Shown: positions 1 through 64,000, counted from the stretch's first letter. The stretch is DNA of 64,000 nt from an uncultured bacterium (GCA_965233195.1 CBDDSB010000025.1:86484-150483), one strand, 5' to 3'. Notes: a model not told the origin generated them from the letters alone. A program made the numbers and translations.

Positions 1-1
1 T

Positions 2-1090
2 CAGGCTGTCCGCGGCGGCGATACGGCGGCGCGCGTCGCCGCCGACACCTTTGCGGTGCTCGCGGGCGACGTAATGCGCCCCGATGACGCGCTGCGCTTA
101 GGGAGCACCGTTCGCAAGGCCATGGCGCCGCCATTCATTGTCGACGCCCGCGAAATCCACGTCACCCTGAGCATCGGCGCAAGCGTGTCGCCACGCGACG
201 GCGCGGAGTTTGACCTTCTGCTGCGCAATGCGGACGCCGCGGCGAACCGCGTCAAGGAGGCGGGCGGAAACTCGTTCCAGTTCTACGCTGCGGACATGAC
301 GCTCCAGGCCCTGGACCGCGTCGAGATCGAGAATGCGCTGCGCTCGGCGATCGTGCAGAGGCAGCTCGAGCTGCATTATCAGCCGCAGGTCGAGCTCGCG
401 AGCGGCAGGATCATCGCCCTCGAAGCGCTGATGCGCTGGCACCACCCCAAGCGGGGCCTGGTTTCACCCGCGCTGTTCATTCCGATCGCCGAGGAATCGG
501 AGCTGATCCAGGAGCTCGGACTGTGGGCGCTGGTTGAGGCCACGCAGCGCGCCGGCCATTGGCACTCCGCGGGATGGCCCGTACGCGTGGCGGTGAACGT
601 GTCGGCGCGCCAATTCCGTCGCGACGGTTTCGTCGAGGCGGTCGCCGCTGCCCTGCGCACGCATGACCTAGACCCCGCGTCGCTCGAGCTCGAGCTGACC
701 GAGAGCGCACTGATCGACGACCGGGAAAAAGCGTTGCGCATCCTGCAGGGGCTGAAAACCATCGGCGTGCAGGTGGCGGTGGACGATTTCGGTACCGGCT
801 ACTCCAGCCTGAGCTACCTCTCGGGACTGCCGGTCGATTGCCTGAAGATCGATCGCGCCTTCGTCATGCGCCTGGGCAAGGGCGGCAGGGACGCCGCGCT
901 CGCCCAGGCGATCGTATCCATGGGCCATGCCCTCGGCCTGCGGGTCCTCGCCGAGGGCGTTGAAACCGCGGAGCAGCTCCAGATCCTGCGCGCGCAAGGC
1001 TGCGACGAGGGACAGGGTTACCTGTTCGCCAAGCCGGCGCCGCCGGAGGCGCTTGCCGCGCTCCTCAAGAAAGGAAAAGTCGATGTCTGA
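2..1090 (+). CDS. GGDEF(degenerate)-EAL c-di-GMP phosphodiesterase, 5' end outside window
   Basis: Open frame from nt 2 (QAVRGGDTAARVAADTFAVL; AADTF sits at the GGDEF position); intact EAL motifs EALMRW, VAVNVS, ELELTE, DDFGTGYSS, KID, EGVE, QGY. Confidence 0.9.
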   Translation, partial: QAVRGGDTAARVAADTFAVLAGDVMRPDDALRLGSTVRKAMAPPFIVDAREIHVTLSIGASVSPRDGAEFDLLLRNADAAANRVKEAGGNSFQFYAADMTLQALDRVEIENALRSAIVQRQLELHYQPQVELASGRIIALEALMRWHHPKRGLVSPALFIPIAEESELIQELGLWALVEATQRAGHWHSAGWPVRVAVNVSARQFRRDGFVEAVAAALRTHDLDPASLELELTESALIDDREKALRILQGLKTIGVQVAVDDFGTGYSSLSYLSGLPVDCLKIDRAFVMRLGKGGRDAALAQAIVSMGHALGLRVLAEGVETAEQLQILRAQGCDEGQGYLFAKPAPPEALAALLKKGKVDV

Positions 1091-1523
1091 GAAGATGATC
1101 CTGCTGGTGGAGGACAGCCCCGACGACGAGGAGCTGACCACGCGCGCGCTTCGCCAGGCCAAGATCGCCAACGAGATCGTGGTGGCGCGCGACGGCGCGG
1201 AGGCGGTCGAGTTCCTGTTCGGCGAGGGCGCGCATGCCGGGCGCGATCTCTCGCGCATGCCCGCTGTAATCCTGCTCGACCTCAAGCTGCCCAAGCTCTC
1301 GGGCCTCGACGTGCTGGACCGCTTGCGCGCCGACCCGCGCACCAAGCTCATTCCGACGGTGATCCTCACCTCGTCGAGCGAGGAGGAGGACATGCTGAAG
1401 AGCTACCAGCTCGGCGCCAATAGCTACGTGCGCAAGCCGGTGGAGTTCGGACAGTTTGCCAATGCCGTCAGCCAGCTGGGGATCTATTGGGTGCTTCTGA
1501 ACCAGCAAGTGCCGCAGCGCTAA
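1083..1523 (+). CDS. Single-domain response regulator (Rcp1-like)
   Basis: ILLVEDSPDD...VILLDLKLPKLSG...ILTSS...SYQLGANSYVRKP; ATG overlaps the EAL gene end. Confidence 0.9.
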   Translation: MSEKMILLVEDSPDDEELTTRALRQAKIANEIVVARDGAEAVEFLFGEGAHAGRDLSRMPAVILLDLKLPKLSGLDVLDRLRADPRTKLIPTVILTSSSEEEDMLKSYQLGANSYVRKPVEFGQFANAVSQLGIYWVLLNQQVPQR

Positions 1524-1533
1524 GCGCTGCGCG

Positions 1534-1770
1534 TCATAATTCGAGCAGGCGGTGGCGGATCGCCAGCCGGACGAGCGCAGGCAGATCGCCGATGCCGAGC
1601 TTGCCCATGATCCGGCTGCGGTAGGTGTCGACGGTACTCGGCAGCACCCCGAGGTTGCGCGCGATCTGCTTGCTGCTGCCGCCTTCGACCACCAGTTTGA
1701 GCACCTGGATTTCCCGGGGACTCAACTGGTCGAGCGGGGACGCCACCGGGCCGTTCAACACCGAGCTCAC
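1534..1770 (-). CDS. Stand-alone LuxR/NarL-type HTH protein
   Basis: LSPREIQVLKLVVEGGSSKQIARNLGVLPSTVDTYRSRIMGKLG is the LuxR C-terminal HTH; no receiver domain; GTG start at 1770 is inferred (ORF open to 1887). Confidence 0.75.
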   Translation of the reverse strand: MSSVLNGPVASPLDQLSPREIQVLKLVVEGGSSKQIARNLGVLPSTVDTYRSRIMGKLGIGDLPALVRLAIRHRLLEL

Positions 1771-1885
1771 CGCGACGATGCTGCCCCACCGGCGCGGGAG
1801 GCGCTGTCGCCCTTCGTCGCAAAGCGCTGTCCGGCAATTCCGGACGCGAGCTCTGCGGCGGAGACGGCCCTGTACACTCGCCCCC

Positions 1886-2983
1886 ATGGCTGCGCGCGAC
1901 CGTTACAAAGTTGCGCTGGTGAAGGACCTCGCCGGGCGCAAGCACGCCGAGGAAGCTTCGCTGCGCGTCATCAACACCATTCCGATCATGGCGTGGACCC
2001 TGCTGCCGGACGGCTCGCTGGATTTCGTCAACGAGCGCTGGCTGGACTACACCGGGCTTTCCCTGCAGGAAGCGGTGGCGACACCGACCGCCATCGTCCA
2101 TCCGAAGGATTTGCCCGCTGCGGTCGCGCAGTGGTCCGCGTCCATGATTGCCGGGCGCGCGCACGAAGCCGAGCTGCGCCTGCGCCGTGCAGATGGCGAG
2201 TACCGCTGGTTCCTGGTCCGGGTGGTGCCGCTGCGGAACGACGACGGCGATATCGTGAAGTGGTACGGCACCAGCACCGACATCGAGGACCGCAAACGCG
2301 CGGAAGACGGTTCGCGGCACGCGGCGGAGGAGCTGCAGGCACTGTCGAGGCGGCTGGTGGAGCTTCAGGAGGCGGAGCGCAGGACGCTGTCCCGCGAGCT
2401 GCACGATCGCGTAGGTCAGGACCTCACAGCGCTCAGCATCCAGCTGGGCATTGTCAGGGACGCGCTTCCCGCGCACGTCGAGACCGGGATCCGTGCGCGT
2501 CTGGAGGACGCGGCAGCGCTGGTGCGATCGACGGCATCGACCATCGCGAACGTCATCGCGGATCTGCGCCCCCCGATGCTCGACGACTACGGTCTGCCGG
2601 CGGCGCTGCGCTGGTACGCCAGGCAGTTCTCCGAGCGCGCCGGCGTCGCCGTATCCGTGGAAGCCGGCGACTCGCCGGGCCGAATCGCGCGCGACGTGGA
2701 GATCGCGCTTTTCCGCATCGCGCAGGAGGCGCTAACCAACGTCGCGAAACATGCGCGCGCGAGGCAGGCTGTGATTACGCTGGAGCGGGCGCAGTCGGAT
2801 TACGTGATGTCCATCGCCGACGACGGCCTGGGCATGGCGGCGATCCCTCAGAGGCCGGAAGGGCAACGGCCTGGCCTCGGGCTGGTGACCATGCGGGAGC
2901 GCGCGCAGGCGGTCGGCGGCCGATTCAGCGTCGAGCCGGTGGCGGGCGGCGGAATCCGGCTCACCGTGCGAGTGCCCGCTTGA
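1886..2983 (+). CDS. PAS/PAC sensor histidine kinase (HisKA_3, NarX/UhpB-like)
   Basis: PAS_3 (FVNERWLDYTG, DGEYRWF, WYGTSTDIEDRK), H-box RELHDRVGQ, QEALTNVAKHA, DDGLG, GLGLVTMRER. Confidence 0.9.
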   Translation: MAARDRYKVALVKDLAGRKHAEEASLRVINTIPIMAWTLLPDGSLDFVNERWLDYTGLSLQEAVATPTAIVHPKDLPAAVAQWSASMIAGRAHEAELRLRRADGEYRWFLVRVVPLRNDDGDIVKWYGTSTDIEDRKRAEDGSRHAAEELQALSRRLVELQEAERRTLSRELHDRVGQDLTALSIQLGIVRDALPAHVETGIRARLEDAAALVRSTASTIANVIADLRPPMLDDYGLPAALRWYARQFSERAGVAVSVEAGDSPGRIARDVEIALFRIAQEALTNVAKHARARQAVITLERAQSDYVMSIADDGLGMAAIPQRPEGQRPGLGLVTMRERAQAVGGRFSVEPVAGGGIRLTVRVPA

Positions 2984-3618
2984 GGATCAAGGTGTTGGTG
3001 GCCGACGACCATCGCGTGGTCGCGGACGGCCTGCGCTCGCTGATCGACGGGCAGCAGGACATGAAGGTCGTCGCGGTCGCGGGCAACGGCCTCGAGGCGG
3101 CGCGCCGCTGCATCGACACGCGCCCCGACGTCGTAGTAATGGACCACGCGATGCCGGAGATGAACGGCACCGAGGCGGCACAGATGATCCGGGCCAGGAG
3201 AAGCGCCACGCGCGTCATCATCCTGTCCATGCACTCGAATGCGGAGCATGTGCAGCGGGCGCTGCAGGCGGGCGTCAACGGTTACGTGCTGAAGGTAGCT
3301 GCGGGCGACGAGCTGGTGGGGGCGATCCGTGCCGTGCACGCCGGACGGCGCTACCTGAGCGCTCCGCTGACCGAAGAGCTGCTCGACCGCATGATCGATA
3401 ACGGCGAAGACGTCGTGTCCAAGCTCAGCGCGCGCGAGCGGCAAGTCCTGAAGATGCTGGCGGAAGGGCATTCGGTCGTGCGCATCGCCGCCAGGCTTTC
3501 CTTGTCGCGAAAGACCGTGGAAACGTATCGCGAGCGCACGATGGAGAAGCTGAAGCTCACGGATTTGCCCGGCCTGGTGAAGTTCGCGCTCAAACACGGG
3601 ATCATCGTGCTCGACTAG
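2980..3618 (+). CDS. NarL-family response regulator
   Basis: TTG overlapping the kinase stop; IKVLVADDH, VMD, ILSMH, GYVLK, C-terminal LSARERQVL...KTVETYR HTH. Confidence 0.9.
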   Translation: MRIKVLVADDHRVVADGLRSLIDGQQDMKVVAVAGNGLEAARRCIDTRPDVVVMDHAMPEMNGTEAAQMIRARRSATRVIILSMHSNAEHVQRALQAGVNGYVLKVAAGDELVGAIRAVHAGRRYLSAPLTEELLDRMIDNGEDVVSKLSARERQVLKMLAEGHSVVRIAARLSLSRKTVETYRERTMEKLKLTDLPGLVKFALKHGIIVLD

Positions 3619-4694
3619 GGTCCTTCTCCCTGGAGGCACATCTGCACCAGTAGGCGGATCTTGTTGCTCGCTTCCGGGCTTAATGAGGTGAACTCGAGCC
3701 CGGCGCCCTGCTGGCGGAGCGACACGATGCGCGCGTAGATATCGTCGGCGCGGTAATCCAGGCGCGGCATCTCGAACGCGAGCTTTACTTCCGAGTAGAC
3801 CGGCAACGGCGCGGCGAACTGCACGAGCGCCCCGTGGTAGCCGATGTCGAGCATCCTGCCGACCAGCGGCCGCGACTCCACGAGCTTGCCCTCCATCGGC
3901 CGGTACTCGACCGAGAGATCCACGCTGACCCGCGGGCTTTTGCGCACTTCCTGACGCGGCACGACTTTCCCGAGCTCGGGAATCGCCAGCGCCTCGCGAA
4001 TGCGCAACTGCTCGCTCTTGCCCTTGACATAAACCTCCATCGGCTCGCCCGCCTGCACGAACTCGTGGCAATGCGCATAGGTTTCCTCGCTCATCAGTAC
4101 CTGACCGCGAAGGCTGAACGCTTCAATTCGCGCCGCAAGGTTGACCTGCTCGCCGATCACCGTATACGCACGGTAAGCGCTGGAGCCGATGAGTCCGGCC
4201 ATCACGCTGCCGGTGCTGATGCCGATGCCAATGTAGATTTCCGGGAGCTTGTCATCCCGATGCTCGCGCCTTAGCTCGTCCATGCCGATCTGCATCTCCA
4301 CCGCGCACAGAAGCGCGCGCTGCGCGTGATCGCGCGGCGAGCTGTGGTCGCCGTGGAACACGACCATGATGGCGTCGCCCATGAACTTGTCGATGGTGCC
4401 GTAATGCCGCACCACGATTTCGGTCATCCGGCCGAAGCAGCGGCTGAGGACGCCGAGCACGACGTCGGGCGGATAGGAAGCGGTGATGGCGGAAAAACCA
4501 CGCAGGTCGGCGAACAGGATCGTCGCGTCGCGCTGGGAATACCCCGCGTCCGCCCGCCCGCCGTCCGCTGCGGTAAGGCGCTGCAGCGCTTCTTCTACCC
4601 GCTGGCTTGCTTCGCGGTCGAGCGCAGAGCCTTTGGCTTCGACCACGATGTCCTGGATCACACGCAGCACGTCGTGGAGCAGTGGGTCGCGCAT
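3615..4694 (-). CDS. Class III adenylate cyclase with C-terminal PilZ domain
   Basis: FADLRGFS, IDKFMGDAIM, YTVIGEQVNLAARIE; C-terminal RKSPR (RxxxR) and DIGYHG, ending GAGLEF like PilZ. Confidence 0.85.
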   Translation of the reverse strand: MRDPLLHDVLRVIQDIVVEAKGSALDREASQRVEEALQRLTAADGGRADAGYSQRDATILFADLRGFSAITASYPPDVVLGVLSRCFGRMTEIVVRHYGTIDKFMGDAIMVVFHGDHSSPRDHAQRALLCAVEMQIGMDELRREHRDDKLPEIYIGIGISTGSVMAGLIGSSAYRAYTVIGEQVNLAARIEAFSLRGQVLMSEETYAHCHEFVQAGEPMEVYVKGKSEQLRIREALAIPELGKVVPRQEVRKSPRVSVDLSVEYRPMEGKLVESRPLVGRMLDIGYHGALVQFAAPLPVYSEVKLAFEMPRLDYRADDIYARIVSLRQQGAGLEFTSLSPEASNKIRLLVQMCLQGEGP

Positions 4695-4817
4695 GACAAC
4701 CGGAAGATACCCCCGGCTTGCGGTCGGCGTTGTACGGTTTTCTGTACAGAGGTGGATTAACGGAATGTCATGCTTCCGTCATCCCGGGCCCATGCGCTCG
4801 CCGATAGGCTGCACCGC

Positions 4818-5537
4818 ATGTCAGAGCCTCATGTTCTAACGGTTGATGCCGATCCGGCGGCGCGCGAACTGATCGCCGCCTATCTGCGACAGCATCAGGT
4901 TCGGGTCACGACGCTCGCCGACGCCGATGCCATGCACGCGGTGCTCGCGGACGAAGTCGTGGACCTTGTGATGCTCGATCTCCAGCCCTCGCGCGACGAT
5001 GCCATCGAACGGGCGCGCCTGCTGCGGAACACATCGGCGATCCCGATCATCATGCTTAGTAGTCGACGTGAAGTGGCCGATCTCGTGATGGCGCTCGAGA
5101 TGGGCGCGGATGATTACATGACAAAGCCGTTCAGTCCGCGAGAGCTGCTGGCCCGCATCCGCGCCGTGCTACGGCGCCAGCCGGGCGGGCCGTTGCAGGG
5201 CAAGCCGCCGGGCGTGCGCGCATTTCGTTTCGACGGTTGGGAGCTCAACCTGAGCACGCGGCGGCTGCTGGGTCGCGATGGCCCGGCGGCCGCGCTCACC
5301 AACGTGCAGTTCGGCCTCCTGCTGGCGCTGCTGGGCTCGCCGCGGCGCATCCTCTCGCGGCGCGAGCTGCTGGACCTGTCCCGTCTGCACAACGACGAGG
5401 TGTACGAACGCTCGGTCGACGTGCAGATCATGCGCTTGCGCCGCAGGATCGAGCAGGATCCGTCGCAGCCGCGCTGCATCGTTACCGAACGCGGTGCCGG
5501 CTATGTCCTCAACGCACAGGTCCAGACCATCTACTGA
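4818..5537 (+). CDS. OmpR-family response regulator (orphan)
   Basis: REC (VMLDL, PIIMLS, GADDYMTKPFSPRELLAR) plus wHTH (RSVDVQIMRLRRRIE, TERGAGY). Confidence 0.88.
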   Translation: MSEPHVLTVDADPAARELIAAYLRQHQVRVTTLADADAMHAVLADEVVDLVMLDLQPSRDDAIERARLLRNTSAIPIIMLSSRREVADLVMALEMGADDYMTKPFSPRELLARIRAVLRRQPGGPLQGKPPGVRAFRFDGWELNLSTRRLLGRDGPAAALTNVQFGLLLALLGSPRRILSRRELLDLSRLHNDEVYERSVDVQIMRLRRRIEQDPSQPRCIVTERGAGYVLNAQVQTIY

Positions 5538-5538
5538 C

Positions 5539-5889
5539 GTGAACATACATGCATCCATCGTTATCGCCGCGCTGCTTGCAACCACGGCCTCCGGCGTCGG
5601 CCACGCCGGGCCTTATCCCGCCGCCGGCGGAGTGGTCGAGCGCGTGAGCGTGGTCCGGCTGGCGCAGGACTCTGCTAGCGGCCCAGGCGAGCTCGAACAC
5701 GCATACAAGCCGCGCACGGGCGCAGAGCTCGTGGTGCGGCTCGACGACGGGCGCGCGATTCGCATCCGGCCGCGCGAGACGAAGATTTTCGCGCCGGGCG
5801 AGCGCGTTCTCGTCGTGCCTGACCCCACGGGGGTGCGGCTGGAGCATGCAGACGAGCCCTCTTCATTTTTTTCTTTAACCCGCAAGTGA
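5539..5889 (+). CDS. Small secreted hypothetical protein (SlyB C-terminal-like beta domain)
   Basis: Hydrophobic signal-like N-terminus; GAELVVRLDDGR...FAPGERVLV resembles the SlyB/Pcp tail; GTG start inferred. Confidence 0.5.
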   Translation: MNIHASIVIAALLATTASGVGHAGPYPAAGGVVERVSVVRLAQDSASGPGELEHAYKPRTGAELVVRLDDGRAIRIRPRETKIFAPGERVLVVPDPTGVRLEHADEPSSFFSLTRK

Positions 5890-5902
5890 AAGGAGTAGCA
5901 CC

Positions 5903-6148
5903 ATGAAACAGAAATACCGCCATACCCTCGTAGCCGCGGTGTTCGCCGGCCTGGCGTTCTCGGCTTCCGCCCAGAACCTCAGGGTTCCCGAGAATGCCGA
6001 CGTTCCCCTCGAGCAGGACGTGATTGCCGAATCGGCCGAAGCCTGCCCGGGCGGCACGATCCCCAGCACCCCGGCCTATGGCTTCCAGGACGGCCGCCTG
6101 GTGCAGAACGGCTGGGTATGCGAAAGCCTTTATCCGCAAAGCGACTAG
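5903..6148 (+). CDS. Small secreted protein with two Cys
   Basis: Strong SD AAGGAG; signal peptide ending ASA-Q; CPGG...GWVCE. Confidence 0.7.
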   Translation: MKQKYRHTLVAAVFAGLAFSASAQNLRVPENADVPLEQDVIAESAEACPGGTIPSTPAYGFQDGRLVQNGWVCESLYPQSD

Positions 6149-6151
6149 GCC

Positions 6152-6193
6152 CGAAAGCGTCCCCGGGGCCCTGCGCCCCGGGGATGACTTTCG
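6152..6193 (+). terminator. GC-rich stem-loop after the small secreted gene
   Basis: cgaaag..tccccgggg / ccccgggga..ctttcg inverted repeat; no clear U-tract. Confidence 0.4.
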
Positions 6194-6220
6194 CCGCCAG
6201 ATGCGTTCTGATGCAATGCC

Positions 6221-6901
6221 ATGAAAGTGCTCCTGGTCGAGGATAACGAGCGCGTCGCCAACTTCGTGAAGAAGGGGCTCGCGGAAGCGGGCCACACCGT
6301 CGATCACGCCGACAACGGGCGCGACGGTATGTTCCTCGCCGCGGGCGAGCCCTACGACGTGATCGTCATGGATCGCATGCTGCCGGGGAACATCGACGGT
6401 CTCGGTATCATTGCCGCGCTGCGAAAATCCGGCAGCAAGGTGCCGATCCTCATCCTGAGCGCGCTGGCCGACGTCGACGAGCGCATCCGCGGCCTGCAGA
6501 GCGGGGGCGACGATTACCTGGTGAAGCCTTTCGCCTTCGGCGAGCTGCTCGCGCGCCTCGACGCGCTGGCCAGGCGCGCGCAGGTCCAGGGGGCGGAGAC
6601 CACGCTGGCGCTGGACGATCTGAGCGTCGACCTGCTGTCGCGCAAAGTCACGCGCGCCGGCAAACCAGTGTCGCTCCAGCCGCGCGAGTTCAAGCTGCTC
6701 GAGTACCTTCTGCGGCACGCGAACCAGGTGGTCACGCGCACCATGCTGCTGGAGAACGTCTGGGACTATCGCTTCGATCCCCAGACCAACGTGGTCGACG
6801 TGCACGTCAGCCGGCTGCGGCAGAAGATCGACGCCGGCTTCGCGCGGCCGCTGCTGAAGACCATCCGCAATGCGGGGTATATGCTGACCGCGGAGGACTA
6901 G
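6221..6901 (+). CDS. OmpR-family response regulator (CusR/ColR-like)
   Basis: MKVLLVED, DRMLP, GGDDYLVKPFAFGEL, VWDYRFDPQTNVVDVHVSRLR. Confidence 0.92.
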   Translation: MKVLLVEDNERVANFVKKGLAEAGHTVDHADNGRDGMFLAAGEPYDVIVMDRMLPGNIDGLGIIAALRKSGSKVPILILSALADVDERIRGLQSGGDDYLVKPFAFGELLARLDALARRAQVQGAETTLALDDLSVDLLSRKVTRAGKPVSLQPREFKLLEYLLRHANQVVTRTMLLENVWDYRFDPQTNVVDVHVSRLRQKIDAGFARPLLKTIRNAGYMLTAED

Positions 6902-6932
6902 GCTCCTGCGCTTTTCCGCGCGCAACGTCGCC

Positions 6933-8252
6933 GTGGTCTACATCGCGCTGAGCTTGGCGCTGCTCGCGCTGTTCGCGGCGCCGCTGTGGTACGAGTGGCA
7001 TCATCGCATCGAGCGCGCGCGCAACGAGTTCCTGCATGACCACGCGGATCGGCTGACGGAGGTTTTCCGGCGTGAAGGCCTCGACGGTCTAGCGCGCGCG
7101 ATCGGCAGGCAGGTCGGCGACACGCCGCGAGCGGGCGACCGGATACTGCTGCTCACCGACGGTTCCTTTTCGCGCCTGGCGGGCAACCTGAAGGCCTGGC
7201 CTGCCGGAGTTTCTACTTCGCCGGGCCTGCACCGGCTGTCGACTGCCATCGATGGGACGCCGGTCCACGTATCCATGATCGCCACCAGCCTGCCCGGCGG
7301 GTACCACCTTCTGGTCGGCAATGACGTCACCCGATTCCGGGTGGTCGAGGCCTTTTTCTGGTATGGGCTGCTCGCGATGTTCGGCGCCATCCTGCTGCTG
7401 GGCATGCTGTCGGGCTGGCTGGTGCGACGCGCGCTGTTTGCCGAGCTGCACACGCTCAGCCAGACCACCTCGGCGATCGTCGAGGGGAATTTATCGCGCC
7501 GCCTGCCGGTGCGCGGCGACGCGCACGAGCTCGACATCCTCGCGCAGACCATCAACCGCATGCTCGAGCAGATCGAGCAGCTGCTGCACGGCGTGCGCAA
7601 CGTGTCGAACGCGATCGCCCACGATCTGCGCACGCCGCTGGCCGAGCTGCGCTCGCGGCTGGAGGAGCTGGTGGTGACGCGGCCGCCCGCGGAGGAGATG
7701 CGCGCCGAGATCGAGAGCGCCGTCGCCGACGTGGACCGGGTGATCGGCATCTTCAACGCGCTCCTGCGCCTGGCCGAGATCGACACCGGCGCGCGCCGCT
7801 CTGGCTTCGTGCAGGTCGATGTGACGCAGGTGGCGGCCGAGGCGGCGGAGTTCTACCAGCCGGTGGCGGAGCTCAAGGGCGTGAAGCTCGCCTTCCACAG
7901 CAACGGCACCTACAAGGTGGCGGGCGATCCGCTGCTGCTCGCGCAGGCGATCGGCAACCTGATCGACAACGCGCTCAAGTACTCGCCGGCAAACGGCAGC
8001 ATCGCCGTGGCCACCACGCAACGGCGCGACGGCGCGGTCGAGATCTCGGTCTGCGACGACGGCCCGGGGATTCCGGACGCGGAGAAATCGCGCGTGTCGC
8101 AGCGCTTCTACCGCGGCGACGCGAGCCGCGGCACGCCGGGCGTGGGCCTGGGGCTGAGCCTGGTCGAGGGCGTGGCCCGGCTGCACGGCGGCGCGCTCGA
8201 GCTCGACGACAACCGGCCGGGCCTGCGCGCCACCCTCGTCGTCTCTTCCTAA
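6933..8252 (+). CDS. HAMP-domain membrane sensor histidine kinase
   Basis: Two TM segments, HAMP, IAHDLRTPL, NLIDNALKY, DDGPG, GLGL. Confidence 0.9.
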   Translation: MVYIALSLALLALFAAPLWYEWHHRIERARNEFLHDHADRLTEVFRREGLDGLARAIGRQVGDTPRAGDRILLLTDGSFSRLAGNLKAWPAGVSTSPGLHRLSTAIDGTPVHVSMIATSLPGGYHLLVGNDVTRFRVVEAFFWYGLLAMFGAILLLGMLSGWLVRRALFAELHTLSQTTSAIVEGNLSRRLPVRGDAHELDILAQTINRMLEQIEQLLHGVRNVSNAIAHDLRTPLAELRSRLEELVVTRPPAEEMRAEIESAVADVDRVIGIFNALLRLAEIDTGARRSGFVQVDVTQVAAEAAEFYQPVAELKGVKLAFHSNGTYKVAGDPLLLAQAIGNLIDNALKYSPANGSIAVATTQRRDGAVEISVCDDGPGIPDAEKSRVSQRFYRGDASRGTPGVGLGLSLVEGVARLHGGALELDDNRPGLRATLVVSS

Positions 8253-8398
8253 ATTTTCGTTCACCTGCGGGCCATCGGGGCGCAATCGCGCCCCCGCTAC
8301 GCTGGACGTCACTTTCAACCTGACCGAAGGAAAAACCCGCCATGTTCGCCAGGAGCGACTGACTCGTGGGCAGCAAGCCGAAATTTCTCGATCTCAAC

Positions 8399-9388
8399 AT
8401 GGAATTCGCCCGCATTCCCGGCACCTCTATCGAAGTCTCGCGCATCGCGCTCGGCACCTGGGCGATCGGCGGCTGGATGTGGGGCGGAACCGAAGAGGAC
8501 GAATCGATTGCGACCATCCGCGCTGCCCTCGATCGAGGCGTCACCGTGTTCGATACGGCGCCGGTGTACGGTTTCGGCCGCTCCGAGGAAATCCTCGGCA
8601 GCGCGCTCGCGGCGCCCGGACTGCGCGCGCGCGCGGTGATCGCCACGAAGGCCGGCCTCGAGTGGCGCGACGGCAAGGTTTTCCGCAATGCCAGCCGACA
8701 GCGAATCCTGCAGGAGCTCGACGACTCGCTGCGCCGATTGCGCACCGATTACATCGACATCTACCAGGTGCACTGGCCCGATCCCCTGGTGCCGATGGAG
8801 GAAACCGCGGCGGCGATGGCCGAGCTCTACCGGCAGGGAAAGATCCGCGCCATCGGCGTGAGCAATTTCTCGGTCGCGCAGATGGCGGCTTTCCGGCGCG
8901 TCGCGCCGCTGCACGTGCTGCAGTCGCCCTATAACCTCTTCGAGCGCGGCATCGAGGACGAGATCCTGCCGTACTGCCGCCGCAACCACATCGCGGTGCT
9001 GGGCTACGGGGCCCTGTGCCGCGGACTGCTCTCCGGCCGGATGCGGCACGACACGACCTTCAGCGGCGACGACCTGCGCCGCAACGATCCGAAATTCCAG
9101 GCGCCGCGCTTCGCCCAGTATCTGGGCGCTGTGCAGCGGCTCGATCTTCTCGCGCAGTATCGCTATGCCAAGCAGGTCATCCACCTCGCGGTTCGCTGGA
9201 TGCTTGACCAGGGCGTCACGGTTGCGCTGTGGGGCGCGCGCCGCCCGGAGCAACTCGCTCCGGTCGCCGAAGTTGCGGGCTGGTCGATCGAGGACGAGGT
9301 CAACGCCGAGATCGACCGCGTGCTGCGCGAGCGCATCGCCGACCCGGTGGGCCCGGAGTTCATGGCGCCGCCCGCGCGCCCGCAATAA
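8399..9388 (+). CDS. Aldo/keto reductase
   Basis: LGTWAIGG, FDTAPVYGFGRSEE, IATK, YIDIYQVHWPD, IGVSNF. Confidence 0.92.
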   Translation: MEFARIPGTSIEVSRIALGTWAIGGWMWGGTEEDESIATIRAALDRGVTVFDTAPVYGFGRSEEILGSALAAPGLRARAVIATKAGLEWRDGKVFRNASRQRILQELDDSLRRLRTDYIDIYQVHWPDPLVPMEETAAAMAELYRQGKIRAIGVSNFSVAQMAAFRRVAPLHVLQSPYNLFERGIEDEILPYCRRNHIAVLGYGALCRGLLSGRMRHDTTFSGDDLRRNDPKFQAPRFAQYLGAVQRLDLLAQYRYAKQVIHLAVRWMLDQGVTVALWGARRPEQLAPVAEVAGWSIEDEVNAEIDRVLRERIADPVGPEFMAPPARPQ

Positions 9389-9406
9389 CACAACCCTGGA
9401 GTTCGT

Positions 9407-9861
9407 ATGCCAACCCTGAACATCAACGGCAAGACGGTGAATGCGGATGTCCCGGCGGATATGCCGCTCCTGTGGACACTGCGCGACGTGCTCGGCATGA
9501 CCGGCACCAAATTCGGCTGCGGCATGGCGCTGTGCGGCGCATGCACCATCCATCTAGACGGCGCGCCGACGCGCTCGTGCATCACGCCGGTCTCGGCCGC
9601 TGCCGGCAAGAAGATCACCACCATCGAAGCGATCGGCGCCGACGCTGTCGGCGCCGCCGTGCAGGCGGCGTGGATCGAGCTCGGCGTGCCGCAGTGCGGC
9701 TACTGCCACTCGGGCCAGGTGATGGCCGCCGCAGCGCTGCTCAAGCAGAACGCCAAGCCCTCCGACGAAGACATCGATGCCGCGATGAGCGGCAACCTGT
9801 GCCGCTGCGGCACCTATCCGCGGATCCGCGCCGCGATCAAGCGCGCTGCCGGGAGCGCGAC

Positions 9862-9865
<4 letters not shown>
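9407..9865 (+). CDS. iorA: (2Fe-2S) small subunit, isoquinoline 1-oxidoreductase alpha-like
   Basis: [28 protein letters not shown]. Confidence 0.88.
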
Positions 9866-12138
<2,273 letters not shown>

Positions 12139-12171
12139 TCAAGCAAACGTTCTCATTGCGAAAGGATTCAG

Positions 12172-12750
12172 ATGTCCAAAGCCGCAGCGCCTCATTTCCA
12201 TCAAGACGCCCACGAGATCCAGGCCTACCGGACGGTGGTGCGTTATCCGCTGGCCCTGGACGCGAAAGCGCGGACCGAGAGCGTGGAGATTCTGAACCAG
12301 ATCCTGGTAGACACGATGACTCTCAGAGATCTCAGCAAGAAGCACCACTGGCAGGTTTCCGGTGCAACGTTCCACCAGCTCCACCTGCTGTACGACAAGC
12401 ATTTCGAGGAGCAGTCCGCGCTGATCGACGCGCTCGCCGAGCGCGTGCAGACACTGGGCGGCGTCACGATTGCGATGGCCGCGGATGTCGCTGAGCTCAC
12501 CATGATTCCGCGCCCCCCGCGCGGCCGCGAAGCGGTGGCTGTCCAGCTCTCGCGCCAGCTCGAGGCGCTCGAGATGGTGTTGCTGCGGATTCGGCGCGGG
12601 GCCGACCGCGCCGCCGCGCTGGGCGATCAGGGAACCAACGATCTTCTCGTCGGCCAAGTGCTGCGGACCCTGGAGATGCAAGTGTGGTTCCTCTCCGAGC
12701 ACCTGGTCACCGCGCCTCTTGCGGAAGCGGTATACGGCCCGCCACGATGA
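12172..12750 (+). CDS. dps: Dps DNA-protection protein
   Basis: KKHHWQVSGATFHQLHLLYD...DALAERVQTLGG, GDQGTNDLL, WFLSEH. Confidence 0.88.
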   Translation: MSKAAAPHFHQDAHEIQAYRTVVRYPLALDAKARTESVEILNQILVDTMTLRDLSKKHHWQVSGATFHQLHLLYDKHFEEQSALIDALAERVQTLGGVTIAMAADVAELTMIPRPPRGREAVAVQLSRQLEALEMVLLRIRRGADRAAALGDQGTNDLLVGQVLRTLEMQVWFLSEHLVTAPLAEAVYGPPR

Positions 12751-13646
12751 TCGCAGTCACCGCGAAGGTGAGACTCGGGTTCATCGGCATGGGCGGCATG
12801 GGAAGCCGCATGGCCGCGCGGCTGCTCGCCGCCGGTTACGAAGTCACGATCTACAACCGCGATCGGGAGCGCACGCGATCGCTGGAGCAGCGCGGCGCCA
12901 GGGTCGCGTCCACACCCGCCGAATTGGCCGCGCAAGTCCAAATCGTGCTTTCGTCCCTCGCCGACGACGCAGCGGTTGAAAACGTGATGCTATGGCCCGG
13001 CGCCGCCTTGACGAGCGCCAGGGCGGGAACGCTCTTCATCGAGATGAGCACGGTATCGCCATCTCTTTCCCGCCGACTGCATGCCCTTGCCGACCTCGTA
13101 GGCGCTCACGCGCTCGACGCGCCGGTCTCCGGAACCACTACGATCGCCGAAAAGGGCGAGCTGGTCATCTTTGCCGGGGGTGACCGTGATGCCTACGATC
13201 GAAGCCTGCCGGTCCTGCAGGTGCTTGCCCGGGAGACCCACTATATGGGGCCGGCGGGTTCCGGCGCGAGCATGAAGCTCTGCGCGAATACGCTGTTGGG
13301 TTTGGGAGTGCAGGCGCTCGCCGAGGCAGTGGCGCTCGGTTTGAAGGCCGGCCTGCAGCGCAAGCGCTTGGTGGAAGTCCTTGGCGCGACCGCCGTGGTC
13401 TCGCCGAGCCAGATATCGAAGCTCCAGAACGTGCGCGACAACGCGTACCCGCCCGCTTTTCCGCTGCGCCTGATGGTCAAGGATTACCAACTGATCCTCG
13501 ACGCGGCGGCAGGTCTGCGCGCCTCGATGCCCGCGGCCGCAGCTGCGCAGCGAGTGAGCGCGGCCGAGTTCGCGCGGCAGTCGGCGGCCGGCCGGGACGA
13601 GGACTTCTCCTCCGTAGTGAGAGCCATGGAGCAGAGCTCGAAATGA
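12747..13646 (+). CDS. NAD(P)-dependent 3-hydroxyisobutyrate/6-phosphogluconate dehydrogenase family
   Basis: GFIGMGGMGS, YNR, EMST, DAPVSG, MKLCAN, FPLRLMVKD. Confidence 0.88.
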   Translation: MIAVTAKVRLGFIGMGGMGSRMAARLLAAGYEVTIYNRDRERTRSLEQRGARVASTPAELAAQVQIVLSSLADDAAVENVMLWPGAALTSARAGTLFIEMSTVSPSLSRRLHALADLVGAHALDAPVSGTTTIAEKGELVIFAGGDRDAYDRSLPVLQVLARETHYMGPAGSGASMKLCANTLLGLGVQALAEAVALGLKAGLQRKRLVEVLGATAVVSPSQISKLQNVRDNAYPPAFPLRLMVKDYQLILDAAAGLRASMPAAAAAQRVSAAEFARQSAAGRDEDFSSVVRAMEQSSK

Positions 13647-13930
13647 AGGGATCCACAGGAATGAAGACTTCCCGCCGCGTTTTCATCGGCCGCGGCCCAA
13701 TGACGAGGGCGGCCCTCACCTCGCTTCTGTTCGTACCGTTGACCTGCCTCGCGCAGCCGCAGGGCGAGCAGGAAATCCAGCGGGCGTTGATCGAACGCGA
13801 GCAGCACTCTGCCGAGTTCGCCGGCCGCGCCCCCTACGGGCCGCTCGCCGCACCCCCCGGTCGCGCGCGGATGCCCGCCTTGACGCCGAAACCGTTGCTG
13901 GGCGGGCCCTACGACAGCAGCCCACGATAG
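13643..13930 (+). CDS. Small hypothetical, possibly secreted
   Basis: ATGA overlap; signal-like segment (AALTSLLFVPLTCLA-Q) after an internal Met. Confidence 0.4.
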   Translation: MKGSTGMKTSRRVFIGRGPMTRAALTSLLFVPLTCLAQPQGEQEIQRALIEREQHSAEFAGRAPYGPLAAPPGRARMPALTPKPLLGGPYDSSPR

Positions 13931-13938
13931 CATCGGCG

Positions 13939-14130
13939 CTAGGCGCGCCGTTCCGGGTGCAGTAAATCCACGGCCTTTAGCAGGACGATGTCCGGGACGC
14001 GCAGCGTGCCATTCACGAAGCGCCGTAGCAGGCTGGCACGGATCTCGAAGCGAGCGGCGGCCGTCTCGACGCCGCCCAACTGGTGCACGACTTTCGCGAT
14101 CACACCCTGACCACAAGAACATACCATCAC
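13939..14130 (-). CDS. Small Cro-like HTH hypothetical protein
   Basis: QLGGVETAAARF...VPDIVLLKAVDLL aligns without gaps to 49465-49752. Confidence 0.55.
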   Translation of the reverse strand: MMVCSCGQGVIAKVVHQLGGVETAAARFEIRASLLRRFVNGTLRVPDIVLLKAVDLLHPERRA

Positions 14131-15446
14131 TGCCCCGCGGATGCCGTGACGTGCCAGATGACGTTGCCGACGTCGTCGGCGACGAGGAGCGCGCCGCGCT
14201 TGTCGATCGCGACCCCGACCGGGCGGCCGAACGCCTTGCCCTCGGGGCTGACGAAGCCGCTAAGCACGGCGACGGGATCGCCGGATGGTCTGCCGGCGCT
14301 GAAGGGCACGAACACCACGTTGTAGCCGCTACGCGGCTTGCGGTTCCAGGAGCCGTGCTGGCCGATGAACATGCCGCCGGCGAATTGCTTGCCGAGAGCG
14401 TCTCCTTCGTTGAAGGCAAGGCCGAGCGGGGCGACGTGGGAGCCGAGCGCGTAGTCCGGCACGATGGCCTTGGCGACCAGGTCGGGCCGCGGCGGCTGCA
14501 CGCGCTTGTCGACATGCGCGCCGAAGTAGCTGTAGGGCCAGCCATAGAACCCGCCGTCGGCGACCGAGGTCAAGTAGTCCGGCACGAGGTCGTTGCCGAG
14601 CTCGTCGCGCTCGTTCACCACCGTCCACAGCGCGCCGCTCGCCGTTTCCCAGGCGAGGCCGTTGGGATTGCGCAGGCCGGAGGCGAAAATGCGGCGGCTG
14701 CCGCTCTGCAGGTCGATCTCGAGGATCGCGGCGCGGTTTTCCTCCTGCGCCATGCCGTTCTCGCCCACGTTGCTGTTCGAACCGACCGTGACGTAGAGCT
14801 TGGTGCCGTCGCGGCTGCCGATGAGGTTCTTGGTCCAGTGGTGATTAATCGTGCCAGCGGGCAGGTCGGCGATCCTGGTGCCGGGATCGCTGATGCGGGT
14901 CGCGCCGGCCGAGTACGGAAAGCGCAGCACTGCATCGGTGGTCGCGACGTAGAACTCGTTGCCGATGAGCGTCATGCCGAAAGGCGAATTGAACCCCTCC
15001 AGGAATGCTTCGCGCGTTTCGGCTGCGCCGTCGCCGTCCGCGTCGCGCAGCAGCGTGATGCGGTTGGCGCTCGGCACGCGGGCGCCCGCCTGCCCCATGA
15101 TGCGTTTCGCGAACCAGCCGCGGATGCCGCCGCCGTCATCGGGCTTGGGCGGCGCATTGGTTTCGGCGACCAGCACGTCGCCGTTCGGCAGCACGTAAAT
15201 CCAGCGCGGGTGATCGAGATCGGCGGCGAAAGCGGAGACTTCGGTCCCGGCTGCCGCAACCGGCGTCGCGCCCGCGGGCCATCCCGTGGCCGGTGCGATG
15301 TTCACCGTGGGAATCAGCGTCTTCGTGGGCGGCGGTAGCGTGGGATTGGGGCCGACGCCGGCCGACGCGGGCAGTTGTGAAGATTCGCCGCAGCCCGAAA
15401 GGGCAGTGGCAACGCAAACGGTTAGTGCGGTAAGGGTAAATTTCAT
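14127..15446 (-). CDS. Sorbosone/PQQ-dependent sugar dehydrogenase family lipoprotein
   Basis: Lipobox LSGC; LDHPRWIYVLPNGDVLVAET, NHHWTK, GLRNPNG, VNERDELG, GRPVGV. Confidence 0.9.
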   Translation of the reverse strand: MKFTLTALTVCVATALSGCGESSQLPASAGVGPNPTLPPPTKTLIPTVNIAPATGWPAGATPVAAAGTEVSAFAADLDHPRWIYVLPNGDVLVAETNAPPKPDDGGGIRGWFAKRIMGQAGARVPSANRITLLRDADGDGAAETREAFLEGFNSPFGMTLIGNEFYVATTDAVLRFPYSAGATRISDPGTRIADLPAGTINHHWTKNLIGSRDGTKLYVTVGSNSNVGENGMAQEENRAAILEIDLQSGSRRIFASGLRNPNGLAWETASGALWTVVNERDELGNDLVPDYLTSVADGGFYGWPYSYFGAHVDKRVQPPRPDLVAKAIVPDYALGSHVAPLGLAFNEGDALGKQFAGGMFIGQHGSWNRKPRSGYNVVFVPFSAGRPSGDPVAVLSGFVSPEGKAFGRPVGVAIDKRGALLVADDVGNVIWHVTASAGQ

Positions 15447-15943
15447 GTGAATAGCCATCGGCGGACGAGGTTGGTGTAGAGAGGCATCACCCAGAAAACC
15501 ATGAGGAACACGGCGGTTCCGGTCACCACCAGAGTGTTCAGAAGATGGTGGCTCGGGACGCCCAGTTGCCGCAGCAGCGGCGCGACCACGAGCGACAGGA
15601 CCAAGACGAGTGGATAGATCGCGGACCACGTCAACAGGAACTGCTTCCAGCGTGCCGCCCGGTCGCCGGTGAGAAAGGCATCGCCGCCGGCGAGCACCGG
15701 CTGGACCCTTTCGATCAGGCGGCGACGCACCGGAGAGTCGAGCCATTCGTGCAGATGCGCGCTGGTGTCGAAGCGCAGGACGACTGTGTAGGTGTCGCCG
15801 AGCCCCGGGATCGGGCGCAGGACATGGCGTTCGACATGGCCGGGCGCGGCTTTGGCAAGCGGGGCAATTTCCTTCGCCCACCTCTCGTAATCCGCGTGCC
15901 TGCTTTCAGGAACGCGGTGAGTAATGAGAGCGGTCGCGACCAT
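15443..15943 (-). CDS. Antibiotic biosynthesis monooxygenase (ABM) family membrane protein
   Basis: ITHRV...YERW, RFDT..L..WLDSP.R, RWKQFLLTWSAIYPL, VMP. Confidence 0.8.
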   Translation of the reverse strand: MVATALITHRVPESRHADYERWAKEIAPLAKAAPGHVERHVLRPIPGLGDTYTVVLRFDTSAHLHEWLDSPVRRRLIERVQPVLAGGDAFLTGDRAARWKQFLLTWSAIYPLVLVLSLVVAPLLRQLGVPSHHLLNTLVVTGTAVFLMVFWVMPLYTNLVRRWLFT

Positions 15944-16303
15944 TCAGCGCAGCTCGGTGCGCGTGTCGCCGCGGGAGATCCACTCGGCGCGCATCTCGTT
16001 CTGGTTTGACCGGTGGGCGTAGCCCTCAACGGTGACGGTTTCGCCGGCCTTCAGCGCGCCCTGCGGCAGCCCGCGGCTCGCCATGCGGGAAGGCGGTGCT
16101 AGCACCACGAGCCAGGTGCGGCCCTGTGCCTCGAGCTGGAGCGTGGCGTGCGGATTGGCGAACTGGACGGCGCGGATCACGCCGGTGGCCTGCTGTGGCG
16201 CGTCGCTGTAGTTGCTCCAGCCGTGATGGGCGTGCGCTGCGGCGGGCGCGAGCGCGAGGGAGAACGCGGTGATGACGGCGGCGGATTTCAGGTTGGATTT
16301 CAT
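15944..16303 (-). CDS. DUF6152-like secreted OB-fold protein
   Basis: Signal peptide then AHHGWS, FANPH, LAPPSRM, GETVTVEGY, EMRAE. Confidence 0.7.
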   Translation of the reverse strand: MKSNLKSAAVITAFSLALAPAAAHAHHGWSNYSDAPQQATGVIRAVQFANPHATLQLEAQGRTWLVVLAPPSRMASRGLPQGALKAGETVTVEGYAHRSNQNEMRAEWISRGDTRTELR

Positions 16304-16389
16304 GACGCCAAGGATGCGGCAGAGCGCGTGCACGCAAGGTGAGCGGGCGATTAACTTCTCTTAATCTGGGCGAAGGGTACGATGCGGCA

Positions 16390-17781
16390 ATGCGATGGCG
16401 TCCCGCGCGCGCCGTTCCGGTCTTGGCCGCCGGCCTGATCCTCGCCGGCTGCACCACCGCCGTGTTCAACCCGGCGACCAACGCGCCGCTGTCGGCGTCC
16501 ACGCTTCCGAATATGGGCGCGCCCACGGATTTCATGCGCGAGAACTCGATCGTGCTGTCGTTCTCCGGTGGCGGGCTGCGCGCTGCGGCCTTCGCCCACG
16601 GCGTTCTCGCCGCGCTCGAGCGCGTGAAGACGGGCGACGGCGATCTGCTCGACGACGTGGCATCGATCAGCAGCGTTTCCGGAGGCTCCCTCACCGCGGC
16701 GCATTACGGTGCGTACGGCCGCGACGGCCTCGCGCGCTTTCGCCAGGACGTTCTGCTGAACGATTTCGAGAGCGGGATGCGGCTGTCCCTCTTCAGCCCG
16801 GCGAACCTGATGCGCATGCTCGGCGGCGGCCTCAACGCCCGCGAGGATTTCGGCGAGCGCCTCGATCAACAGGTTTTCCAGGGCGCGACGTTTGCCGACA
16901 TCTTCCGCCGGCAGGGTCCCGATATCCGCATCCACGCGACGGATCTCTATCACCGCGTGCCTTTCCCATTCCTTCCGCCGCTCTTCGAGATTCTGTGCAG
17001 CGATCTGTCACGCTACAGCGTCGCCGAGGCAGTCGCCGCGTCCATGGCGGTGCCGGTGCTTTTCGCACCGGTCGTCGTGCGCACGTATCCCGAGAGCTGC
17101 AACCCCGTTCCCGCGGAACTCGCCTCGATGCCCTCCAGAGCCGGCGCATCGCGGGTGTTCAGCGGGATCGCGAAAGCCGTGACCGCATACCGCGATCCGA
17201 CGGTCAGGTTCATCAAGCTCGCCGATGGGGGCCTCACCGACAATTTCGCGGTGTCCACCCTCTTGATGTCCCGCCTGGCGTACGGCACGCCTTACGCGCC
17301 GCTGACGCAGCGCGACGCCGTGAAAATCCGCCGGCTGCTCCTGATCGTGGTCGACGCCTCGCAAGGGCCGAACGGCGACTGGACGCACAAGGAAGCGGGG
17401 CCGAGCGGCGTCGACCTGGCGCTGTCCGCGACCGACGCCGCGGTCGACGCCGCCGCGCGCCATGCGGTGGACGCGCTCGGCGCCATGATCCAGGGATGGC
17501 AGGAGTCGGTGATCGCCTTTCGCTGCGGCCTGAGCCCGGCCGACGTGATCCGCCTGGGCGGACCGGCGCGATGGAATTGCGCCGACGTGAAGTTCTCGCT
17601 CGCTCACCTCTCCGTCGACGAGCTCGAAAGCCCGCTGCGCGAGCGGATCGAGGCGGTGCCGACCCGCCTCACGCTCAAGGCCGAGCAGGTCGACGCGGCC
17701 ATCGAAGGCGCCCGTGCCGGAACGCTCGCCCTGCCGCGGCTGCGCGAGTACCTGCGGGACCGGGTGGGCGCGGTGCCCTAG
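16390..17781 (+). CDS. Patatin-like phospholipase lipoprotein
   Basis: Lipobox LAGC; SGGGLRAA oxyanion loop, SVSGGS nucleophile, DGG. Confidence 0.85.
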   Translation: MRWRPARAVPVLAAGLILAGCTTAVFNPATNAPLSASTLPNMGAPTDFMRENSIVLSFSGGGLRAAAFAHGVLAALERVKTGDGDLLDDVASISSVSGGSLTAAHYGAYGRDGLARFRQDVLLNDFESGMRLSLFSPANLMRMLGGGLNAREDFGERLDQQVFQGATFADIFRRQGPDIRIHATDLYHRVPFPFLPPLFEILCSDLSRYSVAEAVAASMAVPVLFAPVVVRTYPESCNPVPAELASMPSRAGASRVFSGIAKAVTAYRDPTVRFIKLADGGLTDNFAVSTLLMSRLAYGTPYAPLTQRDAVKIRRLLLIVVDASQGPNGDWTHKEAGPSGVDLALSATDAAVDAAARHAVDALGAMIQGWQESVIAFRCGLSPADVIRLGGPARWNCADVKFSLAHLSVDELESPLRERIEAVPTRLTLKAEQVDAAIEGARAGTLALPRLREYLRDRVGAVP

Positions 17782-17822
17782 AGCTAAGGTGTAAAGATAG
17801 ATCGGTGTGAATTTTGTTCGCG

Positions 17823-18602
17823 TTACTGCATGAACCAGCCGTGGCTGACCACCAGCGATTGCCCGGTCAGCGCATTGGTCGGAAACGCCGCAAAGAACAG
17901 CGCCGCCTGCGCAACGTCGGCGACGGTGGTGAACTCGCCGTCCACCGTCTCCTTTAGCATCACCTTACGGACGACGTCCTCCTCGGAGATGCCGAGGCTC
18001 CTGGCCTGCTCGGGGATCTGCTTCTCGACGAGGGGCGTGCGCACGAAGCCGGGGCAGATGACGTTGGCGCGCACGCCGTGCGCCGCGCCTTCCTTGGCAA
18101 CGACCTTGGCGAGCCCAATCAATCCGTGCTTGGCGGTGACGTAAGGCGCCTTGAGCGGTGAGGCTTCCTTCGAATGCACCGAGCCCATGTAGATCACGCT
18201 GCCGCGCCCGGCCTTGTACATGTGCGGCAGGCAGGCGCGGGTGGTCAGGAAGGCGCCGTCGAGGTGGATCGCCAGCATTTTCTTCCACTCGGTGTAGGTG
18301 AATTCTTCGAGCGGATGGATGATCTGGATGCCCGCGTTGCTGATCAGGATGTCGACGCCGGAAAAGGCATCGATCATGCGGGCGACACCCTTGTTCACCG
18401 CCGCCTCGTCGGTGACGTCCATCGCGATGCCGATGGCCTTGCCCCCGCTCGCGCTGATCTGCGAAGCCGTGGCCTGGGCCGCGTTGCCGTCGAGATCCGC
18501 GATGGCGACGCGGGCGCCTTCGCGCGCAAAAAGGAGCGCAATGTCCTTGCCGATACCGCTGGCAGCCCCGGTGATGAGGGCAGACTTGTCTTTGAGTTGC
18601 AT
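17823..18602 (-). CDS. bdhA: 3-hydroxybutyrate dehydrogenase (SDR)
   Basis: [44 protein letters not shown]. Confidence 0.9.
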
Positions 18603-18624
18603 GCGGGTCCTTTCGTCCGATGGG

Positions 18625-19731
18625 TCAGTGAGGGCGCGACAGGTCGACGACCCGAACGCCGCTCTCGACCTCCGTGGCCTTGAGCCAGCCGGGATGGGCG
18701 CAGGTGCGCCGCATGTCGTCGAGGCCGGCCTGCCACAGCTCGCGCACCGTGGTGCGGGAGAATTCGTAGTCTTTCGAGTTCGAGGAGTGGGTAGAGCGCC
18801 GGTTGATCAGGTGGGCGATGGTGACCTGGCGCTGCTGGGCCAGCTCCGCTTGCAGCAGCTTGTAATCGGCATCGTCGTGAAGCGTGGGCGGGAGCTTTTC
18901 CATCAGCCGGCTCAACGCGAGGCGCAGCTTGGCGATCTCCTCGACGCGCTTGGTGTTGGACCGCGTCTTGCTCGAATAGCGGATGTCCTTCTCGCGCTCG
19001 AGCACCTGGTCGAGATTCGCCGGCAGCTCGCCCTTCGCGCTGAAGAGGTCGACCTGCACGATCAGGGCATTCAGGCTCGGCGAATCGTCCATCACGTGCC
19101 ACAGCGGCGAATTGGAGACGATGCCGCCGTCCCAGTAGTGCTCGCCATCGATCATCACCGGCGGAAAACCCGGCGGCAGGGAGCCGCTCGCCATGATGTG
19201 CTCGACCCCGAGCTTGCGCTCGCGGTTGTCGAAATAGAGCGAGTTGCCGGTGTGCACGTTCACCGAGCCGACGCTCAGGCGCACGCGCTGCTCATGGTTC
19301 AGGAAATCGAAATCCACCAGCTCGCCGAGCGTCCTGCGCAGCGGCGAGGTGTCGTAGATGCTGAGCGCTCCGGGCGTGGTGTCGGGAGCAAACACGGCGG
19401 GAGGAATGCGCGGCGTGAAGAACCCCGGCACGCCAAAGGTGGCCGCGGTGAAGGCGTTGAACCGGTTCAGCCCCGCGCGCAGCGGCGTGAGCTGCGCGAG
19501 CGGGTTCCAGGGCAGTCCGGACGAGACCCGATTCCAGAATTCGCGCAGCCGCTCGAGCCTGTGCTCGACCCGATTGCCCGCGATCAGCGCGCCGTTGATG
19601 GCGCCGATCGACACGCCCGTCACCCAGTCCGGCGCCAATCCCTGTTCCGCCATCCCCTCGTAAACGCCGGCCTGGTACGCGCCGAGCGCACCGCCGCCTT
19701 GCAGCACCAAAACCGTGTGATCGTGCGCCAT
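18625..19731 (-). CDS. Patatin-like phospholipase with DUF3734-like C-terminus
   Basis: [29 protein letters not shown]. Confidence 0.88.
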
Positions 19732-19748
19732 GCCACCCCTAGTATCCG

Positions 19749-20333
19749 CTATGAAGTGCGGTGCCGCGCCACCATCAATGCGCTCGCCCACCATTGCAGC
19801 TCGTCGAGCATGTCCTTCGAGTTCTTCTCGAGGTAGGTGAGCTCCTTGATGTCCTTGCCCTGCTGCCACACCGCCATGAAGTCGCCGCCCTGGATGTGCA
19901 CGCCGGTGCGCGTCGGCGCCATCTGCAGCTCCACCGAGATGTTGCGCAGGTGCTCGATCGAGCGCGCCGCGCCGACGCCGCCGTATCCCACATAGGCCGC
20001 CGCTTTGCGATTCCATTCCGGGTAGGCGTAGTCCAATGCGTTCTTCAGCACCGCGGGCACGCCGCGGTTGTATTCGGCGGTGACGAAGATGTAACCGTCG
20101 AATTCGGCGACTTTCTTCTGCCAGCGCTGCGCCACCTCGTTCTTCGACGGCGCCCACAGGTTGGACGCCACCTCGTCGAAGAACGGCATCGGGTAGTCGC
20201 GCAAGTCGACGAGCTCCACGCTCATGTCGGTGCGGGCGGCGGCGATTTCGTGGATCCACTTCGCCGGCTTCTCGCCGAAGCGAGTGGCGCGGGTGGTGCT
20301 GATGATGATGGCTATTTTGGGCTTGGCGCTCAT
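19749..20333 (-). CDS. NADPH-dependent FMN reductase
   Basis: STTRATRFG, VTAEYNRGVPAVLKNALD, YGGVGAAR. Confidence 0.9.
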   Translation of the reverse strand: MSAKPKIAIIISTTRATRFGEKPAKWIHEIAAARTDMSVELVDLRDYPMPFFDEVASNLWAPSKNEVAQRWQKKVAEFDGYIFVTAEYNRGVPAVLKNALDYAYPEWNRKAAAYVGYGGVGAARSIEHLRNISVELQMAPTRTGVHIQGGDFMAVWQQGKDIKELTYLEKNSKDMLDELQWWASALMVARHRTS

Positions 20334-21139
20334 GCGAGGACTCCCATGGGAAGCCGAAGGCGTTCGCCGATGCGCCGGATCTCGGCTTCGCCGGCGGCGA
20401 GCGCCTTGGCGCTGGTGTGGACCGAGTAGTAGCCAAGCACCAGGTCGTGCGGGTGCCTCACCGCCGAGCCGAGGACGAAAGAAGGGTCGCGGCTTCCTTC
20501 GAAGTGCAGTGCTGACTCTCCTTCTTCGAATACGACGAGCTCTCTGCGGGTGAAGGAAAACATCCATGCCACGTTGTGCCCGGCGGGAGGCTGGTACGCC
20601 CAGCGCTCGCCGTCCTTGAGCTCCACGTGGAGGTAGTTCACGCCCGCCGGCGCGCGCACCGGGCTCTGCGCGTTGCCGTAGCGTCCGAGGATCACGCGCA
20701 CCGGACCCTCCTGAGGAACGCTCTGCGGGGCGATGTACTGGCTCTCCGCCGGGGCGTTCTCCTCTGCTGCGGGCAGCGCGATCCAGAGCTGCAGGCCCCG
20801 CAAATGGGAGCCAGGCGTGGGCCCGCCGTCATGCCAGACGCCGCCGCCGGCGCGCATCCACTCCACGCCGCCGGCGCGGAGGATCCCGGACTTGCCGGTC
20901 GTGTCCTCGTAGCGCGTGTCGCCCTGAATCGGAACGGTGACGGTGGCGATGCCGGAGTGCGGATGAATGCCGAACTTCGGGGCGCGTCCCGGCGGTGTAT
21001 CGAAATAGTCCAGGAACACGAAAGGTTTGATCCGCTCGCCCAGGTCCGACGGGCTCACCACGCGGGTGATGGGACCGTGACTCCGCCCAAGAGTGCGGGC
21101 CACGATGCGGCGGTTTTCAATCGTCAGGTGGTTGTCCAT
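20330..21139 (-). CDS. Pirin family protein
   Basis: PFVFLD, HPHSG, WMRAGGGVWH, QLW. Confidence 0.9.
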   Translation of the reverse strand: MDNHLTIENRRIVARTLGRSHGPITRVVSPSDLGERIKPFVFLDYFDTPPGRAPKFGIHPHSGIATVTVPIQGDTRYEDTTGKSGILRAGGVEWMRAGGGVWHDGGPTPGSHLRGLQLWIALPAAEENAPAESQYIAPQSVPQEGPVRVILGRYGNAQSPVRAPAGVNYLHVELKDGERWAYQPPAGHNVAWMFSFTRRELVVFEEGESALHFEGSRDPSFVLGSAVRHPHDLVLGYYSVHTSAKALAAGEAEIRRIGERLRLPMGVLA

Positions 21140-21214
21140 GCACCCAGAATAGGAATGGACGACCTAGCTGAGAAGCCTATATATTCTGATGGTATCTATC
21201 CGTATTGGAGATAT

Positions 21215-22099
21215 ATGCTGGACGCGGTCTCCCTCGATCACCTGCGCGTGTTCATCGCCGCCGCAGAAACCGGCAGCTTCTCCGCCGCCGGGCGCAAGCT
21301 GCGCCGCGCGCAGTCGCTCGTGAGCCAGACCATCGCGAACCTCGAGGCACAACTCGACGTGCAGCTCTTCGACCGGGCGAAGAAGTACCCGAAGCTCACC
21401 AGCGCCGGCCAGGCGCTGCTGGTCGAGGCGAAGGGCGTGGTCGACAGAATGGACGGCTTCAAGGCGCGGGCGCGAACCATGGCCGAGGGGCTGGAGCCCG
21501 AGCTGTCGGCGGTCATCGACGTCATGTACCCGATGGCCGCGCTAACGAAGGCGGTCGGATTCTTCACGCGGACCTATCCGCGCACGCCGCTCCTGCTGTA
21601 CGTCGAGGCTCTTGGCGCTGTGGTCCAGGCGGTGCTCGACGGGCGCTGCCGCATCGGCGTCATCGGCACGTTGCCGGTCGTGCCGGAGAACGTGCACAGC
21701 GAGCCGCTGATCGAAGTGCCCTTCGCCACCGTGGTCGCGCCGCATCATCCGCTCGCGCGAATTCGCGGCGTGGTGCCGAAGCGCAACCTGGTGGAGCACG
21801 TGCAGCTCGTCCTCACCGATCGCAGCACCCTCTCGGAGGGGCGCAACTTCGGCGTGCTGTCACCGCTGACCTGGCGCCTCGCCGACCTGGGCGCGAAGCT
21901 GGAATTCCTGCGCGCCGGCTTCGGCTGGGGCCACATGCCGCTGCCGGCGATCGAGGATCACCTCGCCAGGAAGGAGCTGGTGAAAATCCGCATCGAAGGC
22001 GCGGCGGAGTACGCGCGCCTTCCGATGCATGCCGTTTATCGCAAGGACGCACCGCCAGGTCCCGCCGGAAGGGCGTTCATTCAGCAGCTCAAAGGCTAG
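21215..22099 (+). CDS. LysR-family transcriptional regulator divergent from pirin
   Basis: GSFSAAGRKL..AQS.VSQTIANLE..L...LFDR; substrate-binding domain with GFGWGHMP. Confidence 0.92.
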   Translation: MLDAVSLDHLRVFIAAAETGSFSAAGRKLRRAQSLVSQTIANLEAQLDVQLFDRAKKYPKLTSAGQALLVEAKGVVDRMDGFKARARTMAEGLEPELSAVIDVMYPMAALTKAVGFFTRTYPRTPLLLYVEALGAVVQAVLDGRCRIGVIGTLPVVPENVHSEPLIEVPFATVVAPHHPLARIRGVVPKRNLVEHVQLVLTDRSTLSEGRNFGVLSPLTWRLADLGAKLEFLRAGFGWGHMPLPAIEDHLARKELVKIRIEGAAEYARLPMHAVYRKDAPPGPAGRAFIQQLKG

Positions 22100-23498
22100 G
22101 ATCGGCCGGGCGTGCCGCGTCGCCGGTGCGCTCGAGCCAGCCGCCGCCGAGCGCGCGGTAGAGGTCGACGAGGTTCGTGAGCCGTTGCATGCGCGCGGTG
22201 ACCAGCGCGAGCTGGGCGTTGTAGAGGCCGGTCTGCGCGGTGAGCACCTGCAGGTAGTTCTCGATGCCGTTGCGGTAGCGGAACAGCGAGAGCTCGAGGC
22301 TGCGCTGCTGGGTCGCGGTGAAGCGCTCCTGCGCGGCGACCTGGTCATCGAAGGTGCCGCGCCCGGCGAGGCCGTCGGCCACTTCGCGGAACGCGGTCTG
22401 GATCGCCTTCTCGTACTGTGCGATGCCCACGTCCTTGCGCAGGGTGGCAAGATCCAGGTTCGCGCGCAGGGCGCCACCCTGGAAGATCGGCAGCGTGATC
22501 GCCGGCATGAACGCCCAGGCGAGCGAGCCTGCGCCGAACAGCCCGGAGAGCGATGCGCTCGCCGTGCCGACGCTGCCCGTGAGGCTGATGCTCGGGAAGA
22601 ACGCGGCGCGCGCGGCGCCGATGTTGGCGTTCTCGGCGCGCAGCAGTGCTTCGGCCTGCAGAATGTCCGGGCGGCGGGCGAGGAGGTCCGACGGCAGCCC
22701 GGCCGGAACGTCGGCGAGGATCGGCTGGTCGTTCAGCCGGACCGCGGGCGGCAGGTCCGCGGGCAGCGGCTGGCCGAGCAGCAGCACGAGCGCGTTTTCC
22801 GCTTGTGCGCGAAACCGCAGTTGGGCGGCGAGGTTAGCGTTGGCCTGCTCGAGCACCGATTGCGACTGTTGCAGGCTGAGCTCGGGCGCGGTGCCGGTGT
22901 CGAACTGGAGCCGCACGATCTTGTACGACTCCTGCGCGGTGGCGAGTGTCTCGCGCGTCACCGCGAGCTGCTCGTCGAACGCGAGCATCGCCAGGTACTG
23001 GTCGGCGACCTGTGAGACGAGCAGGATCTCGGCGGCCTGCCTCGCGTACCCGGTGGCGAAGTACTGCTGGAGCGCGGCGTCGCTCAGGCTCTGCACGCGG
23101 CCGAAGAAGTCGAGTTCCCAGGCGGCGGCAATGCCGGCTTCATACTGACGGGTCGTTGTTCCGGCGCTGCGCGATTGCGCGGCGTCGGCGAAGGCACCCA
23201 CGCGGGGAGCGAGCCCCGCGCGCTGGATGCGGTACTGGGCCTGCGCCTCGCGCACGTTGAGCGCCGCGATGCGCAGGTCGCGGTTGTTCTCGAGCGCGAT
23301 CTCGACCAGGCGCTGCAGCCGCGCATCTCGCATGAAGTCGCGCCAGCCGATGTCCGCCGCGGGCGGCGAATTCAGGTTGCCGCGGTCGTTGTACGGGAAA
23401 TCGCCGGCGATGGGCGCGGCCGGCCGCTGGTAGTCCGGCGCCATGCTCGAGCAGGCGGCCAGCAAAAGGATGCCGAGACTAGACGCGAGCTTTTTCAC
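22089..23498 (-). CDS. RND efflux outer-membrane lipoprotein (OprM/NodT family)
   Basis: Lipobox LAAC; ALENNRDLR, WELDFFGR, RRPDI, LYRALGGGW. Confidence 0.93.
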   Translation of the reverse strand: MKKLASSLGILLLAACSSMAPDYQRPAAPIAGDFPYNDRGNLNSPPAADIGWRDFMRDARLQRLVEIALENNRDLRIAALNVREAQAQYRIQRAGLAPRVGAFADAAQSRSAGTTTRQYEAGIAAAWELDFFGRVQSLSDAALQQYFATGYARQAAEILLVSQVADQYLAMLAFDEQLAVTRETLATAQESYKIVRLQFDTGTAPELSLQQSQSVLEQANANLAAQLRFRAQAENALVLLLGQPLPADLPPAVRLNDQPILADVPAGLPSDLLARRPDILQAEALLRAENANIGAARAAFFPSISLTGSVGTASASLSGLFGAGSLAWAFMPAITLPIFQGGALRANLDLATLRKDVGIAQYEKAIQTAFREVADGLAGRGTFDDQVAAQERFTATQQRSLELSLFRYRNGIENYLQVLTAQTGLYNAQLALVTARMQRLTNLVDLYRALGGGWLERTGDAARPADPSL

Positions 23499-26400
23499 GA
23501 GTCAGCCTGCGGCTCACCACGACGTAGAACATCGGGATCAAGAAGACGGCTAGGAAGGTGGCGGTCAGCATGCCGCCGAGCACGCCGATGCCGATTGCAT
23601 GCTGGCTGTTGGAGCCCGCGCCCTTCGCGAGGGCGAGCGGCAGAACGCCCAGTCCGAAGGCGAGCGAGGTCATGATGATCGGCCGCAGCCTCTGCTGCGC
23701 GGCCTCGAGCGCCGCTTCGACCACCGGGCGCCCCTGCGCTTGCAGGTCGCGGGCGAACTCGACGATCAGGATCGCGTTCTTCGACGCCAGGCCGATGGTC
23801 ACCAGCAGTCCGACCTGGAAGTAGACGTCGTTCGGCATGCCGAAGGCGCTCACCGCGGCGAGCGCGCCCAGCACCCCGAGCGGCACCCCGAGTATGACGG
23901 AGATCGGGATCGACCAGCTCTCGTAAAGCGCCGCCAGGCACAGGAACACGACCAACACGGATAGCAGATAGAAGTAGGGCGCCTGGTTGCCCGCCTGGAT
24001 CTGCTGCAGCGAGATCCCGGTCCATTCGTAGCCGATGCCCGCGGGCAGCTGGTGCGCGAGGCGCTCCATCGCCGCCATTGCCTGTCCGATGCTCTTTCCC
24101 GGCGGCGCCACGCCCTGGAACTGGGCGGAGGACACGCCGTTGTAGCGCTCGAGCCTGGGTGAACCGTACTGCCACGAGCCCCTCGCAAGCGAGGAGAAAG
24201 GAACCAGGGTGCCCTGCGCGTTGCGCACGTAGATGGTCTTCATGTCCTCCGGATTCATGCGGAAAGGGGCGTCGGCCTGCGCGTACACCCGCTTGATGCG
24301 GTTGTCGCTGTCCAGGTAGTTGTTGATGAAGCGCGAGCCCCACAGGATCGAGAACGACTGGTCGATGTCGGACAGCGCGACGCCGAGCACGCTCGCCTTC
24401 TCGCGGTCGATGTCGATCTTGTAGGTGGGGTTGTCCTCGAGGCCGTTCGCCCTGACCTGCGCGAGGTCCGGGTCTTGGCGCGCCATGGCGAGCAGCTGGC
24501 TGCGCGCCTGCATCAGCGCCTCATGACCGACGCCGCCGATGTCCTTCAGCTGGAAATCGAAGCCCGCGGCGCTGCCCAGGCCCTGGATCGGCGGCGGATT
24601 GACCGCCACAATGTTCGCGTCGTGATAGGAAGCGAAGCGCGCGTTCAGGCGCTCGACCACCCTCTGCGCCACGAGCTCGGGCGCGGTGCGCTCGCTCCAG
24701 TCCTTGAGCCGCACGAACACGTAGCCCTGGTTTTGCCCGCGTCCGGCCTGGTTGAATCCGTTCACCTGGAAATTCGCCTGGACCGCGGCTGCCTCATATC
24801 CCTCCAGGTAGGCGCTGATGTCGTCCAGGATGACCTGCGTGCGGGCGATGGTGGCGCCCGGCGGAGCTTGCACCTGCACGAAGAAAAAGCCCTGGTCCTC
24901 GTTCGGCACGAACGAGCTCGGCAGGCGCATGAACAGCAGGCCGACGGCGACGATGACCGCGGCATAGACCACGAACCAGCGCCCGGAGCGCGCGATGACC
25001 CGGCGTACGCCGCCCGCGTACCGGTCGCGACCGTAATCGAAGGCAGCGTTGAACCAGCGGGCGAACCGGTTCTTGCGGCCATGTGCGCTCCCCGGCTTGA
25101 GCAGCGTGGCGCAGAGCGCGGGGGTCAACGTAAGGGCGACGAACACCGAGAGCAGCATCGCGGCGACGATGGTCAGCGCGAACTGCCGGTAGATCGCCCC
25201 CACCGATCCGCTGGAGAACGACACCGGGATAAAGACCGCCGACAGCACCGCCGCGACGCCGATGAGCGCGCCGGTGATCTGTCCCATCGCCTTGCGCGTG
25301 GCCTCGCGCGCCGGCAGGCCTTCTTCGGTCATCACGCGCTCGACGTTTTCCACCACCACGATTGCGTCGTCGACCAGCAGGCCGATCGCCAGCACGATGC
25401 CGAACATGGACAGGGTGTTGATGGTGAAGCCGAGCGCCGCCATCACGCCGAAGGTGCCGAGCAGCACCACCGGGATGGTGATCGTGGGGATGATGGTGGC
25501 GCGCCAGTTCTGCAGGAACACGAACATCACCAGGAACACCAGCGCGATGCCCTCGAGGAGCGTCTCGACCACGCCGGCGATAGAGACCCGGATGAACGGT
25601 GTGGTGTCGTTCGGGTAGACGGCCTGCACGCCTGGCGGAAAGTACTTCGACAGCTCCTCGACCTTGGCGCGCACCGCGTTCGCCGTGGCGAGCGCGTTGG
25701 CGCCGGTGGCGAGCTGGATGAGCATGCCGCTCGCCGGCTGCCCGTTATACTTGTTGTCGACGGCGAAGGTCTCAGCGCCGCGTTCCACGCGCGCGACGTC
25801 GCGCAGCCTGACCTGCGAGCCGTCGGACAGGACTTTCAGCAGGATGGCGCCGAACTCCTCCGGCGTGCGCAGCAGCGTCGCCTCGGTGATGGCGGCGTTG
25901 AGCTGCTGGGTCGGCAGCGCCGGCGTGCCACCGAGCTGCCCGCCGGCGATCTGCACGTTCTGGGTCTGCACCGCCGCGGTGACGTCGAGCGGCGTCAGCG
26001 CGTAGCCAGTGAGTCTGGTCGGATCGAGCCAGATGCGCATCGCGTACTGCGTGCCGAAGACGTTGAAGGCGCCGACGCCGTCGATGCGGCTGATCGGGTC
26101 CTGCATGGTCGACACCATGTAGTTCGCGAGATCGAACTTCGACATGCGGCCGTCCGTCGAGACCAGGCCGATCGCCATCAGGAAGGAGCTCGACGACTTG
26201 GTGACGCGGATGCCGAGCTGCTGCACCTGCGCCGGAAGCAGCGGCAGAGCGAGCTGCAGCTTGTTCTGCACCTGGACCTGGGCGATGTCGGGGTTGGTTC
26301 CGGGTGCGAACGACAGGGTAATGCTCGCCTGCCCGGTGTTGTCGCTGGTAGAGGCGAGATAGATGAGGCGGTCGATACCACTCATCTGCTGCTCAATCAC

Positions 26401-26589
26401 CTGCACGACGGTGTTCTCCACCGTCTGCGCGGAGGCCCCGGGGTACGTGGCGTTGATCTGCACTGAGGGCGGCGCGATCGGCGGCACCTGCTCGACCGGC
26501 AGCCGGGCGATCGACAGGCCGCCCGCCAGCATGATGAGCAGCGCGATGACGATCGCGAAGATCGGGCGGTCGATGAAGAACTTGGCCAT
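23479..26589 (-). CDS. RND efflux transporter (AcrB/MexB family)
   Basis: MAKFFIDRPIFA, GLLVDDAIVVVENVER, KNAILIVEFA, RPIIMTSLAF. Confidence 0.95.
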   Translation of the reverse strand: MAKFFIDRPIFAIVIALLIMLAGGLSIARLPVEQVPPIAPPSVQINATYPGASAQTVENTVVQVIEQQMSGIDRLIYLASTSDNTGQASITLSFAPGTNPDIAQVQVQNKLQLALPLLPAQVQQLGIRVTKSSSSFLMAIGLVSTDGRMSKFDLANYMVSTMQDPISRIDGVGAFNVFGTQYAMRIWLDPTRLTGYALTPLDVTAAVQTQNVQIAGGQLGGTPALPTQQLNAAITEATLLRTPEEFGAILLKVLSDGSQVRLRDVARVERGAETFAVDNKYNGQPASGMLIQLATGANALATANAVRAKVEELSKYFPPGVQAVYPNDTTPFIRVSIAGVVETLLEGIALVFLVMFVFLQNWRATIIPTITIPVVLLGTFGVMAALGFTINTLSMFGIVLAIGLLVDDAIVVVENVERVMTEEGLPAREATRKAMGQITGALIGVAAVLSAVFIPVSFSSGSVGAIYRQFALTIVAAMLLSVFVALTLTPALCATLLKPGSAHGRKNRFARWFNAAFDYGRDRYAGGVRRVIARSGRWFVVYAAVIVAVGLLFMRLPSSFVPNEDQGFFFVQVQAPPGATIARTQVILDDISAYLEGYEAAAVQANFQVNGFNQAGRGQNQGYVFVRLKDWSERTAPELVAQRVVERLNARFASYHDANIVAVNPPPIQGLGSAAGFDFQLKDIGGVGHEALMQARSQLLAMARQDPDLAQVRANGLEDNPTYKIDIDREKASVLGVALSDIDQSFSILWGSRFINNYLDSDNRIKRVYAQADAPFRMNPEDMKTIYVRNAQGTLVPFSSLARGSWQYGSPRLERYNGVSSAQFQGVAPPGKSIGQAMAAMERLAHQLPAGIGYEWTGISLQQIQAGNQAPYFYLLSVLVVFLCLAALYESWSIPISVILGVPLGVLGALAAVSAFGMPNDVYFQVGLLVTIGLASKNAILIVEFARDLQAQGRPVVEAALEAAQQRLRPIIMTSLAFGLGVLPLALAKGAGSNSQHAIGIGVLGGMLTATFLAVFLIPMFYVVVSRRLTREKARV

Positions 26590-26591
26590 GG

Positions 26592-27701
26592 CTAGTTCGC
26601 GGCTGTTCTTTGCGGCGCTTCGATCGCCCGCACCTGGGCCCCCGGCTGTACCCGCTGCAGGCCGGCGACGATCACCCGCTCGCCGGCGGTGAGCCCGCCT
26701 TCCACCAACCACTGGTCGCCCAGCGTGCGCGTCGCCTTCAGTGCGCGCAGCGCGACCTTGTTGTCGGCGTCGATCACCAGCGCGGTGGCCTGCCCCTGGG
26801 GGTTGCGCGTTACCCCCTGCTGGGGGACGAGGATCGCCTCGGTCAGACCCTGCTCGATGCGCGCGCGCACGAACATGCCGGGCATTAGCACGTGGTCCGG
26901 ATTCGGAAACACCGCGCGCACCGTGATCGACCCGGTATTTGGGTCGACCGTGATGTCGGTGAAAGCGAGCTCGCCCGGCAGCGGATACTCGCTACCGTCT
27001 TCCAGCAGCAGCGTGACCTTTCCACCGCCCGCCTGGTCGCGCCGGAAGCGCAGCGCCTCGGCGCTCGACTGGCTCACGTCCACGTAGATCGGATCGATCT
27101 GCTGCACCGTGGCCATGAGCGTGGCGGCCCCCGCCTGCACGAAAGCCCCCGGGGTTACGAGCGACAGGCCGACGCGCCCGGCGATCGGCGACCCGACGTT
27201 CGTGTAGCCGAGGTTGATGCGTGCCTGCTGCACCGCCGCTCTCGCCGCGGCGAGGTCGGCACTCGCCTGGCCTTGCGTGGCCATCGCGTTGTCGAACTCC
27301 TGGCGGCTGACGCCGTTGCCCGGGAGAAGGATCTTGTAGCGCTCGGCGAGCGCATTGGCTGAGGCTAGCGCGGCGTGCATCTTCTGCTCCACCGCCATGG
27401 CGTTGTCGAGCGCGGCGCGCAACGGTGCCGGGTCGATCTGATACAGACGCTGCCCGGTCCGGACATCGCTGCCTTCCTGGAACTCGCGCCGCAGGACGAT
27501 GCCGTCGACGCGCGCGCGCACCTGGGCGACGAGATACGCGGAGGTGCGGCCCGGCAGCTCGCTCACCACCGGCACACTCTGCGGGCGGACCGTCACCACC
27601 GTCACTTCCGGTGGCCGAGGCGCTTGCGCAGCCTGTTGTGCCTCCACGCAGCCGCCAAGGACGATTGCGGCTACGGCGGACAAAGCAATCCTAATGGTCA
27701 C
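26592..27701 (-). CDS. RND periplasmic adaptor (AcrA/MexA family)
   Basis: Lipobox LGGC; ELPGRT, VRARVDG, SPIAGR, VDPNTG, PGMFVR; GTG start inferred. Confidence 0.92.
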   Translation of the reverse strand: MTIRIALSAVAAIVLGGCVEAQQAAQAPRPPEVTVVTVRPQSVPVVSELPGRTSAYLVAQVRARVDGIVLRREFQEGSDVRTGQRLYQIDPAPLRAALDNAMAVEQKMHAALASANALAERYKILLPGNGVSRQEFDNAMATQGQASADLAAARAAVQQARINLGYTNVGSPIAGRVGLSLVTPGAFVQAGAATLMATVQQIDPIYVDVSQSSAEALRFRRDQAGGGKVTLLLEDGSEYPLPGELAFTDITVDPNTGSITVRAVFPNPDHVLMPGMFVRARIEQGLTEAILVPQQGVTRNPQGQATALVIDADNKVALRALKATRTLGDQWLVEGGLTAGERVIVAGLQRVQPGAQVRAIEAPQRTAAN

Positions 27702-27876
27702 GAAGCAGCTCCTCTGTGGGGACGCGGACAGAATGCGCTGCCGGGCATTGCGCGAGCCTGTCAGCAATATGAGGAAAAGTTCAGGAAACCGACGATGAAC
27801 CCGGCGTAATGACCCGGCAAGGTCGGTGCAACGCGCAGTGGCGCATCGTTCGGGGCATCAACCTGAAAGGCACCCC

Positions 27877-28191
27877 ATGAAACGCTTGATTACTCGCAGT
27901 GCATTGTCCGCGGCCGCATTGTCAGCAGCTCTTGCCGGCGCAGGCGTCGCCTCTGGTAACGAGAGCACCACGCAAAACGTCGAAGACACGACGATCACCA
28001 CCCAGATCGAGACGGAGCTGCTCTCCGGTGAGGGCATCTGGTCCAGCGATATCATCCGCGTCGAGACCGTCCAGGGCATGGTGCACTTGCGCGGCTATGC
28101 GACTACTGAACGCGATCGACGGCGTGCCGGCCAGATCGCGGAATCGGTCGCGGGCGTAAAGGGCGTGGAGAACGATATTCGGATCCGCTAG
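27877..28191 (+). CDS. BON domain protein
   Basis: Signal peptide; DTTITTQI...VETVQGMVHLRG...VAGVKGVENDI. Confidence 0.85.
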   Translation: MKRLITRSALSAAALSAALAGAGVASGNESTTQNVEDTTITTQIETELLSGEGIWSSDIIRVETVQGMVHLRGYATTERDRRRAGQIAESVAGVKGVENDIRIR

Positions 28192-28413
28192 TTAATGCGG
28201 TGAGATTCAAGGACATGACCGGGAAGCAAATTCGTTCGCGTGCTCAAAGTCGGCGTCTGCGTGATCTCGTTCGGGATGATCTTCCAGAACATCCTGTACG
28301 ACTGAGCGCTGCCAATCAGACGCAGCGCGCATGACTCACACACGGCCCGAAACGGGAGCCGGGCTTGAGCGGTGGGCTTTGCCCGCGTCGAAGTACCGCG
28401 CTTCCATAGCGTC

Positions 28414-28761
28414 ATGAGTCAGCTCGGAGACCCCCGCGTCCTATTCGCCGCCGAGCGAACTCTAATGGCCTGGAGTCGCACAGCGACCGGACTAATGGCG
28501 TTTGGATTTTTCATAGACCGCACTGCGCTCCTGACAGCCCAAGTGGGCAAGAGTACGAGTACAGCGTTCTTGATCGGCACGGCGTTCGTGCTGCTCGGCG
28601 TGCTGCTTAGCGTACTTTCCATAGTGCAGTACGGTCGGTCCGTCGCTTCACTGCAGTCAATCGAGATACCGAACGGGTACTGGACAGCTCTCCCTGTGTA
28701 CGCAGGCGTCTCAATCGCATTACTCGGGCTGGCGCTGGCCTGGTATCTCGCAGCCGGATGA
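28414..28761 (+). CDS. DUF202/YidH inner-membrane protein
   Basis: DPRVLFAAERTLMAWSRT...FGF, three TM segments. Confidence 0.85.
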   Translation: MSQLGDPRVLFAAERTLMAWSRTATGLMAFGFFIDRTALLTAQVGKSTSTAFLIGTAFVLLGVLLSVLSIVQYGRSVASLQSIEIPNGYWTALPVYAGVSIALLGLALAWYLAAG

Positions 28762-29176
28762 CGGAGGGACGGTGATCCTGCGTTTGTGGTTGCCGTGTTG
28801 TTGACGGGGCTATCGGCGGAGGTATCACCTGCCTCTTCCCTAGCCGTTCCGCAGAGGCCGACTCTGAACACGGCGGTGACTGCACTTAGCCGGGCGTAGG
28901 CGGTCACAGTGCCGTTATCCAGCGCGAAGTTGCAAAAGGGATGCATCCAGGGCATCGGTAGGCACGGCGGCTATCGAACGGTCTTTGCTTCCTGCGTGCG
29001 CAATAGGACGTGAGCTCTGCTATGGCGACGGGAATCGATTTCCGGCTGCTACTGGACGTCCCTGAACGATATTTGGAACTGCCTCCAGCATTCGATACCC
29101 CCAGTGGTACTCCTTAGGCAGCGTCCCAACACCAGTGCTGACGACGATGTAACCGCCGTGTAGGATTCTCACCTCA

Positions 29177-29488
29177 GTGCTGCACCTTATCGCTCGGGCC
29201 TTCCTCGTCCTGACGCTGCTTGCCGGCTGGCAAGCGGCTCTCCAGCACCCGATCGAGCACGTCGATCACGCCGGCGACTTCGTCCACCTAGCCGGAGACA
29301 CGCATGGCCGTTCGGACAAGGCACCACTGTGCGACGCGCTCGATGCCTTGACCGCATGCATGTCGGGCGCGACGACGGTCGTCGCCGTCTCCTTTTCCGC
29401 ATACCTCGCAACCTCGAGCCACGTCCCCGCACCGCGCGTGGCCGCGGCGCCGCCGTACCTTTCGCAAGGCCCTCCGTCGTCGGTTTGA
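29177..29488 (+). CDS. DUF2946-like leader protein (putative ribosome-arrest peptide)
   Basis: Signal-like N-terminus, His-rich stretch, CDALDALTAC, Pro-rich tail ending PPYLSQGPPSSV; directly upstream of a metal-uptake operon. Confidence 0.65.
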   Translation: MLHLIARAFLVLTLLAGWQAALQHPIEHVDHAGDFVHLAGDTHGRSDKAPLCDALDALTACMSGATTVVAVSFSAYLATSSHVPAPRVAAAPPYLSQGPPSSV

Positions 29489-29530
29489 AGCAACGGTAGT
29501 TCCCAGAACCGAACTTCAGACGGAGGCTTT
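29466..29530 (+). promoter_or_regulatory. SD-sequestering mRNA hairpin
   Basis: cctccgtc (29471-29478, Pro-Pro codons) is the exact reverse complement of gacggagg (29519-29526), which contains the GGAGG SD of the 29533 gene. Confidence 0.6.
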
Positions 29531-29532
29531 CT

Positions 29533-30789
29533 ATGTTTCGCAGCATGGCTGTCGCCATGGCGTTCGCCGTGGCTTCGGTGCTTGCGCATGCGCAGACCAC
29601 CGAGCAGTACCAGCAGTTGCAGCGTCGTATCGACCGGCTTGAGGCGCAGACCAAGGCGCGCGGCCCGGCGGCATTCAACCCGGAGATTTCGCTCACCCTC
29701 CAGGGCACGGCGGCGAGCATCCAGCAGGACCCGGAGACCTACCGGATCACCGGGTTCGCACCCTCGGGCGGCGAGGTTGGCCCTCCGCGCCGCGGCTTGA
29801 GCCTCGCCGAGTCGGAGCTCGCCATTGGCGGGAACGTCGACCCGTACTTCCGCGGACAGCTGGTGGCGGCGCTAACGCCTGAAGACGAGATCGAGGTCGA
29901 GGAGGCGTTCTTCCAAACGCTGTCGCTCGGCCGCGGCTTCACGTTCAAGGGCGGCCGCTTCCTTTCGGGCATCGGCTACCTGAATCCGATCCACCAGCAC
30001 GCCTGGGATTTCCACGACGCGCCGTTTGCTTACAAGGCGTTCCTCGGCGGGCGCCTGAATGATGACGGCGTGCAGGCGAAGTGGGTGGCACCGGCGGACT
30101 TCCTGATCGAGCTGGGCGTCGAGGCGGGGCGCGGCCGGAGCTTCCCCGCCACGGACCCGAACCGCAACGCCGCCGGGGCCTGGAGCGCGTTCGCGCACGT
30201 CGGCGGCGACCTGTGGCGCGCGGGACTGTCCTACCTTCGCGTCAAACCGAACGATCGAGCGTTCGAAGATAGCGACGCGTTGGGCGGCGCAGCGACACAG
30301 TCCTTCACCGGAGAGAGCAAGCTGTGGATAGCGGACGTCGTTGTGAAATGGCGTGAGCTCAAGGTCCAGGCCGAGTACTTCCGGCGCAAGGAATCCGGCC
30401 AGCTCACGTTCGACGACAGCGGCGGGTCCGGCGTGTTCGGCTCGCTCACGGACGCCTATAGCAGCACGCAGTCCGGCTGGTACTTGCAGGCGGTCTATCG
30501 TTTCCTCCCGCATTGGCGCGGCGGCTATCGCTACGACCGGCTGGATCATGGCACCGTCTCGAACGGCATCGTTGAAAACGGCCTGGGACCGACCGCGGCC
30601 GATTTCCCACTGCTCGTGACCGACCACAATCCGACGCGCAACACACTGATGGTTGACTGGAGCCCCACGGAGTTCAGCCGGGTACGGCTGCAATATGCCG
30701 AAGACAAGGCCCGCTTCGGCGTGACCGACAACCAGGTCGTCCTGCAATACATCCTCAGCCTGGGAGCCCACGGTGCGCATCGTTTTTAG
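29533..30789 (+). CDS. Outer-membrane beta-barrel (metal-uptake porin-like)
   Basis: Signal peptide, FNPEISL, ESELAIGGNVDPYF, NPIHQHAWDF, TEFSRVRLQY, C-terminal LGAHGAHRF. Confidence 0.75.
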   Translation: MFRSMAVAMAFAVASVLAHAQTTEQYQQLQRRIDRLEAQTKARGPAAFNPEISLTLQGTAASIQQDPETYRITGFAPSGGEVGPPRRGLSLAESELAIGGNVDPYFRGQLVAALTPEDEIEVEEAFFQTLSLGRGFTFKGGRFLSGIGYLNPIHQHAWDFHDAPFAYKAFLGGRLNDDGVQAKWVAPADFLIELGVEAGRGRSFPATDPNRNAAGAWSAFAHVGGDLWRAGLSYLRVKPNDRAFEDSDALGGAATQSFTGESKLWIADVVVKWRELKVQAEYFRRKESGQLTFDDSGGSGVFGSLTDAYSSTQSGWYLQAVYRFLPHWRGGYRYDRLDHGTVSNGIVENGLGPTAADFPLLVTDHNPTRNTLMVDWSPTEFSRVRLQYAEDKARFGVTDNQVVLQYILSLGAHGAHRF

Positions 30790-31666
30790 CCTTTTCCTTA
30801 TAGGGGCGGCGGCGCCTGCCCTGGCCGCCCTGAATATCTTCGCCTGCACGCCGGAATGGGGCGCGCTCGCGAAGGAGCTGGGCGGCGACAAAGCCGCCGT
30901 CTACACGGCGGCGAGCGCGCTGCAGGATGCCCATCGCATCGAAGCACGCCCGAGCCTGATCGCCCGGGCGCGCAGCGCCGATCTGATGGTCTGCACCGGC
31001 GCGGAGTTGGAGGCGGGATGGCTGCCGCTGGTGCAGTCGCAATCGGGAAACGCCAGGATCCAGGCGGGACAGCCGGGTTATGTGGAGGCCGCGGATTTTG
31101 TCGCGCTGATCGAGCAGCCCGCACGACTGGACCGCTCGCTCGGCGACATCCACGCCGCGGGCAATCCGCATATCCACCTCGATCCGCGCAACATCGCCGA
31201 GGTCGCGGCTGGGCTCGGCGAGCGCTTGGCGGAGATCGATCGCGCGAACGCTGGATTTTTCAAGGCGCGAACCAAGGCGTTCCTTGAGCGTTGGCGTGAG
31301 GCGACCGTGCGGTGGGAAAAGGAGGGCGCGCCGCTGAAGGGACTTCCCGTAGTCGTCCACCATCGCAACCTCTCTTACCTCGTCGCCTGGCTTGGCATGC
31401 GGGAAGTGGGCGCACTCGAGCCGAAGCCAGGCATCCCGCCGAGCACCGCATCGCTCACCGAGCTCCTGGCGAAGCTCAAGCAGGCGCCCCCCAAAGCTGT
31501 GCTGCGCGCGGCTTACGAGGACCCGCGGCCGAGCGAGTGGCTGTCGCTGCGCGCGGGCATTCCGGCGGTCGTGCTGCCCTTTACGGTCGGCGGCAACGAC
31601 AGGGCCAAGGACCTGTTCGCCCTCTACGACGACACACTGGCCCGGCTACTGGCGATAACCCGATGA
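30773..31666 (+). CDS. Metal (Zn/Mn-type) ABC substrate-binding protein
   Basis: QDAHRIEARPS, GAELEAGW, GDIHAAGNPHIHLDP, VVHH, EPKPGIPP. Confidence 0.88.
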   Translation: MRIVFSLFLIGAAAPALAALNIFACTPEWGALAKELGGDKAAVYTAASALQDAHRIEARPSLIARARSADLMVCTGAELEAGWLPLVQSQSGNARIQAGQPGYVEAADFVALIEQPARLDRSLGDIHAAGNPHIHLDPRNIAEVAAGLGERLAEIDRANAGFFKARTKAFLERWREATVRWEKEGAPLKGLPVVVHHRNLSYLVAWLGMREVGALEPKPGIPPSTASLTELLAKLKQAPPKAVLRAAYEDPRPSEWLSLRAGIPAVVLPFTVGGNDRAKDLFALYDDTLARLLAITR

Positions 31667-32412
31667 CGGAGAACCTTCTGCTGTTCTGGCCGGCGCTGGC
31701 GGCGGGCCTGCTGGTCGCCGCCACGCACGCGCCGCTCGGCGTACAGGTCCTCAACCGCGGCATCGTGTTCATCGACCTGGCGGTGGCGCAGATCGCCGGG
31801 CTCGGCGTGGTGCTTGCCGATTCGCTCGGCCTCGAGCACCACGGACCGGCCGTGCAAGTCTCTGCGCTCGGAGCGGCCCTGGCCGGCGCACTACTGCTGC
31901 AATGGACGGAAAAGCGGTGGCCGGAGGTGCAGGAGGCCGTGATCGGCGTGATCTTCATCCTCGCCGCAAACGCTGCCATCCTGCTTCTCGCCGCGAGCCC
32001 GCACGGTGCGGAGCATCTGAAAGACCTGCTGGCGGGGCAGATCCTCTGGGTGCGAGTCGATGCGCTGCCCGGTGTGGCGCTGGCAACGGCGGCGATTCTC
32101 GCTGCGTGGTTCTTGTTCCGCGGGCGCTTCTTTTACCTGCTATTTGCTTGCGCCGTTACGGTTTCCGTGCAGTTGGTGGGCATCTATCTCGTGTTTGCGA
32201 CGCTCATCGTGCCGGCGCTTGCCACGCGAAGGATGCGTCGCGGCCGAATCATCGTTTGCTACCTGGTATGCGCACTGGGGTACACAACCGGCTTGGCGCT
32301 CTCAACAATCACCGATCTCCCAGCTGGCCCCCTGATTGTGTGCACGATGACAGCACTAGGAATTGTTGTGTTCGGGGCATCCCTTCCGACATCCGGGCGA
32401 GCGTCCACGTAG
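31663..32412 (+). CDS. Metal ABC transporter permease (ZnuB/MntB-like)
   Basis: ATGA overlap; LGVQVLNRGIVFIDLAVAQIAG, GIYLVFATLIVPA, DLPAGP. Confidence 0.85.
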   Translation: MTENLLLFWPALAAGLLVAATHAPLGVQVLNRGIVFIDLAVAQIAGLGVVLADSLGLEHHGPAVQVSALGAALAGALLLQWTEKRWPEVQEAVIGVIFILAANAAILLLAASPHGAEHLKDLLAGQILWVRVDALPGVALATAAILAAWFLFRGRFFYLLFACAVTVSVQLVGIYLVFATLIVPALATRRMRRGRIIVCYLVCALGYTTGLALSTITDLPAGPLIVCTMTALGIVVFGASLPTSGRAST

Positions 32413-32707
32413 GCGCTGATTCATCGGACGTCAGCGTCGACTTTGGGAAGCATGGACTGCGTCCCGTCAGCTGATAAGAATTCCGGCCGCGGCGTGTAGG
32501 TACGCGATGGCGACCGAACCGGCCGCCTAGTTATGGCCATTTCAACCAACCGCCACTGCATTTGGGGGGCATCGCCGGGGGTACCGTAAACAGCCTCCTT
32601 CTTTCCCTCTTATATAGGTCAACGACTTCGAGCGGCCAATCGGTAGCGCGGCGCTCCACCGAATGCAGCACGATGGACACGGCGGGAAAAGCACCGGGTG
32701 CAACTGG

Positions 32708-32803
32708 TGTAGCCAGAATGTAGCTCGGCACCGCTTGTTTCAGCGGTTTCTCGCTCCTCTTGGCTACATTGCGATACTGGCGGGCGTCGCAGGTAGTTGA
32801 TTT
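32708..32803. promoter_or_regulatory. Putative integrase arm-type sites and IHF site next to att
   Basis: TGTAGCCA 32708-32715, TGTAGC 32719-32724, inverted TGGCTACA 32761-32768; AATCAActacCTG on the minus strand at about 32790-32802 resembles WATCAAnnnnTTR. Confidence 0.45.
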
Positions 32804-32830
32804 AACATCAAGCTGCTTCTGACTTGCGCA

Positions 32831-32875
32831 CTACGAACCAGGGGGTCGTGGGTTCAAATCCTGCCGGGCGCGCCA
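32831..32875 (+). mobile_element. 3' fragment of tRNA-Arg(ACG), probable attR of a genomic island
   Basis: CTACGAA anticodon loop, CCAGGGGGTC, GTGGGTTCAAATCCTGC T-arm, CGGGCGCG-CCA; no D-arm or acceptor 5' half upstream. Confidence 0.8.
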
Positions 32876-32896
32876 AATTCCTACTGCAACAACATT

Positions 32897-32932
32897 AACG
32901 GCCTGAAGCCAGCACGGCTTCGGGCCGTTTTG
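32897..32932 (+). terminator. Rho-independent terminator downstream of the tRNA fragment
   Basis: aacggcctgaagcc-agcac-ggcttcgggccgtt followed by TT. Confidence 0.75.
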
Positions 32933-33127
32933 CTTCGGTGGGGGATTTAGTTGTTTTGCGCGAATCTCCCACGAGCTGCTTGAACCGCCTTCCGTGGCTG
33001 TTCTCGAGGGTCGCCGCCGATGTGGGGATTGTGTCGCAGCGCGCCGAGCGCGCTGCGGGTATCCTTCGCTTCTAAGTCGAATCAGGCACTTCGGCGCTTC
33101 GCGCCTAACGAACCTGAAGGGAGAGCC

Positions 33128-33793
33128 ATGAACAAGAAAATAATCGTCGTCCTCCTCCTCGTGCTCGCGGCCGGCTGCAGTACCAGACCGCGGGATGGAG
33201 CCTCCGCGCCGCCAATGGATCCGACGCGCAAGGTGAGCGAGCAGGACTGCAGCAGAGCCTTCGATACCGGCGGCGGCAACCTGATGTGCCGTGAGGTCAC
33301 TGAGGCCGAGCGCCGCGCCAGGGCCGCGGAAGAAGAGCGGCAGGCCAGGGCCCGGAGGGAAGCCGAGGAGCGCGCCGCGCGCGAGCGTCTCGAGCGTGAG
33401 CGCGCCGAGCAGCTTGCCCGGGAAGAGGCCGCCCGGAAGCTGCGGGCTGCCGAGGAAGAGCGGCTCGCGAAGCTGAAGGCTGCCGAGGAGGAGCGGCTCG
33501 CCGCCGAGCGCCGCCGGCTGGAGGCCGAGGCCGCGCTCAAGGCCCAGCAAGAGCGCGAGCGTCAGGAGAAGGCGGCGGCAGAAGCCCTTGCCCGCGAGCG
33601 CGCCGCGCAGGAAGCGCGGGAGGCAGCCGAGCGTGAGTGTCGGCGTCTCGAGCAGGAACGGTCCGACGGCCGCGCTCTACTCGCGAGCTTCGTCGCCACT
33701 TACGGCAAGGTCGACGAATTCAAGGGGATAGCCGGGCAGATCACCGCGTTCCTCGACAAGGCTCGCAAGGTGAAGCCCTGCCCGCCAGCGTGA
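33128..33793 (+). CDS. Lipoprotein with small Cys-pair domain and long E/R/A-rich helix
   Basis: Lipobox LAAGC; PPMDPTRKVSEQDC...GNLMC; charged helical region of over 100 aa. Confidence 0.75.
   Translation: MNKKIIVVLLLVLAAGCSTRPRDGASAPPMDPTRKVSEQDCSRAFDTGGGNLMCREVTEAERRARAAEEERQARARREAEERAARERLERERAEQLAREEAARKLRAAEEERLAKLKAAEEERLAAERRRLEAEAALKAQQERERQEKAAAEALARERAAQEAREAAERECRRLEQERSDGRALLASFVATYGKVDEFKGIAGQITAFLDKARKVKPCPPA
33437..33502 (+). repeat. 2 x 33-bp in-frame tandem repeat
   Basis: KLRAAEEERLA / KLKAAEEERLA. Confidence 0.7.
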
Positions 33794-33879
33794 AGGCACC
33801 ACGGGCCGCGCTATCAGGGGTTCACGGAGTGTTAGGGCTCCGTTCCCAAACTACAACATCCAACGGAAGAAGGAAGGCC

Positions 33880-34692
33880 ATGACGACGCAACACTGGCTG
33901 GCGCTGTGCGCCGGCGCATTGCTGGGCGTGCCGGCATTGGCGCAAACGCCGGAAGTGACCCTGACGCGGATCGACTGCGGCACGGGCGCCAAACCCACCA
34001 ACGTGAACGAGCGTTTTTCCGACACCTTCGCCTACAAGGATCTGAACCTCGTCTTTACGTTCAGCTGCTACCTGATCAAGCACGGTGACGAGTACATGGT
34101 CTGGGACACCGGCTTCGCGCCCGGGTCGAACCCGAACGCCCCGAAGGTCGGCATCGTCGAGCGCTTGAAGGAGCTGAAGGTCACCGCCGACCAGGTGAAG
34201 TACGTCGGCATCAGCCACTTCCACGGCGACCACACCGGGCAGCTGATCAGCTTCCCCAAGGCGACCTTGCTGATCGGCAAGGGCGACTGGGAAGGGGTCA
34301 GCGCGAACCCGCCGATGCAGGGCGCGAACGCGCTCGGGTTCACGCCCTGGACCAAGGATGGCGGCAAGGTCGAGCCGCTGGCGATCGACAAGGACGTGTT
34401 CGGCGACGGCACGGTGGTGGTGCTGCGCACCCCAGGCCACACGCCGGGCCACAGCTGCCTCCTGGTACGGCTGAAGGAGAAGGGCCCGGTGATCCTGATC
34501 GGCGACCTCGCGCACTTCCGCGAAAACTATGAGAGCAACGGCGTGCCCTGGTTCAACGCCGACCGCGCGCAGACGCTGGCTTCGCTCGAGCGGGTGAAGA
34601 AGCTCGCGCAGAACCTGAACGCCACCGTCATCATCCAGCACGACGTGCGCGATATCGGCAAGCTTCCGGCCTTCCCGGCGGCGGCGAAGTAG
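33880..34692 (+). CDS. N-acyl homoserine lactonase family metallo-beta-lactamase-fold protein, secreted
   Basis: SHFHGDHTG, TPGHTPGH, GDLAH, IQH; signal peptide. Confidence 0.85.
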   Translation: MTTQHWLALCAGALLGVPALAQTPEVTLTRIDCGTGAKPTNVNERFSDTFAYKDLNLVFTFSCYLIKHGDEYMVWDTGFAPGSNPNAPKVGIVERLKELKVTADQVKYVGISHFHGDHTGQLISFPKATLLIGKGDWEGVSANPPMQGANALGFTPWTKDGGKVEPLAIDKDVFGDGTVVVLRTPGHTPGHSCLLVRLKEKGPVILIGDLAHFRENYESNGVPWFNADRAQTLASLERVKKLAQNLNATVIIQHDVRDIGKLPAFPAAAK

Positions 34693-34723
34693 CGCCGCTG
34701 CCGGTTTTGATTGCAATCAAGCG

Positions 34724-35518
34724 CTACTGCAGCACCCCCCGGTCGATCAGCGTAATTTCGATGCGCCGGTTCTTCTGCCGTCCCTCGGTGGTGTCGTTCG
34801 GCGAGACCGGGGCGTACTCGGCGCGGCCGGTGGCGACGAGCCTCTCGGGCGCGATGCCGGCGTCTTGAAGGAAGCGCACTACGGTGGTCGCGCGCGCAGC
34901 CGACAGTTCCCAGTTCGACGGAAACACTTTCTGCAGGCCCTTGGTGATCGGCACGTTGACGGTGTGGCCGACGATGCGGATCGCTTTGTCCTCGTAGCCC
35001 TTGAGCGACTCCGCGACCTTCTGCAGGACCTGCTTGCCGGTGTCCTTCAGGTTCGCACGGCCGGAGTCGAAGAAGAGCTGCTCCGCGACGTCGACGGTCA
35101 GCATTCCCTTGAGCTGGCGCACCTGGAGCTGGCCCTTCCTCAGCTCCTCGCTGAGATTCGCGAGCAGCGCGTCGTAGTGTGCCTCGGACTGCTTCTCGGT
35201 CGCCTGGAGCTGCGTACGCTGTGCCTCCAGCGCCGCCACCTGCTGGGTAAGGCTGTCCCTCTGCTTTGCGAGGCTGTCGTTCTCTCTTGTAAGGCTGTCC
35301 TTCTCTTTCGTAAGGCTGTCTTTTTGCTTCTCCAGACTGTCGCGCTGGCTCTCGAGGTTGCGCACCTGCTGCTCGAGCGCCGAGCGGCTCGACTGCAGTG
35401 ATGCGATCTCCTGATTCTTCTCGCTCTGCAGCTTGTCGAACTCGCCCTGCGTGACACAGCCTGCCGCGGCAAGTAGCGTAACGAGAGCCGCGCTGCTGAC
35501 ATGACGATGGATGGACAT
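34724..35518 (-). CDS. OmpA/MotB-family lipoprotein with coiled coil
   Basis: Lipobox AAGC; FFDSG, GHT(V)NVP, SNWELSAARA, NRRIEI. Confidence 0.88.
   Translation of the reverse strand: MSIHRHVSSAALVTLLAAAGCVTQGEFDKLQSEKNQEIASLQSSRSALEQQVRNLESQRDSLEKQKDSLTKEKDSLTRENDSLAKQRDSLTQQVAALEAQRTQLQATEKQSEAHYDALLANLSEELRKGQLQVRQLKGMLTVDVAEQLFFDSGRANLKDTGKQVLQKVAESLKGYEDKAIRIVGHTVNVPITKGLQKVFPSNWELSAARATTVVRFLQDAGIAPERLVATGRAEYAPVSPNDTTEGRQKNRRIEITLIDRGVLQ
35237..35341 (-). repeat. 5 x 21-bp heptad repeat in the OmpA/MotB gene
   Basis: DSLEKQK DSLTKEK DSLTREN DSLAKQR DSLTQQV; ag(g/a)ctgtc recurs every 21 nt. Confidence 0.75.
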
Positions 35519-35640
35519 CTGACCTCCTGATTCTGCTTGTGGCCCCTACGCAGGGAAGGATACCGCGCAGCGTCGTCGCTCGATGTCGATTTCTCCACAG
35601 TCAGTGCGCTAGTCAGGGTAATTTCGGTAACGATGGTGCA

Positions 35641-36417
35641 ATGAAGCTGGCAACCTTCAACGTCAACGGCATCCGCTCACGCCTGCCGCATCTGCTGCAG
35701 TGGCTCGAGCGTGAAGCGCCGGACATCGTCTGCCTGCAGGAGCTCAAGTCGGCCGATGTGAGCTTTCCGGCCGCGCAGATCAGCGACGCGGGCTACGGCG
35801 CGATCTGGCAGGGGCAGAAACCGTTATGGAACGGCGTCGCCATCCTCGCAAGGGGAACCGACCCGATCGAGCTGCGTCGCGGGCTGCCGGGGGACTCAGC
35901 CGACACGCAAAGCCGTTATCTCGAGGCCGCGGTGCAGGGAATCCTGGTCGGTTGCCTGTACCTGCCCAACGGCAATCCCCAGCCCGGCCCGAAGTTCGAC
36001 TACAAGCTCGCCTGGTTCGAGCGCCTTATCGCGCACGCCAAGGGGCTGGTCGACAGCCCGCACCCCGTGGCGCTGATCGGCGATTACAACGTGGTGCCGA
36101 CCGATGAGCTCGACATCTACAATCCCCGCTCCTGGCGCAAGGATGCGCTCCTCCAGCCGCAGACGCGCGAGCGCTACCGCCGCCTGCTCGACCAGGGCTG
36201 GCTGGATGCGATCCGCAGCAAGCATCCGAAGGAGCGCATCTACACGTTCTGGGATTATTTCAGGCAGCACTGGCAGCGCGACGCCGGCCTGCGCATTGAT
36301 CACCTGCTGCTTAACCGGACACTGGCGCCGCGTTTGAAGGCGGTCGGCGTCGATCGCTGGGTGCGAGCCCTGGACCGCCCGAGCGATCACGCGCCGGCCT
36401 GGGTGACGTTGTCATGA
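35641..36417 (+). CDS. xth: Exodeoxyribonuclease III
   Basis: ATFNVNG, CLQELK, YLPNGNP, GDYN, YTFWDY, GLRIDH, SDHAP. Confidence 0.93.
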   Translation: MKLATFNVNGIRSRLPHLLQWLEREAPDIVCLQELKSADVSFPAAQISDAGYGAIWQGQKPLWNGVAILARGTDPIELRRGLPGDSADTQSRYLEAAVQGILVGCLYLPNGNPQPGPKFDYKLAWFERLIAHAKGLVDSPHPVALIGDYNVVPTDELDIYNPRSWRKDALLQPQTRERYRRLLDQGWLDAIRSKHPKERIYTFWDYFRQHWQRDAGLRIDHLLLNRTLAPRLKAVGVDRWVRALDRPSDHAPAWVTLS

Positions 36418-36954
36418 GCGCGTTCTGCAGATTGGCGCGAGCTCGATGGTCGATGTCGCGGATGCGAGCCAGACATGCTGTTCCTGCACAGTGCACGTGA
36501 GTGACATGGTGCGAGCCGCGAGCGTTTGCAGCGCGGCGGTCTCCTCGCCGGTCAGCGTGAGCACCCGCAAGTTGGCTTGCCGCGTGAAGGCCGCGGCGTT
36601 GTCGCTCCACCAGTTTTCCACCCGTCGCGCACCATAGGCGAGAACGGCAACTTCGCGCGCGCGGCCGCACGCCTTGCGCACGTCTCTCTCGTCCGGCAGC
36701 CCGACCTCGATCCACAGGTCCACGGCGCCGGTCGGATCTCGCCGGATGAGGTCGGGTTCGCCTTCCGCGGACAGGCCGCGGCCGAACTCGAGCGCTTCGT
36801 CGGAATGCAGTGCGAACGCGAGCAGCCGCACCATCAGCCGCTCCTCGGTCTCCGAAGGATGGCGCGCGAGGGTCAGCGCGTGCCGGCCGTAGACCTGGCG
36901 ATCCAGATCCGACACCGAGAGATCGGTCCTGTATATGGTGGAGCGAAGCGCCAC
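36412..36954 (-). CDS. yaeQ: YaeQ family protein
   Basis: MALRSTIY, ARHPSETEERLMVRLLAF, LWIEVGLPD. Confidence 0.92.
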   Translation of the reverse strand: MALRSTIYRTDLSVSDLDRQVYGRHALTLARHPSETEERLMVRLLAFALHSDEALEFGRGLSAEGEPDLIRRDPTGAVDLWIEVGLPDERDVRKACGRAREVAVLAYGARRVENWWSDNAAAFTRQANLRVLTLTGEETAALQTLAARTMSLTCTVQEQHVWLASATSTIELAPICRTRS

Positions 36955-37033
36955 TACGCCTGATTATTTCACGTGTAATTGCGGCCTCGACAACGGGAAC
37001 CAAAGCGTCCCGGCCTTGCCCGATCATCACCGC

Positions 37034-37288
37034 ATGCGAAAACGTCAAGTTCACGTAGCGAACAGGCTCGGGTTGCATGCGCGCCTCGCCGCGCAGATCG
37101 TCCACCTCGCCTCCACGTTCAGCAGCAATGTCTCGCTCGCTTTCAAGGGGCGCAAGGCGGATGCGCGCAATGTGCTCGCCGTCATGCTCCTCGCTGCGAG
37201 TGTCGGCAGCACGATATCGATCGAGGTCAGCGGCCCCGACGAGGCCGAGGCCCTCGACGCACTGACCAACCTGATCGGCCGTAGTTAG
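37034..37288 (+). CDS. HPr-family phosphocarrier protein (atypical)
   Basis: VANRLGLHAR with His15; ADARNVLAVMLL at the Ser46 site; GPDEAEAL. Confidence 0.85.
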   Translation: MRKRQVHVANRLGLHARLAAQIVHLASTFSSNVSLAFKGRKADARNVLAVMLLAASVGSTISIEVSGPDEAEALDALTNLIGRS

Positions 37289-37289
37289 C

Positions 37290-37943
37290 CTAGGGCTTCG
37301 GAATGCGCAGGGTCTTGCTGATCATCATGCTGCCCGAGGCGAAGAAAAGCAGCGACAGCGGATGAAATTGCCAGCCGAGATCCCAGACACCACCGTAGAT
37401 GCGTTCCCCGATGCGGTCCTGCCACGCGGCGAAGGCGAGCACGGCGGTTAACACCACGCTGGTGGGAATGGGCGTGCCTTCGAAGTAGGCGACCTTGCCG
37501 CTGCCGCTGCCGGCCGCGAGAGTTTCGGCGGTGACGTTGAAGCGCGCGAGGCGGCTCACGCCGCAGCACACGAAGTAAGTCAGCGCCGCGGCGTCCCAGC
37601 CGCCATTCAACCCCGCCGCATAGGCGAGCGCGGCGGGGGCGACGCCGAAGGAGATGACGTCCGCCAGCGAATCGAGCTCACGACCCAGCGCCGAGTGCTG
37701 GTGGCGCCAGCGGGCCACGTTGCCGTCGAGCCAGTCGAAAAAGAAGGCGAGGGGTGCCATCGCGGCGGCGGCGTAAAAATGCGCCCTGGCCCCGCTTTGC
37801 AGGTACAGCATGGTGAGGAAAACCGCGCCGACGCCGCACGCGGCGTTGGCGAGGGTGAGGAAGTCCGCGAGATGGAAGCCGCGGATCATCGAGAAATGCT
37901 TCGGCCTGGCTCGCTGCTCCATGGATGGTCCCCTTTCGGCCAC
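37290..37943 (-). CDS. pssA: CDP-alcohol phosphatidyltransferase (PssA-like)
   Basis: DWLDGNVAR, GRELDSLADVISFGVAPA, RLARFN, FEGTPIP. Confidence 0.85.
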   Translation of the reverse strand: MAERGPSMEQRARPKHFSMIRGFHLADFLTLANAACGVGAVFLTMLYLQSGARAHFYAAAAMAPLAFFFDWLDGNVARWRHQHSALGRELDSLADVISFGVAPAALAYAAGLNGGWDAAALTYFVCCGVSRLARFNVTAETLAAGSGSGKVAYFEGTPIPTSVVLTAVLAFAAWQDRIGERIYGGVWDLGWQFHPLSLLFFASGSMMISKTLRIPKP

Positions 37944-37984
37944 TGTATCGCGGATCAGGCACGCTTTTTTCTTGATAAGGTCAT

Positions 37985-38347
37985 TTGGCGAACACCCCGC
38001 GCAAAGTGTTACTAGTCGACGACAACGCCGATGCCGTTGCGGTGATCGCCGCGTGGCTCAAGCGCGCCGGCCATGAGGTGCACGAAGCTCGCGACGGCGT
38101 CACCGCCGCCGAGCTCGCTCGTAGAGTGCGCCCAGACATCATGTTTCTTGACCTGGGGTTGCCTGGGCTCGATGGACTCGCGGTCGCGCGCCAGTTGCGC
38201 AGCGATCCGGACCTGAGCCGCATGCGCATAGTGGCGATGACCGGGTCGGGCCGTGAGGATGACCGGCAGGCGGCGCGCGAGGCGGGCTTCGATCAATACC
38301 TGCTGAAGCCGATCGACCTCGACTTCGTCCGTAGCCTCCTGGGCTGA
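37985..38347 (+). CDS. Single-domain response regulator
   Basis: VLLVDDN, FLDLGLPGLDG, AMTG, GFDQYLLKP. Confidence 0.85.
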   Translation: MANTPRKVLLVDDNADAVAVIAAWLKRAGHEVHEARDGVTAAELARRVRPDIMFLDLGLPGLDGLAVARQLRSDPDLSRMRIVAMTGSGREDDRQAAREAGFDQYLLKPIDLDFVRSLLG

Positions 38348-38434
38348 TTGCGATTGCGCGCTGCGGCAATTCGTGCAGAATGAGGCGCGCCGTTTTTGCG
38401 CGGGTAGCTTGAATAGCGACAACGACGCGCTCGC

Positions 38435-40396
<1,962 letters not shown>

Positions 40397-40401
40397 CCCG
40401 C

Positions 40402-41118
40402 TTAGAACGCCACCCGGCGGACGAGCTGTACTTCGGATCCCGCGCCATCAATCCGGGCGACGCGCATTGCGTTGGCGCCGCGCACCCAATCGACGATCGG
40501 CTGGAACTGCCGGCGCTCGACCGCGGTCTGCCCGGCGTCCATTTCGAAGATGCCCACGCCGCTCTCGGCGGCTTTCAAGTACATGTCGGAATCGAGCAGC
40601 CGCGTCAGCAGCTTGATCTGCAGCGAATCCAGGAAGCGCAGGAACGGCTGGTAGGCCGGCATCGACACGCGGACCTTGTTGGCGACGATGCCGACGCGCG
40701 CGTTACCGCCCCGCACCCGCGCCGCGCCCATCAGGTCCTTGATGAAGTTCTCGGTGGCGCGGATGTCGATCACCGAGGGCACCACCGGCACCACCACGCT
40801 GTGCGCGCGTTCGACCATTTCCTGCAGCAGCAATCCGGAAGCGCCGGCCGGCGCGTCGATGACCAGTTGCTGGGTATGCGGCGGCACGAACATCTCGAAG
40901 CTGCGCAGGCGGCCGTACTTCTCCGGCGCGCCGTTGGCGGCATAGATGGTCGGCGCATTCGCAGCGCGCGAGCGCAACCACGTCAGGCTCGAAGCCTGCG
41001 GGTCGTAGTCCATCAAAGTGGTGGGGATGTTGTCCGCCGCGAAGGAGGCGGCGAGGTTGATTGCGATGGTGGTTTTACCGGAACCACCCTTAGGGTTGAT
41101 CACCAGCGTTGTTTTCAT
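40402..41118 (-). CDS. ParA/MinD-family ATPase (orphan), paralog 1
   Basis: NPKGGSGKTT deviant Walker A, DYDPQ, VIDAP. Confidence 0.9.
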   Translation of the reverse strand: MKTTLVINPKGGSGKTTIAINLAASFAADNIPTTLMDYDPQASSLTWLRSRAANAPTIYAANGAPEKYGRLRSFEMFVPPHTQQLVIDAPAGASGLLLQEMVERAHSVVVPVVPSVIDIRATENFIKDLMGAARVRGGNARVGIVANKVRVSMPAYQPFLRFLDSLQIKLLTRLLDSDMYLKAAESGVGIFEMDAGQTAVERRQFQPIVDWVRGANAMRVARIDGAGSEVQLVRRVAF

Positions 41119-41249
41119 TCTTCCGTTCTTGTTTTTATCTTTTATTCCCCAACAACCTAGCGCGTGAACATGATGCTACGTCTTAAAACACTTGGCAAGC
41201 CCTTCGTTCAAAGAATGCACCCGTCAAGCGTCAAACGACGGAAGCTGTC

Positions 41250-42008
41250 CTAGCGGAAGCTGGGGCGCGAAGCGGTGATGTTGCCGATCACCCGCAGGCC
41301 GGGACGCGAGGCGCTGGCCACCGCGGCCAGCGGGCGTGCGGCCGGTACGACCGGCACGCGATCGACCCACTCGACGATGGGCTGGAACTGCTGGCGCTCG
41401 GCGGCGGAGAGCGCGAAGTCCATCTCGAAGATGCCTACGCCGGCTTCGGCCGCATTGATGAACACGTCCGAATCGGAAAGCCGCGCCAGCAGCGGCAGGT
41501 TAAGCGCGGTAAGGAAGCGCTCGAGCGGCTGGTACACCGGGTTCGACTTGCGCACGCGGTTCGCCACCACGCCGAGCCGGATGTTATTGGCGCGGATCTT
41601 CCCGGTGAGCAGCAGGTCGCGAATGAAGTTGGCGGTGGCGTGGATGTCGATCGCCGAGGGCGCCACCGGAATCAGGATGCAATGCGAGCGCGACAGCATT
41701 TCCTGGAGGGCAAGCCCCGCAGCGCCGGCGGGCGCGTCGATGATGAGCTGGCTGGTGTCGGCGGGCACATGCATGCCCAGGCTGCGCAGACCGGTCTTCT
41801 GCGGCGCGGCGTTCGCGCCGTGGATCTTGCGCGCCGTCGGCGGGCGGATGCGCAGCCAGTTGAGGGTGGAACCCTGCGGATCGAAGTCCATCATCGCCGC
41901 CGGGATGCCGTTGGACGCGAAGTAGCTGGCGAGGTTGGTCGCGACCGTGGTTTTCCCCGAGCCGCCTTTCGGATTGATGACCAGCGTAGTGTTGGTTCGC
42001 ATCCCCAC
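41250..42008 (-). CDS. ParA/MinD-family ATPase (orphan), paralog 2
   Basis: NPKGGSGKTT, DFDPQG, IIDAP; clearly similar to 40402-41118. Confidence 0.9.
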   Translation of the reverse strand: MGMRTNTTLVINPKGGSGKTTVATNLASYFASNGIPAAMMDFDPQGSTLNWLRIRPPTARKIHGANAAPQKTGLRSLGMHVPADTSQLIIDAPAGAAGLALQEMLSRSHCILIPVAPSAIDIHATANFIRDLLLTGKIRANNIRLGVVANRVRKSNPVYQPLERFLTALNLPLLARLSDSDVFINAAEAGVGIFEMDFALSAAERQQFQPIVEWVDRVPVVPAARPLAAVASASRPGLRVIGNITASRPSFR

Positions 42009-42078
42009 AGCAGCAGCCTACGCCCGGCCCAAAAGCCTAGCTGTTAACTACTGCTCCTCCTGCGTGGAGAATAGCGGA

Positions 42079-42561
42079 ATGCGGGAGCTTCTGGTGATTT
42101 CGGAGCGCATTGCGGCGCTGCTCAAGGACCGGAAGGAGACCGTCGCGGTGGCGGAGTCGGCCGCCGGCGGACTTATTACCGCGGCGTTGCTGGGGGTCCC
42201 GGGAGCCTCGGCCTACTGCCTGGGCGGCGTCGTGATCTACACCCGCCAGGCCTGGGAGGCGGTTCGGGATTTCGAGGAGGGGCTGCTGGAGGGCCACCGC
42301 TCGGCCACGGAGGCGAACGCCCTCCTCCGAGCGCGGATCGCCCGGCAGAGGTTCAAGGCCACCTGGGGCATCGGCGAGACCGGCGCCGCCGGCCCGACCG
42401 GCAACCGCTACGGCGACCCGGCCGGCCATGCATGGGTTGCCGTAGCCGGGCCCCGGGAGCAGGCGGTACGGGTTGCCACTGGTAACACGGAACGGCTCGA
42501 CAACATGCACGCCTTTGGGGCGGCGGCCCTGAAGCTCCTCGAGGAAAGCCTCCGGTCCTGA
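42079..42561 (+). CDS. CinA C-terminal/PncC-like protein
   Basis: AVAESAAGGLI, VPGASAY, ETGAAGP. Confidence 0.85.
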   Translation: MRELLVISERIAALLKDRKETVAVAESAAGGLITAALLGVPGASAYCLGGVVIYTRQAWEAVRDFEEGLLEGHRSATEANALLRARIARQRFKATWGIGETGAAGPTGNRYGDPAGHAWVAVAGPREQAVRVATGNTERLDNMHAFGAAALKLLEESLRS

Positions 42562-42578
42562 AGAAGCGCTGGGGCACC

Positions 42579-42794
42579 TTGGGCGGCCACCGCGGGACGC
42601 GCATCTATGGCCGGCTCGACTGTCCGGCCGCGCTGCGCGCCATCGCTCGCGGTGGGTATGTCAACCAGCGCATCTTCTTCCTCGATGAGCGTCATGCGCG
42701 CGACGCGGGCTATCGTCCTTGCGCGGTTTGCTTGCCGCAGAAATATCGCCGGTGGCGCAAGAAGCGGAGTGCGCAATCCGCGCGGCGTAAATAG
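42579..42794 (+). CDS. Ada metal-binding domain protein (possibly N-truncated)
   Basis: IYGRLDCP...RIFF......AGYRPCAVCLP. Confidence 0.7.
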   Translation: MGGHRGTRIYGRLDCPAALRAIARGGYVNQRIFFLDERHARDAGYRPCAVCLPQKYRRWRKKRSAQSARRK

Positions 42795-42804
42795 ATTGCT
42801 GCGC

Positions 42805-43169
42805 ATGAAAGAGCAAATCCCGATGCCGTCGATCTGCTCAGGGATCTGCAGCAGCGGTTCCCGCGTGCCGACCTTCATGATGCGACGCTCGGGCCGGTGG
42901 CCTCCCGGGTGGTGAGCCTGATCGCAGCACCAGCGTCGGCACTCGACGTCTCGCTGGACCCGCAGGGTTCGGAGTTCCAGCTGCGAGTCTGGAACGCGTT
43001 GCGCGAGATTGCGCCGGGCTCGGCGAAGGAGGTGGGCGAAGCCTGCGCAGCCAATCCGCTCGCGGTGGCGATTCCGTGCCACCGCGTGGTGCGCAAGGAC
43101 GGCGGCCTGGCGGGCTATCGCTGGGGCGTCCGACGCAAGCGCGCATTGCTCGAGCTCGAGAAAAGGTGA
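42805..43169 (+). pseudogene. Degraded methylated-DNA-protein-cysteine methyltransferase (Ada C-terminal/Ogt)
   Basis: MKEQI start is out of frame with DLLRDLQQRFPRA...FQLRVWNALREI...ACAANP..IPCHRVV..GYRWG; the HTH segment between REI and ACAAN is shortened. Confidence 0.65.
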
Positions 43170-43840
43170 AGGATCTTTCGCGGGACCTCGATGAACGGGG
43201 ATGCGCCGTCATCGCAGGACTACTCGAACCGGCGGAGTGTGATGAGTTGGCGGCGCTCTACACTTCGGAGGATCGTTTTCGCAGCCGGGTGGTGATGGCG
43301 CGGCACGGCTTCGGCCAGGGTGAATACAAGTACTTCAGCTATCCGCTGCCTGACATCGTTTCGCGCCTTCGGGACGAGCTTTACCCGCGCCTCGCGCCGA
43401 TCGCCAACCGGTGGAGCGCAGCCATGGGCATGAAAGCGCGCTTTCCCGAGAAGCACGCGCAGTTTCTCAAGCGTTGCCATGCCGCCGGCCAGCGACGGCC
43501 GACGCCGCTGCTGCTGCAATATGGCGCCGGGGACTACAACTGCCTGCACCAGGATGTTTACGGCGAGCACGTATTCCCGCTGCAGCTCACCATTCTCCTT
43601 GCCCAGCCGGGACGCGACTTCACTGGCGGGGAATTCGTCATGACCGAGCAGCGGCCGCGCATGCAGTCGAGGGCGGAGGTGGTTCCGCTGGGCAAAGGCG
43701 ACGCGGTGGTGTTCGCGGTGCACCAGCGGCCGGTTCAAGGCACGCGCGGCATCTACCGCGTCAACCTGCGCCACGGCGTGAGCCGCGTGCGCTCAGGCCG
43801 GCGTCATACCGCCGGCATCATCTTCCACGATGCAACTTAG
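43166..43840 (+). CDS. 2OG-Fe(II) oxygenase (DUF2086-like)
   Basis: GTGA overlap; YNCLHQD, TGGEF, RHGVS, GIIFHDA. Confidence 0.85.
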   Translation: MKDLSRDLDERGCAVIAGLLEPAECDELAALYTSEDRFRSRVVMARHGFGQGEYKYFSYPLPDIVSRLRDELYPRLAPIANRWSAAMGMKARFPEKHAQFLKRCHAAGQRRPTPLLLQYGAGDYNCLHQDVYGEHVFPLQLTILLAQPGRDFTGGEFVMTEQRPRMQSRAEVVPLGKGDAVVFAVHQRPVQGTRGIYRVNLRHGVSRVRSGRRHTAGIIFHDAT

Positions 43841-45402
43841 GAGCTGCAGGAGAGCGCGGAGCAGCCGGCGCGGTTCCGCGCCCACTCCGGGCGGCGCGCG
43901 GCGAGGTCCTGGTGGGCCGGCTGTTCGTCGTAGGGACGCTCGAGCACTTTGAGCAGCCGCTCCATCACCGAGGCGTCGCCTTTCTCCAACGCGTCGATCG
44001 CGAGCTGCGCCAGGTAATTGCGAAAGACGTATTTCGGGTTGGCCTTGTTCATGCGCTCGACGCGCTCCGGCTGGTCCGCAACGCGGGAAGCGTATCGGCG
44101 GAGCCACGCCGTCCAACCGGGAGCCGCCTCGGCGTAGAAGGCGGGCTCGAGGGGCTTGAGAAGCGCGGCCTCGTCAGCGTCGTCGAGCGGGACGGTGGCG
44201 AGGTTGCGGAAGAACAGCGTGAAGTCGGTTTCCTTTTCGTACATCAGAGCGAACAGGTCCGACAGCAGCTCGTCGTCGCCGGGCTGGTCGAGCGCCGCCA
44301 CGCCTAGCTTTTGCGCGAGCGCGCCGCGCCAGGCCTTGTTGAAGGTCTCCGCGTAAAGCGCGAGGCCTTGTTCGAGCGGCGCCTGATCGGAAACCAGCGG
44401 CAGCAGCGCCTCGGCGAGCCGCGCCAAATTCCAGTGCGCCACCTGCGGCTGGTTGCCGTACGTGTAGCGCAGCGTCTGAGCATCCGTGGTGTTCGGCGTC
44501 CACCGCGGGTCGTAGCCTTCGAGCCAGCCATACGGGCCGTAGTCGATCGTCACGCCGAGGATCGACATGTTGTCGGTGTTCATCACCCCGTGGACGAAAC
44601 CCAGGCGCATCCAATCGGCCATCAGCAGCGCGGTGCGGCGGGCGAGCTCCTGGAAGAATCCCGCGTAATCCCGGCCGGGGTAGTGCAGCTTGATGACGTA
44701 ATCGGCGAGCTTTCGGAGTACCTCGATTTCGTTGCTGGCGGCGTGGATCTGGAAATTTCCGAAGCGCACGAATGACGGGGCGACTCGGCACACGACGGCG
44801 CCGGGCTCGGGCGCGGGGTGACCGTCGTAGAACATGTCGCGGATCACCGGTTCGCCGGTTGCCACCAGGCTCAGCGCGCGCGTCGTCGGCACACCGAGGA
44901 AGTACATCGCCTCGCTGCACACGAACTCGCGCAGCGAGGAGCGCAGCACCGCGCGGCCGTCGGCGGTGCGCGAGTAGGGGGTGCGGCCGGCGCCTTTCAG
45001 CTGCAGTTCCTGTCGCGTGCCGTCGGTGGCGATGATCTCGCCCAGCGTGATCGCGCGGCCGTCGCCGAGCTGGCCCGCCCAGTGGCCGAATTGGTGCCCG
45101 CCGTAACGCGCGGCATACGGCTTCATGCCGGGCAGCACACGGTTGCCGGCGAGCGCGTCGATCGCGGCCTGGCTCGTCGGTCGCTCTATACCCAGATATT
45201 CGCCGAGCACATCCGACCAGCCGAGGAGCTTCGGCGCCGCGACCGGCGTCGGATCAACTCGCGTATACGAGGCGTCGGGTACCTGGCGCGACCGGTTGTC
45301 CGCCACCGGGTCGGCGGGCAGATCGCGCACGAAGCTGCCCTCGAAGACGAGATCGGTGAGCTGGAGCGCAGCGGGCGCGCGTTTGGGTTGGACAGGAGTC
45401 AC
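43837..45402 (-). CDS. selO: Protein adenylyltransferase SelO/YdiU
   Basis: YGGHQFG, GQLGDGR, QLKGAG.TPYSR.ADGRAVLRS, HGVMNTDN, DYGPYG, C-terminal CSALSCSS; GTG start inferred. Confidence 0.93.
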   Translation of the reverse strand: MTPVQPKRAPAALQLTDLVFEGSFVRDLPADPVADNRSRQVPDASYTRVDPTPVAAPKLLGWSDVLGEYLGIERPTSQAAIDALAGNRVLPGMKPYAARYGGHQFGHWAGQLGDGRAITLGEIIATDGTRQELQLKGAGRTPYSRTADGRAVLRSSLREFVCSEAMYFLGVPTTRALSLVATGEPVIRDMFYDGHPAPEPGAVVCRVAPSFVRFGNFQIHAASNEIEVLRKLADYVIKLHYPGRDYAGFFQELARRTALLMADWMRLGFVHGVMNTDNMSILGVTIDYGPYGWLEGYDPRWTPNTTDAQTLRYTYGNQPQVAHWNLARLAEALLPLVSDQAPLEQGLALYAETFNKAWRGALAQKLGVAALDQPGDDELLSDLFALMYEKETDFTLFFRNLATVPLDDADEAALLKPLEPAFYAEAAPGWTAWLRRYASRVADQPERVERMNKANPKYVFRNYLAQLAIDALEKGDASVMERLLKVLERPYDEQPAHQDLAARRPEWARNRAGCSALSCSS

Positions 45403-45445
45403 TGCGCCATTGTGCAGCAAGAGCCAAGCCTAGAATGCCCCCACC

Positions 45446-45865
45446 ATGCTGCCGATCTTTCACATGATCCAGGGCGCGCCGGACCCTGTCGCGCCCTTCA
45501 GCCATGCCGTGGAGATCGACGGCTGGGTGTTCGTCACGGGGCAGATGCCCTTTACCGGCACGTCCGCCACTTCGCCTTATCCGGAGGGCATCGAAGGGCA
45601 GACCCGCCAGGTGATGGAAAACCTGAAGCGCGTACTCGGCGGGTGCGAGCTCGGCCTGGAAAACGTCGTTGCGGCGCGTGTCTTTCTCACGCGCTTCGAG
45701 CAGGACTACGAGGCGATGAACCGCGTGTACGCTGGCTATTTCGCGGCGGGCAAGCGACCCGCGCGCACTTGCGTCCGCGTCACGGCGTTAGCGCGCGGCG
45801 CGCTGGTGGAGATTGACTTTATCGCGCATCGCGCTCGGGGCCGGCGCCGGCGAGCTGGCCGATGA
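45446..45865 (+). CDS. RidA family protein
   Basis: PFSHAV, FVTGQ, MNRVY, PARTCV, LVEID. Confidence 0.9.
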   Translation: MLPIFHMIQGAPDPVAPFSHAVEIDGWVFVTGQMPFTGTSATSPYPEGIEGQTRQVMENLKRVLGGCELGLENVVAARVFLTRFEQDYEAMNRVYAGYFAAGKRPARTCVRVTALARGALVEIDFIAHRARGRRRRAGR

Positions 45866-46211
45866 GCTGCAGCAGCTGCCGCGGCTCATAGGGCTTGCCG
45901 ACGTGGTGCTCGAAGCCCGCGGCGCGCGCGTGCGCGCGGTCCACGGTTCGTGTCATTCCGGTGACCGCGATCAGCGCCGGGCGCGCGCTACCGTAGCGCT
46001 CGCGCAGCTTGCGTGCCACTTCGTAGCCGGAAAGCTGCGGCATGCCGATGTCGAGCAGCACCACGTCGGGCGCGAAGTTGAATACCGCGTCCAGCACGTC
46101 GCTGCCGTGATGCACGCCTCGCACGGCGTAGCCTTCATCCTCGAGCAACGCCGTCAGCATCAGCACCGCATCGGGGTCGTCGTCAGCCACGAGGATCCGT
46201 CGCTCGTTCAT
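45819..46211 (-). CDS. Single-domain response regulator
   Basis: ILVADDD, LLDIGMP, AVTG, GFEHHVGKP. Confidence 0.85.
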   Translation of the reverse strand: MNERRILVADDDPDAVLMLTALLEDEGYAVRGVHHGSDVLDAVFNFAPDVVLLDIGMPQLSGYEVARKLRERYGSARPALIAVTGMTRTVDRAHARAAGFEHHVGKPYEPRQLLQLIGQLAGAGPERDAR

Positions 46212-46276
46212 GCAAAGATTCTACGGCAGGCACTCTGACCGCGTCAGTGCCGAAATACCGGCACAAAATAGCCGCC

Positions 46277-47017
46277 ATGTCGTATCGCAACTACACGAAA
46301 TTATTCCGGCGGGCGCCGCGCTGGGCGCGCGTTACTACGTACGCGCTGGCGTTCGTAGTCGTGGCGGCGACGTTGAACTGGATCTATCAGGTGGTGCGCA
46401 AGCCGGCGGAGCTGTTCTTTCCGGTGAGCGGTGCGCTGTCGAAAACGCCGGCGGAAACCTGGCGCGAATACGCCGCGCTGTTCCGCCAGCATTCCACCCC
46501 GCTGATGACGCCGGAGCTGCTCGCCGCGCTCGCCCAAGTCGAGGGCGCGGGCAATCCGGTGGCACGCACGCCCTGGCGCGTACGCGTTTCGACGGATCCG
46601 CGTGAGGTCTACCGCCCCGCATCCACTGCAGTGGGCATGTACCAGATTACCGACGGCACGTTCCAGATGGCCAAGCGCTACTGCATCCACGACCATGTCG
46701 CGGTCGAGGAGGGCTGCTGGTTCAACAGCTTCTACCTGCGCGTGATCCCGAGCCATGCCATCGAACTCACTTCCGCGTACCTCGATCGCAGCGTGGCGGC
46801 GATCCTCGCCGCACGGCCGATCAAGGCGAGCGCTGCGCAAAGGCAGGAGCTTGCCGCGCTTATCCATCTGTGCGGCGCTTCCGCGGGCGATGCATTCGCC
46901 CGCCGCGGCTTTCGGCTCGCGCCCGAGCAGCGCTGCGGCACGCACGACGTGCGCGCCTACCTCGCGCAGGTCACGGCGCTGAAGCGCGTGTTTGCTCGCC
47001 TCTCGGCGTTAGGCTAG
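46277..47017 (+). CDS. Lytic transglycosylase (SLT-like) membrane-anchored protein
   Basis: N-terminal TM; LAALAQVE (catalytic Glu), AVGMYQIT..TF. Confidence 0.7.
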   Translation: MSYRNYTKLFRRAPRWARVTTYALAFVVVAATLNWIYQVVRKPAELFFPVSGALSKTPAETWREYAALFRQHSTPLMTPELLAALAQVEGAGNPVARTPWRVRVSTDPREVYRPASTAVGMYQITDGTFQMAKRYCIHDHVAVEEGCWFNSFYLRVIPSHAIELTSAYLDRSVAAILAARPIKASAAQRQELAALIHLCGASAGDAFARRGFRLAPEQRCGTHDVRAYLAQVTALKRVFARLSALG

Positions 47018-47028
47018 AGTGAATCGAC

Positions 47029-47253
47029 ATGCACATCGGCATGCAAGGCGCGCTATGGGGTCTCGCCCTCGGGGTGATCCTCGTTTTGGTCGAGTACATG
47101 GTGGTCAAGAAGTCGGTCGAAGAGCGCGCCGCGCAAAAGCACCACAAACCGCAGTTCGACGCGCAGGATCGCGCCCGGATCAAAGCGGTCCTGAGCTTCG
47201 CAATATTTCTTCCACCGGCCTTCGCGCTAGGCGCCTGGCTGATCTGGGGCTGA
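47029..47253 (+). CDS. Small two-TM membrane protein
   Basis: Two hydrophobic segments, GC3-rich codons, follows the SLT gene. Confidence 0.6.
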   Translation: MHIGMQGALWGLALGVILVLVEYMVVKKSVEERAAQKHHKPQFDAQDRARIKAVLSFAIFLPPAFALGAWLIWG

Positions 47254-47724
47254 GAGCTTGCGCGCCGCGCCGTCGTGCGCGGACAGCAAGCGCAACGCAT
47301 CGCGGTCGCCTTTGCCGGTGGACAACCGCAGCGCGTAAACCGGGCTCACCCGTTTAGTCAGCCGCGCGACGCCGAACAGCATCACGCCGATCATGATGGC
47401 CTGCGCCCATTGCAGCTTGTAGATCAGCCACGGCACCAGCACCAGCGTGGCGAGGCCCAGGGCGGCGAGGGTCGACGCCGATTCGCGCGACGTTGCCGGA
47501 TAGGTGAAATAGAACGCATAGCGGCGCACGACGTCGGATTCGTCCGCGTCGAGCGGCGCGCGCGCCCGCGCGATCAGCGCTGCGGCATCGGTGCGGCGCA
47601 TCTCGCGCGTCAGCCACGCGAGGGAAGCAAATTCCACCGCCACGAACGCCCACGACCCCACCGCCGGACCGAGGAAGGTCCATGCCGTCAATGCCGCGAC
47701 CGCCAGCGCGCCCAGCCCGTTCAT
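47227..47724 (-). CDS. Hypothetical membrane protein
   Basis: About four hydrophobic segments; TATCAT 7 nt before ATG 47724. Confidence 0.55.
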   Translation of the reverse strand: MNGLGALAVAALTAWTFLGPAVGSWAFVAVEFASLAWLTREMRRTDAAALIARARAPLDADESDVVRRYAFYFTYPATSRESASTLAALGLATLVLVPWLIYKLQWAQAIMIGVMLFGVARLTKRVSPVYALRLSTGKGDRDALRLLSAHDGAARKLSAPDQPGA

Positions 47725-47747
47725 GGGGCGCATGATAGGCTCGCGCG

Positions 47748-48278
47748 ATGCCGTTCGCAGCGCTCGAGCGCCATCCCGCGACTCCCTGCACCGCGCTGAG
47801 CGGCATCAAGGCCACGGCGAGACGAAACGCGGCCGGCAGTCTCGAATTGATCTACCGACTTGAGGGCGACATGGATCGCGTACGCATCCCCCCGCCGCGC
47901 GCGCCGCGCACCGGCGAGCGCTTGTGGCAGCACACGTGCTGCGAGGTGTTTATCGCCGATGCGGCCGGTCCCGGCTACCAGGAGTTCAACTTCTCGCCGT
48001 CCGGAGAGTGGGCGGCGTTTCGCTTTACGGGGTACCGGGAAGGCGGGCCGTTTGCAGCACCGAATCCGAGGATCGGCATCGCGCGCACCACAGGGACACT
48101 GGATCTCACCGCTCAAATCAAACCAGGTCAGCACGGAAAGCTGCGCATCGGCCTTTCGGCGGTGATCGAGGAAATCGACGGCGCGCTCTCGTACTGGGCG
48201 TTGCGCCACGCGCCCGGCAGGCCGGACTTCCACCATCGCGACGCATTTGCCCTGGAGCTCGATGAAGTTCGGCATTGA
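47748..48278 (+). CDS. DOMON-like domain protein
   Basis: LWQHTCCEVF, YQEFNFSPSGEWA..F.GYR, SYWAL.H...PDFH. Confidence 0.8.
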   Translation: MPFAALERHPATPCTALSGIKATARRNAAGSLELIYRLEGDMDRVRIPPPRAPRTGERLWQHTCCEVFIADAAGPGYQEFNFSPSGEWAAFRFTGYREGGPFAAPNPRIGIARTTGTLDLTAQIKPGQHGKLRIGLSAVIEEIDGALSYWALRHAPGRPDFHHRDAFALELDEVRH

Positions 48279-49461
48279 CCGCCTGCTGGAGGACCCGGCA
48301 TTGCTTAAGCAACTCGCCGGCCGGCGCGTCGCGCTCCTCGCGCACCCTGCCTCGGTCACCGCCGGCCTGGTGCATTCTCTCGACGCGCTCGTGGCTGCCG
48401 GCGTCAAACTCTCCGCGGCGTTCGGTCCGCAGCACGGCCTGCGCGGCGACAAGCAGGACAACATGATCGAGTCGCCGGACTTCAACGACCCGGTACACGG
48501 CATTCCGGTATTCAGCCTGTACGGCAAGGTGCGCCGTCCGGCGCCGGCGATGATGGAAGGCTTCGACATCCTCCTCGTCGACCTGCAGGACCTCGGCTGC
48601 CGCGTGTACACCTTCCTGACGACGCTGCGCTACGTCCTCGAGGCGGCGGCCAGGCACGGGAAGAGCGTCTGGGTGCTCGACCGGCCGAATCCCGCGGGCC
48701 GGCCGATCGAGGGCCTCAAGCTGCAGCCCGGGTGGGAAAGCTTCGTCGGCGCCGGGGCGCTGCCGATGCGCCACGGGTTGACGCTGGGCGAAGCGGCAAG
48801 ATGGTTTGTTTCCACCTTCAAGCTGAACGTCGAGCTGAAAATTATCGAGATGCGGGGCTGGAAGCCGGGCGCCGCCCCGGGGTACGGCTGGCCGCTCGGC
48901 CAGCGCGACTGGGTGAACCCGAGCCCGAACGCGCCTAACCTTTCGATGGCGCGCTGCTACCCGGGCACGGTGATGCTGGAAGGCACGACGCTCTCGGAAG
49001 GCCGCGGCACCACGCGACCGCTGGAAACTCTCGGGGCGCCCGACCTCGACGCGAATGCGCTCCTGGAGAAAATGCAGTCGCTGGAACCCGCGTGGCTGCG
49101 CGGCTGCCGGCTGCGCGCCTGCTGGTTCGAGCCGACCTTCCACAAGCACGCCGGCAAGCTTTGCGCCGGGCTGCAGATCCATGTCGAGGCACCGGGCTAT
49201 GCGCATGACGCGTTTCGGCCGTGGCGGCTGGTCGGCCTGGCGTTCAAGGCGCTGAGAGCGCTGCGCCCGGACTATCCGCTGTGGCGCGACTTTCCCTACG
49301 AATACGAGACCCGGCTGCCAATCGACGTCATCAATGGCAATAGCCTGCTGCGGCAATGGGTCGACGATCCGGCGGCGAGACCCGGCGACCTCGATGCGGC
49401 TGCCCGCGTGGATGAAGACGCCTGGCGCGACGAGCGCGAGGCGGTCCTACTCTACCGGTAG
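48262..49461 (+). CDS. namZ: Exo-beta-N-acetylmuramidase NamZ (DUF1343)
   Basis: FGPQHG, FSLYG, DLQDLGCRVYTF, LDRPNP, RHGLTLGE, PSPN, EGRGTTRP. Confidence 0.88.
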   Translation: MKFGIDRLLEDPALLKQLAGRRVALLAHPASVTAGLVHSLDALVAAGVKLSAAFGPQHGLRGDKQDNMIESPDFNDPVHGIPVFSLYGKVRRPAPAMMEGFDILLVDLQDLGCRVYTFLTTLRYVLEAAARHGKSVWVLDRPNPAGRPIEGLKLQPGWESFVGAGALPMRHGLTLGEAARWFVSTFKLNVELKIIEMRGWKPGAAPGYGWPLGQRDWVNPSPNAPNLSMARCYPGTVMLEGTTLSEGRGTTRPLETLGAPDLDANALLEKMQSLEPAWLRGCRLRACWFEPTFHKHAGKLCAGLQIHVEAPGYAHDAFRPWRLVGLAFKALRALRPDYPLWRDFPYEYETRLPIDVINGNSLLRQWVDDPAARPGDLDAAARVDEDAWRDEREAVLLYR

Positions 49462-49464
49462 AGG

Positions 49465-49752
49465 CTAGTTGTTCTTCGGCCGCGTGGCCGAGATCGCTCG
49501 CGCCAACGCGTCGTCCTCCGGTCCCCAGGTGGGCAGGACGAGGTCGACCGCGTTGAGGAAAATGTTCGACGGCGGCACGTCATCCCCCTCCAGCCACTTG
49601 TGAACCACCGTGGCTGATACGCGCAGGTGCCCGGCGAGTTGGTCCACGCCGCCGAGGATCTGGCAGGCGCGGTGCAGCACGCGCGTGTAGACGGTGACGC
49701 GCGGCGGCGGCGCCACCGGGCATTCGTCTTTTGCGACTTGGATGTTTTCCAT
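49465..49752 (-). CDS. Small Cro-like HTH hypothetical protein
   Basis: RACQILGGVDQLAGHLRVS....KWLEG...PP..FL.AVD. Confidence 0.65.
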   Translation of the reverse strand: MENIQVAKDECPVAPPPRVTVYTRVLHRACQILGGVDQLAGHLRVSATVVHKWLEGDDVPPSNIFLNAVDLVLPTWGPEDDALARAISATRPKNN

Positions 49753-49832
49753 GCCGCGCAGTGTGCGTGGCCGCGCCGGCAGTGCTCAAGTCATCGCCTG
49801 CCCGAATTCCAGGTAGTCGGAACGCGGCGTCG

Positions 49833-50024
49833 TCAGGTGGCGACGGCGTCGAGCAATTTGAGCATCGTCTGGTCGGCCCAATACTCGGGATCCTTGTCGA
49901 TGCGGGCGTCGCCGCGCGCCCGCGTCGCCGCGTCGACTCCCTTGCGTTCACAGAAGCCGTGCCAGAACTGCTTGATTTCTTCGGCGCTGATGTCGTCAGC
50001 GCGCCGACCTTGTTTGGGAGTCAT
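49833..50024 (-). CDS. Hypothetical protein (63 aa)
   Basis: ATGA overlap with the upstream sORF; globular-looking sequence. Confidence 0.6.
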   Translation of the reverse strand: MTPKQGRRADDISAEEIKQFWHGFCERKGVDAATRARGDARIDKDPEYWADQTMLKLLDAVAT

Positions 50025-50161
50025 TTCCAGTCATCCTCGTCTTTGAGCGGTTTTACTCCGGGGGGTGGCTTTTCCTTGCGCCGCATCCAGCCGTAAAGGA
50101 ACAGGCCGATCAGGCCGGCGACGGCCGCGCCGATGAAGACTATGAAAAGACTGTCGTCCAT
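50021..50161 (-). CDS. 46-aa single-TM small protein (below ORF-track cutoff)
   Basis: MDDSLFIVFIGAAVAGLIGLFLYGWMRRKEKPPPGVKPLKDEDDWK; starts 4 nt after the SnoaL stop and its stop overlaps the next ATG. Confidence 0.65.
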   Translation of the reverse strand: MDDSLFIVFIGAAVAGLIGLFLYGWMRRKEKPPPGVKPLKDEDDWK

Positions 50162-50165
50162 CGAT

Positions 50166-50789
50166 TCAGCGATCCGGAAAAGCCGATGCCGCGCCCGCGA
50201 GCCAGGCTTTGCCGTGACGATACAGCGTCTGGACCTCGGCGCCCTTCAGCTGTGGCAGGTCGAGCTTGATCTGGAAGCCGAGCCTGGTCTGCAGATAAGC
50301 AAGGTGCCGGTAGCCTTCGGGGAACGACTTCAGCAATTTCTCGTCCAGGCTCAACCTGGCGGAGGGGCTCACCGGATCCAGCCGGTCTTTCTCGTAGATC
50401 GGCTGGCGCCGCACGATGCCCCAGCGCTCCGAAGGACCGCCCTCCGGTAGCGGTCTTCTTTCGAAGAAGTCATAGAAGCGCCCGGTGCACACCACGTCGA
50501 CCAGCTCGCCGTCGAGGCTGCCGCGCTGATTGATCGTCATCTTCGTCTGCGCCACCGCGCGGCGGCCCTGTACGTCGACGCTCGAGCCGCCGAGGAAATG
50601 CAGGATGCTCACGCCCTTGTCGAAGCCGGCCTTGCTGACTTCGATGAATTTTGCCGCCGGGCCCTGGAACCAGGTCGCGGTCATCCAGCCGTCGTCGTGC
50701 CACACGGTGCGGAAGCGCTCCCAGTCGCCGGCGTCGCGCCATAGCGCCCAGTTGTGCACCACCTCGATGATTTCGAGCTTGTCTTTCAA
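50166..50789 (-). CDS. SnoaL-like/NTF2-family protein
   Basis: WRDAGDWERF, ATWFQG, LHFLGG, CTGRFYDF, RQPIYEKD; TTG overlaps the Bug stop. Confidence 0.8.
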   Translation of the reverse strand: MKDKLEIIEVVHNWALWRDAGDWERFRTVWHDDGWMTATWFQGPAAKFIEVSKAGFDKGVSILHFLGGSSVDVQGRRAVAQTKMTINQRGSLDGELVDVVCTGRFYDFFERRPLPEGGPSERWGIVRRQPIYEKDRLDPVSPSARLSLDEKLLKSFPEGYRHLAYLQTRLGFQIKLDLPQLKGAEVQTLYRHGKAWLAGAASAFPDR

Positions 50790-51739
50790 TCGACCTTCAT
50801 CCCGGTGGCTTTCACCACCTTCGACCACTTCTGGATGTCCTCGGCGAGGAATTTGGCGAACTGATCGACCGACATTCCCATCGGCGCCGCCCCTTGCTTG
50901 GCCCAAGCCTCCTTCACTTCGGCCGAGTTGACGATCTTGTTCACTTCAGCGCTCAGACGATCGAGCACGGGCCGCGGCGTGCCGGTCGGCGCCATCAGGC
51001 CGAGCCAGATCGTGGCTTCATAGCCCGGCACGCCGGCCTCGGAAACTGTCGGCGTTTCGGGGGTGATCGGCGAGCGCGCCTTGCCGGAGGTGGCGAGGGC
51101 CTTCACCCTACCGCTGCGCGCCTGGCCCGCCATCGTGGTGATCGCATCGAACATCATCTGCACCTGGCCGCCCAGGATCGCGGTGCGCGCCTGGTCGCTG
51201 CCCTTGTGCGGGACATGCACGATATCCACGCCGGCCATGTATTTGAAGAGCTCGCCCGCCATGTGATAGGGCGTGCCCGGACCGGAGGACGCATAGTTGA
51301 GCTTGCCGGGCTGCGACTTGGCGAGGGCGATGAACTCGCGCAGGTTGCTCGCCGATACCGACGGATGCACGACCAGCAGCAGATCGGAGTAGTTGATGCC
51401 GCTGATCGGCGCAAGGTCCTTCAAGAGCTCGAAGGGCTTTTTCGGAATCAGCGTCTCGTTGACCGTGTGGGTGTTCGACATCACCAGCAGCGTGTAGCCG
51501 TCCGCTGGCGATTTCACCACCGCGTCGGTGCCGACGATCGACCCGCCTCCGGGGCGGTTTTCAACCACGAACGGCTGCCCGAGGGTGTCTGACAGCTTGG
51601 CGCCGATGAAGCGCCCGTAAATGTCTGCGGGTCCGCCGACCGCGAACGGCACCACGATTTTCACCGAGCGGGCAGGGTAGGACTGCGACCAGCATGAAAA
51701 GCTCGACAGCAACAGCACGGCCAAAACAGCGCGGAACAT
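50786..51739 (-). CDS. Bug/TctC tripartite tricarboxylate transporter receptor
   Basis: YP.R.VKIVVPFAVGG..D, VENRPGGG, YASSGPG, HVPHKG. Confidence 0.92.
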   Translation of the reverse strand: MFRAVLAVLLLSSFSCWSQSYPARSVKIVVPFAVGGPADIYGRFIGAKLSDTLGQPFVVENRPGGGSIVGTDAVVKSPADGYTLLVMSNTHTVNETLIPKKPFELLKDLAPISGINYSDLLLVVHPSVSASNLREFIALAKSQPGKLNYASSGPGTPYHMAGELFKYMAGVDIVHVPHKGSDQARTAILGGQVQMMFDAITTMAGQARSGRVKALATSGKARSPITPETPTVSEAGVPGYEATIWLGLMAPTGTPRPVLDRLSAEVNKIVNSAEVKEAWAKQGAAPMGMSVDQFAKFLAEDIQKWSKVVKATGMKVD

Positions 51740-51770
51740 CCTCTCCTCCTTAATTAGAATGCTGGTCGGC

Positions 51771-52667
51771 ATGAGAATACTCGTCACCGGGGCGGCGGGC
51801 TATATCGGTTCCGCTCTGGCGCGGGCGCTGGCGCGGCACGAGGTCGTAGGCACGGACCAGTCGGCGCCCGCCACCGTGCTCGGCAATCTCGCCTACCCGC
51901 AATTCGCCCGCTCCCTGATAACGCCCGAGATCGACGCGGTATTCCATCTCGCCTCGCTGGTTTCCGGCGGTGCCGAGCAGAACTTCGAGCTCGGCACCAA
52001 GGTCAACCTCGATGCCACGCGCGACCTGCTCGAAGCCTGCCGGCTGGCGGGGCATTGCCCGAAGTTCGTCTTCGCCTCGTCGATCGCCGTCTACAGTGAA
52101 GTGGACGAGGTGACGGATGAAACCCCGGCGGCGCCGCGGCTTTCGTATGGCGCGCAAAAGCTCATCAGCGAAATCCTGATCGACGACTACACGCGGCGCG
52201 GCTATATCGACGGGCGCGCGCTGCGTCTGCCGACGGTCATGGTGCGCCCCGGCAGCGCGAACACGGCGGTTTCCGGCTGGGCGAGCGCCATCATCCGCGA
52301 GCCGCTGGCCGGCCGCGACTACGTTTGTCCCGTGCGGCCGGGTACGCGCATGGCTTGTATCTCGCTTCGCCGAGTGGTCGATGCTTTCGTTGGCGTCTCG
52401 GAAGTTCCGGCCGCACAGCTCGGGAGCAAGCGCACGGTGCTGCTGACCGGCATCCCCGTTTCCGCGGAACAAATGTGGTACGCGGTGAAGCCGCGGGCCC
52501 GCGGCAAAGTGCGCTTCGAGCCTGATCCAGCCCTGCAAGCCATCATGGATCGCGTGCCGAACGCGACCTTTTCCAAACGTGCCGAGAAGCTCGGACTGCG
52601 CCCGAGCGCCAGCATCGAAGAAATCGTGCGTGAGTATGAAGAAGCTGCCGTCGCGCATCACGGTTGA
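51771..52667 (+). CDS. NAD-dependent epimerase/dehydrogenase (D-erythronate dehydrogenase-like)
   Basis: [42 protein letters not shown]. Confidence 0.8.
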
Positions 52668-54321
52668 GGGCCTGGATCGCGCGCCGCATCGCGCGTTTCT
52701 CCATGCTTTGGGTCTAAAAATTTCTGACTTTCAAAAACCCTTCGTCGGCGTCGCCTCCACCGATTCGCGCATCACGCCGTGCAACGCGCTGCTCGGCGAG
52801 TTCGTGCGCGAGGCCTGTGCCGCGGTGCGCGAGGCGGGCGGCGTGCCGTTCGACTTCGCCTCGGCCTCGGTGGCCGACTCCATGTCGATGAATCACGGCG
52901 GCATGCGCTATTCGCTGGTGTCGCGCGAGATCATCGCCGACGGCGTCGAGGCGGTGGCGCGCGGCCACGCCTACGACGCGCTCGTCACCTTCGCCGGCTG
53001 CGACAAGACGCTCCCCGGAATGATGATGGCGATGGCCCGGCTCAACCTGCCGGCGGTCTTCGTTTACGGCGGCGCCGCGCTGCCCGGGACATGGCAGGGA
53101 CGCGACGTGACCGTGCTCGACACTTATGAGGCGGTGGGCGGCGTGATGGCAGGCACTTTTGCAGAGAAGGATCTCAAGCAGCTCGAGGGAATCTGCATTC
53201 CGACGCTCGGCTCGTGTCCCGGGCAGTTCACCGCCAACACGATGGCGATGGTTTCGGAGACGCTCGGCCTCGCACTGCCGGGATCGGCGACCTTGCCGGC
53301 CGTTGCCGCGGAAAGAGCTTCCGTTGCGCGCAGGGCGGGGCAAACCGTCATGCAGCTTCTGAAAAACCAGGGCCCATTGCCGCGCGAGCTGGTGACGAAG
53401 AAGAGCCTCGAAAACGCCTGCGCCGCGGTCGCGGCGACCGGCGGCTCGACCAATGCCGCGCTGCATATTCCAGCCATCGCCCATGAGGCGGGCATTCGCT
53501 TCACACTCGAAGACTTCGCGCGTGTTGCGAAGCGCACGCCATTGATCGCAGACATGAAGCCTGGCGGTCGATTCCTCGCGAAGGACCTGCACGCCGTCGG
53601 CGGCGTTTACTCGGTTCTGAAGTCGCTGCTCGCGCGCGGTGCCCTCCATGGTGATTGCCTCACCTTGTCGGGTACGACATTGGAAAAGGCGCTGGCTGGG
53701 CATCCGGACGCCGACGGCGAAGTGGTGCGAAAAGAACCGATCACGGAAAGCGGCGGCCTGGTGGTGCTCAAAGGCAACCTCGCGCCGGGTGGCGCGCTGA
53801 TCAAGGTTGCGGGTCTCAAATCGCTGCTGTTCGAGGGGCGCGCGCGGGTGTTCGATTCGGAGGAGAGCTGCTCCGAAGTCATCCGAAAAAGGAACTACAA
53901 GGCCGGCGAAGTGCTCGTGATCCGCTACGAGGGCCCGCGAGGCGGGCCCGGGATGCGCGAGATGCTCGGCATCACCGCGCTGATCTACGGACAGGGCATG
54001 GGCGAAAAGGTCGCGCTGCTCACCGACGGGCGCTTCTCCGGCGCGACGCGCGGAATGATGGTCGGTCACGTCTCGCCGGAAGCCGCGAGTGGAGGACTGC
54101 TCGCGTTGGTCCGCAATGGCGACCGCATCCGCATCGACGCTTCCTGCGGCGAACTGCGCCTGGAAGTGGCGGCATCCGAGCTCAGAAAAAGAAAGGCGAG
54201 CGCGCCGAAGCGCTCGTTATCGGGTGTGCTGGAGAAGTACGAGGCGCTGGTGGGACCGGCAAACCTGGGCGCCGTCACCCACAGCGGCGTGCCCAGTAGG
54301 CGAAAGTCCCGCGCACGATAG
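52636..54321 (+). CDS. Dihydroxy-acid dehydratase (IlvD/Edd family)
   Basis: [51 protein letters not shown]. Confidence 0.9.
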
Positions 54322-55006
54322 AGGGCTGAAGCAGGAAGTCGCGCGCTTCTTCGGCCAGTTCCGGTTTTACTTCCTTGAATCCGCCCGCCGCCATGGCGAG
54401 GAGCTGCATGCGCGCCGCGCGCTCAAAGAACACCGCCAGGTAGGCGGCCTCTTCAACGGAACTTCCTGCGGCCAGCAAACCATGGCTGGCGAGCAGGATG
54501 GTCTTGGCGCCGCCCAGTGCGCCGGAGATGATGCGGCCCTCGTCGTCGGCCACCGGGACGCCCGGCCATTCCGGCAGATGCGCGCTGCCGTGCAGCATCG
54601 CGCTATCCATATGAATGGTCTTCAGCGCTGTTCCCGTCGATGCAAGAGCCGAAGCGTGCGGAGCGTGTGTATGCACTATGGCCTGCACGTCGGGACGTTT
54701 GTTGTAGATCCACACATGAAACCTCACGCCCGGATTCGGCCGTCCTCCGGAAAGCGGTTTGAGGTCCTCGTCGACCAGCACCATGCGCTCGGCGGTGGCT
54801 TCGTCGAAGCCGTAGCCGAACTGCAGCGTCCACCACGTGCGAGATTTCTCGCCGCGTGCCGTCACCTGGCCGGCGAGCCCGGACTCGTGGCCTTCGTAGG
54901 CGAGGATGCGGCAGCAGGCGGCGAGCAGCTCTGGCGTCGTACCTTTGAGCAAAGGCAGGTCTTCGGCCATCTCGCGGTTCACCCGGTCGATGAATTCCTG
55001 TTTCAT
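54275..55006 (-). CDS. Class II aldolase/adducin family protein
   Basis: PNP..RFH, IVHTH, LASHG, FERAA. Confidence 0.85.
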
Positions 55007-56427
55007 CTCATCAAGCTCGGCAGGTAGAGGGCGATGGCTGGGAAGGCGATCAGAATCGCGAGGCGCACGCAATCGGCGGTGATAAACGGCAGCACGCCGC
55101 CGAAGATGGTGCGCGTCGGCACCTGCGGCAGCAGGGTGTTGAGCACGAACAGGTTCATGCCCACTGGCGGGCTGATCAGGCCGATTTCGACCACTACCAC
55201 GATGAGCACGCCGAACCAGATCGGGTCGAGCCCCATGTGCACGATCAGCGGGAAGAAGATCGGCACCGTCAGGAGGATCATCGACAGCTCCTCCATGGCC
55301 GTGCCGAGCAGCACGTAGATCACCATGATCACCGCCACCACCAGGATCGGGCTGATCTGCAGGCGCGTGACGAAGTTCTTGAGGTCGTCGGGCATGGAGG
55401 TGATGTTGACGAACTCGGCGAACATGAGCGCGCCGATCAGAATCAGGAACAGCATCGAGGTGGTGCGCGCGCTTTCGACCAGCGCGGCGTAGAGCGATTT
55501 CAGCGACAGCGTGCGGCGCGCGAGCGCGAACACCATGGCGCCGAACGCGCCGACGCCCGCGCCTTCCACCGCCGTGAACACCCCGCCATAGATGCCGCCC
55601 ATCACCAGAGCGAAAAGCGCGACTACGCTGGTGATGCCCTTGTAGATGAGCGAGAGGCCAAATACCGCCAGCGCGCCCAGGACCGCGGCGTCGTCCGAAG
55701 GCAGCCAGCCGAGCTGCGCGCTGCCGATCACGGCCACGCCGACGGCGACGAACCAGCCCAGGCCCTCGAGCGTGGCGAAGCGTTCTTTCCAGGAAAGGCG
55801 CTCACCGCGCGGCCCGGCCTGCGGATCGCGCCACGCCACGTACTGCACGGCGCCGCAGAGAAGCAGCGTGGCAAGGATGCCCGGCAGGATGCCCGCGGCG
55901 AACAGCTTGCCGATGCTGGTGCCGGTCATGATCCCGTAGATCACCATGATGGTGGAAGGCGGAATCAGGATGCCGAGCGTGCCGCCCGCGGCGATGGACC
56001 CGGTGGCGAGCGCGTCCGAGTAGCCGAACTTCTTCATCGACGGATAAGCCACCTTGGCGAAGGTGGCGGCGGTGGCGATCGACGAGCCGCAGATGGCGCC
56101 GAAACCGGCGCAGCCGACGATGGTGGCCATCGCCAGGCCGCCGCGCAGGTGGCCGATGAAGGCGTAGGCGGCGCGGTACAGCTCCTGCGACATGCCGGCG
56201 CGCGTGACGAAGTTGCCCATCAGGATGAACAGCGGCACCACGGAAAGGGTGTAGTTGCGGCCGGTCTCGTAGATCTTGGTCTGCGCCGCCGCGAGCGCCG
56301 CGCCCCAGCTCCAGTCGCGCATGTACGCGTAGCCGACGACGCCGACCACGCCCATGGCGAGCGCGATCGGCAGGCGCATGAAGGCCAGCACCATCATGGC
56401 CAGCAGCCCGAACAGCGTTTCGGTCAT
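55003..56427 (-). CDS. dctM: TRAP transporter large permease
   Basis: VPLFILMG, GGLA, GSS.ATAA, GTLGILIPPS, ISPPVGMNLFV. Confidence 0.92.
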   Translation of the reverse strand: MTETLFGLLAMMVLAFMRLPIALAMGVVGVVGYAYMRDWSWGAALAAAQTKIYETGRNYTLSVVPLFILMGNFVTRAGMSQELYRAAYAFIGHLRGGLAMATIVGCAGFGAICGSSIATAATFAKVAYPSMKKFGYSDALATGSIAAGGTLGILIPPSTIMVIYGIMTGTSIGKLFAAGILPGILATLLLCGAVQYVAWRDPQAGPRGERLSWKERFATLEGLGWFVAVGVAVIGSAQLGWLPSDDAAVLGALAVFGLSLIYKGITSVVALFALVMGGIYGGVFTAVEGAGVGAFGAMVFALARRTLSLKSLYAALVESARTTSMLFLILIGALMFAEFVNITSMPDDLKNFVTRLQISPILVVAVIMVIYVLLGTAMEELSMILLTVPIFFPLIVHMGLDPIWFGVLIVVVVEIGLISPPVGMNLFVLNTLLPQVPTRTIFGGVLPFITADCVRLAILIAFPAIALYLPSLMR

Positions 56428-56861
56428 GTGGTGGCCGACGGCCTGCGCGGTGGGCCCGGCGAGAAGATCTTGAAGAGGTGCACCAGGCCGGTGAGGGCGA
56501 TCATCAGCGCCATGAAGTAGACGAACGGGCCGATGGTGATGCGCAGCACGTCGGTGGTATCGCTGTACGAGGCGATGCGAGTGGCCTTGATCCACACCTG
56601 CCAGGTGAGGAAGAACATGATCGCGGCGCAGATGCCGTGCATGACACGGATCCACGCCTCGCGCAGCTGCCGCGGCAGGATGCGGTCGATGAAGTCCATG
56701 GTGACGTGCTCATCCGCGCGCGACACGAGCGGCAGCCCGGCGAAGATCAGCACCAGCAGGGTGAGCTCGGTGAGCTCGAAGCCGCCGCGGATCGGGCGAT
56801 TGACGAGGTAGCGCGCCACCACGTCCGCGAACGTGAGCAGCATCATCAGGAACAGCAACAT
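56424..56861 (-). CDS. dctQ: TRAP transporter small permease (true start may be near 56940)
   Basis: DVVARY..NRPI.G..EL, HVTMD; four TM; frame stays open upstream. Confidence 0.85.
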   Translation of the reverse strand: MLLFLMMLLTFADVVARYLVNRPIRGGFELTELTLLVLIFAGLPLVSRADEHVTMDFIDRILPRQLREAWIRVMHGICAAIMFFLTWQVWIKATRIASYSDTTDVLRITIGPFVYFMALMIALTGLVHLFKIFSPGPPRRPSATT

Positions 56862-56925
56862 CGAGGCGGCGACGCCGAGGACGGCATCGGCGCGCCTCTC
56901 CCAAACGGGATTGAAACTGCGGGTA

Positions 56926-57936
56926 CTACCTTCTTTCAGCAGCGACCTTTTTCAGCTCGGCGTGGAACTCCGCCAGGATCGCCTTGGCGTCGACGCCCTT
57001 GGCGCTCGCCTTCTTGATCCAGTCCTCGATGATCGGCCCGGAGCGCTTTTTCGCCTCGGCCTGCATCGTGGCGTCGGCGGTGACGATGTTGGCGCCGGCC
57101 GCCTTGAGCGCGTTGAGGCCCACTTGGTCGGCCTTGTCCCAGGACTGCCCGTTGCTGCGCGCCGCGTACTCGAAGCCGTACTTCTCGATGATCTTCTGGT
57201 CCTGCGGCGAGAGCTTGTTCCACTTGCCCTCGTTCATGAAAAAGCCGAACGAGGAGCTGTACAGGCCGCCCGGGAATACCGTCGCCTGGCCGATCACCTT
57301 GTCGAGCTTGAACGAGACGATCGACTCGAACGGGAAAAACACACCGTCGGCCACGCCGGAATTGAGCAGCTCGTAGGACTCGGGCGCCGGCTTGAAGAAC
57401 GGCGAGCCGCCGAGCGCCGAGATCACCTCGGCCGAGATGCCGCCGCCGGTGCGGATCTTCTGATTCTGGAAGTCGGCCAGCGACTTGATCGGCTTTTTGG
57501 TGAACATCTGACCGGGGCCGTGCGTCCACACCGCGAGCAGCTTGACGCCCTTGTACTCGCCGAGCTTGTGGAAGTGCTTCCAATGAATGCGCGAGTAGGC
57601 CACCGAGTTGATCTCGGCGGTTTCGCCGGCCCCGGGCAGCTCCGCCATCAGCGGCAGGATGTGGCGCGCGGGGGTGTAGCTCGCGGTGACGTAAGACAGA
57701 TCGACCAGGCCGTCGCGCACCGCGTCGAAGGTGCCGGGGGGCGCGGCAGGCGCTTTGGGCAGCGACTGGAACTTGACGCGGCCGCCGGTCGCTTTCTCGA
57801 CATCGGCCGCCCAATTGGCTTGCCAGATCGTGAGGTGGTGCGTCGGCGGCACCCAGCTCGAGAACGTGAGCGGGGTTTGTGCGTGCGCAGCCGAACTCGC
57901 AACGGCCGCGAGCGCGATGGTGATTGGCCTGATCAT
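56926..57936 (-). CDS. dctP: TRAP transporter substrate-binding protein
   Basis: Signal peptide; VEKATGGRV, VRDG.VD, KIR, YELL.SGV.DG, MN..KW..L. Confidence 0.9.
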   Translation of the reverse strand: MIRPITIALAAVASSAAHAQTPLTFSSWVPPTHHLTIWQANWAADVEKATGGRVKFQSLPKAPAAPPGTFDAVRDGLVDLSYVTASYTPARHILPLMAELPGAGETAEINSVAYSRIHWKHFHKLGEYKGVKLLAVWTHGPGQMFTKKPIKSLADFQNQKIRTGGGISAEVISALGGSPFFKPAPESYELLNSGVADGVFFPFESIVSFKLDKVIGQATVFPGGLYSSSFGFFMNEGKWNKLSPQDQKIIEKYGFEYAARSNGQSWDKADQVGLNALKAAGANIVTADATMQAEAKKRSGPIIEDWIKKASAKGVDAKAILAEFHAELKKVAAERR

Positions 57937-58008
57937 GCGTCCTCCTCCTTGAGGTCTCGTAATAATAAATGTTTGTCCAGTCGCGTGTGCAAATTCACAA
58001 CGCCTGCG

Positions 58009-58037
58009 TTGTGTTTCGTTTTTCGTTTGGATAGGAT
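58009..58037 (+). promoter_or_regulatory. Putative sigma70 promoter for the HU gene
   Basis: TTGTGT-17 nt-TAGGAT in the AT-rich intergenic region. Confidence 0.45.
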
Positions 58038-58077
58038 TCTGGGCTCGCGCGCAGGTCGAAATTCAAGGGGAGAGCGC

Positions 58078-58368
58078 ATGCCACACGTGGTCACCAAGTC
58101 CGATCTGGTTCAGATCGCGGCGAAGGCCGGAAACGTCAGCAAATCGGCCGCAGGGGAGGTGGTGAACGCGGTATTCGATGAGATCGTCAAGAACGTCGCC
58201 AAAGGAAAGCGCGTCACGCTGGTCGGCTTCGGCACCTTCCTGCCGCGCACGCGCAAGGCGCGCACCGGCCGCAGCCCGGTGAACGGCAAGGAGATCAAGA
58301 TCTCGTCCAAGACCATCCCCGCGTTCGCCGCCGGGCAGGGGTTCAAAGAGGCCGTCGGCAAAGACTAG
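58078..58368 (+). CDS. HU family DNA-binding protein
   Basis: TKSDLV..IA, VTLVGFGTF, RKARTGRSP, PAF.AG..FK. Confidence 0.92.
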   Translation: MPHVVTKSDLVQIAAKAGNVSKSAAGEVVNAVFDEIVKNVAKGKRVTLVGFGTFLPRTRKARTGRSPVNGKEIKISSKTIPAFAAGQGFKEAVGKD

Positions 58369-58417
58369 CCAAGAGGTTCCTTCCGCAGTCCGTTGTTTTC
58401 TCGTATATTGCTGGCTG

Positions 58418-58996
58418 ATGGATAAGCCCCTGATCCTTTCGCTGGACGCGCACGGTGTGCCGCACCGCTGGATCAGCTGGCAGCAGGCGTGCTTCTACTA
58501 CGCGAAGGATCTCGTCGCGTGGACCCTCGGCGAAGAGAAATTCACCTATTACGGCGGCATCTGCCGCCTGACGGGCGAGCGCTCGAGCATCACCGCGCAT
58601 TCCATCGTTGCGATCAAGGGCAAGGCGCTGGCGGCGAAGGGCTTCAATCAGGTGCCGCCGCTCAATAACCGGGAGCTGTTCCGGCGCGACCGGCACACCT
58701 GCGCGTACTGCGGCGGCGACTTCAGCTACTTCCGCCTGACGCGCGACCACATCACGCCGCTCTCCCGCGGCGGCCGCGACACCTGGATGAACGTAGTCAC
58801 CACCTGCCGGCAGTGCAACGGCCACAAGCGCAACCGCTTGCCCCAGGAATGCGGCATGGAGCTGCTCTACGCGCCGTACGTGCCGAACAAGGCCGAGTAC
58901 CTGATCCTCACCAACCGCCGCATCCTCGCCGACCAGATGGAGTTCCTCAAGCAGCACGTCGCGAGCCACTCGCGGCTGGTGCTTGCCCCTGCGTAG
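58418..58996 (+). CDS. HNH endonuclease (McrA/HNH_5-like)
   Basis: LFRRD..TCAYCG, LTRDHITP.SRGG..TWMNVVT.C..CN..K. Confidence 0.9.
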   Translation: MDKPLILSLDAHGVPHRWISWQQACFYYAKDLVAWTLGEEKFTYYGGICRLTGERSSITAHSIVAIKGKALAAKGFNQVPPLNNRELFRRDRHTCAYCGGDFSYFRLTRDHITPLSRGGRDTWMNVVTTCRQCNGHKRNRLPQECGMELLYAPYVPNKAEYLILTNRRILADQMEFLKQHVASHSRLVLAPA

Positions 58997-60005
58997 ATCG
59001 CTGACCGAGTTTTGGCGTAACAGCGGTTTTCACCTCCTAGAACGGGATGCGGCCGGCAGGCTGCGGATCACCGACGACTTCCTGCGCGCTTATTACCTGC
59101 GCCCGGAGATCCATCCGGTCGAGGAGTCCGGCGATGGCGAGCGCCGCGTGCACGCCGAGTTGATGGCGCAGCCGAGAAAAGACCTTACCGAGGAAGACCT
59201 TCAGGCCATCGAGGACGCCGATACCCGCGACAACTACCGGGTGATCCTGCGCTTCCGGGACAAGCTGCTGCACGCGGGTACGGTCGAAGGCTGCTACATG
59301 AGCCTGTTCAGGGCGCCGATCGACGTGCCACCCATGTTCGTCGACCAGCTGGCGCACGTCATCCTGCGCAACCTGCTGGACGGTACTGAAGATGCGCTGC
59401 GCCTGCGCGCCGCGGAGGTGTTCTTCCGGGAGCAGAAGGCGACGATCCAGGATGGCCACGCGCTGCTCGCCGATCTCGAGACGGTGGAGATGCACGCCAG
59501 CGGCAACCGCTACGGCAGCATCGGCAGGCTGATCGTCGAGGCGCAGGGCGACCTCGCGAAGGTCGACCTGGATGTGCTCGACCGCGCCAATGCCGCGCTT
59601 TACTGGGAGCGCGAGTCGCGCCACGACACGGTGATCAGCCTGACCTACGGCCGCCCGGCCCTGGATGCACTCTGCCGCGTGATCGAGGCCTGGGTGCTCC
59701 ATTTCTTCGGCACCAAGGTCGCGGTCAAGCCGATCCGCAAGATCGATGAGCTGCACTGGGCCTGGCACATCGGCCTCGACGCCGAGTCGACCGCGATCCT
59801 GAACGAGTTGTGGGCGGGTCGCGAGATCGAGCACGGCCGGATGCGCAACATCCTCGCCATTTTCGCGCTCCAGTTCGAAGAACCGACGGCGATGCGCGCC
59901 GACATCGCCGGCCGGACGGTCTATCTGGCGCTCGCGTGCGAGGACGGAGTGGTGAGGATGAAGCCGCAGAACCTGCTCACCAACCTGCCTCTGCATGAAA
60001 CCTGA
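58983..60005 (+). CDS. DUF6352-like protein
   Basis: FWRNSGFHLL, TDDFLRAY, W.WHIGLDAE, MKPQNLL.NLP; start uncertain. Confidence 0.65.
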   Translation: MPLRRSLTEFWRNSGFHLLERDAAGRLRITDDFLRAYYLRPEIHPVEESGDGERRVHAELMAQPRKDLTEEDLQAIEDADTRDNYRVILRFRDKLLHAGTVEGCYMSLFRAPIDVPPMFVDQLAHVILRNLLDGTEDALRLRAAEVFFREQKATIQDGHALLADLETVEMHASGNRYGSIGRLIVEAQGDLAKVDLDVLDRANAALYWERESRHDTVISLTYGRPALDALCRVIEAWVLHFFGTKVAVKPIRKIDELHWAWHIGLDAESTAILNELWAGREIEHGRMRNILAIFALQFEEPTAMRADIAGRTVYLALACEDGVVRMKPQNLLTNLPLHET

Positions 60006-60014
60006 AAGCTCGAA

Positions 60015-60632
60015 TTGAAACCCGACTACTGGGACCGCGCGAAACGCGCCTTGGCTCGGCGCGACCGGGTGATGGGCGCGATCATGCGCAGCCACCCCCG
60101 CGTCTACATGATGGTGCGCGGCGAGCCGTTCATGACGCTGGCGCGCGCCATCTGCGGGCAGCAGATCTCGGTCAAGGCGGCGCAGAGCGTTTGGGATCGG
60201 ATCGTGATTTGCTGCGGCGCAGTCACCCCCGACAACGTCCTGGCGAAACCCAGACCGCAGCTGCGTGCTTGCGGGCTCTCGGACCGCAAGACCGAGTACA
60301 TCGCCGACCTCGCGCAGCATTTTGTCGATGGCAAGATCCACGCGCGCCACTGGCCGCAGATGTCGGACGAGGAAATCATCGCCGAGCTCACCGACGTGCG
60401 CGGCATCGGCCGCTGGACCGCCGAGATGTTCCTGATGTTCAACCTGCTGCGCCCCGACGTGTTCCCGCTCGACGATCTCGGCCTGCAGAAAGGGATCCGC
60501 GTCAGCTACTTCAAGGGGAGGAAGGTCTCGCTGTCACGCATGCGCAAGCTTGGTGAAAGCTGGCGCCCCTGGCGCTCGGTTGCCACCTGGTACCTCTGGC
60601 GCTCGCTCGACCCGGTGCCAGTAGAGTACTAG
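60015..60632 (+). CDS. DNA-3-methyladenine glycosylase II family (HhH-GPD)
   Basis: GQQISVKAA, GIGRWTAEMFL, PDVFP.DDLG, WRPWRS..TWYLW. Confidence 0.9.
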   Translation: MKPDYWDRAKRALARRDRVMGAIMRSHPRVYMMVRGEPFMTLARAICGQQISVKAAQSVWDRIVICCGAVTPDNVLAKPRPQLRACGLSDRKTEYIADLAQHFVDGKIHARHWPQMSDEEIIAELTDVRGIGRWTAEMFLMFNLLRPDVFPLDDLGLQKGIRVSYFKGRKVSLSRMRKLGESWRPWRSVATWYLWRSLDPVPVEY

Positions 60633-60662
60633 GCCCCGCCTTGGGCTAGAATCGCGCCGCCG

Positions 60663-61631
<969 letters not shown>

Positions 61632-62816
61632 GGGACTCGCGCAAGGCGCTCGGCGCATTGCCGTCGCCCTCTCGGGCGGCGTTGATTCGGTCACGCTTCT
61701 CCACCAGCTCCGGGATCGCGGTCCGGTCGCGGCGATCCACGTCCATCACGGCCTGAGTCCGAACGCCGACGCCTGGACCGCCTTCTGCCGGAAGCTTTGC
61801 AAGCAATGGGACGTACCCCTTACGGTTTATCGGGTGAAGGTGGTGCGCAGCGGAAAGGGGCTGGAGGCGGCCGCCCGCCAAGCCCGGTACGAAGCTTTTG
61901 CAAAGGCCGATGCCGACTGCATCGCGCTGGCGCACAACCAGGACGACCAGGCCGAGACGGTGCTCATGAACCTGCTGCGCGGCGCAGGCCGGCGCGGCGC
62001 CAGCGGCATGCCGAAACAGTCCCGGTTCAAGGGCAAGACGCTGCTGCGGCCGCTGCTCGATACGCCGCGCGAGGCGATCGAGACCTATGCGCGCCGTCAT
62101 CGGCTGGCCTGGGTCGAGGACGAGAGCAACGCCGACGAATCCCTGACTCGCAACTTCATCCGGCGCCGCCTTGCGCCGCTTCTTCAGGAAAAATATCCGG
62201 GATGGCGCCGCAACCTGGCTCGGGCGGCGCGGCATTTCTCGCGCAAGGAAGCCGGTGCGCAGGACTTGCTGCGGAAATTTTTACAAACAAAGGGGCTGCG
62301 TGCGCCGAGCGAGGCCAGGCTGGTCGAGATGCTGAAGCAGCTGACTGCCGGCGGCGCCCGCACGCTGATCGAGCACGACGGCGCGCGGCTTCGGCTTTAC
62401 CGAGGCAAGGTCTTTTCAGATCAGGCAGTCGCAGACTTTGCCCCGATCGCTTGGCACGGCGAGCCGAGGCTGCCGATTCCCGAGCTCGGCGGTGAGCTGC
62501 GTTTCCGCCGCGCGCGTGGCAAGGGCATCGATGCGAGCCGAAAACCGTTGCGCGTGCGGCTGCGCGCGGGCGGCGAGCGGCTGCAGCCCGACGCGAAGCG
62601 CCCGCGGCGCACGCTGAAAAATCTTTTCCAGGAAGCCGGCGTGCCCCCGTGGGAGCGCGACCGGCTGCCGCTCATCGTCTGCGGCGACGATCTCGTGTGG
62701 GTGCCGGGCCTCGGCGTGGATGCGAGATACCGCGCGGCCGAAAATGCGGTCGGGATTCTGCCGGAATGGCGTAAAATGTCGGGTTAATTTCTTGATCTCA
62801 AAGGGGAACAGGGGTA

Positions 62817-63230
62817 ATGGCGGTGGAGCAGACGTTGTCGATCATCAAGCCCGATGCGGTAAAGAAAAACGTCATCGGCAAGATCATTGCGCGCTTCGAG
62901 GCGGCGGGGCTGCGCGTGGTCGCCGCGCGCATGACGCATCTCTCGCGCAAGGAGGCCGAAGGCTTCTACGCCGTGCATCGCGAGCGCCCGTTCTTCAAGG
63001 ATCTGGTCGATTTCATGATTTCGGGGCCGGTGCTGGTGCAGGTGCTCGAAGGCGAGAACGCCATCGCCCGCAACCGCGAGCTCATGGGCGCGACGGATCC
63101 GAAGAAAGCCGCCAAAGGAACCATCCGCGCGGATTTCGCCGATTCGATCGACGCCAACGCGGTGCACGGCTCGGACGGCGCGGACACCGCGCGCAAGGAA
63201 ATCGACTATTTTTTCCCTAAAGGAAAATAA
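62817..63230 (+). CDS. ndk: Nucleoside-diphosphate kinase
   Basis: IIKPDAV, GATDP, NAVHGSD. Confidence 0.97.
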
Positions 63231-63239
63231 GCAAAGGAA

Positions 63240-64000
63240 ATGAAAGCGAACTTACTCGGGTTCGACGCGAGCGGCCTCGAGCGCTTTTTCGCGGAGCAGG
63301 GCGAGAAGCCCTTCCGTGCCCGCCAGGTCCTGCGTTGGCTGCACCAGCGCCACGAGGGTGATTTCGCGCAGATGAGCGATCTTGCCAAGGGGCTGCGCGA
63401 AAAGCTCGTCGCCACGGCCGGGGTGGCGGCGCCGCAGATCGTCGGCGACACCAGGGCCGCCGACGGCACGCGCAAGTGGCTGCTGAAGGTCGACGGCGCC
63501 AACGCCGTCGAGGCGGTGTTCATCCCGGAGACCAGCCGCGGCACGCTGTGCGTCTCGAGCCAGGCGGGCTGCGTGCTGGACTGCGCGTTCTGCTCGACCG
63601 GCAAGCAGGGGTTCAACCGCAACCTGGGTACGGCGGAAATCATCGGCCAGGTCTGGCTCGCCAACCGCCTGCTGAAGGTAGACGGACAGGGAGCGCGACC
63701 GGTCACCAACGTTGTTATGATGGGGATGGGGGAGCCGCTTCTGAACCTGGACAACGTGATCCCGGCACTGCGGCTGATGCTCGATGACAATGCTTACGGC
63801 CTTTCCCGCCGGCGGGTGACGGTGTCCACCGCCGGCGTGGTACCGGGAATCGACCGGCTGCGCGACGAGTGCCCGGTCGCACTCGCCGTCTCGCTGCATG
63901 CGCCCAACGACGAGCTGCGCGACCGGCTGGTGCCGGTCAACCGCAAGTACCCGCTCTCCGAGCTGGTCAAGGCCTGCAATCGCTACCTCGACAAGGCGCC
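63240..64000 (+). CDS. rlmN: 23S rRNA m2A2503 methyltransferase RlmN, 3' end outside window
   Basis: [22 protein letters not shown] radical-SAM motif, MGMGEP, SLHA; follows ndk. Confidence 0.95.

Follow-up and report, generated by a model that had tools for sequence, protein, structure and literature searches.

A probable translational leader of the CutF kind before a zinc-uptake module in an uncultured bacterium

A 103-codon open reading frame (ORF) upstream of a porin gene in an uncultured bacterium is, judging from its sequence, probably a CutF-like translational leader acting on a zinc-uptake module. The evidence comes from a narrow family of leader peptides with a rigid C-terminal architecture, from modelled masking of the next gene's Shine-Dalgarno (SD) sequence by the last leader codons, and from gene neighbourhoods of the zinc type.

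The leader gene and its surroundings

The window analysed is a 64,000-nt stretch (GCA_965233195.1 CBDDSB010000025.1:86484-150483) of a metagenome-assembled genome from an uncultured Burkholderiales soil bacterium, in which the leader ORF occupies positions 29177-29488 on the + strand, starts with GTG, and encodes 103 amino acids. The His cluster and C-x8-C motif named in a preliminary description of this DNA are present, and the N-terminus, described there as signal-like, is hydrophobic. The N-terminal sequence is MLHLIARAFLVLTLLAGW, with the hydrophobic stretch following Arg7; AlphaFold2, run with the family alignment, predicts a helix at residues 2-22 (pLDDT 93-96) and gives pLDDT values of 48-67 for the remainder. 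The His motif reads H24-P-I-E-H28-V-D-H31, followed by H37 and H43, and the C-terminus is Q97-G-P99-P100-S-S-V-stop; the QGPP motif, earlier taken as terminal, is thus present and not strictly so, the stop codon coming three residues later (SSV). The features of the leader and of the genes that follow it are:

29163..29166, + strand: AGGA, candidate SD sequence of the leader, 10 nt 5' of the GTG (read from the sequence)
29177..29488, + strand: leader ORF, 103 codons plus TGA (29486-29488)
29180..29242, + strand: codons 2-22, N-terminal hydrophobic helix, putative signal anchor or signal peptide (AlphaFold2)
29246..29287, + strand: His motif H24-P-I-E-H28-V-D...G33...H37, three His invariant (family alignment)
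29330..29359, + strand: C52-D-x7-C61, both Cys invariant and on a predicted helix (residues 48-60)
29450..29455, + strand: P92-P93 (CCG CCG), first Pro-Pro motif, within PRVAEAPPF (alignment)
29465..29476, + strand: Q97-G98-P99-P100 (CAA GGC CCT CCG), proposed pause site (sequence and alignment)
29533..30789, + strand: porin, 418 aa, with signal peptide, N-terminal coiled coil, beta-barrel, and C-terminal Phe (AlphaFold2 and Foldseek)
30773..31666, + strand: ZnuA-type periplasmic metal-binding protein (PF01297, E 6e-36), its start overlapping the porin end by 17 nt
31663..32412, + strand: ABC-3 (ZnuB-type) permease (PF00950, E 9.8e-21), its ATG overlapping the ZnuA stop as ATGA

A scan of positions 28300-29700 for sigma-70-like promoters gave no match, and a search of the window for the Zur box TGTTATNNNATAACA (up to three mismatches) gave three matches against 1.9 expected, none of them near the leader.

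The porin, ZnuA-type protein, and ABC-3 permease agree with the earlier reading of a metal-uptake operon downstream. The porin was assigned to no family in a Pfam search, Porin_O_P included, and a sequence search of the PDB with it returned nothing relevant. Its AlphaFold2 model (pTM 0.70, mean pLDDT 69) has OprP as top Foldseek match (2o4v, E 1.7e-11, TM ~0.5), followed by DcaP (6eus) and OprO (4rjx/4rjw); given the missing Porin_O_P match, the likeness to OprO/OprP is one of fold only. No ATPase gene was found after ZnuB: hslV follows in related loci, and a MacB-type ATPase query had no match within the window.

Zinc-specific NCBIfam models score far below their cut-offs for the window's genes, and the AztC and ZnuA models likewise stay below theirs for the ZnuA-type protein, so that the metal is read from the neighbouring genes. 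Leader loci contain cobW/COG0523 with CobW_C, ZnuA, ABC-3, Zip, FUR, and DUF3299 with a MacB-type ABC system; DUF3299 is described as ZrgE of the Zur-regulated zrg zinc system (PMC9817125). These neighbours suggest that the metal is zinc. They are of the zinc rather than the copper type, in line with the earlier proposal of a non-copper system; of the metals proposed with it (Zn, Ni, Co, Mn), the context points to zinc and lends nothing to the other three. The 95 leader copies found in 80 loci lie before a porin gene in 58 cases, before the gene of a small Cys/His periplasmic protein in 22, and at a contig end in 13.

A narrow family with fixed spacing

A search of 1.84 billion proteins gave 155 homologues of the leader at E<=0.01 (82 representatives at E<=1e-3), which come from Burkholderiales soil metagenome-assembled genomes; the family is real but narrow. 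Its alignment has invariant W18, Q19, H24, P25, H28, G33, H37, C52, C61, R87, P93, Q97, G98, and P100. The N-terminal half is highly conserved throughout and the C-terminal block APRVAEAPPFLSQGPP is nearly invariant, with residues 62-85 variable. Many loci carry tandem leader paralogues, two per locus. On this alignment the leader ORF is a conserved and constrained peptide gene.

The terminal motif is [SA]Q[GA]PP in 173 of 187 family members, the residue two before Pro-Pro being Gln in the same number, Arg in 10, and His in 4; the Pro-Pro pair lies exactly three residues before the stop in 159/187. Remote relatives have PRAPP seven residues upstream, where the window's leader has PRVAEAPP. C-x8-C is found in 146 of the 187 members with the terminal motif, and CxxC in eight remote members only. 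In all 146 C-x8-C members the last Pro-Pro begins 47 (72 members) or 48 residues (74 members) after the first Cys; the distance from His to Pro-Pro ranges from 62 to 88. Codon choice at the last motif is also distinctive: among 65 distinct loci, 43 encode the first Pro of QGPP by CCT, a codon that is rare in the downstream genes (50 of 878 Pro codons, 5.7%). The upstream Pro-Pro shows ordinary usage, its first Pro being CCG in 57/61 and CCT in 1/61. That Pro-Pro is a mere by-product of an anti-SD sequence was considered and rejected, because the residues are retained where their codons are CCG CCC and the anti-SD is then shifted to the last codons.

Modelled masking of the porin Shine-Dalgarno sequence

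At the leader-porin junction of the window, the ATG of the 418-aa gene lies at 29533, and GGAGG at 29522-29526 is therefore its SD sequence. A repeat search of the window agrees with the preliminary description that the Pro-Pro codons are exactly complementary to this region: the arms 29471-29478 and 29519-29526 are 8 nt long, 100% complementary, and 40 nt apart. The elements of the hairpin are:

29471..29478, + strand: outer 5' arm (anti-SD), CCTCCGTC (repeat search and minimum-energy fold)
29481..29486, + strand: inner 5' arm, TCGGTT, last sense codons and first base of the stop (minimum-energy fold)
29507..29512, + strand: inner 3' arm, AACCGA (sequence and fold)
29519..29526, + strand: outer 3' arm, GACGGAGG, holding the SD GGAGG (29522-29526), 6 nt before the ATG (repeat search)

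The minimum-energy fold of 29455-29540 (-25.4 kcal/mol) contains the outer helix together with TCGGTT/AACCGA. Of the two additional pairings suggested earlier this is the one used, tgaag/cttca being absent from the fold. By itself the window's hairpin is mildly unusual (z = -1.75 against dinucleotide shuffles, 9 of 200 of which are as stable), and its support therefore comes from related loci. In the window, opening the SD costs 13.2 kcal/mol with the native sequence, 6.9 with the tail recoded synonymously, and 3.2 once the ORF tail is removed; modelling a stalled ribosome lowers the cost from 9.6 for the free RNA to 3.7 kcal/mol. An intrinsic terminator in the spacer was rejected because no T-run follows the hairpins. 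As a matter of composition, Pro, Ala, Leu, and Ser codons and TGA are inherently complementary to a purine-rich SD sequence.

Pairing that masks the SD recurs in related loci whose sequences differ. At 57 of 60 distinct junctions (44/61 with wider flanks), the minimum-energy fold has the leader tail paired with at least four of the six SD-core bases; these counts, like the p-values, overstate independence because the loci are mutually related and some are the same region in two collections. Over the 60 junctions the mean cost of opening the SD is 10.2 kcal/mol for native sequences, 6.2 with synonymously recoded tails, and 3.5 with the tail removed; the native cost exceeds the recoded mean in 57/60, and in 24/60 no more than 5% of recodings match it. 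When ribosome footprints are modelled (n=61), the cost is 8.1 kcal/mol for free RNA, 4.3 with a ribosome stalled at Pro-Pro, and 5.0 with one terminating, and with wider flanks the drop on stalling reaches at least 3 kcal/mol in only 30/61. With the ORF end masked, the opening cost falls by 3.55 kcal/mol at leader junctions (n=53) and by 0.11 at other junctions of the same loci (n=77), these controls having automatically assigned start codons and weak SDs. SD masking that is relieved on removing or covering the ORF tail is thus shown in silico.

Covariation gives a divided result. In the larger subgroup of junction RNAs, 84.0% of cells pair against 78.5% in shuffles and 30-55% in slid controls, and two-sided changes occur in 19 of 27 pairs against 10.5 in shuffles, a number reached by none of 500 shuffles. 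In the window's own subgroup covariation does not rise above shuffles (five two-sided pairs, equalled by 67/500); its inner helix forms standard pairs in 96.4% of cells. No SD helix emerged when RNAalifold was run on MAFFT alignments of the two junction subgroups, since the helix register shifts between loci, and a covariance model built from subgroup B matched neither the window nor junctions of subgroups A and C at E<=0.01. Duplex energies taken without folding separate weakly: -14.3 kcal/mol with a junction's own partner and -12.4 with foreign ones, the own partner being best in 4/58 (recoding z -0.83). The junction RNA is conserved in principle, not in shape.

Relationship to known arrest leaders

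The preliminary description placed the leader near DUF2946, of which CruR (Bp2923) of Bordetella pertussis is the prototype (PF11162). In an HMM search the window's protein had no Pfam or NCBIfam match at E<=1. Of the 37 family representatives compared with PF11162, eight, all remote members, match below threshold, and the highest-scoring of these reaches 23.4 bits (E 1.1e-4) where the gathering score is 23.7 bits; the best score in the window's own genome, 16.2 bits, falls at another locus. An hhalign comparison of the family with 17 true DUF2946 sequences gave 6.6% probability over nine C-terminal columns. The window's leader lacks the CXXC motif of DUF2946, having C-x8-C instead, and lacks its C-terminal RAPP, keeping Pro-Pro and its position with Gln in place of Arg. 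The Cys to Pro-Pro spacing, at 47 or 48 residues, is as constant in the leader family as DUF2946 membership would require (conservation to within 1-2 residues). In its sequence features, then, the leader shares the DUF2946 design (putative N-terminal anchor, fixed Cys to Pro-Pro spacing, Pro-Pro near the stop) and is not DUF2946 by HMM.

CruR and the leader both carry an N-terminal export signal or anchor (predicted for the leader), end three residues after xxPP, and yield a poorly structured product, and both precede an outer-membrane importer; the Cys and Pro motifs of CruR are separated by 45 intervening residues, compared with 47/48 from first Cys to first Pro in the leader family. CruR differs in its CXXC, its RAPP, its 162-nt spacer, and its use of Rho in response to copper. 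The SD hairpin earlier ascribed to both CutF and CruR holds for CutF (PMC9973294); CruR is reported to act by Rho-dependent termination over its spacer (PMC9426467).

CutF of Rhodobacter capsulatus (cutFOG), which its papers call a DUF2946 member (PMC9973294), offers a precedent, as stalling at its C-terminal Pro motif is described as melting an SD stem-loop (PMC9973294; 10.1101/2025.02.05.636593). Both proteins are small and exported (predicted for the leader), with a metal-binding motif (putative in the leader) and a C-terminal Pro motif, and both precede a short spacer in which a stem-loop shields the next SD and would be melted by a stalled ribosome. The window ORF passes the three filters reported for CutF-like proteins, namely fewer than 150 aa, Pro-Pro within the last 15 residues, and a same-strand neighbour within 1000 nt (PMC9973294), and in silico it has a CutF-type SD-shielding stem-loop within reach of a ribosome at the Pro motif. 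CutF has CxxxC and PPP where the window's leader has three His, C-x8-C, and QGPP, and CutF senses copper and turns on a detoxifying oxidase, whereas the leader's target would be an uptake module in zinc-type surroundings. The words zinc, ZnuA, and ABC transporter do not occur in the main text of PMC9973294, nor ZnuA, zinc, or porin in two of its supplementary text files; its cluster lists (File S1, Fig. S6) might include the leader family.

RAPP/RGPP arrest peptides (ApdA, ApdP, ApcA, and SecM with RAGP) are likewise small and mostly exported, with xxPP near the C-terminus, and lie 5' of the gene they regulate; a 2025 survey reports such upstream ORFs before metal-homeostasis genes (PMC12992588). 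In CruR, the arrested ribosome is described as holding the two Pro codons in its P and A sites, and arrest as requiring Arg139; the Arg of RAPP/RGPP is reported as essential in the arrest peptides tested, arrest being abolished in AAPP and AGPP variants and in CruR R139A (PMC12992588). The Arg found two residues before Pro-Pro in ApdA, ApdP, SecM, and CruR is absent from the window's leader, which has Gln97 instead, and we therefore only infer arrest at QGPP. In those peptides arrest is also EF-P-resistant. Any pause in the leader, with its Gln, would more probably be of the ordinary Pro-Pro type and sensitive to EF-P, like the one reported at the PPP of CutF. The same Gln means that a RAPP/RGPP motif search would miss the family.

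A parallel within zinc biology is ZrgD (DUF2607/PF10795) of the Zur-regulated zrg operon of Vibrionaceae. The members extracted have a single hydrophobic helix at the N-terminus, a His-rich stretch with a Cys after it (HHxHHxC), and R[AS]PP, the last lying 3-5 residues before the stop in 11 of 13. zrgD lies directly 5' of a signal-peptide gene (putative zrgA, judged by its N-terminus), and covering the ORF end lowers the modelled SD opening cost at zrgD junctions from 5.9 to 3.3 kcal/mol (n=13). Like the leader loci, the zrg system includes DUF3299 (ZrgE) together with a MacB-type ABC pair (PMC9817125). ZrgD belongs to another Pfam family, keeps the Arg (RAPP/RSPP), and has a single Cys; hhalign of the leader family against 11 DUF2607 sequences gave 1.3% probability, and the window's protein has no DUF2607 match at E<=1. 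In the portions of PMC9820375 consulted, ZrgD is a hypothetical protein of 101 aa with a single helix; knocking it out is reported to leave growth unaffected, and it is not described there as a leader.

Proposed mechanism and alternatives

We give an even chance to the ORF being a cis-acting leader of the CutF/CruR type that gates translation of the coupled porin-ZnuA-ZnuB module. As long as the mRNA is free, the porin SD would be paired with the last codons and the stop of the leader; a ribosome at the leader end would cover the 5' arm and expose the SD, its likeliest position being the slow Pro-Pro step, where Pro99 occupies the P site and Pro100 the A site. The time for which ribosomes dwell there would set how often the porin is initiated. 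The anchor, His24/His28/His37, and Cys52/Cys61, the Cys pair being held 47-48 residues from the pause site, would sense a metal co-translationally (zinc, by the neighbours) and alter the dwell time. Pausing at QGPP, metal binding, the metal itself, and the sign of the response are what we infer. Following CruR logic, lack of metal would lead to arrest and an ON state, and metal would release the arrest and turn the module OFF; since the target is an uptake system this is the more sensible sign, which the sequence alone cannot decide.

A more specific form of the leader model, in which the peptide is a zinc-sensing nascent-chain switch working without the canonical Arg, seems to us rather unlikely. 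A ribosome would pause at QGPP with the anchor in the membrane and the His24/28/37 cluster exposed. The Cys52-Cys61 helix would then be at the tunnel exit or translocon, separated from the peptidyl-transferase centre by 38-47 residues; if zinc made the His3Cys2 element fold, the chain would be pulled and the pause released, and the SD hairpin, having re-formed, would shut off the porin-ZnuA-ZnuB module. Zinc fingers have reportedly been combined with SecM as force sensors in the laboratory, and the leader would be a natural counterpart.

The strongest competitor of translational gating, though less probable than it, is plain translational coupling, in which the hairpin only ties porin translation to leader translation, without arrest or nascent-chain sensing, and the peptide, stable and anchored in the membrane, serves in the periplasm as a metal-binding His/Cys accessory of the uptake system, for instance by chaperoning or tethering the porin or ZnuA. 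Any terminating ribosome would open the helix too, nearly as well as a stalled one in the models (5.0 against 4.3 kcal/mol), and coupling would thus explain the RNA data; the conservation of the whole N-terminal half with its high-confidence anchor helix, the frequent tandem paralogue pairs, and the loss of the Arg reported as essential to RAPP/RGPP arrest (PMC12992588) also fit it, and the conserved Pro-rich tail could be a protein-binding motif. Several regularities speak against such an accessory: the Cys to Pro-Pro distance kept at 47/48 across a variable linker, which matches the CruR ruler and is hard to account for in a mostly disordered mature protein, the position of Pro-Pro exactly three residues from the stop in 159/187, and the enrichment of rare CCT at the last Pro-Pro only. 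The low confidence of the leader model outside the anchor, as reported for CruR, also speaks against a stable product.

Two further explanations are improbable. A pause at the leader end might shield the mRNA from Rho, ribosome release leading to termination before the porin and the hairpin being secondary. Translation and transcription polarity are generally coupled in bacteria, and CruR, which is reported to act in this way for an outer-membrane importer (PMC9426467), lies before a TonB-dependent-receptor-like gene, an arrangement shared by one remote member of the leader family; yet the leader spacers span just 31-69 nt, compared with the 162 nt of CruR, and are G+C-rich and structured, presumably making poor Rho loading sites, and the SD-masking signal is specific to leader junctions. 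Slightly less probable still is a non-regulatory hairpin arising because a tail rich in Pro, Ala, Ser, and Leu pairs by composition with an adjoining strong SD. The modest single-sequence z-score of -1.75, the weak duplex-only tests, and the non-significant covariation in the window's subgroup are what this would predict, but native tails mask the SD better than their synonymous recodings in 57/60, control junctions of the same loci are without effect, none of 500 shuffles attains the number of two-sided changes seen in the larger subgroup, and CCT is enriched at the last Pro-Pro.

Implications

To our knowledge, bacterial zinc uptake has been explained almost entirely by the transcriptional repressor Zur, and metal-sensing arrest peptides have been shown experimentally for copper only (CruR and CutF). 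A literature search, whose terms were also checked inside PMC9426467, PMC9973294, and PMC12992588, returned no paper that ties arrest leaders to zinc uptake. Zinc-linked leaders appear to be undescribed in print; the present family is absent from Pfam and would be missed by RAPP/RGPP motif searches.

If ribosome dwell time at the leader end does gate the porin-ZnuA-ZnuB module, nascent-chain metal sensing would extend to zinc import, the essential-Arg rule for such tails would not be general, and an internal checkpoint could let a long zinc operon express its outer-membrane and periplasmic part independently of the genes upstream. Should the leader be a zinc switch proper, a post-transcriptional layer of zinc sensing would stand beside Zur, and the principle may be common to ZrgD (DUF2607) of Vibrionaceae; the parallel would give this long-unexplained 'hypothetical' protein a testable function in a well-studied zinc system.

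The putative leader gene and its predicted hairpin

In the window, the leader gene stands directly 5' of the gene for a 418-aa protein and is itself preceded by about 415 nt with no recognised gene. The features of the leader and its upstream region are:

23479-26712 and 26592-27767, minus strand: RND efflux pump pair, read from ORF translations
27826-28191: BON-domain gene, upstream of the leader
28372-28761: DUF202 gene, upstream of the leader
29177-29488, plus strand: leader ORF of 103 codons, with a GTG start and AGGA 10 nt 5' of the start

The leader has a hydrophobic N-terminus, a histidine cluster (H24-PIE-H28-VD-H31, plus H37 and H43), a cysteine pair (C52-x8-C61), and the C-terminal end PRVAAAPPYLSQGPPSSV; a 44-nt spacer separates its stop codon from the ATG of the 418-aa gene (29533). 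[quoted passage not shown] Both the SD helix and an additional TCGGTT/AACCGA helix are present in the minimum-energy fold, but the fold energy is only mildly unusual (z = -1.75; 9 of 200 shuffles equally stable), so the significance of the hairpin must rest on related loci.

The 418-aa protein belongs to no Pfam family and has more than 7,700 unnamed homologues. It is modeled with a porin fold (pTM 0.70; best structural matches OprP, DcaP, and OprO), and its look-alikes in the Atlas are named porins. The porin gene shares its last 17 nt with the start of a ZnuA-family gene, whose stop codon overlaps the ATG of an ABC-3 permease gene as ATGA; gating the porin start could thus gate all three genes. 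The ZnuA-type and ABC-3 genes (30773-32412) have no adjoining ATPase gene; related loci repeat this pair, again without an ATPase and with hslV behind it. PMC9817125 mentions that in Vibrio, ZnuA2 and ZnuB2 are similarly grouped with an outer-membrane receptor.

A small family with fixed spacing

The leader ORF is a genuine gene, and the family it belongs to is small and unnamed. A word-indexed protein search gave 155 homologues at E<=0.01 among 171 candidates, almost all of 100-115 aa and every one unnamed, and a profile search of 1.84 billion representatives gave 82 family representatives at E<=1e-3; records with names are Burkholderiales or Betaproteobacteria MAGs. The gene is found in 8 of 41 related genomes (own genome included), all from one genus-level group, and matches occur in 5 of 401 genomes sampled across the order, two of them weak and apparently spurious.

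In a 41-sequence alignment, W18, Q19, H24, P25, H28, G33, H37, C52, C61, R87, P93, Q97, G98, and P100 are invariant and the consensus tail is APRVAEAPPFLSQGPPASV, with free variation across residues 62-85. AlphaFold2 with the family alignment predicts a confident helix for residues 2-22 (pLDDT 93-96; 48-67 elsewhere). In every one of the 146 C-x8-C members, the last PP begins 47 (72 members) or 48 (74 members) residues after the first Cys, and exactly three residues follow PP in 159 of 187 members; the His-to-PP distance is 62-88 residues. Two positions before PP the residue is Gln in 173, Arg in 10, and His in 4 of the 187.

Relation to DUF2946 and arrest peptides

The leader had been labeled DUF2946-like. 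The window protein matches nothing in Pfam or NCBIfam at E<=1, which places it outside DUF2946 (PF11162) by that family's own criterion. Homology of the leader family to DUF2946 is plausible. The most remote members in the profile search have CxxC (CDLCVAF), canonical PRAPP, and terminal SQAPP, and 8 of 37 representatives scanned give full-length, sub-threshold PF11162 matches (best 23.4 bits; cut-off 23.7). When profiles were compared with that of 17 true DUF2946 proteins, drawn from genomes of the order, neither the main family (6.6%) nor the remote set (69% over 32 N-terminal columns) gave a significant match. Of proteins above the DUF2946 cut-off, one (L116:1492-1875, minus strand) ends in SQGPPFSV, the Arg-less tail of the window family, and another (L113) ends in PRGPPLIS.

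Common to DUF2946-type leaders and the window family is the design, with fixed Cys-PP spacing and a fixed PP-to-stop distance. The product of CruR, the copper-responsive leader of Bordetella, is poorly structured according to the accessible part of PMC9426467, and the window leader is likewise predicted with low confidence beyond its helix. The two differ at the position two before PP, which is mostly Gln in the window family; in the arrest peptides assayed, Arg is essential there: arrest is defective in AAPP and AGPP variants and lost in CruR R139A (PMC12992588, available text).

Predicted SD pairing across related junctions

The loci supplied 68 distinct leader ends. Of these, 65 have a start codon downstream, the other three stopping where their contig does, and the 65 give 60 distinct junction sequences. 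Junctions of the window subgroup pair through CCTCC(C)GNN and have an inner TCGGTTTGA/CAAACCGA helix; in another solution GTCCTCT/AGAGGAC or CTTCTCTGA/TCAGAGGAG encloses a G+C-rich inner hairpin, and a third uses CCTCCGCCTGA/CAGAGGAGG. Whichever is used, the 5' arm always falls in the stretch from the last PP codons to the stop codon. The minimum-energy fold ties up at least 4 of the 6 SD-core bases with the leader tail in 57 of 60 junctions, and in 44 of 61 when the folded segment is extended by 30 nt upstream and takes in 15 nt of the downstream gene.

The mean cost of opening the SD core is 10.2 kcal/mol for native sequences, 6.2 with the tail synonymously recoded, and 3.5 with the ORF tail removed; the native cost is above the mean of the recodings in 57 of 60 junctions, and in 24 of 60 no more than 5% of recodings attain it. 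Modeled ribosome footprints in the wider context lower the mean from 8.1 (free) to 4.3 for a ribosome holding Pro99 in its P site and 5.0 for a terminating one, with a drop of at least 3 kcal/mol in 30 of 61 junctions. When the end of the upstream ORF is masked, the cost shifts by 3.55 kcal/mol at 53 leader junctions vs. 0.11 at 77 other junctions of the same loci, a comparison whose p-values are overstated because control starts are automatic with weak SDs and the loci are kin. The SDs of genes behind leaders are unusually strong. Duplex-only tests of the pairing were weak.

Covariation, which had been proposed as a check, was found in one subgroup and not in the window's own. For the larger subgroup, 42 matches (37 distinct) were aligned by a covariance model, an alignment fitted to the structure itself, in which 84.0% of cells pair (78.5% in shuffles, 30-55% in slid controls); two-sided changes occur in 19 of 27 pairs vs. 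10.5 in shuffles, a value reached by none of 500. The window's subgroup (17 distinct sequences, including window 29465-29535) keeps its helices, with 84.5% of cells paired, but shows two-sided change in 5 pairs, equalled by 67 of 500 shuffles; these helices are too invariant for covariation. RNAalifold on plain MAFFT junction alignments did not recover the SD helix, and the subgroup-B covariance model gave no match to the window.

Genomic context and the metal

Leader copies number 95, in 80 of 85 related loci examined. The next gene encodes the porin in 58 cases and an exported 80-87-aa Cys/His-rich periplasmic protein (AQSKHGSKEEQ...KYCGMKHQH), without a Pfam or NCBIfam family, in 22; 13 copies are followed by a contig end and 2 by other genes. 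One of these two is a 667-aa TonB-dependent-receptor-like gene, which replaces the porin behind a remote member ending in SQAPPRLS (L075:5001-7325; also L085), inside the same cobW/ABC/DUF3299 cluster. Many loci have two paralogous leaders in tandem, in the order leader, small protein, leader, porin (L017, L018, L020, L021, L043, and others; e.g., L021:4396-5318), with anti-SD/SD pairing at each leader.

The gene 5' of the leader encodes DUF3299 (40), cobW/COG0523 (24), the small Cys/His-rich protein (17), a Fur-family protein (3), or ZIP (1). ZnuA, ZIP, and COG0523 are standard zinc-regulon members, and we take yciC and zigA to be COG0523 genes. Both are in the Zur regulon table of PMC6103462, and DUF3299 with a MacB-type ABC pair corresponds to ZrgE and ZrgBC of the zrg zinc system, which is under Zur control (PMC9817125), as far as the accessible text of each goes. 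With cobW/COG0523, ZnuA, ZIP, Fur-family, and DUF3299 plus MacB-type neighbors, the context points to zinc as the metal of the leader-porin-znuAB module; of the Zn, Ni, Co, and Mn originally proposed, the loci offer nothing for the last three. No Zur box or sigma-70 promoter was recognised 5' of the module in the window. In the own genome the module is separated from the remaining zinc cluster, which lies on another contig (C16; L142, L145) with cobW, the small Cys/His protein, DUF3299, and hslV, and with no leader gene.

A candidate CutF-type switch

The best-supported reading of these analyses is that the window leader is a switch of the type of CutF, the copper-responsive leader of Rhodobacter. 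The mRNA would hide the strong porin SD by pairing it with the last codons of the leader, and a ribosome at the leader's end would unmask it. With Pro99 in the P site, a modeled footprint reaching about 15 nt downstream would cover 29471-29485, both 5' arms, and the SD would lie 36 nt past the footprint edge, leaving space for a second ribosome. During the pause C52 would be 47 residues from the catalytic center; since the ribosomal tunnel holds roughly 30-40 residues, it would be just outside. The His cluster, 62-75 residues away, would be distant enough to have crossed the membrane, provided that the anchor inserts N-in. What we infer is a slowing of the ribosome by Pro-Pro at QGPP, a change in its dwell time at the leader end caused by metal, and the direction of the metal response. 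With the Arg missing, a weaker pause that is sensitive to EF-P is more likely at QGPP than a block of the RAPP type; it would resemble the pause at the PPP of CutF, for which the accessible text reports EF-P sensitivity (10.1101/2025.02.05.636593).

The main rival, plain translational coupling by a stable accessory protein, accounts for the RNA data just as well. It leaves unexplained why the Cys-PP distance is constant although the linker between them varies, why PP keeps its distance from the stop, and why codon use at QGPP is biased. There, 43 of 65 junctions have the rare CCT for the first Pro and 47 have CCC for the second, against 50 and 177 of 878 Pro codons in downstream genes; the upstream PP of the leader has CCT in 1 of 61.

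A parallel in Vibrionaceae

ZrgD (DUF2607, PF10795) of Vibrionaceae has the same architecture as the window leader, with pairing between ORF end and SD. ZrgD-family proteins (L120-L138) have an N-terminal helix, HHxHHxC, and R[AS]PP, placed 3-5 residues before the stop in 11 of 13 analysed. The genes lie directly 5' of a signal-peptide gene, putative zrgA as judged by its N-terminus, and the codons after PP pair with its SD region (opening cost 5.9 kcal/mol free vs. 3.3 masked; n = 13). The available text of PMC9820375 treats ZrgD as a hypothetical protein; on this sequence evidence it may serve the zrg zinc operon as an arrest leader.

The leader principle is established for copper and other metal-homeostasis genes by CutF, CruR, and the RAPP/RGPP survey, whose searchable text makes no mention of zinc, ZnuA, or porins in connection with such leaders. 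New in the window case are the Arg-less QGPP tail, the three His with C-x8-C, the tandem copies, and the porin/ZnuAB target.
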